Assembly: GCA_000320545.1 (NCBI GenBank)
Contig: ADNK01000981.1
Coordinates: 93,960 to 157,959, forward strand
Direction of reading: 5' to 3'
DNA: 64,000 nucleotides
From: Bigelowiella natans CCMP2755
Lineage: Eukaryota; Protista; Cercozoa
In this document: piece by piece, positions 1-64,000 of the stretch
Layout of the letters: the number at the start of each line of letters is the position of its first letter
How positions within the stretch are numbered: the stretch's first letter is position 1
Made by a program: the position numbers and the translations under genes
Notes under the pieces: model-generated
What the model saw: the letters and a program-made list of their open reading frames with translations, nothing else
Told to the model about the DNA's origin: nothing
Databases searched by the model: none

Positions 1-560
1 CTGCTCTGTAGCAAGTCAGTGTAGCTAACTTTAGAGCTCTAGAGCTAGCTAGCCAGTGGACACCCATGGAGACATGCATCTCCATCTAATGAAGCCATTG
101 TACCATGCATGCTAGCATAGCATGCAGCATGCAGCATGTCTAGATGTCGCAGCGCACAGTTCGTGGCATTGCTGTCTAGCTGTCTAGCTGTGCGTCATAC
201 ACAATCTCGTTCTGTCTGCTCTAGTGCTAGCTGTAGCGCTAGCTAGCTAGCTAGAGAGCTGCATGTGAAAACATCAAGCTGCTGGATCTAGGGATGTCTG
301 GATGTGGTAGTCTGTCTCGCGGGACCGTCTACAGTGCCATCGAGCCATTCTAGCTACAGTCCGTGCTAACGGGCTTGTCCATCGAAATTATATGCACACC
401 ACATGCATGCCCATAGCACATTCAGTTGTCACACTGTCTAGCTGTGTTCATAGTCATGGTACTTCAGCGCGTATCACCATGTTGTTCGCTATAAGCCGCT
501 CTCTCGTCTAATGACACACACAGAATCGCATTGGCTGTGCAAGTGACGTAACGTAACGGT
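1..560. other. TpA-poor, CTAG/TGCA/CATG-rich intergenic zone
   Basis: Most TA dinucleotides are in CTAG, NTAG or CTAN, with a (CTAG)n run at ~239-254. Lies downstream of the WIP-like gene. Confidence 0.7.
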
Positions 561-859
561 GATCAGAGGGTGAAGATTATACAAGCAACAATTGTATTGC
601 CATGTTTGCACTAGTGGTGAGCTTCTAATGGGTATTGTTGAACTCGAATGACCATAACATCTGAAGACAGACTTATCCGATGCGTATCGGCTCTGCTTTT
701 ATCATATATGTTCGATGCTCTTCGTAACTACCGTTTTCTGTTCTCTCGAGCCCTCTACCATCCTCTTCATGTGTAGTTGTCGACCAGTTTGTTATAAACC
801 TGCTGCCACTACTCCCCCCGCCCCCTCTCTCGTTTCACCAACCTCAAAGTCAAAGGCAT

Positions 860-2565
860 TTATGACTGAGAGAGCTCCTTCATTTTCTTGCTTAACTCCA
901 TTACCTATAAATGACGAATAATTCGAAGTATAGCAGATTTGGAAATCATTCTTTTCGAATCCCATCACAAATACAAATACACATTTTTACACAATTACAA
1001 GCGCTATAAGGGTGGGGGGGGGGATAAAAATAAGTGTCATGTGATTTTGTGGTTTCAGATTCTAAGGCGTACAATGTGCGGGGCGTTTGTGACTTAATTA
1101 CCCTATTCATGTCCCCCTTTCGTGCGGCAGCCTCGATCTCTTTTTGTAGGGCCTGATAAAGGCGGAACATTAGTATCAGTTAAATTATTTTCATGGCTAC
1201 GATATAACTGACAATGATAATGATAATGATGATGATGGTGATACACAAACAAATGTGCGTCAGGTCACCAAAAACCAGCGTTTAGCTGTCAAAACAGGAT
1301 TACTTATGAATTGCGTTAATATTTTGGAATGGAAAGGATCTTCAATATGTCAACGAGACATTGTCCATGAACAAAGGTGATGTGTTACAGCGATGTGCAC
1401 ATGCAGTGATGATTGTATGTGAATCATCTATCCATCAATACCGCCATCTTTTTATCCCGCTCCGCAGCCTTCTTGACTTCCGGAGATGGACCCTATGTTG
1501 ACAATTGCTTAAGTAAATACAAGTGGACACAAACTATGTTGTGATTGTGCACAAGTCCACCACAAAACACAAAGAGGAACAGATAGAGGTTGGGGGTTTC
1601 TCGCAAAAGTTCCACATACATATCTAGCAAACAAAAAATTCTTCTACCGTGGAAACCTCGATATGATCACCAAAGTTTGGACAAACTGCGCGTCGATTGC
1701 CTCCTGTTCATCAATTTGCATTTTATAAACACGCATCCTATACCCCCTCCTACCACACATGCACATCCTATGTGATTCCATACATCCACTCAGCACACAC
1801 AAAAACACGGCGCACTTGATAAATACGTGTCAGATCTTGGTGTTCTTGAGAGAGAGGGTGATTCAGTATTTTATAAGATATTTTGTTATACTCACCAAGG
1901 TAGACTTTTGTGCAATTCGTGTACCTGTTAACATGAGGAGGAACGTCAGAAGTAAAAGATGAGATATTGATTTAACTGAATCAATTGAGTATCAGACATA
2001 TTTTATATCCCTATCACTATTGCATGTATTTTATACACTTAATAGTACTTGACCTCGGAGGGGGCGGAAGATTTCCGCGAAAAGTGAACCGTCCTTCCCA
2101 CACGCTACAATCTGGCATCTGCGAAGGCGGTACTACCCTGGCATTTGGGGAACGAGGAGCTTCCACATGCTTCTTATTCGATGGCAACGGTGCTGTCGGT
2201 TTTGATGGTGAAGGGCGATTAACATTTCGATTATTTGGGGGTGGTGGAGCGGGGGGTGACGACTGTGCGAAGGGAGGCGAGATTGGTCTATTCGGCAGCG
2301 GCCGCCCCGGGGGGGGAGGGCTTTTTTGGAGACGACGTAAGGGCCCCTTTGGAATATTAGGAGAAGAAGCGGGGCGATGTGGGGGACGAGGCACTGCTTT
2401 GCGTGGAGGTGATAATTTTCCATCCCGCGGAGGAAGCTTTGGTGGTGGGGCGGGGGGTGTGAGGGCGTGGGTGCCTCTTGCGGGAGATTTATTTCGCCTT
2501 GGAAGGCGAGGAGGAATATTGGGTCGATTAGGAGGCAAGCGTGGGGGGAGGGGCGGCGCGGACAT
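860..2565 (-). CDS. Proline-rich WIP/verprolin-like protein (multi-exon)
   Basis: ORF 2017..2565 is very Pro-rich. Splicing at gtcaag (~2053) to the exon at ~1895-1924 gives WEGRFTFRGNLPPPPRYTNCTKVYL, resembling the WASP-binding motif of WIP (WESRFxFHxxxDLPPPEPYxxxxKxYPS). Downstream exons GPSPEVKKAAERDKKMA / ALQKEIEAAARKGDMNR / VMELSKKMKELSQS* have GT-AG boundaries, with the stop at ~860. Middle exons are not fully resolved. Confidence 0.6.
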
Positions 2566-3520
2566 TACTTAGCTGATGCTAAATGCTTAGTCGTTCTATT
2601 TCTTCCAATCGCGCTTCCTTCGCCTCCTCCAAGTCCAAACAAAAATTTTAGATCGTTGGAAGTTATGAGGGATACGTATGATAGTTGTTCTCTTTATTCG
2701 ATATTTCCTTCTCCTCTAGCTTTGCGGTTTCTTGGCCAGGGGTAGGAGGGTGTAATTCGAAAGGTGATGCTCTCGATCGTTCCCTCCTCTCTCTCTAAAT
2801 GAATCTACAGCAGTAACAACGATTTTTAAGTCACAATCTATTTTTTAAGATCTCCATAGCTCTCAACAACACCATTGCTTATTTCCAAATTAGGCCAATA
2901 CTTCAAGTAATTCACCAGCATTCGACCTAATCTAAATGAAATCTGCAGACTATTTTGAGATCCTTCGCCATGCAATCGACAAATGTAGGTGTAAATCTGC
3001 ATAAACAAACCAGCAACACATTGACTGAGAATTGTCTAATTTTACATTCTACGACAAGAACAGGAAAAGTCTTTATCGATAAAATATAATTCATTTACGA
3101 CAACATGCTCGGCCAGAAGGGATCCTGTAAGTCCTTGAGCGAGCACAAAACTTCGGGAGGCATTGGGATCCCGGAGATTCCACAATAAGTGTGCCGTGTT
3201 GTTGCAGCATTATTGCCAGTAGTTAGTTAAATTTTATAGCCGACAATTACCATCTTATACGACGGCACGTGGCATACTGTCGCAAGTGCGAAATATTCTG
3301 TGTTTTTACTAGATTTGAACACGAAAGTGGAGTATTCTACTGGTAAATCGGCTACTCACACCGGCGACTCGTCGTTCCGATAGCACGCGTGGTGGGGGAG
3401 AGATAATACTGGAGATAAGAGGAGAGGGGTGAGGAGTCTCTCGACCACAACCACGATCACTCGAACACAATGAGCGAGAATACCGGCTAAGAGGGGGAGT
3501 TTTCAGAAACAAAAGCTTAG

Positions 3521-4002
3521 ATGCAACTTTTAACAACAACAACGACAACAACCTCGATTCTATTCGTCATATCAAGCCTAACGATCGCTTCACCGCATAC
3601 CCCAATCACGCGTCCAGGGGTCCCTTCTTCACAGTTACAACTCACATGCTTTACATTGCCCTTACTCTCAACGATGCCATCGAAAGCAGCGATCCAACTC
3701 GTTGGAGCTAGAGGTCATCATCTGTATAACAACTACAAATTATTACGGAGTGGAAGTGGAGAAAGAAAGTTAAGACATATATGGAGGCCCCGTAGTAGCA
3801 CCGCTCTTTATTCTTCTTCTAGTGGTAAAGAAGTAGGTAAGAAGGGAAGATGTGATAAGGGAGTTGTGTGTAATAAAAACATCGTTGTGCTCGGGGGATC
3901 ATTTGGTGGATGGACAGCGGCAAGACGGCTATCGGATTATGCTTATAATTCACAAAAAAGACCATTCAGGTGGAATACAAATGTTTTTTGAAGATGATGC
4001 CC

Positions 4003-4041
<39 letters not shown>

Positions 4042-4331
4042 GCACGCACATGCACACATACACACATTGCAGGAATCATAAAGGACAGCAAGTTAAGTTG
4101 AATATAACCCTAATCGAGAGAAAGGACTTCTTCGAGTATACGCCGTCGATACTAAGGGTAGTTCAAATTATGATAGAAAAATGGCATGCCTGTTAGATAT
4201 GCATATACATGCTAATATTTATAACGTGTGTACCACCGTAGGCATTAGTGGGGGTTGACGCTAAGACTGGAAGATCACGTGTACTAAAGGATATCTACGC
4301 ACGCACGGCAGCAGGCACAAAAGCAACGTAA

Positions 4332-4383
<52 letters not shown>

Positions 4384-5393
4384 TGTGAGTGAAAGTCTAT
4401 GAAGGATGAAGGAGGATATTAGAAAAACACAAAGCTTCTTATGCAATATCTAGTTGACACACTTGTATGCTCCTTGTACTATTTATGGATGGGCTAGGTT
4501 CTTACGGGGCGACATCTTCAACTTATCTCCGGATGCGGTGGAGGTTCGGCCAATAGTCTCCAATGATGGGGTTGCTACAAACAATGGCAGTAGCAGTATC
4601 AGCAATGATATCGACGACATTGTGAAGATTCCCTATGACTACTGCATAATCGCCACAGGGGTTGGTTATTATTACCCACATCACTCAACAACAGAAAAGA
4701 AAGAACGAGTACGACACATGATCCCTTCGTCGTGTTTATATTCTCATATCACATACTCTAATAATCTTCACTATCACCTACCATTCTTCTCATTATGTAT
4801 CAGACTGCATATAAATCGCCCATAAGAGATTCTTCCTCAGAAGAATGGACACGTTCTCAGAGAGAACGGGTATTATTAACATACAACAATACTTATCGTA
4901 ATCGTCGTTATCGTCTTCTTCGTTATCATCATCGTTGCCTTCGTCGTTCTTCACTACAGTGTGATATTGTACAAAAAGATGGTAAACCAATGGGCCTTGA
5001 AACTCCAAGAAGCAGATGAAATTGTCATCGTAGGAGGTAGAAGAAGAAGAAGAAACATGAGCAAAGGGATAATGCTTAACTTAGCTTACCTACTACCTCC
5101 TAAACGCCTTCTGGTCCTCATCACCTTCGTCCATATATTACTATCAGCATTGGACATTATCCCTAACAATCTGTCGCTGTTGTTGTTGTTGGTTGTTGTT
5201 GTTGTTGTTGGTTAAATGTGGAATATTTAACCTCCACTCCGTAGGGTGGGATTGTGGGTGGTCGAGTTAGCTGCGGATATTATCTACAAATATCCCCAAC
5301 AAAACAGTGTGTTGCTTTTTCTTCTTCTTCTTCTACTTCTTCTTTTTCTTCTTTTTCTTCCCTGTTCACATGTATTATTTAGTATCTCTCTCT

Positions 5394-5438
<45 letters not shown>

Positions 5439-5704
5439 TCATACTCTTACTCTCTTCTCAGGTGCGGTTGATATCGAAGAGCCATATTCTGCTACCAGAA
5501 TTGCCGCCCAAGTAGAAATATTATATATATTGTGTATATTGTGTATGGGGAGGAGGAGTAAGAGAAGAATTAATGCAATAAATAAAATATTTGTATCATA
5601 TGCAAAGATCCATCATGATCACCATTATAATAGCAATAGTTGTATCGTAGATATGCTCTCGTCGTATCATTATGGTAGAAATAGTTGTATAGTAGAGATG
5701 CTCA

Positions 5705-5736
<32 letters not shown>

Positions 5737-6744
5737 ATCGTTGTTGTCGTAAGTAGGATATAAATGCCTCTGCCTCTTCCTAATCGCCGTTTGCATATCT
5801 ACACCCTATTTCCAATGTGATAATCTTTCTAATAAAACTCCCTGTTTATGTATTATGTTGACTCCGTGATTGTTGTTGTTATTGTTGTTGATGATGATGA
5901 TCTCAGATGCGGTGAATATGCGGCTAAATGGCTTCAAAGACACGGCGTTCGGTTAGAAATGGACCGGGTTCTATCCAACGAAGAAATTGCTACTATCACT
6001 AAAGGAAAAGATGGAGGAGGAGGCACACAAAAGGAAAAGGGGGGGGAAACGGTGGGATGATGTTGTGAATCAACATGTATTATTACTACTATTATCGTAC
6101 CAATGAGATTCTTTCTCTTTGCCTTTCACTCGTTTCTCCACTTTTTTTAAGATGTAATGAAAAGAACACACACACACACACACACACACACTGTGTTCTG
6201 CAGAATATATTGCCCCTCTCCATTGAGGATAAAAAAACGACAATGTGATCAAATGCAGGTGAGTCTTCTTCTCACGTGCGTGGGAGGCGAGCCCTCCACC
6301 CATATCTTTGATGATAAGTTCCAGAAGCATCAGCGACATGGTTATAAAACAAAGAAAGGTACTCGCCAGTAAGAACAGAGGAAAACATCACATCACACGT
6401 ACATGCACACGTCGCCTCTACTTCTTCTTCTTCTTCTTCTTCTTCTAATGCACATGTTTTAATATCCTCCTCATCCTCCTCCTCCACCTCCTTCTCCACC
6501 AAAGCTACTACTGCTGCTGCTACGATCATATCAAAACCATTACGAGTTAACAATAAGGTGATAATACGACGACACCATGATACATGAAGATAATACTACT
6601 AAATTAAATGTTTTTGGTGCAGTATCATCACCTATTGATAGTAGTAATAGCAGTAGTAATACATGAGCAGTAGCCGTAGTAGTAGTAGTAGTAATAGTTG
6701 TTGTTGTAGGAGAAGTAGGTCTATCATACCATCAAGGAGTGTGG

Positions 6745-6790
<46 letters not shown>

Positions 6791-6911
6791 TATCAGTTAA
6801 ATGTGATAAGCTCGGTGACGCTTCCCGGTCCTTCTTCTTCTTCGTCTTCTTCTCGTTCTTCCTCGAATGATGATGATGATGATGATGGTGATGGTGATAA
6901 ATCATCACCAC

Positions 6912-6943
<32 letters not shown>

Positions 6944-7096
6944 CGGGGGTGGCAAAATGGGCATGCTATCCCAAACGTCTTCGCCATAGGAGATATCTCG
7001 TAAGATCTATTAGCACCAGTATTCTTGTTATTAGTAGTAGCAGATAGATAGATATTTGGATAATAAATAGCGAGTACCAGTCGTAGTATCTCAAAT

Positions 7097-7137
<41 letters not shown>

Positions 7138-7379
7138 CTACTACTACATTATTGTAGAAGAAACCCCATGGAAGGAATGAAGACTGCGTAATATCAATAT
7201 CAACAAACATGCATATACATGCATACATACATACATACATACTAAACAAATTACCTATATCAGATAACAAAATTAATAATGGCAATTTTCATAATAATAT
7301 AAATTGATTTCACTTTTTCAGCTGCTTCCTTTCCATGTAAGTGCATAAGAAATGTCCAACACAAGTTTGGTTTTTTACC

Positions 7380-7412
<33 letters not shown>

Positions 7413-7496
7413 AGCGATGACAATCACGATATTACAGATATACGGCTGATATAGATGGTGCATACGTTGCGAAAGCTATTCTACAGGTGGTTTTTG

Positions 7497-7530
<34 letters not shown>

Positions 7531-8027
7531 ATAGAACCCGACGACGATCAATCAATAATGCTCATTCGATGACAACACAAAACAAAAGCCACAACGAACG
7601 TTGAAAAGGAAAAGACTTCTGACTCTTTATCATCCTCCTCCTCCTCCTTCCTCTTCCCTCTCCCTTCCTCTCCTCTGTCTGTTATATGGCTAACCGCCTA
7701 CGCCTTGTTGAAGGACTTATACAGCAGCAGCAGCAGCACCTCTTTAGATCCAACAACAACAACATCAACGACAACTAAATCAATAATTGGAGATTATCCT
7801 TCGCCTATCACAGGTGGTGATTTTAAGTAAGAACTTTACCTACTACCGCTGCTATTATTTGTCTGTGTATTTGTAGTTGTAATAGTAGTATATATATGAT
7901 CATCCTGTATAGTATTAAAGAAAGCAACCACACAGCAAACAGTTGTTCACATGATGATCTTTAAAACCACCACCACCACCATCGCTACTAATACTCCTCA
8001 TCATCCTCCTCCTCCTACCACTTACTG

Positions 8028-8061
<34 letters not shown>

Positions 8062-9030
8062 AAGGGGTGGGTTCTCTGCCAAGGCTCTCTGCTGTTTCCT
8101 TAGGTATTATTATTACAAAAATTTAATGTCATTTTGATCATATTCGCACATATATGGGATGATCGTGATAATTACCATGAGCGCCTTTATCATCATCATC
8201 ATCATCATCATTATCATCATTGTGTTCCCCGTCATCATAACCATTTCTCATCAACAAAGGATTTCGTGACGGTGTCCTTGTATTTAACGATTGGATCTTG
8301 ACAGGTAGTAGTAGTAGTAGTAGTAGTTGTTGTTGTTGTCGTTATCGAAGAAGAAGAGAAGAAGAAGAAGAAGAAGAAGAAGATCTCAAAGTACACAAGT
8401 TGGACAAAATATTCTGCGAAGAAACATTGCTTCTAGATGATGGTGATAATTATGGCGATAAGAATGATACACATATATATAAGATTGACACTGGTAGGAA
8501 TGATAGTCTCATTTGTCAAATGGAGCGTTAAGGTGCTGAAAGTAGCTCAAATGAACGGTGGGATCCATCATCATCATCGTCATCATCATCATCGTCCACA
8601 TACATAATATTTATAATTATAATTATAATAATGATGACAATAAAAACAACAGCCTAGTGGTGTGATATGACAACTATCTCTAAAGTAGATGATGATGCTA
8701 TTGATGTTTTGACATGTTGTGCGTGTCTTCATCGTGTGTGCATGCATTTACCTGCTTGTTTATGGATTTATGAACTCAGGAAATAGCTTAGCGGACTTTA
8801 CTTGGAATGCTGCAGAATCTCTTACCTTTATCCTTCATAGGATAGATATCTGGAGGGAAAATATGGTAGTGGTGGTGGTGGTAGTGATGGGGGTATACGT
8901 GCTGTTATGGTTACTACATAGTAACATGTTATTTAAAATAATCAAACTCTGAACACAAATAATGTCTACATATTTCTACATTCGTCATTACGTACTTATA
9001 TTACTACATATCGTACGTATTTTTGTGCGG

Positions 9031-9067
<37 letters not shown>

Positions 9068-9286
9068 CCACTCGCGTGTTGTCGATATATGTACGCTTGC
9101 ACCCGTATTATTATTAATCTGGTAGATCATGAGATTATTCAACGTCGTTTTATCATCATCCATCGATTACCACAGGTTTTCATTGTGAGAGAAGCACTTA
9201 AAGGAATACGTACCATAGTACATACTATTACGAGAAAGAAAGCTGCTTCTTCACACTTGCCCCCAGCAACATCACCAAGAGGATAG
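3521..9286 (+). CDS. FAD/NAD(P)H-dependent pyridine nucleotide-disulfide oxidoreductase, AIFM2/FSP1-like, probably plastid-targeted (multi-exon)
   Basis: Exon-encoded motifs occur in the expected order: IVVLGGSFGGWTAARRL, ITLIERKDFFEYTPSILR, IPYDYCIIATG, IVIVGG|GIVGVELAADI, LLPELP, LLLTCVGGEP, PNVFAIGDI. The N-terminus is hydrophobic followed by an S/R-rich leader. The 3' end is uncertain (8952 or 9286). Confidence 0.8.
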
Positions 9287-9449
9287 GAGGCGGAACTACG
9301 TGATGAATAATGACCACGCTATTTTACGTTTTCATGCGAACAACATGTATAATAGTGTCAATGATACTATATGATATACATCATCGCTTCATATTGGAGA
9401 AGTTGTTCGTAGGACGCTACAGCTACTATCTAGCTATCTTCATTGATCA

Positions 9450-10330
9450 GATGATGCCGCATGATCGAACATTGATGATAAGACAGCAGTACACACTAGC
9501 ACATCACAATGTCTCGTTGTTATCTGCATGTATGATGCGTTGGTCTGCTGCATTTTGATCGCAACCCAGTTGTGATGCTGTTGCTGCTCTCTAGCTGCTA
9601 GCCTAGCTAATGTGCACAGAGTATCGTACGACAGAAGCAGCGGTGTCGGAACGGTTGCGCACTGTGGACAGCACAATAACGGCACGCCCATTTTATTCTA
9701 GTTATTATTTGTTGCCTGACACTCTGTGCAATCACATCGATCAGGCTAGCTAGCTAGCATGCAGGCGTCGTCATTGTGCACATCTAGTGTCTAGTTATTA
9801 GCATGTGCGGAGCGCTTATTGCAAGTCGAGTAGCGACACATCTAAACAATGAGCGCTGCAGCTGTGCGTGTGCAGTGTTGTTTGCCCAAGCGTGCTACAT
9901 CATGATGAGCTTAGGGCATCTCTCACCCACTTCTATTTTCGATTCTAGTTGTTTCAAACAAGTGAACCATCTATTTGTATATCGTTCCCACCAGCTTTCT
10001 TTAACAAAGCGTGTGTATATCTAGACATCTGTTGTGACAGAGGATGTACGCTCTTACATTTGGGCGACAATTACAATAAAGCCGAAAATGTAAATTTAAA
10101 GAGCACTCATTCACACATCTGCTGCATCACTGTGCAGTGATGGCTTTTTATCTGATGTTCTGAGAGGATTGTTCGAATAGTGATGTAATGACACATCACA
10201 GTGGTTGTGGGACATTGATCATTATGTTAGACCAACATCATGGTCTGCATCAACTATGCGTAGAGCCAAACAGCTCAAATGTTGCCTCATCTTACAGCAA
10301 TCCCACATCATCTCAGTGTAATACTTGCGA
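9450..10330. other. Partially TpA-depleted, CTAG-rich convergent intergenic zone
   Basis: Contains gctagctagctagc at ~9745-9758 and many tgca/caca/tgtg. Lies between two converging 3' ends. Confidence 0.55.
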
Positions 10331-10646
10331 GCAATTTCAAGTGAGTTCACACCTAAGATGATAATGTTGGGTAGTAGAAACTATGTATTATTATATATTG
10401 ACAATATACTACTCAGGAACCACATCAGACATCATACTGTGTGTTCATATCTAGCCTTATCATTCAATGCTATCATCACCATCATCATCATCATCATCGT
10501 CGTCATCACTACATTATTCAACAACATCATCAACAACAACAATAACAACCTTTAAGAAGTCTAAACATCATCATGGACTTTATATTGCCTCCTCCTCCTC
10601 CTCCTTGCCCCCCTTTTACAAACAGATAATACCACAACCAAACTAC

Positions 10647-11755
10647 TCAAACAACACTACCAATGAAAGATATAAGACATCTGATTAGACGCACCCGTCG
10701 TAACACTCTTCTTCTTGTTCTTTTTGTCTGGTGTTGCCCCATCTTAGTATTCTGAGAATCTTTTACCCTATAACTATTACTACAGCCTCTAGTATCGTTG
10801 ACTTCCTCCAAAAATGCCGTCACTTTTTCCTCATACTCTGCAGCAAAATCTCTCCACGCTTCCAAAAATAGCCTTAACTTCACCACGGATCCTTCCATGA
10901 ATATTAGTTAGTTAGTGAGTGTGTGTGTGTGTGTGGGCATGTACATGATAAACATAGGCGATAGTGCAATAATTGTGCAAACAAAATGGTCAACATCGAC
11001 GATGTAGTATGTATGACAATTAGCTACTACAGTAACACACTACCATGGAGAGATGATGATGATGATGATGATGATTGCATCAAATAGTGTACTTTGTGCT
11101 CAGTCATCAATCCCGCTGATTAATTAGTGATGATGATAATGATGATGATGATGAAAATGGTGATAGCGAAGAATGACGTGTTGCTCGAGTAAAATTGTAC
11201 AACAATTGCGCAACAATCTTCTTCTTACCAGTGCTACTAGTAGAGTGGGTGCTGCCCCCCCAGTGATGATGATGATGATGATGATAATGACGATGGTCGA
11301 TTGAGGGAGGAAGATGCTTTATGTGAGGTGATAATGGTGGTAATAATGCTGCCATAATTGACGATATGATCTCCCTGATGATGTGGTGTACAACACTCAG
11401 CATAGAAATAATTATATTCACACATAATCTAGAACAAATTAACATCTACTACCGCTTAACATCAGGGAGACATATCGCACTATCATTGCAGCACCAAATA
11501 TATACTCCTCCTCTAGCATCACCATCATCATCATCATCATCATCATTTTGCTCAAGTATTCTCTATATACACATATTACTCTTCTACGAAGGATAGAAAG
11601 AAATGAGTAGTAGTAGTAGCAGTAGTAGTGGTAATGACCATAAGATATGTAGAGAATCTGCAAATATCGTAATATGAAAAGCGGTCATTGATTTATGCAC
11701 CCGAACCTACGTAATAACAACAACAACAACAATTACACGACAATGATACCCAATC

Positions 11756-11788
<33 letters not shown>

Positions 11789-14686
11789 GTATGTTAGTGG
11801 TTGGATATGCAATTCCGCGTATATAACAGCATATATATGCTCAGTGACGACGACACACAAATACACACCCATACACAACGTGTCATTGCTACTACTATAC
11901 TGATACTGCGACTAAGACAACGATGATGATGATGATTATGATCATTATCACCACCTGCAGGAAGGTGTGGCCAATATCTGTTGGCTTTCTCCACCATGAA
12001 GTTGTAGTAGTAGCAGTAGCAGCAGCAGTATTACGATCATCATGATGGTGATGATGATGATGACGAGGAGGAGGAGAAGGTTGATGACGGCTTTTCACCT
12101 CCCCCCCTGCCCCCTTCTCCTTGTCGCCGTCCTTTTTATCATCATCGTTATCTATGATGGACCTGCTCATGTTACCCATCATCTGCATCACCATCTTGCT
12201 TACATCCTTTCCCCAATTGGGTGATGCTGTTGTTGTCTTCTTTGCCGTCGTCATGATCGAGGATGATGATGAGGATGATGATGAGGAGGAGGAAGAGGAG
12301 GAGGAAGAGGAGGAGGAAGAGGGGGATAATGATGGCAGCAGTATTCCATCAAGCTCTTCCCCTCCCACATTTCTCATCGCTTTTGTTTAAATCAAAGCAC
12401 AAAGAAACAACAGTAATATCACATGTTAACAATAACGCTACTACTGCTACTACTCTACTACTACTACTACTACTACGTTTACTTCATAGAAAGTGCATAC
12501 TAACCAAATGGAGCTGTCTTGAGGACAGAGATTATCCTCTCGTAGAGGCCCTTGTTTGGCCGTAGTAGTAAATCACGAGAATACCGATTCACTTTTATCC
12601 ATTCTATTGACCCACCAGCAGCACCTTGATTGTGTATGTATACAAATAAATTATACCGTTGATGTGTTGTTGTGATAACGATGTACATGCATCATATGCT
12701 ACCATAACTGCTGCCCTATAAGACCCTTCCCCCCCCCTCTTAGTATTATTACCTCTATGTCCAACAGAATCAAAGAATGATGATGAGGAGGAGGAGGAGG
12801 ATGAAGATTCCTGATTATATCGTCGTTTTCGTTTGCTCGTCCCTCCATACAGCAACCCATCAAATGGTTGTTGTTGTTGTTGGTGGTGGTGGTGGTGGTG
12901 GTGCTGCTGCTGCTCTTGTTCCATGGTCTTACTGCTAGCATCGTAGCATCTGATGTCAGCAGCACCATCATGACGACTATGATGATGATGATGGGGATTA
13001 GGTTGTAGACGACTAGAATAGTGACTTCTTAGAGGAGGAGTAGGAGCAGGATATATCGGTCCTGGGGAAGGAAAAATTGGTATTTTTATATCGTACGGTG
13101 AGGAGAGGAGCGATGTTGATGATGATGATGATGAAGCTACTCCTCCATGTTCTCCTATTTCTTCTCTACATGATGAGAATCTCAGTGCTAGCGACAGAGG
13201 CACAGAAAAGGTAGCCCCACTACTACTATCAAGCTGCTGGTTTCCATCGATTGAAGAACAAGAAGGACCCTCTGCAAGTCGTAACTGCGACAATCGAAAT
13301 GACAGCTGTAGTTCTGCATAAGCACGGTGGTATAAATGAGGGCATATATCAGCCTTTGCTTCGATCGCTACACGACGACTCTGAGTGCGACTCTTCTTCT
13401 TCTTCATAGTTAAACCACATCTTCCATGTAGAGTTCCCCACACTCTGGGGGTGATATTGATAAGTGTCCTTCTCCTCCTCCCACTGCTGCTGCTATTGTT
13501 CTTAGCAATGAGAATCAATCTAATTGTGTCGCGATCACTGTCGCACCATGCAAATACCCTTTCTATCACACAGTCACTACACGAATGTATGCTGCTACTG
13601 CTACTGCGTTTTGATGATGATGATGATGATGATGATGAGCATGTACGCCACCATGGCTCAATAAGTCCCTTTGTCCATTGGTATGTACTACCATCAAGAG
13701 GGGGGGGGGGGTAAGCAGTATTAGATCGTAGCCATCGATTAGGAGGAGGAGGAGGAGGGGTTCTTCTATTACGGGAAAGAATAATGTTATCGTTGGATCC
13801 TCCTCCTCCTCTTCCTCCTCTTCCTCCTCCTCCTCCTCCTCCTCCTTGTGTTCTGTCTTGCTTCCGATCATCGACATCATTATTATTAAGAGACAACTTA
13901 ATAATATCTCTCTTTTCCTCCTCCTCCTCCTCCTCTTTGCTATCCCTCCCCCTCTTGGTGGCAATATGAAGTGCTGAATCATCATCAGCAGCATCAGATG
14001 ACAAACCGATAAGCGGGACGAAGAGTGAAGAAGAAGAAGGATAAGAGGGTGATCGTGGTGATAATGAGGAGAAGAGAGAAACATGATCATGATTCTTCCT
14101 CTTGTAGTCGTCGTCGTAGTAGCTTTCATCTTCTTCGATGATTCGTTTCAACATCATCTTTGCATGATGTACGAGTCTTGTCTTGTTTTTTGCCTTGTCT
14201 TCTAGGTGATTCAATAGGCTCCAACTATGAGCAATTTGGCGTTGTAGAGATGAATATACAGCAAGATAACTTGGAGAGTGAAGGTGGCCTTGCTTGATAA
14301 TATTATCACTATAATGACGACTATTTTGACGACGACTTATAGCAAGAGCAGCTTCTGGTAAATCTTTGAGCGATTTTATGAATATCAAGGGATAACCCTT
14401 GTTCTTTTCTTTGCTGCTCTTTCTGCCGCTGTTACTGCCCCAATAGGAAATGTTGTTTTCGGTAGTAGTAGTAGTAGTAGTTGTTGTTGTTGTTGTAGTA
14501 GTTGTTGTTGAGGCTGCTATGGTTGGAGGGGATAGATCCGCCATGGTCTAATGGTGATTGAAAGTAGATGATGATGAATAAGTTCCATTATCGGTAAGCT
14601 ACATGATATATTACTGCTGAAAGCACACTTATCACCATACCCATTATCTCTCTTCTTCTTCTGTCTTCTTCTTTATGTTGTTGTAC

Positions 14687-14718
<32 letters not shown>

Positions 14719-14821
14719 CTGCATTACAACCCCCAGTAACCCTCTCTCTTCAGGGCAAAAATTGCTGCATATAGGCGGAGCAGCCACGAGTCCCGCAAAA
14801 GAAGCGATCATTACCAAACAA

Positions 14822-14870
<49 letters not shown>

Positions 14871-16865
14871 AAATCAGCTTATTCTCCATCATCCCTTTTG
14901 AAGAAGAAGAAGAAGCAGCAGCAGCAGCACCCACATAATGATGATGATCGTGATCATGAGAACGGTATGAGAATATGTATACGTTCATTTCTTCCATAGC
15001 ATTTTCACCAACCTCTCCTCCTCCCCCTCCTCCTCCATCACAACTACCATCACCATCACCATCACTAGCAGCAATGGTAGAGTTCTTTTCTTCTCTTCCC
15101 TGTTCCCCAATTGTTGTTGTTGTTGTTGTGACAACAAGGAGGGGATGGATGCTCTGATATCCCCATACCTGTGCATTATTATTGTAGTAGTAACATATGA
15201 TGGTGATACGAGGAGGAGGCACATCGAAACAACATACAACACAGTAGTAGAACAACATCATAGCACTTACATAGTAGTACTACCGTGAGGGCTACGGGAG
15301 ACCCCTTCAAACCAGATGTACGTTTAGGAATAACCCGACTGATCTTCCCATCTCGAAATTCAAGAATTCGGCCATCGTCGCAGCAGGCAAGAAAATGAGT
15401 TGGGGGGGGTAGAGGAAGTGATGGCTCTCCGTTGCCTATATTTAAGGAGAATGGAGGGATCCATGCACAGGTTATCGACGGAAAATAATGCTCTGGAATG
15501 GCTCCAACCCCCCCCCCTTCTACTCCTCTTGCGAGTAGGGTAATCTTTGCTGCTTGATTAAGACCGCATATGAGGTGCAGAATCTCGGTAGTAGGACAGT
15601 CGTCGTAGTCAGCCCTAACCCCCCCCCTTCTCCTTCTTCGCGCACAGGCAATCAACATCGACATTCCTCCTCCTTCTCCTCCTTGTTCATCTGGGCAAAA
15701 GCACGCGTGGAGGGGCTTTGTGATCAGTGTTGCAGTAGTAGTACTACCAGTGCTCCCCTTGAGATCGAGGTAGGTTACACAAAATTCCTGATGATGACGA
15801 GAATAAGGAAGGAGAATAACATAAGATACATAGGAATGAATATACAGGATTGGCAGTGACAGAGAGGGTGAGGAACAGATAGTGATAATAACAACCAAGA
15901 AGAACGGGGTAAACACTGATCCGAGAACATCCATGATTTCTGGTAAAAGATATCATAAATTACCTGTGTTTCGGGGCAAACGCGGCCACAATACACTCTT
16001 TGCGACACTACTACTAGTCGATTGTCATTGTTGCTATTGGATCTGGTATTCAATTCACCATCCCTGCGGCGCTTCTTCCAGTTACTACTGTTCATCTGGC
16101 TCATTGACAACGATGACGACACACCATCATCAGCTGCAGCAGTAGCTGCTTCTTCGATGATACGTGGAGCGGTAATGATCCAAATGGCAGGTCCGTCTGT
16201 AATGAAACACTTTGGCCACTCCTTTGCTCTACTACTACTACTACAAGAAGAATAAGAAGAAGAAACAGAGAGTGGCGTTGATGAACCAAGGGAGTAGCTG
16301 GGAAGCCCAAATATAGTGAGTATCTCTCCTCCTCCTCCTCCTGCATCACTGTCTGCCTCATTCTTCTCTTTATCTCTAGCTAATGAAGAGAGATTTGAGG
16401 AGTAGTAGAAATGTTCTGCAATAGCACACGTGTTTCGCTGAGCGTCGAATAAGCAAGCGAAGATGGAATATTGTCCATCAGAGAAACTACTTAAGGAAGC
16501 CTTTCCCTCTATAAAGCTAAAACCGGTCAGTTCTCGGAAAACAGTGCGTGAAATCTGCTTGGAGAACCCGCCGCAGCCTTCTCCTCCTCCCCCTTCTTCT
16601 TCTTGGTAGCTGAAGCGAGAGATCGTCGGTGGTGCCGAACCGTCACTATGTAGGACGCATAGGTTTCCCAGCCCATCAGGTATGGTAATTGTAGGAGAAC
16701 CATGCCGAACTACTGCACGAGGAGGAGGAGCACCACTGCTGGGTTCCATTATTCCGTAGAAGCCCCGTCAGACACAAACACGACCGGCAGCAGCTGCAGC
16801 TCTGAGGATGATGATGATCATTGCACACACACACACACGCGCGCGCGCGCACGCACGAACACACA

Positions 16866-16896
<31 letters not shown>

Positions 16897-16961
16897 TCAC
16901 ACACAGGAGAATTCAGCAGCTTTTTTACACAATACTCTCTGTGAATGCAATCGACCTTCAT
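10647..16961 (-). CDS. Large low-complexity protein, possible FANCB (Fanconi anaemia core complex) homolog (multi-exon)
   Basis: Long ORFs 15775..16749, 15179..15934 and 12604..14544 plus smaller exons. The blocks FLACCDDGRILEFRDGKISRVIP, the helix YLAVYSSLQRQIAHSWSLLNHLEDKAKNKTRLVHHAKMMLKRI, and VIERVFAWCDSDRDTIRLIL recall FANCB segments in the same order. Gene existence is well supported, but the identity is tentative. Confidence 0.45.
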
Positions 16962-17868
16962 CTTAGATACTGCGACAAGAATGCGGCTATGTCTTTAAAT
17001 AAAAACGTCATTTTTTGTACTTAAATGGACTATCCGAATGCTTGGTTGGAAAAGAGATGGTTACCACCCAGGGATATGAAATTAAGACAGCAAAATAATG
17101 TTGTCGTTTTCCATAAAAATCTGCTGAGCTACTTGAGCTTTTTGAGATGATACTGTCATCTCAAACTGTCAATGAATATTGCAACGGTACTGAAAAATAA
17201 GAATATTATTTTGATACGACATACTAAATTATTATCTCGATTGTAAATAGTATGGGTTTTTATACAATTATGTCAAGATTAAGCTATACTGTGATCTGAC
17301 GAAGGAGAGGGTGTCACTCAAGGTAAAAGTGACCTTTCACTTCGGATAATCGCTCGTAAATTTATTAAAGACAAAGAAAAATATAGAAATTTAGCTCTAC
17401 AACAATGGGATTTTCTACAAAGTATACATCTTTTTACTTGTTGAAAGTGTGGGTTATGCTGAATAATTCAACGATCACGAACGAAGACGCCAAGGATGGA
17501 GACGGATGATGAGCCCTTCTCGCCTCAGCCCACCTCCACGGTATATCCAATCTAAAATACGTCAATTTCCCACATCCGTACTCAGAAAAATCGTGAAGAA
17601 AGGGTGGAGAAGCATGGATCGTAGAACGAAAGAGGGGGGGAAACAGATGCTCTTTGTTCGTGCTCGTGGTGGTTGTGCTCGTTTCTCACTTTTCAATACG
17701 CAACCTTGAATATTTCTGTTGTAGCGTACCATTGAGAATGAAACTAGCTTATTTTATATAATATGATACGAAGATACATTAAACATATAAACTAGATCCT
17801 TTGCAACCCAAGTCTTTCCGGTGATAGGTTTTTTCTAACGATTGTCAATTAATCTTTAGGAGAGAGAG

Positions 17869-18608
17869 ATGAACTCAAAGTTCGTTGATGCCCTTGATGC
17901 CAAATCCTCTCAAATGAAAGCTTCTACATATGCGACGAAGAGTAATAACTTCAATAGTAGTCCGAGTTTTCGACGGACAATGAAAAGGAAGCCATCATCT
18001 GCTGCACCATCGCCTACTACTATCACTTCTACTACAACCGGTAGAGAATCCAAAGGATCTTCTGGGATGGAAACAGGCGACGTCGGGTTAAGAACAGAGA
18101 CTGACCAACCCAAGGTAAAGAGGAGAAGGAGGAGGAGGAGGAGAAACAGCATTTTTGCAATGCGTGTTTGGCCGAATTTGCAGCCAGAGCCTGAGAGAAA
18201 AAATTACCCACCGTAGCAGCGCCCATCATCCATATACTACTATAAATTAACATCTACCAATATGACCCCGCAGAAGCAGGCGCGCAGACGATGGGAAGAC
18301 AATAATGAACCCTCTTCTCTTTTCTCGGATACAAAAAACACTTCGACTTCATCAGAAAAAGAAGGAAATGAAGGGGCTAGTTGGGAGAAGAGAGGTACTT
18401 GAGAAGAGGAATAGTCTTAACTAGATATTAGAAAACACACATACGCTGTGTATATATTACCTTAACACCAATGTGGATTTGGATATATGTGGGTGATTGA
18501 GTATGTTTGATGATGGTGGTTTAAGGCTTTGTGAGAGTTAGGGAGGGAGGGTCGCAATGAAATGATGAATACTCTCTCTCTCTCTCTCTCACACACACAT
18601 ACATACAC

Positions 18609-18666
<58 letters not shown>

Positions 18667-19953
18667 CACTCTATATTTAATGAAGGAGTTCGATTAGCAG
18701 TTAACGTCATGTATGTATTACAGGCGAAGAGAATGATTCACTCAATGATCTGCTGCAAACTTTCGCAAAAATGGTCAAGACAACACCTACAACGCACATA
18801 GTGGGAAGAGAACTGGAGGGAAGGGGCACCATTAATTGATTATATATACATATATATTCATAAATATTTCTATATTATTGTTTTATTTATTTGATTTGTG
18901 TGTGCGTGTGCGTGTGCGTGTGTGTGTGTGTGTGCTTGTCCACAGGCGATTCCCAAGAGCGATCATGAATATTGTCCTTTGTGCTTTAAACAATTTAAAA
19001 TCGGTAGTATGAACTAACTAGTAAACAAAAGACTTGACAGCTTAAGTCGCACAAATCAATCACTACCTACGTTACATTGATGATTTGCCTAAATTACGAA
19101 GAAGAAAAAGATGAAGAGGAGCGCCCAGTTAATGCATACCAAAATATTAATAGAAAACTAAATTGTTTTGTTTTTATTACAGGAGAAGAATTTTCAAATC
19201 ACGTGCACAAATGTCTAGACAAAATGGAAACGAACCTGAAGCAGCGTGATGATGGTTTAGGTGTCAGTATGTTTAATGATGATGATGATGACACCAAAAA
19301 CGCTGCTGCTAGATCCTCCTCGGACGATTTAGATTGCTTTCCCGGTGGGGATTGTCCAAACGGTGTCAAATGTACAATAACAACTGCGGAGCATTTTCGG
19401 TTTTGCCGGCACCCAAAGGTATAAGTGATGTTATGTGAATGATAATGATGATGGTGATGATGATGATGATTTCTGCAGTGGTAGTATCGATAGAAAAACT
19501 GACGCCTCTCCTATAATACATGCACGTGTGTTTGCGTGTGTTATTATGATGCCATATGATGATCATGTGGGTGTGAGGTGCTGTGTTGTCTCATTATCGG
19601 CAAAGAAACAGTGTAAATTGTATATGTGTTTAAATATGTATGTATAAAATATTTAGTGCGTGTGTGCGTGTGTGTGTGTGTGTTGCGTTGTAACATCAGC
19701 TCCTTTATTATCAATATGTTGAGATTATTAAATAATTTCAATAATTCCTAATGCTATTTACTGACGTCTGCTACTGGTACTGGTGCTTACATAGGTCGAA
19801 TGTCCCATATGCTGCGAAAAGTGGCACATGCACGAAATCAACGCACATGTCACCTTTTGTCTCAATAAAGGAGGAGGAGGAGAAGGGTAATTTGATCTAC
19901 TTTTTAGTAAGAAGATAACAATGCTGAGCTATGTAGTAGTATCAATCACACAC

Positions 19954-19990
<37 letters not shown>

Positions 19991-20178
19991 GCGCAGGGAT
20001 TCTGAGGTGGAAATGAAGAAAGCATCTACAGAGAGTAGTAGTAGTAGTAATAATAGAAGCAGCAGTGACGTACAGCAGCCTCCCCGTCTTCCATCGATGT
20101 CAACGCAACAAATGGCAGCCTGTGCAAAAGCTATTCTCGATGCTAAGGTGGTGGTGGTGCGTACTTAGGTTTAGTAAT

Positions 20179-20215
<37 letters not shown>

Positions 20216-20447
20216 AAGTGACACAATTAATCATCATCATGTCGTCATCTGTCTGTATGGTAGATGGATGGAAGGCTGACAGTGTAGTATCTGCAATTAT
20301 TGTGGTGTTGATCTGTATGTCTTCTTTATCATTATTATTTATTTTTTTTTATCATTCTTTTTCCCCATCCAGGAGAAAGAAGGAGGAGGCGACGACTCAT
20401 TAGTCAATATGCTGCAGCGCTTCAAAACCCTAGGTTAGCAATGATGT

Positions 20448-20478
<31 letters not shown>

Positions 20479-20779
20479 TGCACTTCTGCTGCCACCACCG
20501 TGTGGGCATGATAAATAAAATATGTGCGTCGTCGTAGGTTTTACACGAGAGAATTTAAAGAACAGACTAAAGGAAATTAATGATAGCGACGACGTCTCTG
20601 CCTCCTCCTCTTCCCAATTCTCTACTGAAAGAAGAGCGCAGCAGCAGCAGCAGCAGCAGCAGGGTGGTGCTGCTCTTGCTCCTTCTCCTGCTGTTTCTAC
20701 GTCGTTTGCCCTGAAACCGCCCTCCTTTACTTTCAACGCAAATTCCTTCTCAGATGATCAGGTATATAATATACATTGC

Positions 20780-20827
<48 letters not shown>

Positions 20828-21165
20828 AGTAGTAGTAGTAGTAGTGGTAGGAGTAGTAGTTATGCGTTGTAATGAGAGCTATTATTCCATGGATGATAAG
20901 TGAAAAATACGTAGTTGAATGAACGAAGGGAGAAGGTAGAAGCTAGATTGTATTGTTTTTAGTCCCAATCACATACTTCTGACGCTTGCTGCTATTTCAT
21001 CAATAATCTTGTTAATCTGATAATAAAAGGGAATGAAGAAAGAAGAGAAGAAGGGAACAAACTAATAACAGCACACATAACAATTAGAAGAATATATAGC
21101 AGGTTGGCCAACACACGAAGACAGACAAACAGAGAGAGGGAGAGAGAGAGAACTTAGTTACCTAG
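17869..21165 (+). CDS. UBZ-type and PBZ-type zinc-finger protein (multi-exon)
   Basis: Spliced motifs: CPLCFKQFKI-GEEFSNHVHKCLD (UBZ-like), CPNGVKCTITTAEHFRFCRHP (PBZ/zf-CCHH-like) and VECPICCEKWHMHEINAHVTFCL (Rad18/UBZ4-like). The last exon is uncertain. Confidence 0.65.
18616..18664. repeat. (TA)n microsatellite, representative of many intronic SSRs: (CA)n, (GA)n, (TA)n, (CAT)n, (TAG)n, (GAG)n
   Basis: Directly visible. Similar (TA)n runs at ~41050, ~44080, ~53748, ~60090, ~61706 and ~63323. Confidence 0.95.
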
Positions 21166-21358
21166 CTTTCTTCTATCTTTCGCTCGTAGACGACGTATTC
21201 TAATTTGCCAAGCATTAAATCAAAAGAATGATGAGAAAACAGGAGAGAGAGAGAGAAAAAAAAATTAGTTACCTAGCTTTTCTATCTTTCACTCGTAGAC
21301 GTATTCTTTTCGCCAGGCATTAAATCAAAAGAATTATGAGTAAACAGGAGTAAACAGG
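21140..21358. repeat. ~105-bp imperfect tandem duplication
   Basis: ttagttacctagcttt...ctatcttt...ctcgtagacg...gcattaaatcaaaagaat..gag.aaacaggag occurs twice in succession. Confidence 0.85.
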
Positions 21359-21749
21359 CGTCTCTTCGCGACCACTTATTATTACCTTTGCTCTATTTTT
21401 ATTCCAATATATTCTATCATCATCATATCAAACATCTGCCTTATCTTTATTATTTGATATGAATTAATAGATTATTGTCTGGATAGTGCTTCTTTATGCA
21501 CCCTCGTGGTTATTCTCGCTTCGGCGGACGATTGATTTTGAATTTGAAGATTAGGAAAGAGGACACTTTCCCAATAAAAGGTTAAAAATACATGCATACA
21601 AGTGCAATATTTTATATTTTGCAAAAAATGTGTTTTGTGTTTGAATGTGTGAGGAAATACTGCATTTGTTATTTAAACTTAACCATCACCTTGTCGTGAA
21701 GGAGCTTTTATCATCGTCAACTTCGATCATCTTTCATTAGCATTGACAA

Positions 21750-22330
21750 CTTGTAGCTGTGGATCGCTACGCTACCACGCACTGCTAGCTAGCTAGATCG
21801 ACTAGAGCTAGCTAGCTAGCTAGAGCACATGGAACTTTTTAGCTGCACCAGCCTAGCTAGCTAGCTAGGTGCATCCAAAACGTTGCATGCCAGCATGTCA
21901 AGACGATGTCTAGATGTGCTGGTGTGCAAATTGTGCACCATGTCAATTGCAGTGCAATTTTCACACTCACACTGCACGCATGTGGCGTGCTAGCGTGCAG
22001 TCAATGCGCACATCTACATGGACAATTCTAGAATTGACTCTGGCCATGTCTAGCGCTAGCTGTGTTGCACACAGATGAGCGCGTTACAGATTACGTTGCA
22101 TGCACACATGAGACACGCAAAGTAATGTGCACACGTCACGTGAACTGTCCATTGTCCACAGTGCTAGTCACATACGCAGCTAGACTCATCACACGAAAAG
22201 GTGACATGCAACACACACTAGCACATGCTAGCATGGCATCGCATGAAATCACTTGCCTGCCACCATGCTAGCATGGCTAGACAGATGCACACATTATAGC
22301 ATGGACAATGTGAGTGCATGCGTGCGTGTG
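21750..22330. other. TpA-poor, (CTAG)n-rich convergent intergenic zone
   Basis: About a dozen CTAG in 21785-21868, mostly as tandem arrays, and few TA outside CTAG. Confidence 0.75.
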
Positions 22331-22417
22331 TGTGTCGATAAAATCTCAATTTTTGCTTTGTTCAGGGATTGCATCAGACTGCTCAGCACTTATTGACCTA
22401 CTACTAATAAATTTACT

Positions 22418-23034
22418 TCAGTTACATGTCTCCCATTCAGTAATGCTGTTTTTGAAAGTAGACTCTTTCATGAGCACCATTCTCTTCTCTCGCCAGCCAG
22501 ACACAAGAGTATCGATAGAACCTTATTGTCAACCATCGCCGTATTTGAAGTACAAGTTGTAATTTAATTCGATTGAATTCGTAGGAATTATAAAATATGA
22601 TAACAAGAACAAGCGACTTGTTCTTGAAATTATGGGATGTAGACAACAAAGACTAAACAGTAGAGAAAATGTGTACTGGTCGTCGTTGTCTCGTTGTCAC
22701 AATGATTGCATATGATCTGTATCGTTCTGCTGTTCTTAGCTTTAGTTGTTATTGGCATGAATACAAGTTGTCGTCATCCTTATCATTCCTTTTAGTCCTA
22801 ATACTATAAAGATCAATGGCTACGAACTAGACGACACTACCACGTATGACCTGTGTGCATTTTTTGGAAGCCATCCAATTTGATATCCTTCATTTTAACA
22901 GCATCAACTTGGAGGAAGCTTTGAATGTCTTGCATGTACTTTTTAGGATCATCCATCATGTCCTAAGTTATATATTTGTTGTTGCTCTATCAACATCAAG
23001 TGCATCATGATCGTGTTCTACTACTTCTGCAACC

Positions 23035-23075
<41 letters not shown>

Positions 23076-23207
23076 TACATATTCAGATTACTTTTATAAT
23101 CAATCATCACCACACTTGAATAAGTACCTCATAATCAATTTGAAGCGATGATTTTACGCGATTACTAAATTTTCGAATTTGCTCTTGGGCCCAGCCAATC
23201 CTATAAC

Positions 23208-23239
<32 letters not shown>

Positions 23240-23492
23240 CAAAATGTGAAGAAAGGATCGATGAAAGAGATAATGTTGCTGGTTATTTACCATTTTATTT
23301 TATTTTGTAAGAATTCAACAGGAATATCCACCGCTTGCTCCTCCGGAAGTGTTTCCTGAGAAAAGGAAATTTAGAAGGGAGAAAATTAGGAAAAAAGAAG
23401 GAAAATTTGGAAAGGAGCAGCTACAGTAGTACTAGTGGTTTGAACCAAGAAAGATTAAGTTATAAACGAGATGATCTTGTAGCATGATGGTA

Positions 23493-23525
<33 letters not shown>

Positions 23526-23770
23526 AACACATGACAAAATCAATTTACAAACAGAGTCTGCAATAAATTCAAGCATAATGCATCTTCTAATCCTTCCTTC
23601 TATCAACGTCACATGAATCGTATGGATCTTACAGTGCTAAGGACGTGGTTTTGATAAATAAAAGATGGTGGCTTACGTTCTTCTTGATGTTATATTTCTC
23701 ACGCATTACCCCTTTATCATACATTGAAATTGCTTGTCGAAGATAATTTTTTCGGTCTGTTATGTACAGC

Positions 23771-23808
<38 letters not shown>

Positions 23809-24270
23809 TATCACCAAGGGTGGAAATATAAAAAAGAATAGTTAAAATGGTTTGACTCATCGGTCAAAAGGGCTGAAGTTCATTTAGCATGTCTTTCTTA
23901 CGGAGAAAGATCACTCTGACGTCATTCTTGTTGCAGTACTCCACAACTTCGTCTACATGTCTGGAGAGCCCATCACTGAAGATCCACTTCAAACCCACTG
24001 ATTTTACCTAACAGCAGAAAATAATAATAGTTGGTTGTCTCGTCTTCTTCGCTATCCTTGTTTTCTTCAAGATGATGTTCTTGTTTATGTTGGTGCTGCT
24101 CCTTCCCCCCTATCGCTGCTTTGTCTGCCTCTATTACACATAACTATGTACCTGTGGGTTGAGTGATTCTGCTAAGCAAACGTTGAGCATTTCCTCCCAA
24201 TTGTTGCCATAGTCAAAAGGCCCCTTCAACTTCGGACTCAACTCATTGAAAAACCTTACATATATGTGTT

Positions 24271-24314
<44 letters not shown>

Positions 24315-24883
24315 ACACCTGTATCAATGAAACCTCTTGTGCCCTCCTTAAGAATGTGCTTCTACCCAATGTATGCACTACCTTTCAATTTGTGTGGATT
24401 TTTTTTTATTATCCGCAACACTGTGCAGGTGTTGGTAGGTGACCATCTCCCCGTAGTTCTCAATTTGAGGATGAGATTTCAGCATATCACCTATAATATT
24501 TAAGATCATTTCATTTATTCTCTCTTTCCACTTCCTCCCAACCAAACCCACTCTCTCTCTCTCTCTCTCTGTCTTGATAGACGAGTGCATACATAGCCAT
24601 GTTGAGCCAGATCGCCGCACGTTCACAATAATGTATTTGGTGCCTCCTCCATTTTTGTGTCCACTATAATTTTGTTCCGATATGGCCAACCCTAATGACG
24701 CACATTTTCATCTCCGTCATGCAATTTGACAACTGTTTAAAGAACGAGTAAAATAATAGAGTATTCACTTTTACCACTTGCTCCCAGGCTAGCAGTATCT
24801 TCTACCCATGCCCCCATTGAGCAGGATGATGAAAACAGAAATATCACAAATATAAAAGAGGCAATCCGAGTTGTAACCATCAT
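22418..24883 (-). CDS. Secretory-pathway sulfotransferase, Stf0/NodH-like (multi-exon)
   Basis: Signal anchor MMVTTRIASFIFVIFLFSS, PAPS-binding motif VRRSGSTWL, DMLKSHPQIENYGEM, VGLKW, RKNYLRQAIS, IDYE|DMMDDPKKYMQDIQSFLQV and KMHTGSIDTLVSGW, with the stop at 22418-22420. Confidence 0.8.
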
Positions 24884-25462
24884 TGTGCTGTCTAGATCTA
24901 GTTAGATTTAACTATTTTTGTAGGGGGGGGGACGGAAGTGCTCCAAGATTGGAATTGAGCTGTATTTATCTTTGATGGTTATATATTTTGTTGTCGCACA
25001 TGGATATTCAAAGCGGATTATAGAATAAATCGCATATACTGCAAGCAAATACTGATGATTTATTCATCGAACTATTACAGGCTAATAATCTCTCGAGACT
25101 CTCTGTCTCTCTCTCTCTCTCGTCTCTCTCTCGTCTCTCTGTCTCTGTCTCTCTCTCTCGTCTCTCTACAGGCCTGTAGATGAAATAATGATCATGCAAA
25201 TTGACAAAATGATCGCCGGTACGAGTAAGCAACTTCAGCAGGCTATGACGCATAGAGGGAATGTAGACGGTTTTCCTTGCCGACAGATACTCCCAAGCGA
25301 AAAATGCTCGTTAACATAAAATGCTCTACTGTTAGCCTGGAACATCGAAGAATTTTGGACCAACATAATATAAGATAAATGACCTGTAATTCATGATGTT
25401 TGATGTAAAATACCATGTCATATTGAGAAAATGCACCTCGTTCACCATTCTCGCTCCGCCTG

Positions 25463-25913
25463 ATGGGGCCGCGCGCCCGGGTTTCGCCCAACGGCGGCGC
25501 GCGTCTCTGTCTTCGAGCAACGCTCCTCGTTATCTCCTCGATAGTTCTTATCCTTCCAGAATGCATGAGGACCAAGTGGCCAGCAAGGTATAACTCAATA
25601 TCTGCACTTTTAAGACTAAAGAGTAGGAAATTCTTTGTAAAGCTTGCGACGATTACAAGCCGTTGGTGTAGTAGCAGCGTCCATTGCTTCTGAGCCTTCA
25701 AACACATTTCAAAATTTACGATGTTGATAATCGTCACTACCTCGCTGATTTAGCTTTTATACTCTCCATGATCTCGTAGGTTTGCCCTTGCTTCGCCTGG
25801 ATGTGGGAGGGGCGTGGGGCCGTCGAACAGGCATGAAACACAGCAGCAGCGTCAGTGGCAAATAGGTAGTTGACGACGCCATTGTCACCACCATCACCAC
25901 CACCACCACTATT

Positions 25914-25957
<44 letters not shown>

Positions 25958-26826
25958 TCCCATCTCATCCTTCTTCTCCTTCTCATTATTATAATTTGTT
26001 ACATCGGTCATCAGGAGATCTTCCCCTTCAACTTTCTTCAGACGAACGTGCTCGCTTTGGACGCCTATGGAAGCTTGCAGGTGGTAAGGTTACGATGGAA
26101 GAGCGATTCGGTGATGTACCTTGGGCTGTAGAACGAAGAACAAGACGACAGCAGCAGCAGCAGACACAAGGAGGAGGAGGAGGAGGAGGAGGAGGAGGAG
26201 GAGAGGGAGGAGAAGAGTGGGACTTACTACCATGGTCGAGTGCAGAGAATTTACTGAAAAGACAATGGGACTATCGTATACGGATGTAGCTGCAATTAAG
26301 AATGCGTTGGGGGCGGATGGTTATCGGCAATCGATGAGTCGCAAACTGTTTGCTGTTGTGTTAAGATTAGCTGGTCAAGCTTCGTGTAAAAAACCGATTG
26401 CTCTCTCAGAAGAACTTATGATGATGGGAGAAGGACAAGGAAGACAGAAGTTGCAGCACCACCAGCAGCGGCAGCAGTATGAAATGCATGATCCCCTTTC
26501 CTCCTCCTCTCCTTCTCCCTCCTCTTCCAGATGAACCCCTCTACCCTACGGGCTTCCTCATTTGTTGGAGGGATTGTCCAGGGAATGGGGGTTGGGAATC
26601 AACGTCATCATCGGCATTATAATCATCGACATGATCACAATCAACAGCAGCAGCAGCAGGATCAGATGCAGTCGCATAATCGTGAGACCTCCTCTCCTCT
26701 TCGTAACCCGGATGATGATGGTCAATTGAAATAACAACTAACGTCGGGTTTTTTTAAGCAATAACAGCAGCAGCAGTTGTTAGTAGTAGTGAAGGTAGAA
26801 TGGTGGTAGTGGTGGTGGTGGTAGTT

Positions 26827-26865
<39 letters not shown>

Positions 26866-28508
26866 ATTTGAAGAGGAGAACCATCCACTACCACTACTTC
26901 CCTTTACTACTACTGTTTGCTCTCACCTTCAACGTGATAACAACAACTATTTATTATTACTGTTTCGTCTCTTCCGTTCATAGATTGCTTTCTGCTTTCT
27001 ACTAAGTACGATTGTATTGTTGTTTGTGGTGATAGCAGACTCTCATCATCACCATCATCATCATCATCATCATCATCATCTGGATTCTGCTCACACTACT
27101 AGTCCCAGCAGCCGGGTAATGACAACACCATCGTCATCTTACAAAGTAGCAGCAGATTTAAATGCTGCCAATTATCATGATCATCATCACCACCATCATC
27201 ACCAGAACGATGACCTTGGAACAACGAGGACTGCTTCAATGGCAGCAAATAATCCAAGAGTAGTAGTAGTAGGAGCTACTACTGGCGAAGGTGTCCACCA
27301 ACAGCATGCACGTAACAACAACAACAACAACAACAACAATCCTTTCGATTCAAGCGCTATGATGGAACGGCTACAGGTGAATAATGATGACTACGTATTG
27401 ACAGAGTAGTAGTAGCAGTAGTATAGTCGAGTGGTATCATGATGATGATCATTGGGATGATAATGCTGCTATATCAATACAGTTTCAATTATGATCAACG
27501 CTGAGTAGATACACTATGTTGTTTTTCTCTGTCAATTATTCATCATCACAACAACTCTTATTCCTGATAACTATGTACTACTACTTATGTTGTGTGCTGC
27601 AACCACCATTTCCACCACCATCATCACCACTGTGTATTATTATTACTATTATTATTATTAAAAGGCGGAGCTAGCAAGTAGTAAAAAGGCCATATCGATA
27701 CTCTCTCGTGAGCTGTCAGTAGAAAAAGCTAAGGCACACCTTTCTCAACATCGTGAACAAATGCTCAAAAACCAACTCAAAACGACTATTTTGAGGCGGA
27801 AGAGAGACCGCAACAAACTAGTAACCCTCAGTACCCAATTGAAAAGTGCTGCGGCGAAACTATATGCTAGGGGCGAGCTTGAAGAGGCCGGTGATATGTA
27901 CACAGCATGGCTGCAAGTTAACGGAATCGAAGAAGTGGAAGATAATAATAATAATAATAATAACAATAATGAAGAGGAGGAGGAGGAGGAGGAGGAAGAT
28001 TCTTCGAGTTGGAAAGAGAAGAGAAAGAACAAACAAGGTGGAAGAGTAGGAGGCGGAGGGGTAGGAAGAATGAAGGACTTGCAGAATAATCCAGACTGGA
28101 AGAAAGGAGGAGGAGGAGGAGGAGGAGGAGGAACTCCGATGGTGATAGAAGGAAAAGATGAAGAACAGCAGCTCTATGATAAGAATACTAATAGTGGCGC
28201 TGCTGGCATGGGAAACAATGGCCAAGGATGTATACAAACCGACGATGACAATCATCATCATCATCATCATCATCATCATAACACAACTACTGCTGCAGCT
28301 GCTGCTGTCATCTACACAAATAGGGCTGCTACGGCAATGATGATGAAGGTACAATGAAAAGAAGACAAGAAGAGAGGATAATGGGTTTCTTGTATTGTGT
28401 GTCGTCATGCATATTGAAGTAATGTATATCAGAACCGTGATGATGATGATTTTTGCCTTTTGCCGTCATCAAATCACGCGATACGATGTTACTGAGGAAG
28501 AGTGGGAG

Positions 28509-28544
<36 letters not shown>

Positions 28545-29203
28545 ACGCGCGCTGAAGCAGCTTGTATGATTATTGCACTAGAGAAAGAGGAGGAGGAGGA
28601 GGAGGAGGAGGAGGAGGAGGAGGGTTCTCTTGTTTCTTACTAAGATTATGTATTAATACTCTCTTTCCTCTCTCTTTCCTCTCTCTTCTCTCTCTCTCTC
28701 ATCTATCTCTCCCAGAGCTATATGGAGGCTATTAGCGACTGCAAGAAAGCAATAGCACTGCAACCTTCGCTAGTAAAACCGGTTGTTATAATTATGAAAT
28801 AGAGGAACAATAATAATGATAATTATAAGAAGAAGGCGGTTGTTATAACTATGTAATAGAGGAACAATAACAATGATAATAATAAGAAGAATAAGAAGAT
28901 GAAGAAGAAGAAGAAGAAGAAGAAGAGGGGAACAAACAAGTGATAAGATGATAGTGATGAAAGAAACCTTGATAGTATTTTGTCTATATGCTGCTACCTA
29001 GTTGTTCTACGTAGCAATTTGAGCACATGATGGATTATTGTATGTTTGTCATGACGTGACATTCATTATCATCATCATCATCATTCATCTTTGGCAAAAA
29101 ATAAGCAGCAGTCAGTCGATACACAGATCTCTCATCAAGGATTTTATTCTTATTTGATTCTTAATATATTTTGAGCTGCTTTAGCAAGGAGCAACGTGCG
29201 GCG

Positions 29204-29240
<37 letters not shown>

Positions 29241-29600
29241 CTAATTACCCGTGTTTCTCTCTCCCTATTTCTCAATATTTCTCTTTATGATTATCGAGCA
29301 GTATCTTCGATTAGGAAGATGCTACCTGATGCTGGGGGAGGTGATTAGTTGTTCTTTTTCTAGAATGTATGTTGGATGGTGGAACAGATGCAAGCGGCAC
29401 TGATAGAATGTGATGATGATATTATGATGATGCAGGGAGAGGAGTCCATAGATGTATTCCGTAAAGGCTTAAGAACGCAATCATCGTTGTGCAGCAGCAG
29501 CAGCACACAAGATGATAATAATAAGAAGAATGATGGTATGGCAGCAGGGGTACGTAATACTGCAATTCAACGTTAACATAATGAGTGTATGTATGTGTAT

Positions 29601-29636
<36 letters not shown>

Positions 29637-29803
29637 CATCATGTGGTTGGCATGGAGAACAACGATAAATTGGAATAATAATGTAAACATTCCTCTCATT
29701 CTTCTGTTTGTCCCACAACCACAAACCACAACCACCCGCACCAGCACTTTGTCTCTATTATCGGTGTTGAAGTATATAAGATATTATATATACCATATTG
29801 TAT

Positions 29804-29842
<39 letters not shown>

Positions 29843-30434
29843 TACATATATACACATTATCGTGTTTTCTGATGATGGTGACGACAATTAATGCTACTAC
29901 TTACTATGCATAGCAGCATTCTTCTTCTTCATCATCATCATCATCATCATCATGGGTCCGAGAGGCACAAGAAGGTCTTATCTTGGGGCAGCATCTTCAA
30001 AAAGCAGAAATGCAGGCCTTTGAGGCTCGAGCAACAGGAGATTATGAACGTGCTCTAAGGTGGGCTGAGGCAGCGCTTTCTGTCGCGGAAACAGGCTGCT
30101 TTCTCCGCGAAATCAAGGCTGAAAGTCTGTTGATGATGGGAAAATGGCCCGAGCTTGTGGCGTTTTTGGAAGAAACAGCCCGTGTTTTTGCGTTTAGCCC
30201 CAAGAATGGCCAGCGATTCACACAGCACCCTATTATCGGTGAAGAAGAGAGGAGAAGTCGATGTAGCAATAATAGCGCCTCCTCATCACCATCATCTTCT
30301 TCTTCTTCTTCACACAATATGCGGCTACCTGCAAGTGCTAGTAGCATTGCACAACGGCTGATGTCTATCTCTTCATCCTTAGCCCTCTGTTTTGCACGGT
30401 ATGATGATCATGATGATCATGATGTTGCCTCCCA

Positions 30435-30490
<56 letters not shown>

Positions 30491-30657
30491 AAACACTTAG
30501 TAGAATTAGCAACAACCCCTCTGTCTGTCTGTATATCTGTCCTTTTGTACGCTTGTGCTATTATTTTGAGGGGAGGAATAGTAGTAGTAGTAGTAGTAGT
30601 AGTAGTAGCGACATTGAGTCGTCTGCAACTGATCATTCATTCGTTGTCATCATTCTC

Positions 30658-30698
<41 letters not shown>

Positions 30699-30887
30699 GT
30701 GGTTGTTGTTATCATTACTACAACATGCATCGTTCTTCGTTATCGTTGTTTGTGTGTGTTGTTTGTTGTTATTATTACAACATGCATCTCGTTGGTTCTT
30801 CACTATCGTCATTCGTCTCGTCCTCGTTTGTTGGTTCTTAGAGCTTTGTGGGCAACACCTGGAAGAACTACTGACTCAAGTAGTAGA

Positions 30888-30921
<34 letters not shown>

Positions 30922-31633
30922 TATTGTACGGCGTAGTAGTTCGTTGTACCACAACAAATAAGTGATATGAATGAAGAAGACGAAGAAGAAGAAGAAGAAG
31001 AAGAAGAAGAAGAAACACGAGGTGGTGGTAGTTATTATTATCGACTCTACGGCTACTATTACTAATACTACTACTAATACTACTACGAATACTATTACTC
31101 CTCAGAGGCTGCTATTCGAGGAGCGCTTCTTCACCTTAAATCTCCTTCTCCCACGGTGAGTTATACAAACAAACCGGAGCAGCTGCTGATGTTTCTAGCA
31201 GACGATAAAAGGAAGAACAGCAGCAGGAGGCATCAAGTGGCAAGGAGGAGAAAGTCCCCTCAATTTGCTATTCTTTCCACCATGTTGGAAGTGGGAGGAG
31301 GGGCTGAAGAAGGAAATTCGACGAGGACGCGCTATAAGAAGGATAAAGTCTCAGAAACAGCAGCAGCAGCAGCAGAAGAAGAAGAAGAAGAAGAAGAAGA
31401 AGAAAGCAAGCTCGTTATCAGCGATCAGATGATAAAGAAAAGACTGTGTGAGCTGATGTCGTTGGTTGATATTGTGCAGGTTGTGAATGAATGCTAATAT
31501 GATGATGCAGAGAGTGTGATATAGTAGGAGGGAGAAAAGAAGGAGGAAGAGGAGAAGGAGGACTCAACATTTTAAATAACTTTAAAACCGTCATTTCTAG
31601 TGCTTTATTAGGAATGTCGAATATGTGTATGTG

Positions 31634-31666
<33 letters not shown>

Positions 31667-31850
31667 CTAGTACAGAAGAAGAATAATTAGTTATATGCTC
31701 CTCTTAGAAACTAAAGACAAAAGGAGATGCAGCATTCAGGGACGGAAAATTTCATGCAGCACACGGAGTAAGCAATAATAAAATATGATAATTCGCATAC
31801 AAACGTAGTAGTAGTAGCCCAATTATAAATATGAGGAGTATTGTGCATCG

Positions 31851-31902
<52 letters not shown>

Positions 31903-32529
31903 TGTGTAAGTGTATTCTTTGATACAACCTGTTGTGTTTGTGTGGCCATCAATCAGTTCTATAGTAAAGCACTAGATCGCATTCTAAATGTGAAAAACCG
32001 TCACATGCGGGCTGTTTTGCTATGCAATCGTGCTGCATCGTGCATGTCTTTCCACGGATATGAAGAGGCAATAGAAGACTGTAGTACCGCTGTAAGTGAT
32101 CATAAAATGTCACCATTAGAATAGTAGTGATATGAGATATCATGATGGATGATGATAATGATGATAATAATGACATCGTCGTCATGGAAAAGAGCTACCA
32201 AATAATCATATATTACTACTACTTTTAGTTTATTAATTAATTAATGCACTCTTCAGTTAAACATTGCACCATACTACAACAAAGCACTCCTACGTCGAGC
32301 CAGAAGGTAGTAGTAGTAGAAGAAGAAGAAGAAGTAGTAGAGTAGTTAGTATGTGTCTTTTTCTTCTTCTTTTAATGTTTAATAAATTCGTTCGTCGTTT
32401 CTATGTGTGCTTTGTCAAAAAGCTTTGTGATGCTAGGCAAGTACCAAGCAGCTCTCTCTGATTTCCACTCGTAAGTGTAGTAGTATTAGTAGGAGGAGAT
32501 TACGAGTGGTATACATATCCTACAGTACA

Positions 32530-32562
<33 letters not shown>

Positions 32563-32816
32563 CATGCATAGCTATGTGGTGTGTGTGTGGGGGGGGGGGG
32601 TATAGAGTTGTTGTCGTACGTCACGGGTAACCTTGTAATGATGCCATAAACTCAATATTTATATCTTCACATCTATTTAGTTACTTGAAAGAAATCAAAG
32701 AGAATGAGAAGGATGAGTCCAATCCTGCTGCTGCTGCTGCTGCTACAAATGCAGTCCATGTGCAACGAGAAATCCAGCAAGTTTACAAGAAAATGCAGGT
32801 AATAAGTACAACTAAT

Positions 32817-32859
<43 letters not shown>

Positions 32860-33141
32860 AGGGATCAACCAAGCATTTATCGGTCTATCTTCCATAATTA
32901 GCATTTCAGGATCATCTTCTATGTAGTACTATCGAAACAAAAAGTGACGACATTTGTATTGTATTATCTAGAAGTTTTCTTTTTGTCAAATCTATCCTTT
33001 GCATTTTCAGTTTTAAAATTTTAAAACATAATATAAGAATTGACACTCATGCATCGTATGTAAAAGCGGGAAAAAATGGCCAAAATGCGCGAATCTCGGT
33101 CTAGATCATCTCGGTACTACATTTGATTTCAATTATTTCGT

Positions 33142-33179
<38 letters not shown>

Positions 33180-34092
33180 ACATGATATTGTAACATAGAT
33201 CTGAAATAAGTAATAAGCATGGACACCTGATTGACAGTGTTGTTGTTGTTGTTGCTGCTGCTGCTGCGAAAACAGCAGCACATATCGTCAGTGTCAGAAA
33301 ACTGCTCTTTTTGTTATTTATGTATAGCGAATGTGATATAATATCAAAGTACAATGTCGTCACACCTACATTCAGGTGGTCCTACAAGCAACATCAGTCG
33401 TCCCCCCCCCCCCCCCCCTTTCTGGGGTAGTGCGGATGGTGCTAAAATGAATAGTAACTTTCCTTTGCACGGCAATGAAGATGACGGTGCTATTGGAGAT
33501 CACGATTATTACATGATTCTTGGTGTCAAGAGCGATGCTCCTATTCAAGAAATAACAAAAGCGTAAGGCCCCTATGTATCTATCTATCATTTGCTGCCAT
33601 TACTTTTATCGTTATATTTTATTTTGCCTATAAGAGTGATAATAATAACGATATTAAATGATAATAATAATACTGCAGGTATCGTAAAATAGCAGTGAAA
33701 ATCCATCCTGATAAGCATCCAGAGGTTGCGTCAGAGTAGTCAGTGAAAGGGGAGAGGAGTTGGGATATGATATAAACAGTGCGTTGTAGAGAGAGAGAGA
33801 GAGAGAGAGAGACGATAGTAAACAACATTCTTATGTCCAAATTGCGACACTTGCTTATAGGACAAAGCAAATTTTGCCAGGCGATTCAGGAGAGTAAAGG
33901 TGGTGTAAGAGAGAGAGAACCAACGACTTTTTCAAATTTTGTTAATGTAATAGCTATGCATCTCGTAAATCTCCTCATCCTTGTTTTTGTCTTGGTTTAA
34001 TATGATGACAGAATGCCTATGACACGTTAATTGATCCCACCAAACGATATGAATACGACATGGAGTACCGATTCCGGAATGTTCGAATGTGA
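25463..34092 (+). CDS. TPR-repeat DnaJ co-chaperone (DNAJC7-like) with N-terminal EH-like region (multi-exon)
   Basis: TPR helices (IYTNRAATAMMMK-SYMEAISDCKKAIALQP; LLCNRAASCMSFHGYEEAIEDCSTA) and a C-terminal J domain [34 protein letters not shown]...FRRVK-NAYDTLIDPTKRYEYD with intact HPD, stop at 34090-34092. The start at 25463 is inferred from splice-frame continuity. Confidence 0.8.
28780..28895. repeat. ~57-bp intronic tandem duplication starting at a splice donor
   Basis: cggttgttataa.tatg.aatagaggaacaataa.aatgataat occurs twice. Confidence 0.8.
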
Positions 34093-34188
34093 ATTAATTA
34101 TCAAATCGATGTGCTGCTACATCTTGGACGACTGGTAGCAATGTGTCTGAATGCTGTGTGAATTCACTCAGCAATTCAGAGTTACTTG

Positions 34189-34189
<1 letters not shown>

Positions 34190-34222
<33 letters not shown>

Positions 34223-35770
34223 GTGCATCATCGCTCCCCTCCGCGCTGCTGCTGATTGCAACACTGATTGATGCGCAGCTCACATTGCTCTGATGACCAG
34301 CTAGCCAGACCCAAAGCTGTCTAGCTGTGCCTGTCTCTCAGTCTCGTCGCGCACAGCTAGACAGGCTAGCAGGCAAACTGTCTTCGTTGCACATTCCGCG
34401 ATGCATAGAGCAGCGTGCCGCACAATGCACATCGTTGGCCACACCTGAATTTTCGGTGTGGTCGCATGCGCACTCCATGCTAGCACTTGCACCTCCATCA
34501 ATGTCGCGTTGCACCATTCTAGCATTGTGCATGCATGTGCACTTGCAGACACGCACCTTCTAGCCTTGCTAACTTGCTTGTGCTCATGCACAACCGTGCC
34601 TCTGGACCTGCTAGCCTGGCTTCTCTAGCTTCTGGGCTGTGCCAGCGTGTGTGGAATCCAGACACAGTGGATGATGCCTGTGTGTCTGACAGAATGTGCT
34701 GATCATTGTCAGCACTGATCAGTGTGCGCTAGTGCGGGTGACGTGCAGCAGCACTGTTGTTGACAGCATGACACAGCACAACAGCCCGGCGAAATCACAC
34801 TTGACCACACTAGCACACGCAGGCATCGCGGTGAATCCGCTGGCTAGCTGGCTAGCTGGGTCTGTATTGCAATTTGACACGAGGCATGCTGGTGCATGAG
34901 AACATGCGGTCACTCTGGCACTTTGTCTTGTGTTTTCCCGAACTGCAATTTCTGCTGAGTGAACGAAACATTGGAACATCGATGACAATTTGACGATCAA
35001 CACGATGCAAAGACAACAACCTGCTGCGTTGCTGACGCACAACACGCGCCTCAAGCAACGCAACACACGTACAGCACTTCAAGTGAGAACGGCGAAGCGA
35101 GGATTTGAAAGGCTGGCAGAAAACAGCGACAGCTAGACACAGGTTGGCCAACCAATGGCCAGCTGCCGAAGGTGCGCGTGAAGAGACTCTCACAAGAGGC
35201 ACGCAGAGAAAGATGATGAAGAAGAATGGAACGCGGTTGGAAGTTCTGATCAAGAAAAAAAGAAAGAAAGAAAGAAAGCCAGAAAGCAAAGAAACTTGGT
35301 GCGATCGACCACACCTGGACATTGCACTCTGGCACTTCCAATGAATGAAAGAAAGAAAGAGGGAAACTTGATGATGCACCACACTTCCAAAACGTCACAA
35401 GACACTTGCAAAGTGCGAACAATGAACAATGAACAATGAACAATGAACAATGAACAATGATGATGAACATTGAACATTGAACATTGAACAAAGCATTGAT
35501 GAACCACACTTCCAAAGTGTTGCAAGACACTCATTGCAGTGTGCGAAACGCAGCGAAACTCAGTGCCTCGAGTCAATGTGAACAATGAGAACAATGATGA
35601 AAAACTGCATTTCCAAAGTGTGACAAACTGCAGACACAATGCGTGTGATGTGCATTGCTAGATGCCACAAGACACTTGCAATGTTCAGGTGTGCGAAGTG
35701 CAGTGCCTCGAACTGGCTTCAGTGAGGACTGACCAGCAAACTAGCGGGGTTCATGCAAATTGGCACGAAC
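34190..35770. other. Strongly TpA-depleted intergenic zone
   Basis: Manual count: about 20 TA in ~1.6 kb, 16 of them in CTAG, and none in ~35137-35657. CpG is abundant. Confidence 0.9.
35417..35490. repeat. Heptamer minisatellite (AATGAAC)n/(ATTGAAC)n within a degenerate ~125-165 bp repeat
   Basis: aatgaac x5-6 followed by tgaacat x3. The flanking cacacttccaaa...caagacact...gtgcgaa...cagtgcctcg blocks recur at ~35373, ~35500 and ~35662. Confidence 0.85.
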
Positions 35771-36229
35771 CACTAAACATTGAACGCATCTATACATCAC
35801 AACTAGCAGCCAAATGACGACGATGCAAAGCATCCATCCTGAGCAGCAACACGGAGATCAAAGTTGGGGACAACCGAGGGGGCGAGTTTTGCGATATTTC
35901 ACTGCGACATGTGACAAGGAGCGAATCACGATGAAAATACATGGGATTTTGATGCTACGTCATTTGTTCTCATGGGTGACATTCTTTGGTGAATCTAGGT
36001 AAATTCCCTGCGATTCGGTCGATTTTGATGGTTAGTACCCGATTTTGGAACATCAGAACGCTCACTCTAGGAAGGGGGGAGGGGGATGATGATGATGTCC
36101 AAACTAATGACACCCTCTACGACTAAGAAGAGTACGGGACCGTGCTTCCCATTACAGCAGAAATCTTGAGGACGAATACGTATTGTTGTTGTCTACTACC
36201 ACGTGCATTTCCCAGCGGTTGGTTGTGTA

Positions 36230-38101
36230 ATGAAGTTCAATAAAAAGCTGCGAGAACACGTAAAGCAATCTCAGGCTGACGAGAGCTGGTACGTAGACTA
36301 CGCGACGCTGAAAGCAGCATGTAAGCAATGTTCTGAGGATGATTTTCGACAATTGTATATCCGAGAGGCGATGAAGTTTGTTGGATATCTTCGAAAGGGA
36401 CAGAAACTTGATCCCCTCTTTCTAGAGATCAATCTTACAGCCCTAGAGAAAGCGTGTAAGAAATTCGACAAATTCAACGGGTTGGAGAGGGTTCAAAGAA
36501 GTGAAATAGGGATTGATCTCAATGCATGTCCACAGAGATTCCAAGTTCGTTTACAACGTCACTTGGATTGCATGGGATATAGAGTAGAAACGGAAATCCA
36601 AACGATAAAGGAGCGCATCGAAATGATGTTTAACGATTTAAAAAGTACAGATGATGAACTATACATGAACGAAATCAGCATCAAGAGAGGACTTCAAAAG
36701 CTTGGTTTTCCATCCACTCCAGAAATAGCGGAGGAGTTGTTGCGGTCTGCAGACTACGATAGAGACGGGAAGGTGTCCTTCCGCGACTTCAAAGAGTATG
36801 TCTTAGCACGTGAGAGGAGAATACGCGAGTTATTCATGCACCTAGACAAGTCAAAAGATGGAAGTTTATCCATCTCTGACCTCAGGATAGCCTTAAAGAT
36901 GTCGGGAATTCATGCTGGGGAAGAGGAAGTGGCAGAGTTTATCCTTCGAACACACCAGAGGTTGGGATACGAGTACTCTATGCCATTGAATGATCGTATA
37001 GACTACACAACCTTTAGAGAATTATTAGTGCTAAGGCCTAGAATGGAAGGTGATACCGTAGTATCTTTGTTCGAATACTGGCAAAAGGCCGTGGACATAG
37101 ATTTCGCACCTGCAGATGAGTCTCCTTCCCTCTACCAGAAGAGCTTCCTTGAGACTTTCATAGCAGGGGGTGTGGCAGGTGCTGTATCTCGTACGTGCAC
37201 CGCACCTCTAGATCGCCTTAAACTTCTTCTTCAAACAGACACAGAGGGTAAATATAAGGGTATCGTACAGGGGATGAAAACCATTTACGAGGAGGGCAAA
37301 CAGCATCGCCTGAATACTGATCGTCGTGCAATCGGTACAGCTACTGGATGGAGGGGGGTTCTAGGAGGTCTCCTTGCTTTTTTCCGAGGCAATGGAACGA
37401 ATGTTGTTAAGATTGCTCCTGAGACTGCGATCAAATTTTGGGCGTATGAATCAACGAAAACAGTTTTCTGCAGAGAGGCTGAGAGTCCTACTGGTATAGA
37501 ACGATTCTTGTGCGGTGCTGCTGGTGGGATGACATCACAATCGTGCATATACCCTCTCGAAATCGTAAAGACAAGGCTTGCTGTATCCCAGGCAGGCACA
37601 TACAAAGGCATCACTCACTGTCTTTTCAAAATAACAAGAAAGGAGGGTTTTGGTGCACTCTATAAAGGCCTCACTGCTAGCATGTTAGGCATTATTCCAT
37701 ATTCGGGTGTTGATATGGCAGTTTACTTCACACTAAGAGACCGCTATAGAGGCTATACAGACGGACCGATAGGGATGATGACATGCGGGGCGATATCAAG
37801 CACCTGTGGGATGGTGTGTAGCTTTCCCTTACAGCTGATTCGAACAAGGCTGCAGGCCACAGGATTAGACGGTATGGTAAAGTACGATGGCATATGGCAC
37901 TGCTTCACATCAACGGTGCGGAAAGATGGTTTCTTCGGTCTGTACCGAGGATTCGGTCCTAACATGCTCAAGGCACTTCCAGCGATTTCCATTACCTATA
38001 CCGTCTATGAAACGGTGAAGAAGCGATTGGTAGAGTCAAGGACAACACAGCAGCGATTTCATCCCTCTTCTATGAATAACCAAGCTGGCAGCAGTAGATA
38101 G
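36230..38101 (+). CDS. SPX domain + EF-hand Ca2+-binding mitochondrial ATP-Mg/Pi carrier (SLC25A23/24/25, APC/SCaMC-like), intronless
   Basis: Single ORF. SPX hallmarks MKFNKKL, YVDYATLK and NLTALEKACKKFDK. EF-hands DYDRDGKVSFRDF and DKSKDGSLSISDL. Three carrier signatures PLDRLK, PLEIVKTR and PLQLIRTR, plus the APC-type FFRGNGTNVVKIAPETAIKFWAYE. Confidence 0.92.
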   Translation: MKFNKKLREHVKQSQADESWYVDYATLKAACKQCSEDDFRQLYIREAMKFVGYLRKGQKLDPLFLEINLTALEKACKKFDKFNGLERVQRSEIGIDLNACPQRFQVRLQRHLDCMGYRVETEIQTIKERIEMMFNDLKSTDDELYMNEISIKRGLQKLGFPSTPEIAEELLRSADYDRDGKVSFRDFKEYVLARERRIRELFMHLDKSKDGSLSISDLRIALKMSGIHAGEEEVAEFILRTHQRLGYEYSMPLNDRIDYTTFRELLVLRPRMEGDTVVSLFEYWQKAVDIDFAPADESPSLYQKSFLETFIAGGVAGAVSRTCTAPLDRLKLLLQTDTEGKYKGIVQGMKTIYEEGKQHRLNTDRRAIGTATGWRGVLGGLLAFFRGNGTNVVKIAPETAIKFWAYESTKTVFCREAESPTGIERFLCGAAGGMTSQSCIYPLEIVKTRLAVSQAGTYKGITHCLFKITRKEGFGALYKGLTASMLGIIPYSGVDMAVYFTLRDRYRGYTDGPIGMMTCGAISSTCGMVCSFPLQLIRTRLQATGLDGMVKYDGIWHCFTSTVRKDGFFGLYRGFGPNMLKALPAISITYTVYETVKKRLVESRTTQQRFHPSSMNNQAGSSR

Positions 38102-38199
38102 AAGTGGCGATTGATTTGATGTAATTAATATTCGTCGTGATTTTCAGAAAAGGAGAGGTGATTGTCGCGAGAACACATCTTTATTTGATTTTTCTGTTG

Positions 38200-39380
38200 A
38201 ATGATAATGCTAGCAACTAAAATGAGCGCAGTAGCAGCAGTACTGTGCACATAATAGACTCGCTAGCTCGCGTCTTGTATGTGCCGAATAGTTACTGTGC
38301 GATCGAACACTGCATGCAACACAACTGCGAGTCGTCGCGCTGTACGTACTAGTGCAGCCTAGCAGCGCTGGAGCGTAGCCTTCATCACCAGCAACGAGAC
38401 CTCTGTGCCGTGGCAGCTGCCAGCATGTCTAAATGTGTATAGCTAGCATGTCATGTCACATACGTTCAAGCCGCACTAGCGCAGCATGATAGCATTGCAA
38501 AGCTACATTAGGATGACAAGCAAGAAAAACTAACATTCACAGTTCTGGAGTTCACGCTGCTGCACTATTTTTATGGTCTAGATTTGTGCGAGCTAGCGAG
38601 ATCGACTGTACGTTGCAATGAAATGGTCATATTTTTTCAATAGTCATCCCACGTACATGTAGCCATATTTTTAAGCGAAGCTATATGTGTATGCACACTT
38701 CATCGCAGAAACTAAGCTACGTAATTTGAGCCACCACAACTAGCTAGCTACACATACTTCTCAAACTCTCTGTTCAGCATTACCATCATGTACGTACATG
38801 GACACGTCGTTGCATTTGTATATTTGCGACGCTGGGAACGTGGGTAGTTTCCTCCGTGCATTTGACAGGGCAATGCAACACTACGTGTAGCGATGCACGC
38901 TGCGACATGCATGAGTGTCATTCTCAAAGATGTAGATCATTTGTTCAAATCCAGAAATATCTCCAATGACACTAGAATGTGCTTCAACAACAAAATGGAC
39001 CAAGTGAACAGCACAGCTATCTAGCCACAGTCAACACGCTACCGGTGACATGCATCGCTAATTGGCATCGATTATACATGAGCGTAGTTGCACTCATTTG
39101 CGATAGGAACAACTATACATGCATGTGTCGTGCACATGCATGCATATCTAGCTAGCTAGGAATGGCTAACATAGCTGTATATTGAGAAATGTTAAGAGAT
39201 TTATGCACAAAGGGCTACATACATTTTACACACGCATCGGCTGCATGTAATGATATCTTTAGTAAATCCTAGCATGGTACGACTATGCATATGAATACTT
39301 CATACATATAAGTAAATAATCAAATTAGGCGCTGCACAGGCCTCTTAAGCGTGCATATCTAGATGTGTACATAAATTATT
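38200..39380. other. Partially TpA-depleted, CTAG-rich convergent intergenic zone
   Basis: Recurrent gctagc/ctagctag, tgca and catg. Depletion is weaker than at 34-35 kb. Confidence 0.5.
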
Positions 39381-39464
39381 TCAAATAATGTTAAATTCTT
39401 CGATATGTAATAACAAGCAGCTACAGTAACATGCAATCACAAACTATTTGAAGACATCGTGTGC

Positions 39465-39497
<33 letters not shown>

Positions 39498-39528
39498 TAC
39501 TACTACTTCTACGAAGATGTTGAATTAT

Positions 39529-40528
39529 TTAAAGATGAGTGTCGCCCATAGGGTTGAAGTGGAGAGGTCCGTGTGGAAAGCCTGAAGCTACCCATCCAGA
39601 GAACCAAACACCTGCAGCAACAAGCAACATTTGTTATTATTATGTATTGTATTCTTGTATTGTATGCATGATGATGATGATGAGGAGGAGGAGGAGAAGG
39701 AAGAAGAGAATGATAAGGATGACGACGAGACACTCTTGATGCAACAACGAGAAGATCATAGTATTTTGGAAACGAAAGCCTTCCCCCCCTCTCTCTAAAG
39801 GGATGGTAATGATCATGGTGAGGATAATATTGATTTGAATTTTGATGAGTGAGAATGTGAAGTGTTATTACAACCTCCAGACATATCATGGGCGTTAACC
39901 AACGTTGCTGACATGACACGACATCACGCGACCAAAATGCAGAAACAACAATTACTCACAGGAAAGAAAATGAAAAAGTACATAATAAGCACTACAATCA
40001 TCGAATTGAAATACTTGTGATTATCATACATTATTATTATATTATATTATTCTTTCCTCATCGTACATAGCCCTCTCCCATTATTACTGTATCGTGATGC
40101 CGACATTAGTTCCCACACCATTTGACCAAAGTTATGATGCAAGGTGCCCTGTATTATGATGATGATGATGATGATGATGATAATGATGATGGTTTCAATA
40201 CACAAAGTGAAAAGATGATGAAAGCAACGATTTCTTGGTGCAATGATGAGTGAGAAAGAGGGAGAGAGAGAGAGGGAGAGAGAGCCAGTGCCAAATATGA
40301 ATTAGTATGATATGATGTATCTCTTCTTCTCTTATCATCATCATCATCATTATCATCACAATTCATCACTCACAACTACATGCATACATACATACAAACA
40401 TACATATAATACATACAAGAAATCCTCCGCAAGAAGTGAGAATATATAGCTGGGCTATCATTGCCATCATTTCGTCATGCCCGCTATCTGAAAAATAGTG
40501 TATGAATGACACGATCAAATTCATCATC

Positions 40529-40562
<34 letters not shown>

Positions 40563-41045
40563 GATACAACTGTGACGGATATCTTCTCTCTTACCACTAC
40601 CATCTCGCTGATACAGCACAACAACGTTTTTAGTTAATCATTTTTCACTAACGAGAGTCATGATTCTTCAGCGTTGAAAATGGATCTCTGTTAGTAGTAG
40701 CAGTAGTAGTAGTAGTAGTAGTAGAAGCAGCATGATAATGATAAATACAATAATCGTTCAGAAGTTAGCATCATCCAAGCACAGTATTTTCAATCAACAA
40801 TAGTAGTAATAATAATTAGTTACTGATTTTTATCCCCTGTTCCAATAGTAGAGAAGAAATGACCAGGGACAGACACAACCTAATTATGTAAAGAAGAAGA
40901 AGAAGAAGAAGAAGAAGAAGGTGTGGGGATGAGGAGGAGGAGGATGATCAAAGAAAAACATGGTCGTCGTCTAAGTCTAAAATGTTTTAAATGATCAATG
41001 ATGCTCCGTGACGGGAACAACGACGAGAATAATGATACATATGTA

Positions 41046-41091
<46 letters not shown>

Positions 41092-41480
41092 CTTTTGGAG
41101 TGCCGAAGTCAATCCCTTTGAACCTTGAGATATCCTCTTCATATATGATAGACAGGAGGAGGAGGAGGAGGAGGAAGTTGAAAAAGTGGTGGTGCACCAC
41201 AGGTAAATAAATCAATAAATAAATAATAATGGGGATATCAATGGTGGTGCACCACAGGTAAATAAATAATAATGATGGGGATATCAATGAATTATCATAA
41301 GAGATGGTGGCGCTTGGTGGCATCATCATCATCATCATCATCATCTTCTTCTTCTTCTTCGAACAACAAGAAGAAGAAGAAGAAGAAGAAGAAGAAGAAC
41401 AAGGGCTACTACTTGCCTACTTACTTCCTACCACAAAGAGGAGTGCGTAAATTAGGATGTGAATCGTCTCTCAAATGTTG

Positions 41481-41514
<34 letters not shown>

Positions 41515-43909
41515 ACGCTCACTCTTTGCTCCCTCTAACCCTATAATAACCGCCTACTACTACTTACTACCCAGATTCTTTGGAAGATCCTTGTATGCTT
41601 TGCCACTGTTGCTTGCTAGTAGGACGTATCGATATCTCCCCTATCATCATCATCATCATCACCACCATCATCATCATCATCAACAACAACAACAACACAA
41701 TGCTAGTAGCAAACACCACCAACAGAAGCACTCACCTCGTTTTCTAAACGCTGATAAATCATAGTTGCAAAGTCTTTGGCTGTGTACCTGATTGGATGAT
41801 GATGAAGATGATGAAAAACGATAATGGTGGAGGTGTACTTGTTCTTCTTGTTGTTGTTCTTACTGTGGCCGTTTCATCTTGTCCTCACCATGTCTAATGT
41901 GAACACCCATAACCTGATGATGATGATGATGATGGGGATGACCATTACATTAAACTAGATTTATCGTCGTCAGCAATATGATCAACATTAAATAGTGGCA
42001 GGAGAAGGGAGTAGCAGAATAACAACCGACTACAACACACAAAACAAACCTGAGACATGTCCACATCTTGTGGAAGATCTATATAACAGAAGAAGAAGAT
42101 ATAATATCAGTACTGTGCATAGCATATTATTCTTTATAATATGGGATAGATGCTGCTACATCTTCCTACACATGATGATGCTAATTAATTATGATTTTGA
42201 TTATTTGAATTGATGACCTTTGATTTGTGTCCGTACATAGTTGGTAAAGTTTACCATCAAAGGATTCGGTCTGATAATATACCGCACTGCCTCTCGAAAG
42301 ACGAACAAACTCCCTATGATCATTATCGATGATGATGATGATGATGATGGTAATTATGGGGAAAACATGAGAACCGATCCCTTGCTGGTACTTCAGATAT
42401 CATCAATCAACACAACACGGGTGTATCTCAAAAATGGTAATATTCAAATTGCAGCACAAAGCTTCTTTTTCTACAAAACAAATACTGAAATATATTTTTC
42501 TTTCATTGTCATCATCATCATCATCATCATCATCTTCTTCTTCTTCTTCTATGGTTGTCGATTAATTCGTCACAAGAAATAATAGAGAAAACATTGAATT
42601 CACAAGTAATCATTCTCACCGTATCGTCCCCCTCCTCCTCCTCCTCCTCCTCCTTCTCCCTCATTGATCCGAGCAGTACTTAGGAGCGTATTAATAATTG
42701 GCCTAGGAATAATAATTATATTAATAATATTATCAAATGAGGATGATGGTGATGATGATGTTCTTCCTCTTCTTCTTTTCCTTCGCCCAGATGTAGAATC
42801 GTGATATCTATCAATCGCTGATCATTCAAACAAACAACCAACCTGTAGCCAAACCATTCGCTGTTAAAGGCGCCTTTCTTTCTTTGTCTTCGTTCTAGTG
42901 ATGTGATGTGATCAATGCCATCAAAACAACAAGGTAGTATTAGCACTACTAGAAGCGGCAGCAGTAGCAGTAGCAGATTTGGCAGATCTATAAACAATTT
43001 AATAAAACAAAGTGATAATAGTCTATTGTTTTGTGTATATATATGTGGTTGTGTGTGTGTCGAGAATGATTGTACACCGCTCCAGGCACTAACTGTGTAC
43101 TACTGCTACTACACTACTATCGTAAGCTGCTGCTGCTGCTGCTGCTGCGATGGAATGTGTAATCGATATTATTCATGGATGTAGTAAATTGTTGTATCAT
43201 AATTATTATTTTGTTGCTGTCGCACATACATACTGTCATCAAATTTTATATGATATTTGTAAGGGCGAGAGAGGATGCATACAATGATGAATAGATTTAG
43301 GACTGCTCCTACTGTAGTACTTACTTCTTACCTATGAAAGAGCACTTGTTTTCTAAAAACTTTGCAGCGTTTGATGTCACAGCGGGAGAATTGCATGCTG
43401 ATAGACAGAAAGACAAGAACATATTGCTGTACTATTATTTCCTTCTTTTGCCTCTTCTTCTTCTTCTTCTCCATACTATTATTGTTATTAGTACTAGAAC
43501 GTGCCAAGATACTTCATTAAAGCATCTACTGTTATCTTCCTATAGTAACCCTCTGCCTCCTCCTCCTCCTCCTCCTCCTCCTCCTCCTCCTTATTACCTA
43601 CCTACCTACCTTTAGGTTGCGATTTTTTCGCCTAGAAGGAGGAGGAGGAGGAAGGTTATTATCCATGGTGCAGCAGCCATAAAAAAGGATAAGTAAAACA
43701 ATAACAACAACAAAAACAATACGACAATTAACGACAATGATGATGATGATGATGGCCATGGTATTGCTAGTAATTGCAATCTGCAGATATCGATACACAC
43801 TATTTCATTAGTGTTCAGAAGCAGAAAGGTTGTTTTATGGTCATAATGACCTTGAATGCATCTTCCAAAGTGCATTTGGAGATTTTCATGAAGGAACATT
43901 CCCACGTCT

Positions 43910-43941
<32 letters not shown>

Positions 43942-44075
43942 TTCATGATGATATACAACAATATTGTAGTAGTAGTGTAGTAGTTGTAGTAGTAGTAGTA
44001 GTAGTCGTAGTAGCGATGACGACCCCTTCTTCTTCTTCTTCTACTACTACTTCTACATACGGATACTGATACACA

Positions 44076-44113
<38 letters not shown>

Positions 44114-44650
44114 ATATACGTAAACTGATAGATGATGATACATTAATAATGTGGTAGTGGCAGACAAAGAAGGACGATAACCTGCGATTTGCAGCGTGAA
44201 GGAGCAACGTAACGTGTCGTCCAAGGCATTATAAACGTCATGTTCATTACCTGAATCACGTTCATCACCATTTATCAACATACAATCGGGGGGGATAAAA
44301 TAAGAAGAAGAAAAAGAAGAAGAAGGGGAAAAACAGCAAGAGAGAGAAGCAGGAGGATGCAGCTTGTTTATCCATACAACACTTTTCCTATTTCATAAGT
44401 ATACCGTCGTTCAGCTCCATCATCAAATTCATTTCTTACCAAATAACGTTGTCATTTTTATCATCATCATCATCATCATTTTAGATATTAGTGAGGGCGT
44501 GTGCATGATATATCTATCATTTATGTACTACCATGGCTTCCAATAAACTCATGGCACTTATATGCTAAATCAATAGCAAGCACAAGAAGAAAAGATACAA
44601 CAGCAAAATAAACGTGTTTCACTTCGTAGAGCAAACAGGCATCATACGGA

Positions 44651-44685
<35 letters not shown>

Positions 44686-45328
44686 TATAAAATAGCTCTC
44701 GTGGGTTAATGAGGAGTAGTAGTAAAAGAAGAATTAGCTGGTACACAAAATATCTACTAAATGGAGATTTCTGCAGTAGTATTACAATCTGAGAGCCCAG
44801 TCCATATGGATGAGGTGTCATTACATAGAATTTAGTATTCTGAGCCTTGCAATCAACTTTATGCTGGAGATCTAAGGAGGAGGAGAAGGAGAAGAAGGAG
44901 GAGGAGGGGAGAGAAGAATGGAAAATCGAGCTGCTGAGGAAAAAAAAAAGAGGAATTTTGTGACGAAGAAGAGGAAGAAAATATTAGGAAAGAAGATAAT
45001 GAAAAGATGTTTTAAAAAAATGAGAGCATAAGAGGGATAAAACGAGGAATAAGGGTAGAATGGATGATAATAATGATGCTGCTGCTGCTGCTGATGATGA
45101 TGATGGTATTACGTTGTTGGTTCAAAAAAGATCGAAAAAGAACAAGACTGGTTAGGAGGATAAATGATTTCGACAGACATGATGCATTTCTTCGTGGGGG
45201 AGGGGATGTATGAGTGCTGGTAGTAGTAATAAATAAATATATCCTACGGTGTATATACTCCTGAAATCTCTCAGAATCCTCTATTTCCTGATGACGGATA
45301 CATCATAGTTGTCGTGTATGTTGTAGTT

Positions 45329-45361
<33 letters not shown>

Positions 45362-45465
45362 GGATAATAATAGACATGCTGTTGTCGTAGTAGACAGTAA
45401 TTATCGGAAGAGAAGCAATCATACAAGGAGCAAAAATTAAGTAGTTTTTTTGGTCGTCATTCTGA

Positions 45466-45554
<89 letters not shown>

Positions 45555-46300
45555 GGAGAAGCGTTCTCTCTTCTGAGGCAGTAGTAGTAGTACCGAGCAT
45601 TTATCTACAATACTTTTTGTATCGAAAGGCATTTTCGGTAATCAATATTGTACATGCTTCTTCTCACCTGCATTAAACGCTTATTGTTCAATATCTCATT
45701 TGAGGACACATCCCCAACTAATGATTTTCCGAATATTTTCGTGAAACCCTGGAAATTACGCACAACAGACATTAACTAACAACTAAGATGAGTATCATCA
45801 TTTTCAAATAGCAGCAACCAAACTTGCCTGAGAAAGATATGGAAATTTCGAAGATAGATGCAAGTTTTCGCCCTTCAAACCAGTGTCTTCCTCTCCCTTC
45901 TGCTCCTCCTCCTCCTCCTCCTTTGTAATTCGAAAGGGTATCAGTCCAATGGTTTTGATAATAATTATCTATTATCTTCATCATACCGTATCATCGATTT
46001 CATGTTGACGGCGTCTTCCAGACAGTTCTGTTCGCAGTGTTGGCGCCATACTTTTGATGTCTTCGATTGTAAAGACAGATGAATCATCACCTGCGCGTAC
46101 AATGTCAGCAACCTCGTTTTACAACCTACTACATTCTTCATCGTCATCGATTCTAATACAAGTACAAAACAACGAAGAAACAGCATTTTTCACCTAATTT
46201 TTCTTTCTCGCCTTCGAAGATATCCGAATAATTATTCAGCGATGAGAGTAGCGGTTCAATGAAGAGCAGTGTGATAACTCCCAGGCCTTCATTATCACCG
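39529..46300 (-). CDS. GT23 / FUT8-NodZ-like alpha-fucosyltransferase (multi-exon)
   Basis: Exons encode LQHKVDCKAQNTKFYVMTPHPYGLGSQI (~44780-44870), VMGVHIRHGEDK (~41875-41915, cf. GVHxRRxDK), MIAQLYILTSCGGFL and NFGQMVWELM, with last exon GVWFSGW...THL*. The start is not resolved. Confidence 0.65.
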
Positions 46301-46824
46301 TCAACAGCAAAATTCGAAGGTTAGGTAGTCATTCAGTCATTCACGAACGCCTTCTTCTTACTATTATTCTTCGAACACGAGCAGCTAAACCCATCTACCC
46401 ATTGCTACATCAATCACTCGTCTACGACCTGCTATCGCCCACAATGCGTTGTTCCGCTGCATGCGACAGAGCCTCGATAATATTAATACAAACTGAAGCT
46501 ATTGAAGATATATGGTAACTTGGTCTGAGTTAAAAGCATGGGTTTCTTCGTTCATGTAGTTGGAAATTGCAGCAGCCTCACGAATGTCAAGAAGCACTGA
46601 GGATCATGATCAATGATGCTGATGTGATGTTCTGATGATGATGATTCAAGCTACTTCTTCCTCCTCCGAGAATCTCCAGCGTATCTCCAGAGTATCTCTT
46701 AGTAATTTCATAGGAAATGATGACGTAAGTGACAAATGTCCCACAAATGTTCATGAATGACAGATGTGAAAATACAGGTAGATCTACGAGTCCATGTTGG
46801 CATCAAATTCTCCCAGAATCTTAG

Positions 46825-47740
46825 ACTGCGTTTCGCACATTGTTCTGACCAGTGAAGATCAGTGAGATTTTGAAATTGGCACACTAGCTGCACTTTGGAA
46901 GCAAGTCCCCGCGGGCCAGCTTGTCCAATGAGCGTGCTTGACTCGCTCCGCTTGTCCCTGCTTGAGGCTTGAGGCGCATCCAGCTTGTTGACAGTGCCAG
47001 CAGCACACCTTGTTGGCATGCTGGCATGTCGAGTGAACACGATCCTTGAATCTTCACAAACCTTGATGCATTGAACCTCGAACAATCTGGCAATCTTTGC
47101 TCCTTCGTTCACTCACTCACGTTCAAATGTTTCATTCGTTCTCATGTTTCCCTGATGGTCTTTTTGATTGAGAAGGGTGTGGAAGAGTTGGCCACATGCA
47201 CACCCCACTCTGTTCGTTCATCAGTTCTTTTGACGCTCCTTTCCAGCGCACTGACGAACCTCTTTCGCTTCCTTCGTTTCATTCACTCATGCCAGCATTC
47301 TGGCATGGCTGAAGGGGCTCCCAAGCTAGCAAGAGATTCGTTCGGATTGTGATGATCTTGGCACTTCTGCTTCACTCACTCACTCTCATCACTCACTAAC
47401 TCACTTTGATGAAACTCTCAACCAGTCAACTGTGCCGCCTAGCCGCGTTGGAAACACTTCACTGATGCACAATTGCGACACCACACAGCGCTAGAGCATT
47501 CATGTGCACATGCAACGGTGCCAGAGGGGACAAAGTAGGTGTCCATTGTTGCAGATCATGTGGCATGGCTACATGGCTAGGCTGCTGCCGAAATGTTTGC
47601 TCCAATCTGCGCAATGGGTGTGTGTTTGCTGGAATGTCAAAGCTGTGCCACTCTAGCACTCCTTTCACAAATGACGATGCATTGCAAGTTGAGCAAATCA
47701 CATCCATCATCAATTTTGTTCAGCAGACGTGCAATCTTGA
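46825..47740. other. Strongly TpA-depleted intergenic zone
   Basis: No TA in ~46888-47325. The remaining TA are CTAG (6) or CTAA/GTAG/CTAC. CpG is retained. Confidence 0.9.
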
Positions 47741-47744
47741 AATT

Positions 47745-50135
47745 TTAACGTGAATGCGGCGAGTAATGACGTGCAACACTTTTAGTACTCCTAGCATCCT
47801 GAGGACTAAAGAATCTGTTCCCCCGCCTTCTAGTTGCGCCTTTTGATAGATCCTTAAGAGTTGCTACGGCGTCATTTGTACCACTTGTTTTTGTGAGGAT
47901 AACGACTGACGGGTCTGTGGAATTGCTGGATCTGTTGTCCGAAATATCAAATATCTCCAACCTCTGCAAGTTTCTCAACTCAATGAGTGGTAGTTGCAAA
48001 ATGTCATTGCGAGGGAGGAGTAAATGCTTCAAAGATTGCAAGTCACCTATCTCAGGAGGAAGATGTTTAAGCTGATTGCAACCTAAATGAAGTGTTTCAA
48101 GGGCTTGAAGTTGTCCTATCATGGCTGGAAGGCTTAGAATCATGTTTCTCCTAAGCACAAGACACCTCATTGATCGCAAAAGTCCGATTTCCGGAGGCAA
48201 GGCCGTGAGCATGTTGCATTCGAGGTTCAAGGTTTCCAAAGCTATCAAAGTTCCAATTGACGACGGAATATCCCGCAACCGATTATTCCCTAGACGAAGA
48301 GTTTGAAGAGATTGCAATAATCTAATCGAACTGGGAACTCGCCTGAGGTTATTGCAGCTCAAATCCAAAAATTGAAGAGCTCCTGCATGCAGGGTTACAA
48401 GAGGAAATTTAGTTAATTTCTGTGCGGCTAAGCAAGCATGTTTCAATTGCTGCCATCTTTTCTCCACTTTCTCTGCCTTTGAGAGATATTCTTGTTCAAA
48501 TCGATCGCCCCAGGCCTTCCGCACAATAGACTCATGAAGAAACTTGGAAATTCCTTTTATATCCCTTGATAACGCCCTGTGCGCCCGAATTGATCGGATG
48601 CAATCGCCAGCAGCGTCAAGAAAACTAGTCTCCTTTTCTTCGTTGTCTTCATCCAATTCATCTTTGGTCAAACGTCGAGGCAGCGGTGTCTCTCCAGGAA
48701 GTGGCAAATGTTCTATTCTTCCAGGGGAATATTTGAGTCTGCGCAGAATCTCCTGGAGTTGTCTTTTCTTCCGAAATTGTTTTTTCTCTTTCAAAGTTTT
48801 ATTGTCGTTATGATCTACATACAATTTATCGAGTAGTCGCGCATCAAGTGTACTATTATCATCGCCATCTAATGTATCGAGTCTCCCATCACGTCTTCGG
48901 TGTTGGCTTGCATATGGAGCTGTGAAAAATTCGTGAGAGATAACTTCTGGAAGACTGAGACGATATTCTTCACTTGAGAGCATTGATGCAATTAGTGCTA
49001 TGCTAGCTCCAGATAGGTGTCTTACGTTGTATTGCTGCAGGAGTTGACGAAGCCCACACTCACCCGCTGAAACAAGAGCAAACCGACGGTCCGTATCACG
49101 GGGGCGATTATATGGCTCATTTCCCGTGAGGAGGAAGAACAATATGATGCCAGCAGAATATACATCAGCCAGAGGAGCAGTATAAGATATCTTTGCCATT
49201 GGAACTCGGCTTCTAAGCATTTCTGGTGGAGCGTAGGCCAATCTCATGGGCCTTCTTCCGCCGTTAAGGACTGATTTTATTCCAGGAACGAAATCAATCG
49301 CTCTGTGAAAGCTACCAAGTTTGGCAGTCATACTGCCATCTTCCTTTGCATTGCAGACAAGAACCGTCTCGAGAGCTAAGTTAAGGTGTGCAATCTTCTT
49401 TTCATGCATAGCGCTAAGTCCAGCCAGTATTTCACGGAATATCCCAGCAACCTCAGCTTCGCTTCCAACTTCATTCGTGTCGCTCCAAGATTTTGCCGAC
49501 CGGACGATGTCAGAGAGGTCTCCGTGTGTGGCGAACTCTTGAACGATCCAATAATCATTCGTTGATGTTGTGGATGAATACGAATGTCTACTTATTGAAG
49601 GACTGTTTCCTCCATTTCTGGACCCAATACTCCCAAAGCTACATGCAGAAGCGGTACTAGCAGAAGTAGAGTTCAAATCACTGTTTTCACCCACTAAGTC
49701 CACTCCTAGTCCTCCTTTTCTATCACTTTTGTGACTCGCAGAAGAACTGCTACTTTCCACTCCCATTTCTCCTACAGCAGACGAACTACTACTTTCAACT
49801 CCCATCTCTCCTACAAATCCTGAACCATAAAAGCGTATTAAGTTAGGGTGACACCTTTTCTCGTCATCACAAGCTAACTGGCGTAGTATTGATGCTTCGC
49901 GTGGGGGCCACCCTCCCTTTGAAGCCGTGTCTCTCTTCCGAACCTTAATAGCGACCACTTGCTGCTGCGACGAAGAAGATCCGCTATCATTTCTCCTTCT
50001 TCCAAGGTGGATTTCGCTGCTCGTCCCACTCTGCAGTTCCCTCACAGCAGTGAATCTCTCTGAAATATCTCCATCGAACATTGCTCTAGGATTCCATGGA
50101 TTGGAAATAAATGTTCTCTGAAGAAGTTTCTTCAA
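47745..50135 (-). CDS. Kinase-fold (probable pseudokinase) + C-terminal leucine-rich repeat protein, intronless
   Basis: 796-aa ORF, first ATG at 50081. Kinase elements VAIK, HPNLIRFY, WIVQEFATHGDL, YAPPE and ADVYSAGIILF are present, but HRD is HLN and DFG is SFH. About 7 LxxLxLxxNxLxxLP repeats. Confidence 0.85.
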   Translation of the reverse strand: MKKLLQRTFISNPWNPRAMFDGDISERFTAVRELQSGTSSEIHLGRRRNDSGSSSSQQQVVAIKVRKRDTASKGGWPPREASILRQLACDDEKRCHPNLIRFYGSGFVGEMGVESSSSSAVGEMGVESSSSSASHKSDRKGGLGVDLVGENSDLNSTSASTASACSFGSIGSRNGGNSPSISRHSYSSTTSTNDYWIVQEFATHGDLSDIVRSAKSWSDTNEVGSEAEVAGIFREILAGLSAMHEKKIAHLNLALETVLVCNAKEDGSMTAKLGSFHRAIDFVPGIKSVLNGGRRPMRLAYAPPEMLRSRVPMAKISYTAPLADVYSAGIILFFLLTGNEPYNRPRDTDRRFALVSAGECGLRQLLQQYNVRHLSGASIALIASMLSSEEYRLSLPEVISHEFFTAPYASQHRRRDGRLDTLDGDDNSTLDARLLDKLYVDHNDNKTLKEKKQFRKKRQLQEILRRLKYSPGRIEHLPLPGETPLPRRLTKDELDEDNEEKETSFLDAAGDCIRSIRAHRALSRDIKGISKFLHESIVRKAWGDRFEQEYLSKAEKVEKRWQQLKHACLAAQKLTKFPLVTLHAGALQFLDLSCNNLRRVPSSIRLLQSLQTLRLGNNRLRDIPSSIGTLIALETLNLECNMLTALPPEIGLLRSMRCLVLRRNMILSLPAMIGQLQALETLHLGCNQLKHLPPEIGDLQSLKHLLLPRNDILQLPLIELRNLQRLEIFDISDNRSSNSTDPSVVILTKTSGTNDAVATLKDLSKGATRRRGNRFFSPQDARSTKSVARHYSPHSR
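49739..49816 (-). repeat. In-frame 39-bp tandem duplication (VGEMGVESSSSSA x2) in the kinase domain
   Basis: The peptide is duplicated exactly while the two DNA copies differ at synonymous positions. Confidence 0.85.
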
Positions 50136-50721
50136 TTAAAAGGAAGTTTGTTTGCTGTCTTGGGTTGAGCGAGCGAGTCTCGATTCCGTTGCAGACTATC
50201 TCATCCTAATCATCGTTGCCATTATGAACAATCCTCTGTGAAAGATGCCTAGCAACCTGCGCAGCCCAATCTAGGTTATTTTCTCTTTCTGCTTCACCCT
50301 TCTTCGAGCCTTGCTTGAAGAGAGGGAGAGCAGCGGTGTTGTGTTGGCGATGCAAACTAATGTTGTTTAGCCTCTACATGACAAAAAGCACATTGTTTCA
50401 TGTCGTATAGTTTAAATCCCATGCATAATATGACTAAAGCGACCACTAGTGCTTATGTTTTAAGAAGGAATCTGTAACATAGACATTAATTTTAGTAGAA
50501 GTACTCTACAAAAAATTATCGTTTAGATCTAGATCTCCTTCAAACCAAAAAAAGACCAAAGGTGGTTTTGACCTATGAAACGTCATTAAAATAGTTGTCG
50601 TAGTGCAATAACATAGGACATTGGTCCAACTTATATAAATCAGAATTACCTCTATTTGTATCTTAAACATTTAATTCTCGGATCCTTTCTCCTCCCCTTC
50701 TTCGAACAGCTGGCAGATTTA

Positions 50722-51469
50722 ATGTTTTATGGTCCGATAATCTGGGACCCTGTGCTGATAATCGCACAGATGGGTGTCATGCAAGCATCTTTCTACCTCC
50801 TTACGGTGTTCCTTCTTGTAAAAATAAATGCGAGAAGATATGACTGATCGCACCTGATTTTAGGGGTTTTGGCTGGTGCTCCTTCAGTCCTTACTTGGAT
50901 CACGTAGTGGACCTTCTCTAGATCATATTTTCAAAGCTAGTACCATGGATTTAGATTTTGTGTTGAATATGGCACCTATACTGGCGTTTATATTGGCAGC
51001 TCCTCTCTGGTAAACAACTCCTTTCTTTCGCATAATCATAGTGATTCACAAATATGACGTAAAGTTTTCTCCTCAGTGCCATAATATGTACTCTGGTTGT
51101 TGATCGCGCCTGGCAGTGTCTGGATTTTGCGGGAACTGTATACTGCGTTCATTTCATTCTATGTTGCTGTCACTCTGGCTTCCCGCTGTATTGGGAATGG
51201 TGGGCGGCCAATGTCTTTTCACTGGTTGTTATCATCATTATTATTATTGTAATCAATAGTTACTGATGATTACGAATTATCATAATGATAAATATGTCAA
51301 GTTGCTATGAATTCAGATTATGTTCTTTCTTCAATCATAGACGCGAACAAAAATGTTTAAGCTCTTGCTTTGACATTCAATAATGTAGGTTGTGACGGTT
51401 TTGTTAAGCGAGCATTGGGTGGTAAAGAAGGAGCAGGAGCCAATCGAAATGGAACAGCTAACTCGCTGA
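50722..51469 (+). CDS. SYS1: SYS1 Golgi integral membrane trafficking protein (4 exons)
   Basis: MFYGPIIWDPVLIIAQM..., VVDRAWQCLDFAGTVYCVHFILCCCHSGFPLYWEWW and LLSEHWVVKKEQEPI match the SYS1 pattern, with short GT-AG introns. Confidence 0.9.
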
Positions 51470-51779
51470 CATCGGTGTAGCTTGTGTAAACTTTATCAGC
51501 AGCCTTTATAAAATCAACAGTAGTAGAGCTTGTAGGATTACTTGTTCATAGCTAGTAGGTCTGGCCGTGCAAGTTAAATCACTCTATGTTATAACTCGTG
51601 TATTATTAAATAGTAGACCATTGAGTAGGTCTTCTCTAGCAAGTTAAAGCAGCACCAGGCCTTAATTTCGTAGTTATGTATATCGTAGGTCCAGAATACG
51701 CGACGATAAGAAAGAAAGCCTCTTAGTCTGTTAATCCACTTTTTTAACAAAACCCAGCTCAAATGCACGCATTTTAATT

Positions 51780-52630
51780 TCGCCGACTAGGTCTAGAGAA
51801 GTGGCTATGCTAGCGACTGCATGCTAGCATATAAGACAGATGTAATAAATCAAATTAAATTTGTTCAATGCTAGAATGGCCATCCTCATGAAGCTGTGCA
51901 ATGCAGCGGCTAGAAGCGCTAATGTTGAATCTGTTGGTCTCCGCTAGGATGTGTTTCATGCAAGCAAGTGCATGTTGTTTCAGTCTTAAATGTCGCGCAT
52001 TTCGCGCAGCACTAGAGCAGTGCGTGTTTCCTTCTCATTCAAGTCAATCTTTTAGTTTCGTTGTCGCGCATCACCATGGCCGGCGGTGAGCTGATTCCTC
52101 GAGCGGCGTTGATGTGTGGTGTGTAACCGGCAAGAAAGCAGATGATCCACACCTGCGGTGACGTTGCACGCTGCGCAGCGTCTTTCGTCTTCTGAGTGTA
52201 AACCATCCCACTAGCCTAACAAAAGGAACCAAGATACAGTGTGTGCCAACTGTGATTGTCCTAGCTAGCTATGCTAGTACGTATGCACGACAATGTCTAG
52301 GTGTGCACACATGACATCTACTCTAGTACAAGATACATATACTGCTATTGAATATTGCCAATTGTTTAGATGGTGCAACACATCACACAACTGTGAGCAC
52401 GCAGCGCGTGATATTGTAACGCATGAACAAAGCTAGCTAGCTAGCTGCATTGTGTACGCTGCGTGCATACATATACACCGCCAGTATTTGAAGGTGAATC
52501 ATGCAGGCAGAACATATGTATTACAAGTACCCAAGTGCCGTCAATGCTAATGGTCAGAGTATGGTAAACATAGCGTGGTAGCCGTCATTACAGCCGCCAC
52601 TTTGTATAGCTAGATAGCTACATTAAGATG
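51780..52630. other. Partially TpA-depleted, CTAG-rich convergent intergenic zone
   Basis: (CTAG)n at ~52261 and ~52433, with many gctagc, tgca and gcgc. Confidence 0.55.
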
Positions 52631-52757
52631 ACTATTGAGAAAATGTAATCATTTTATTACATCCGTCTCATCGTCATACTGTCATGCCTGCTACTACTGC
52701 CTACTACTACCACTACTCCTCCTTCTCCTCCTCCTTCTCCTCCTCCTCCTCCTCCTA

Positions 52758-52907
52758 CTACTCAAAGATAAAAGGAACTGTAATGTTAGTGCCTCCATTA
52801 GCCTCTGGGAATTGAACCTCCGCTATCGACTTCCAAATGGCCTAACCACCAAATAATTAATCCTAATATAAACATGATACAACCTACAAATGTTATACCA
52901 TGCACTC

Positions 52908-52977
<70 letters not shown>

Positions 52978-53322
52978 ATATTGTACTTCTAAGATGAGAA
53001 ATCTTGCATCTTCTGGAGGCTCGACACACTGCCCATCTAGCGCGGGCACCTAAAAGACGACGATGACATTAAGGAGTGTTGTACCGAAACGATGAATAAT
53101 AATACCCAATAATTCGTGGCAAAATGATGATAATGATAACAATAATAATGATGGTGATGTGATTGTTTTGAGTGTTGTAATAGTAAATTTGTACCAGCAA
53201 TGATTTAATAACCTCTCGAGGAACAATCATCATTGGTATTATTTGTTGTGAATCCAGCCCATCAAATTTTCACAAATATTATCGTTGTCATCATCTCGTA
53301 GAGTCGCATACTCTCACACACA

Positions 53323-53378
<56 letters not shown>

Positions 53379-53622
53379 CCTTAGCTCCTGGTCTAGGTAC
53401 TAACGTATCTGATGACATAAACAAATTTATTTGGGAAGTTCTTATTCTACACACAAACAAATATATCTGGAAAGCTCTTATGATATTAATTCGGCCCCCT
53501 TTTGCATGAGACACTTTGATGAATCTGTCCTTAAATATAACTGATTGTCATAAAATACTCTTTCTCTATCATCATCATCATCATCATCATGATTGACCAT
53601 GTTCATCATATACTGATAAAGA

Positions 53623-53655
<33 letters not shown>

Positions 53656-53711
53656 ACTACCAGATAACCAATCCAATGATTCCACAACACCCTCTGCTGT
53701 GACCTAGCAAT

Positions 53712-53779
<68 letters not shown>

Positions 53780-54420
53780 CATATATACATATGCGCTGGT
53801 AAATATCATGCATTCACTCTACACATCATCTTATTCTTATTCTTACGTGACTTCTCACAATCATCTTATTCTTATTCTTCTTATTCTTACGTGAATCCGC
53901 ACAGTCAGAATACCCATTGCAGGGGGCATTATGCTCAATTCCTAGTCGTGAGTGGGTGGTGGATGGTGATTACGTGATAATAGTAGAAGGTAGATAATAC
54001 ACAAGAAAGGGAAGAGGAGGAGGAGGAGGAGGAGGAGGAGGAGGAGGACAACATATTCATCAAGGATGCTGCTTTTTCTCCGACCCCTACTAACCCCTTC
54101 TTATTGTTTCATTTTCCCCCTTTGATCATGATCATCTTCTTATTCTTATTCTTCATTTTCTTCTTTTTCTTCACCTCTATTGCATTGTTCATCATATCGT
54201 TTAGAATCGGTGTCGCAGCCTCCTAATAGCATGACATTAGATCATCATCATCATCATCATCATCATCATTACAATGATTCTGGAAGAAACGAGGAGTAAT
54301 CAAGTACATGATAGCAATGATGATGATGGTAGCAATGATAATAAAAATGATAATATTGATAACTTTTCACACCACTACTACTAATAATAATGATAGCAAT
54401 AATAATTAGCTATTATCTTT

Positions 54421-54456
<36 letters not shown>

Positions 54457-55286
54457 GTTGTAAGATAGGACCTCCGAAAGTGCACCTACAAAGAATGGTG
54501 TCGGCTCCGTAAACCATCCGTGGAGAACAAGCTGCAAAAGCATATATCATCCATAGTAATGATGATGATGATGATGATACTGAGGATGATTTTATATTTA
54601 TTCCTACAATCACTACTATTACTGCGACGATAGAACGATGATAAATATAATGATAATGATGATGATAAACCAATACCCTTGCTTTTCTCGGATCTTGTGT
54701 GCCTGATAAAATAATAAGGCATTTGTATCATCGTAGAAAATGAAACCAAGAAGACTGAATGAAATAGTATCTTAACTGCATATACCAAATTTATATACAA
54801 CACCAAACGACATCATCAAGATGAATCTCTCTCATAAATTTTATCGTCATCGTGCATAATGTGTATTGCTTGTGTTGGAGTGATTCTTTTCTCTTCTTCT
54901 TCTCACCGGAGACTTGTCTCACACCATGTGGTAATCTAAATCGATGATGATAACCAACACAGATGATGATGATGATATAAAAATCTGACACACACCATGT
55001 GCTATTCTAATTGATGATGATAACTAGCACACAGATGATATAAAAAATGATGATGCATGCAATTAGTAGAACAAGGAGCGGTAGGCAGTAGTATGTTGTA
55101 GTGTCGAGGATGATGATGTTATCATGGCAGTAGTATGTTGTAGTGTCGAGGATGATGGATGATGTTATCATCATCTGTTATGGCTGGATAACAAATGAAT
55201 ATGATATCATCATCATTTTATAGTAGTAGTAGTAGTAGTAGTAGCAGCAGCAGCAGGGTTTGTATATCTATGTAGTAGCATTAATT

Positions 55287-55326
<40 letters not shown>

Positions 55327-55396
55327 TCGGATCAAAAACCGTCAATCGATTAAATTTCGGCTGCACCGTTTCCATGATATCCTGTTAAATTATAAT

Positions 55397-55428
<32 letters not shown>

Positions 55429-55817
55429 ATCATAATAATAACAAATAATGCCAATTAATAATGATAATGATGTTTTTTCTATTCCCATGACTGACAAATT
55501 GTTTGAATAGATAGTGATGATGATTAGCGTACAGGCAACATTATTAAGAAAATAAACGCAAGTTCCTTGAAACCACAACGGTGATACCTTCTACCCAGCT
55601 TAACGGTACATATTTTCCATAATTATAACAAATGATAATGATAATCATCATCTTCATCATCAGTATCATCATACAGAGTATTCCAAGCCTCGATTTGATT
55701 CTAAATCACGCCACATTTCTAGGATGTGAGGTCTGGATGTATATGTAAGAAATGAAGGAGGAGGAGGAGGAGGAGGAGGAGGAGGAGGAGATATGCAATG
55801 CATCTAAGTGAGCAGAA

Positions 55818-55849
<32 letters not shown>

Positions 55850-55857
55850 CCTCCCTC

Positions 55858-55897
<40 letters not shown>

Positions 55898-55898
55898 T

Positions 55899-55948
<50 letters not shown>

Positions 55949-56335
55949 AGAGGATATATAAATTAAATTAGTTCCAATAAAGTGTACTATACGTATAACA
56001 TCCATCAACCGCATGATTGTAGTTTCTCCTCCCTAATACGATGTATTATCATATCAACACAACACAAGCAAATACATAATTTACATATGTCGCTAATAAA
56101 ACAAATAATATTGCATGAAAACAAATAATATTGCATGAAAATTTTCTATACATTCCCCCCCTCTCCTGGATTTTTCTTCTTCCTTTTCAAAAATGGCAAA
56201 TACAGCTTATAATACTACTACCACTACTATACTGATAGTAATAATGATAACACTAACAATAACAATAATAACGTTAATGACCGAAAAAGTCCTATTCTCC
56301 CAATCTGTTAGGCTAAGAACAAAAGCCCATGGCCT

Positions 56336-56376
<41 letters not shown>

Positions 56377-58882
56377 AACAGCAGCACATAAATGCTTTAC
56401 TAGGAGGACGAGCAGCAAATCTACACTATAGTAGTGTTGTATACAGGCAAAGGGTTATTATGGTGGTAGTATCCTGATTGGAAGATAGTTTGGGAGGGAA
56501 GTGATCACTACCCGTGCGGAACATCGGCATGAAGATTCTGATAACATCTAGTGTGTAGAAGAAGGAAATGACAATAGAAAATAAGCATCTTTAGCATGAA
56601 GTAGTGCAAGTACTTACATAGTGCGTGCAGCAGCCGTAGTAGATTATTTTGACCATTGTCATCGTCATTACAATCTGATCTCATCATGATCATCTTATCA
56701 TTGGTTTTCTTCTTCTTCTTGTTGTTCTTCTTCTTCTTTTTCTTATTACAACTCACCCATCTACGTAGTAAGATAGCCACATCGGGGATATATTGCGGCA
56801 ACCTACAAAATCATCATCCACATTTAATAATGAAAATAATGAAAATAATGATAATAACAAAAATATTATGTGTTTATCAGGAGGGAACTATAATGACAAA
56901 ATCTCTTCTTCAGGGGGCAATGCAAACAAAGTCCAATTGTTACTATGATTTATAATAAGTGATCTTAATGTTGTTCGTCCCCAGACAACCTAGTTCTTCT
57001 TCAGCATACTTCAATAACTGACTCGATAGCGACTCTATCATTTCAGATGTGAAATATCTACAGGATATGTGCGCGACAACACAACAGTAATAACAAGATT
57101 ATCAGCATCAGAACTAATAAGATTAATGAGCATTCTCCCATTGCTTCTTAGTCAAAAAAAGAAAATAAGAATAAATGCATAATACATCTCCTTTTAGATG
57201 TTGTTGTCAGCATCCATCGTTGTACTACATGTAAATAACATGATCGTTTTTAAGATAGGAAATATTTGCTTCAAACTAATAATAATAATAATGATAATAA
57301 TAATAATAATAATAATACCCCAGAATAGTGACGACAAAATAAGCGTCATCACAATTCGTAGAAATAACATTTCGGATACTTCTACTTCTTCCTCTACTCT
57401 CACTACTATATTGTTGAATACTACTCGCTTGCTGGTGTACGGATCAATGTGTATTGCTCTGGTACATGCCAGTAATCCTATGATGATGACGACGATGACG
57501 ATGATGATGATGATGATGACGATGATGATGATTCAGTAGTAACATGATGCTTGTAAGGGGTGGTGGTAAGTGATGATGGTGGTGGCAATATTCCTCCACC
57601 GCAGTAAAACCATGTAACATATCATTATCATCATCATCATCACCACATTTTATACATATAGTTAATGTTTTGATTATATTATGACAAAATAAGTAGTATA
57701 TACCCAAACGAAACGTGCAGCATGCCCTTTCCTTGGATCCAAAAAGTTTTCGTTGTATTTTCTTCTAAATAAACCATATGTATACTATGAAACAAATATG
57801 AGGTTGATTATTTTCTTCATTTGATAATGTGAATCAGGAACATAACAGGGAAAGAAGAGAGGAGAGCACCACCATTAATTCATTCACACTATTATTCTCT
57901 CCTCCCCCTTGCCATGTGTCGTCTCACTATAATACCCAATATTATTATGTTGCCATCTGCTGCTTTTACTTCTATAAATAAATACTACGCAAAATGCTAA
58001 GGTAGATTACCGTAGATTTTTTGCAAGATCATCTTTGAGAAAATCGTCGGTAATGTGGATGTGCTTGCGCACAGAGATTACGTCTTCATACACTGATATA
58101 ACAATAATAATTACAATAACAGTAATAATAATAATAATGGGAAGAAAAAGAAGAATCAGAATTATGAAACTTCTCCATACACTAACAACAACAACAACAA
58201 CAATATTAATAATAATCATAATAATAATAAGAAGAAGAAGAAGAAGAATTTAAACAACCCAAACTATATTAGTAAATATTATGATCATATTACTAATTAT
58301 GATGCTTGTTGTAACATTACACTAACAAAACCCCGTAAATCTACTGAGTACCTGATCCCTCATCATCTTCATCACTCGTCATCTCTGTGGCAGGTATAAG
58401 TTCCGGACCCTTTTCAAAAAGGGGGGGGGGGCAGGGAAGTCTAGATCATAAAAAGTAGTAGTACGAATGGTAAATATGATGAGAGTCCCTAAGAAAGAAT
58501 CATGTACCACTTGATCTTTGAGCGCCTGAACAAATTGGAATCTTTGTGCTAATCCCCAAACTCGGTGGTTAACATCATTATGAATCATATCATTATGAAA
58601 TAATTTTGAGCTGTCGCTTCTCTTTTTGACACAAGATCTTGTGTTCAATTTGGGGGATATAGTGGCGCGTAGGGGCCTTGGAAAATAGCGCCGTGGCTTC
58701 TCGTTGATGGGTGCACTTCTTCTATGCATGAAGGCTGCTGCTGTAGGTTGCATATGATCAATTCTACCCACAAGCCCCCCTCGTCTTTCTAGTCTCTTCC
58801 CGGAAGTTGCAGAACAAATGCCGAAGACGAAAAAGTGGAAGAGTAGCGTGGTCCTTATCAGCATCAGCATCATCATCATCAT
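52758..58882 (-). CDS. 2-oxoglutarate/Fe(II) oxygenase (prolyl-4-hydroxylase-like fold), probably plastid-targeted (multi-exon)
   Basis: Signal peptide plus R/S-rich leader. Exons FLDPRKGHAARFVW, SPMWLSYYVDG, CYQNLHADVPHG (HxD), PWAFVLSLTDW, GGET, PKFNRLTVFDPR, LPHGVRQV (distal His) and R-LVLHGWF, ending ...ITVPFIFE*. Confidence 0.8.
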
Positions 58883-59298
58883 CAGAGGTATGGTGGTCCT
58901 TTTGAAGCAGGTGTGCTACTACTGCTCACAGTATTCTACCCTACCCCCTACCACTACTACTACTACTACTTTCTCCACAAGGGCCGAGAGAAAGATAGTA
59001 TTTAAGGGCGAAATAGGACGAAAATCGAAAAATAGTATTGTCTCACGCTAAAATTTGATGGACATTTATCGAGATCATTCGGAACTGAAGAAAAGGAGAG
59101 AATTTTCCTTAGACGAACATAAAATGTATTACATTTCTCCCAATAATTGACCATGAAGACAAGTTTTAAGCAAAAACGCAAAGCATTCATAAAAATCATG
59201 TCGACAAAACTATAGCGACTATCAAGATTTAAATTTTCTAGAGACGTCGACGACCACCCACATACACGCTATCCCTCTCACCACCCGAGGAAGGAACG
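58883..59298. promoter_or_regulatory. Putative bidirectional promoter (~0.4 kb) between two plastid-targeted oxidoreductase genes
   Basis: Divergent start codons at 58882(-) and 59299(+). Analogous divergent gaps at 2566-3520, 16962-17868, 24884-25462 and 50136-50721. Inferred from gene geometry only. Confidence 0.5.
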
Positions 59299-59967
59299 AT
59301 GGTGGAAACTACATCAGATGCGACCCGTACCTTGTATTGTCTTCTCCTCCACTTTCTCCTCCACATCGTTGTCGAAGGAGGACGAGCGGGCACTACAACC
59401 AAAGCATTTGCTTATACAGCTGGAGAAGGAGGAGCGAGAAGAGGAGGAGATCGTAGACTCGCTCACAGGGCAATCAAAGGAGGCAGAGCCTCTCCCCACC
59501 CACCGACACATCTATCCTCCTCCTTTTCTCGACGTTCACGAAGTTTATTATCATTAAGAAATTCACACCTAGAGTTATTCTCATCATTACCCGAGCAGAT
59601 TGGAAATGTAATAATTGTATAATTTAACCAAAATGACATCTATGAAATACCATGAACAAGTGAGATTGAGAGAGTTGATAGAATACATATATACGTATAT
59701 TGACTTGTTAGAGTGTAGTGATTACTTCAGTGCTGCAACACTGTATGTAGCAGCTCGATTCCTCATCCATTATGTATGTATGGTCATTCTAATTTTCGAT
59801 CATTTCCTTTTCAATGACATTTATCCTCACAGAAGGCAGCTATGTACACGAAATCACGAGCAGCCCCAAGTAATATGAAAAGTAGGGTTGCAGGACAATC
59901 GGCAGAGTTGTTATCCGATGATACTACTACTCCTACATCCTCCGATGGGAAGAAAACTGCCGTCGTG

Positions 59968-60000
<33 letters not shown>

Positions 60001-60084
60001 TGAGTGGTAGTAGTAGGTAGAAGAATATATTGACATGGAATACGTATTTACGTGTATGTTTTGATCATCAGCGCCTAATGGGTA

Positions 60085-60122
<38 letters not shown>

Positions 60123-60868
60123 GTTCCTTGTGGTCATAATTATCGTCGTTATTGTTGTTGATGTTGGTGTTGTTTCTCAATATTAGATAGGAGGAGGATG
60201 GGCAGGATTCGGTGCAATGAAAGCTCTCAGTAGCGCTGGATGGTAGTAGGAATTGTACATATTTGTATCATTCTACACAAGTAGTAGAAGTAGTATTAGT
60301 TTTCGTAGTAGTAGTATCACTATTTCGATCATCGTCGTTGTGCGTTGTGAGAAATTAGAGATTCTGCTGCTGCTGCTGTTGCTGCTTGTGGTATTAGTCA
60401 TGTTGGACATGATCTCCCTCCTCATACATACATACATACATACATACTACTGACATGCTGCTGCTGCTTCTGCTGAAGAACAAAAGCAGTATCACCATTA
60501 CCACCATACTCATTCATATTTCTATTATTATTGTTATTATTACAATTATTATTATTTGTCGCAGGAATGTACGTGTCTTCGATGCAACACCTGACCCTGC
60601 TGCCTTAAATGGAGGTCAGTTGTAATAACGCCTTTGATGATTATCACAGGAGATGATAAACTATTATTGGAAGTTGGTTTAATATGATGATGGAACTAAA
60701 GAATAACAGCAGTATGCATGCATGCCGTGTGAAAATATTCCCATTAATTATTATTGTTTTCGTCGCTATTATCTCCTCCTCCTCTATAAGAAGAGAATAA
60801 GCTGATGTGCTGCTGAATATGCTGATGATTCTTCTTGTACAACACATTCGATTGAGCAAATCCATCAC

Positions 60869-60904
<36 letters not shown>

Positions 60905-61441
60905 GTAGGATTGCGAAATGAAAACGGAAGGCCTATAGAAGCTGGTTTTAAGGTGATGATGATGATGATGGATTATGGTATACTACAATGTACATATCAA
61001 TATTTTATCTACTACAGGGATTTTGGTGGCAATATCCAAATATATACTCTCTACTAGATGAGCTGAATCTAAAGGTGAGTGGTAGGAATACCCATGTACT
61101 TATTATTGACTTCATTGTTGAATATTCCTTCTGCTGCTGCCGTTGATCATTGTTACCGCTAATATTATGAGGGACACAAATTTCCTACTCATCATTGTCA
61201 TCATCATCGTGATCACTGTCATCATCATCATACAGCAGCAGCAGCAATATTTTGGTATCCCTTCCTCATAACATTTGTTACATACATAGCAATCTGAAGT
61301 ATTAACGCCTTTTACACGCAGTGGCTTTTACACGCCAAAGGGTAGATACCAGTGGTATAGATACACACTATACAATATATATTATCAACATCATACAACA
61401 CATGCATATTAGGTAGTTTGAGAATAATAAAAAGTATTGAA

Positions 61442-61476
<35 letters not shown>

Positions 61477-61701
61477 CCCAGATCATTATATGTAGTAGTC
61501 ATCATATGTCATTCAGTCAGTCACCAATCGTGTGACTTACTACTTCTTACACGTCGTTCGTTGTCATCCATCACGATAAATAATAATGATGATGATGATT
61601 ATAAAAGGTTTGTTCACACAAGCTCCGATATTTAGCGATTTACCACGGTGGTTCTTAACTTTATATTATTACTACGTAATACGTCTGTCATGTACATATA
61701 A

Positions 61702-61741
<40 letters not shown>

Positions 61742-63317
61742 GTGTGTGCAGCGTACGTAATACTTGAGTAGATAATCAAGAGGATAATCAGGGAGGAGGA
61801 GGATGATGATCAGGATCATGATCATCATTATGGGTTCCCACCCCCATTTGCCCAAGCATTAAACACATTTGCTCTATTCAGGGATTTTTCCTTCTTTCCA
61901 AGGATTACAATCGTGGGATTTCTGCTCCAGGTTGTTGACTCTGGCTTTCTTTTTCTGTCTCTCTCTTTTTCCCCCTCTGTGTGTGTGTGTGGCGGGGGGG
62001 GGGGGGAGGGGGGGGGGATGTCTGTAATGGGTACTGAAGCTCTTGCTTTTTGTGATGTCGTTTCATTAGCTTAAAATCTTCTAAACATTATATAATTTAT
62101 AGATGATACGGTATAAGAGCAGTGAAGAAATGTATTTACGGTAGTACTACCAAGAAGAAGAAGAAGGAGCCAACATCACACTAACACACCACAAATGTAA
62201 GAAATTTAGAAGGCAAAGACACAACATCATAAAACAGAAGTAACATCGAATATATTATCAAGAATAAGAGTAGTAGTAGTAGGAGGAAAAGGAGGAGGAG
62301 AAGGAGGAGGCAATTAGCAGAGCACGATTACTACTGCTACTACTACTACTACTACCACCACTATTACTACGAGAATCACAATGCTCTCCCTTGTGCTAAT
62401 TATCATTATCATCATCATTATTATTATCATTCACATAGATACGACAAGATGACGGCTATGGAACTCTTCCAAGAGGTGGTGTTTGACCACTTTCTCTCTG
62501 AATATATCAAAATATCTTCATAGTCCTTACAACAGCTTTCAAGGCCATTTATGTGAATGATGATGGTGATGATGATGATGATGATGATGATTGTTAGTTA
62601 TTATGTCAGATGATACATGATAGATCATATAATAATAACAATGCACGCACACATCGTGATGTTTATTATTATCTACACCTATTAGAGTGGCGTGAGCACA
62701 GAGTTAATTGAGGGATTTCTCCGACCTATTCTTCTTGTTGGTAAGTAGTAGTAGTAGTAGTAGTAGTAGCAGCAGCAGTGGTTCAAAATAAGAATAAAAA
62801 ACGATAAGAAGAAGAATCTAGTAGAAGAGTATTAAGTGGTAGATAGATGGTGATAATAATGGTAATGATGATGATGCTGATGATGATGATAGATGGGAAC
62901 GAAGCATAAGCGATTATTAGCCCAGCAAATGTACATGATCACATCTTCCTTTTGCCTGGATTTGCGTTTATGATGATAGATTATCTATTTAGCTACTAGC
63001 CCCTCTTCTTCTTCTTCTTCTTCTTCTTCTTCTTCTTCTCCTGCATAACATGTTCGTATAACAACTACTAATACTACTACTGATAATAAAACTTCCATTG
63101 CACAGGTCTATTCAAACCACCAGAAGAATTAAGTGCTGCATTAGTGATGGTACAACTCTTGTTGTTGTTGTTGTTGCTGCTGCTGCTGTTGTTGTTTTTC
63201 ACCACATCCACCGATAGCTGCCGTAACAGAATTATAATAATTCTCTCGTAAATAGTAAATATTAAACTCTACAGTGTTGGTGATAAACACAGAAACGCGT
63301 AGCAGCAGCAGTCTATC

Positions 63318-63367
<50 letters not shown>

Positions 63368-63455
63368 TCACAAAACTACTGATATGATCAGGATATGCTT
63401 TACTACTATGCTATTGGACACCAGTATGACTTCGACGTTAAATGGGCTAGGTAGC

Positions 63456-63487
<32 letters not shown>

Positions 63488-63664
63488 CATGGAGTAGGGA
63501 GAGGAGGAGGAGATGTAGGAAGTGAGATAGATACGTAATATCAACATAGATAGTAAGAAAGTGAGAAAGGATGTATGTAATATCAGCAGAGATAGTAAGA
63601 AAGTGAAATAGAATGTATGTAATATCCCCAAAGATACTAACCCATCTCTGCTTTCTCTCTCTCT

Positions 63665-63703
<39 letters not shown>

Positions 63704-64000
63704 ATATTCTGCAGATCTCCTATAAGTGAAGCTATCATACGACCTATGGTACAAGATATTCAAAATAATGCTCAATTCGCTGGACTTCAGGTGCCGTGTG
63801 GGGGGAGGGGGGGGGGGGGGGGGGGGCCGGCTCTCCTGTATTTGCATATGTGTATTTCTCGGGAAAATAATGAATGTTTACCCCGAGCTTTTTATTAACG
63901 CGCCTTATGGTCCCCCGTGGGGGCGTTTTTAAAAAAAAAAATATGAAGAATATAACCGGTTTTTTGGGGGCGTGAAAAAAAATGGTTTTTTTTTTTCTCC
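59299..64000 (+). CDS. Flavin amine-oxidase / carotene-desaturase-superfamily oxidoreductase, probably plastid-targeted (partial, 3' end beyond window)
   Basis: Signal- and transit-like leader, then KTAVV|IGGGWAGFGAMKALSSAG (Rossmann), GRPIEAGFK|GFWWQYPNIYSLLDEL, LTPFTRSGFYTP, APIFSDLPR, FLRPILLV|GLFKPPEELSAA and SFDVKWAR. Confidence 0.75.
63536..63630. repeat. ~42-bp intronic tandem repeat
   Basis: gtaatatca.ca.agatagtaagaaagtga.a.ag.atgtat twice, plus a partial third copy. Confidence 0.75.

What the first reader, a model, noticed from the sequence alone, without database searches (positions are those of the whole stretch)
36230..38101. SPX domain fused to a Ca2+-regulated mitochondrial ATP-Mg/Pi carrier
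Seen: the N-terminal ~90 aa carry the SPX ligand-binding residues (MKF start, YxxLK phosphate-binding cluster, N-x-TA-xx-K-xx-KK-x-DK lysine cluster), followed by EF-hands and a complete APC/SCaMC-type SLC25 carrier. Established: SPX domains sense inositol pyrophosphates and phosphate status on XPR1/PHO1, VTC, Pho87/90, Pho81, SPX-MFS and SPX-RING proteins, whereas APC carriers are normally gated by EF-hands only. Inference: a dual-input (InsP7/InsP8 plus Ca2+) regulator of organellar adenine-nucleotide/phosphate exchange that links cellular P status directly to the mitochondrial ATP pool. I know of no characterised protein with this architecture. The SPX is unusually compact, with shortened middle helices.
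Basis: partly seen in the sequence, partly recalled or inferred. Interest (0 to 1): 0.85.

Follow-up and report, generated by a model that had tools for sequence, protein, structure and literature searches.

The report
Compact SPX sensor fused to mitochondrial carrier
A chlorarachniophyte alga makes one protein that joins a shrunken phosphate-status sensor (SPX domain) and a calcium sensor to a mitochondrial ATP-Mg/phosphate carrier, and similar undescribed fusions occur in several distant protist groups, so cellular phosphate signalling may act directly on mitochondria.

Summary
Window 36230-38101 (+) is one intronless, transcribed ORF of 623 aa.

- **SPX module (residues 1-88).** It is a real but trimmed SPX domain of four to five helices.
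  - All six ligand residues defined in yeast Vtc4 are kept: Y24, K28, K78 and K74, K77, K81.
  - AlphaFold pLDDT is 89-97.
  - The four best matches among 48,161 PDB chains are all SPX domains (best Z 10.2, rmsd 1.9 Å over 82 residues, 30% identity).
  - Pfam SPX scores below threshold for this protein (15-20 bits against 27.8).
- **Rest of the protein.** A disordered linker follows, then an EF-hand domain like that of SCaMC-1. Only two of its four Ca2+ loops are canonical. The carrier is of the APC/SCaMC type.
- **Family.** An exhaustive profile search found 36 representatives of this compact SPX. Of the 20 that are 200 aa or longer, 17 carry Mito_carr, with or without EF-hands. Named sources are chlorarachniophytes, Picozoa, a choanoflagellate and Symbiodiniaceae. 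Sources call them only SCaMC, SLC25A2x or hypothetical.
- **Literature.** Eight library searches and three papers checked found no description of such a fusion.

Inositol-pyrophosphate sensing and gating of ATP-Mg/Pi exchange are inferred, not shown.

The parts
36075..38170 (+). Transcript of about 2.1 kb, unspliced
   Evidence: Three JGI transcript contigs, L001-L003, are collinear with 36075/36083-38168/38172 at 99.8-100% identity. Four runs from four studies each hold one contig from 36051-36091 to 38168-38272 with no joints. X7 carries an adapter remnant just before 36076. The runs are only guessed to be RNA.
36086..36169 (+). Upstream ORF of 27 codons in the 5' UTR, starting with four Met codons
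   Evidence: Translation. It holds the only ATGs between the transcript start and 36230. It lies in frame with the main ORF but ends at TGA 36167-36169.
36230..38101 (+). Coding sequence, 623 aa plus TAG stop
   Evidence: It is 100% identical to database protein P0001.
36230..36493 (+). Compact SPX domain, residues 1-88. Helices 2-13, 24-33, 36-52, 54-60, 64-82. Ligand residues K2, Y24, K28, K74, K77, K78, K81.
   Evidence: pLDDT 89-97 in the full-length model. VIA wide search: 5ijp Z 10.2, 5iiq 9.1, 8i6v_E 8.9, 8tyu 7.7. Family profile against the PDB. Residue table.
36494..36550 (+). Flexible linker, residues 89-107
   Evidence: pLDDT below 50 for residues 90-107. The alignment is poorly conserved and varies in length here.
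36551..37054 (+). EF-hand regulatory domain of SCaMC type, residues 108-275, entered by a long helix (102-137)
   Evidence: phmmer to the SCaMC-1 N-terminal domain: 4n5x 1.2e-12 and 4zcu 2e-12. Pfam EF-hand_7, EF-hand_1 and EF-hand_6.
36752..36787 (+). EF-hand 2 Ca2+ loop, residues 175-186, canonical
   Evidence: Pattern scan.
36845..36880 (+). EF-hand 3 Ca2+ loop, residues 206-217, canonical
   Evidence: Pattern scan. The EF1 and EF4 loops do not fit the pattern.
37055..37090 (+). Amphipathic helix between the EF-hands and the carrier, residues 276-287, with W284 invariant
   Evidence: Helix 276-287 in the model. W284 is invariant in the 36-sequence alignment A4. Its role as the APC self-sequestered helix is inferred from established SCaMC-1 structures.
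37124..38059 (+). SLC25 carrier domain, residues 299-610, six transmembrane helices in three repeats
   Evidence: Mito_carr 4.9e-67. Signature motifs start at P326, P442 and P533, and the cytoplasmic-side motifs at Y406, Y499 and Y593. 76 of the 86 columns that are at least 90% conserved in SCaMC are kept. pLDDT is mostly 90-97.

Best explanation
**What is shown.** The gene encodes an inner-membrane carrier of the ATP-Mg/Pi (APC/SCaMC, SLC25A23/24/25) type. Its regulatory arm carries two sensor modules in series:
- a trimmed 88-residue SPX domain at the extreme N-terminus;
- a disordered linker of about 20 residues;
- an EF-hand domain plus an amphipathic helix, as in SCaMC-1.

Also shown are the domain identities, the full set of six SPX ligand residues, transcription of the whole ORF, and membership of a wider compact-SPX carrier family.

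**What is inferred.**
- As in other APCs, the N-terminal arm faces the intermembrane space.
- Small cytosolic molecules reach that space through outer-membrane porins.
- The basic face of the SPX (K2, Y24, K28, K74, K77, K78, K81) binds inositol pyrophosphates (InsP7 or InsP8, more weakly InsP6 or Pi) that report cellular phosphate status.
- Ligand binding changes how the regulatory arm sits on the carrier.
- Net exchange of ATP-Mg for phosphate then depends on both phosphate status and Ca2+.
- Relatives in which the SPX sits directly on the carrier without EF-hands suggest the SPX can act as a regulatory module on its own.
For: **SPX identity**
- The motifs and spacing match the PBC and KSC residues of ScVtc4.
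- The structure-based search puts four SPX domains on top, with 22-30% identity and rmsd 1.9-2.3 Å. Unrelated helical rows below them show 13% identity or less.
- The family profile hits SPX structures almost exclusively.
- Five relatives pass Pfam's SPX threshold: P0128 36.2, P0135 34.7, P0130 31.7, P0134 28.6 and P0124 28.1 bits.

**Ligand residues conserved across distant lineages**
- Y24 is kept in 26 of 26 members, K78 in 23 and K28 in 22 (plus one R).
- All six residues are kept in 16 of 26.

**Carrier type**
- After the orthologues, the best named hits are SCaMC and SLC25A24/25 at 35-43% identity.
- The EF domain matches the SCaMC-1 N-terminal domain at 1e-12, against about 1e-5 for calmodulin.
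- 76 of 86 SCaMC-conserved columns are kept.
- The clade of SPX-EF-carriers (SH-aLRT 95) nests among SCaMCs.

**One gene, one transcript**.

**Ligand pathway plausible in this genome**
- An IPK-family kinase is present (162 bits).
- There is a PPIP5K N-domain exon match.
- At least six canonical SPX exon matches occur.
Against: - Pfam SPX is below threshold for this protein, and Foldseek alone gave only E 0.3.
- Helices alpha5 and alpha6 and half of the alpha3/alpha4 hairpin of canonical SPX are missing. No SPX this small has been shown to bind ligand.
- Three relatives have lost several ligand residues, so the domain can persist without them: the Amorphochlora protein P0004, the paralogue without EF-hands P0007, and P0133.
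- EF1 and EF4 loops are non-canonical, so the Ca2+ response may differ from that of SCaMC-1.
- Localisation, substrate, ligand binding and any coupling between SPX and transport are all untested.
- The PPIP5K evidence is a single exon fragment below the Pfam cutoff.
Confidence: 0.6

Rival explanations
1. The N-terminal module descends from SPX but no longer senses a ligand. It would serve as a helical scaffold, for example for dimerisation, docking of a partner protein or stabilising the EF-hand arm. The carrier would then be regulated by Ca2+ alone.
For: The domain lacks alpha5 and alpha6 and is far shorter than any SPX with shown ligand binding. P0004, P0007 and P0133 keep the fold-defining residues (Y24, N68) but lose most of the lysines, so the fold is retained without the basic site in some lineages.
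Against: In this protein, and in 16 of 26 family members from very distant lineages, all six surface ligand residues are kept. Solvent-exposed lysines are rarely conserved that way without a function. The parts that were trimmed away lie outside the aligned N-terminus, alpha2 and C-terminal alpha4 segments that carry the ligand residues.
Confidence: 0.22
2. The protein is an SPX-regulated carrier, but not a mitochondrial ATP-Mg/Pi exchanger. It might sit in another membrane (peroxisome or the complex plastid envelope) or carry another phosphorylated substrate.
For: No localisation or transport data exist. The matrix loop of repeat 1 has an insertion of about 15 residues (around residues 357-372) that is absent from the ADP/ATP carrier aligned. 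One relative, P0136, joins the compact SPX to a carrier that keeps only 27 of 97 SCaMC-conserved columns and looks UCP-like by eye. So the SPX module is not tied to one carrier subtype.
Against: 76 of 86 SCaMC-conserved carrier positions are kept, and the clade nests among SCaMC sequences. The EF-hand arm and amphipathic helix typical of APCs are present.
Confidence: 0.13
3. The SPX resemblance is chance similarity of a lysine-rich helical bundle, or the fusion is an artefact of assembly or gene calling.
For: Pfam is sub-threshold and Foldseek gave E 0.3. Middling Z-scores are common for helical bundles (note).
Against: Three independent lines point only to SPX. A single uninterrupted ORF is covered end to end by contigs from four studies and by three transcriptome assemblies. 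The same fusion is seen in complete transcripts of other species: P0002, P0003, P0124 and P0185.
Confidence: 0.03

Closest known systems
APC/SCaMC carriers (human SLC25A23/24/25, yeast Sal1, Arabidopsis APC1-3)
   Same: Both have an N-terminal EF-hand regulatory domain, an amphipathic helix and a three-repeat SLC25 carrier. Identity to named SCaMCs is 35-43%. 76 of 86 conserved positions are kept, and the clade nests phylogenetically among SCaMCs.
   Different: This protein carries an extra 88-residue SPX module and a linker ahead of the EF-hands. Only two of its four Ca2+ loops are canonical. It has an insertion in the first matrix loop.
SPX-gated transporters: XPR1/PHO1 (SPX-EXS), Pho87/Pho90/Pho91 (SPX-SLC13), VPT1/PHT5 (SPX-MFS)
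   Same: An N-terminal SPX starting with MKF sits directly on a phosphate-handling membrane transporter, with the PBC and KSC basic residues conserved.
   Different: The transporter here is an SLC25 mitochondrial carrier, a partner that no paper found in the library search reports. The SPX is about half the usual length and lacks alpha5 and alpha6. A second sensor (EF-hands) lies between the SPX and the transporter.
SPX domain of Vtc4 (Chaetomium 5ijp, yeast 5iiq and 8i6v)
   Same: These are the best structural matches (Z 10.2, 9.1 and 8.9; 22-30% identity) and show the same ligand-residue spacing.
   Different: In Vtc4 the SPX regulates a polyphosphate polymerase and has full-length alpha3 and alpha4 plus alpha5 and alpha6.

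Membership tests
SPX domain (Pfam PF03105) | Score at or above Pfam's gathering threshold (27.8 bits) | tested here: not met
   15.3 bits on the whole protein and 20.5 bits on residues 1-135. Five relatives in the same compact family do pass, at 28.1-36.2 bits.
SPX domain (Pfam PF03105) | Phosphate-binding cluster (Tyr and Lys on alpha2, Lys on alpha4; ScVtc4 Y22, K26, K133) | tested here: met
   Y24, K28 and K78 are present.
SPX domain (Pfam PF03105) | Lysine surface cluster on alpha4 (ScVtc4 K129, K132, K136) | tested here: met
   K74, K77 and K81 have identical spacing.
SPX domain (Pfam PF03105) | SPX fold: N-terminal helical hairpin, long alpha3/alpha4 core and C-terminal alpha5/alpha6 | tested here: inconclusive
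   Helices alpha1 to alpha4 superpose on SPX structures (Z 10.2, rmsd 1.9 Å over 82 residues). Alpha3 and alpha4 are shortened, and no alpha5 or alpha6 equivalent is seen. Residues 90-107 are disordered.
SPX domain (Pfam PF03105) | Binding of InsP6 or PP-InsP | not testable with these tools
   This needs ITC or MST with the recombinant domain.
ATP-Mg/Pi carrier (APC/SCaMC, SLC25A23/24/25) | Three Mito_carr repeats with P-x-[DE]-x-x-[KR]-type signatures | tested here: met
   Mito_carr 4.9e-67. Signature motifs start at P326, P442 and P533. The third has Q, as in the consensus of alignment A4 (SCaMC references plus SPX-EF-carriers).
ATP-Mg/Pi carrier (APC/SCaMC, SLC25A23/24/25) | N-terminal domain with four Ca2+-binding EF-hands | tested here: inconclusive
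   The domain is homologous to the SCaMC-1 N-terminal domain (1.2e-12). Only the EF2 and EF3 loops are canonical.
ATP-Mg/Pi carrier (APC/SCaMC, SLC25A23/24/25) | Groups with SCaMC sequences in a carrier-domain tree and keeps their conserved residues | tested here: met
   The SPX-EF-carrier clade (SH-aLRT 95) is sister to protist SCaMCs (support 85). 76 of 86 conserved columns are kept. No other SLC25 subfamilies were included as outgroups, apart from P0136.
ATP-Mg/Pi carrier (APC/SCaMC, SLC25A23/24/25) | Ca2+-stimulated ATP-Mg/Pi counter-exchange in the mitochondrial inner membrane | not testable with these tools
   This needs proteoliposome transport assays and localisation.

The most novel reading that the evidence does not exclude
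The compact SPX is a general inositol-pyrophosphate-sensing regulatory module for SLC25 carriers. It would have been acquired once and early, because a single origin among APC-like carriers is not rejected (p-AU 0.54). It is retained in Rhizaria, Alveolata, Picozoa and choanoflagellates. If so, it would be the first direct molecular link between the SPX/PP-InsP phosphate-signalling pathway and mitochondrial adenylate and phosphate exchange. It would also define the minimal ligand-binding core of an SPX domain, at about 85 residues.
Probability: 0.45. Interest if true: 0.9.

Novelty: new variant of a known kind. Interest (0 to 1): 0.78.

Why it matters
SPX domains are the eukaryotic receptors for inositol pyrophosphates. 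They control phosphate uptake, export, vacuolar storage and polyphosphate synthesis. A review of this signalling pathway states that the impact of mitochondria and other organelles on cytosolic phosphate homeostasis is essentially unaddressed (PMC7381174).

An SPX wired to an ATP-Mg/Pi carrier would give a concrete, testable route by which cellular phosphate status sets the mitochondrial adenine-nucleotide pool. The organisms that carry it are marine protists; from my own knowledge, not tested here, such waters are often phosphate-poor.

The 88-residue domain would also be the smallest natural SPX. That makes it useful for defining the minimal ligand-binding core and as a compact biosensor scaffold.

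The family also shows that routine Pfam-based surveys miss SPX proteins. This protein scores below threshold, and the 2025 dinoflagellate survey did not list carrier fusions.

Tried and rejected
- **Foldseek against the PDB.** An SPX domain ranked first, but only at E 0.3, which is not convincing alone. The VIA wide search was needed.
- **ESM Atlas look-alikes for residues 1-100.** Only generic helical bacterial clusters came up (TM 0.38-0.52), so this was uninformative.
- **The search for homologous proteins restricted to residues 1-100.** It returned only the protein itself and two orthologues, which is a word-index limit and not evidence of rarity.
- **Seven-sequence N-terminal profile against the PDB.** The result was non-significant, with the best hit a J-domain at E 0.39. 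The 26-sequence profile resolved it.
- **Pfam CDH hit (PF02611, 15.7-16.8 bits).** It falls on residues 87-137, which overlap the low-confidence stretch 90-107, is below the cutoff, and appears in one member only. I judged it spurious.
- **The search of earlier findings by place and by word.** Nothing was on record.
- **Gene fusion or assembly artefact.** I rejected this on the transcript evidence.
- **Reading runs.** They are contigs and only guessed to be RNA, so they cannot give expression level or a mapped 5' end.
Full report
**1. What is at the coordinates**

Window 36230-38101 (+) is a single uninterrupted ORF of 623 codons from the ATG, or 632 from an upstream GTG. Orthologues P0002, P0003 and P0005 also begin with MK, so 36230 is the likely start.

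Transcript evidence covers the whole ORF:
- Three transcriptome contigs, L001-L003, are collinear with 36075/36083-38168/38172 at 99.8-100% identity.
- Four sequencing runs from four studies each hold one contig spanning 36051-36091 to 38168-38272 without any joint.
- One of these contigs has an adapter remnant immediately before 36076.

The contigs stop at the gene's edges rather than running into the flanks. That fits RNA, although the runs are only guessed to be RNA.

The SPX-coding 5' part is therefore in the mature message, and the gene has no introns. The 5' UTR of about 155 nt holds a 27-codon upstream ORF at 36086-36169.

The closest relatives are chlorarachniophyte proteins: an MMETSP transcript at 75% identity, Lotharella globosa at 65% and Amorphochlora amoebiformis at 61%. 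The genome is 91.4 Mb in 3,736 contigs.

**2. The carrier and the EF-hands**

- Pfam gives Mito_carr at 4.9e-67 and several EF-hand families.
- The carrier part matches the ADP/ATP carrier structures at about 1e-28.
- Residues 129-294 match the N-terminal regulatory domain of human SCaMC-1 (4n5x 1.2e-12, 4zcu 2e-12). That is far better than the calmodulin match at about 1e-5.
- Outside the orthologue group, the best named hits are SCaMC-1/2/3 and SLC25A23/24/25 at 35-43% identity.
- Of the 86 carrier columns that are at least 90% conserved among 30 SCaMC references, the window protein keeps 76. Most of the changes are conservative.
- The three signature motifs (starting at P326, P442 and P533) and the cytoplasmic-side motifs are present.
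- Only two Ca2+ loops (175-186 and 206-217) fit the canonical pattern; EF1 and EF4 do not.
- The helix between the EF-hands and the carrier (276-287) contains W284, which is invariant in alignment A4.
- From established work on SCaMC-1, that helix is the amphipathic element captured by the Ca2+-bound EF-hands. Its role here is inferred.

**3. The N-terminal module is a trimmed SPX domain**

Sequence evidence:
- Pfam SPX is below threshold for this protein (15.3 and 20.5 bits against 27.8). It matches only residues 64-85, the helix carrying the lysine motif.
- PMC9911596 defines the ScVtc4 ligand residues as a phosphate-binding cluster (PBC: Y22, K26, K133) and a lysine surface cluster (KSC: K129, K132, K136).
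- The window protein has Y24, K28 and K78, and K74, K77 and K81, with identical spacing, plus the N-terminal MKF.

Structure evidence:
- AlphaFold2 models residues 1-88 with pLDDT 83-94 from a 7-sequence alignment and 89-97 in the full-length model.
- Foldseek put an SPX domain first, but only at E 0.3.
- The search independent of Foldseek, over 48,161 PDB chains, ranked four SPX domains first:

| Chain | Protein | Z | Detail |
|---|---|---|---|
| 5ijp | CtVtc4 | 10.2 | rmsd 1.9 Å, 82 residues, 30% identity |
| 5iiq | ScVtc4 | 9.1 | |
| 8i6v_E | VTC complex chain | 8.9 | |
| 8tyu | XPR1 | 7.7 | |

- Across these four rows identity is 22-30% and rmsd 1.9-2.3 Å. Unrelated helical proteins follow at Z 7.3 and below, with 13% identity or less.
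- Model residues 1-84 map onto residues 1-153 of 5ijp. So roughly half of the alpha3/alpha4 hairpin is missing and nothing corresponds to alpha5 and alpha6.
- Residues 90-107 are disordered, and a long helix (102-137) leads into EF-hand 1.
The domain is best described as a minimal SPX core.

**4. It belongs to an unrecognised family**

An exhaustive HMMER search of 1.84 billion representative proteins with the N-terminal profile gave 36 hits at E 0.001 or better.

- Of the 20 representatives that are 200 aa or longer, 17 carry Mito_carr, some with EF-hands and some without. The other three are P0123, a garbled fragment, and P0140 and P0141 (see below).
- Five pass Pfam's SPX threshold: P0128, P0135, P0130, P0134 and P0124.
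- A 26-member alignment of the module has Y24 and N68 invariant. The lysine positions are 65-88% Lys (K74 17, K77 22, K78 23 and K81 22 of 26), and 16 of 26 members keep all six ligand residues.
- That profile hits SPX structures almost exclusively in the PDB: 5ijj 1.7e-4, 5ijp 5.7e-4, rice SPX1 8.9e-4, then XPR1, PHO1, SYG1, VTC4 and PHO90.
- Named sources are Picozoa, the choanoflagellate Diaphanoeca grandis, Symbiodinium and Durusdinium, besides the chlorarachniophytes. Many members come from marine metagenomes or metatranscriptomes.
- Sources name them SCaMC, SLC25A23/24/25 or hypothetical. One 104-aa fragment was auto-named an SPX protein.

**5. Phylogeny of the carrier part**

- In a tree of 50 carrier domains, the SPX-EF-carriers form one clade of 12 (SH-aLRT 95). 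This clade includes the window protein and is sister to a group of protist SCaMCs (support 85).
- The carriers with SPX but no EF-hands form a second, long-branched clade of 7 (support 100).
- Constraining all 19 APC-like SPX carriers to one clade is not rejected; the constrained tree is marginally better (p-AU 0.54). A single ancient fusion is therefore possible but not shown.
- P0136 joins the same compact SPX to a carrier that keeps only 27 of 97 SCaMC-conserved columns and looks UCP-like by eye.
- P0141 joins it to a multi-pass membrane domain with a faint PHO4 resemblance (E 0.021).
- No other SLC25 subfamilies were available as outgroups.

**6. Context in the genome**

- The compact-SPX profile finds only this gene in the assembly.
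- The Pfam SPX model finds at least six other exon-level matches, which are canonical SPX genes.
- An IPK-family inositol phosphate kinase is present (162 bits).
- One exon fragment resembles the PPIP5K N-domain (30.8 bits, below the cutoff).
- A PP-InsP system is therefore plausible but not proven.

**7. How it most likely works**

- Shown: the architecture and the conserved ligand site.
- From established knowledge of APC carriers, the N-terminal arm faces the intermembrane space. Small cytosolic solutes reach that space through outer-membrane porins.
- I infer that the basic face of the SPX binds PP-InsPs that report phosphate sufficiency. Occupancy would alter how the regulatory arm engages the carrier.
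- Net ATP-Mg/Pi exchange, and thus the size of the matrix adenylate pool, would then depend on both phosphate status and Ca2+.
- Relatives with the SPX placed directly on the carrier argue that the SPX is a regulatory module in its own right and not an appendage of the EF-hands.
- The sign of the effect, activation or inhibition, cannot be predicted from the sequence.

**8. Against the sensing hypothesis**

- The domain is smaller than any SPX with shown ligand binding.
- Three relatives (P0004, P0007, P0133) have lost several ligand residues.
- P0007, which lacks EF-hands, ends in an odd C-terminus and may derive from an aberrant transcript.

**9. Novelty**

- Eight searches of the paper library were run. 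Those combining SPX with mitochondrial carrier, Mito_carr, SCaMC, SLC25, Bigelowiella, protists or dinoflagellates found no description of such a fusion.
- The library does not cover subscription journals, and I could not query InterPro architectures.
- I class the finding as a new variant of a known kind, namely SPX-gated transporters and APC carriers.

**10. Verdict**

The architectural interpretation is supported. The function is plausible but untested.

Noticed in passing
window 36086-36169 (+): There is a 27-codon upstream ORF in the 5' UTR of the carrier gene. It begins with four consecutive Met codons, lies in frame with the main ORF and ends at a TGA. It could regulate translation.
   Followed up: partly
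window 36230-38101: The 1.9-kb coding sequence has no introns. From my own knowledge, chlorarachniophyte nuclear genes are usually intron-rich, and other SPX matches in this genome are exon fragments. An intronless gene may point to retroposition or recent acquisition.
   Followed up: no
protein P0141 (metagenomic, 391 aa): The same compact SPX is fused to a multi-pass membrane domain that is not a mitochondrial carrier. That domain has a faint PHO4/PiT phosphate-transporter resemblance (E 0.021, 14 bits).
   Followed up: partly
protein P0136 (315 aa): A compact SPX is fused to a carrier that keeps only 27 of 97 SCaMC-conserved columns and looks UCP- or dicarboxylate-like by eye. So the module is not restricted to APC-type carriers.
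   Followed up: partly
protein P0007 / locus L004:197-1615: This chlorarachniophyte relative has the N-terminal module joined directly to the carrier with no EF-hands. Its ligand residues are degenerate and its C-terminus is odd. It may be a paralogue or an aberrantly spliced transcript.
   Followed up: partly
window 47748-50135 (-): A long ORF of 796 aa combines a protein kinase domain with leucine-rich repeats (Pkinase 4e-20, LRR_8 9.6e-22).
   Followed up: no
window 35252-35491: Microsatellites lie upstream of the gene, (AAGA)n at 35252-35294 and (GAACAAT)n at 35417-35491, within a stretch of strong AT skew.
   Followed up: no
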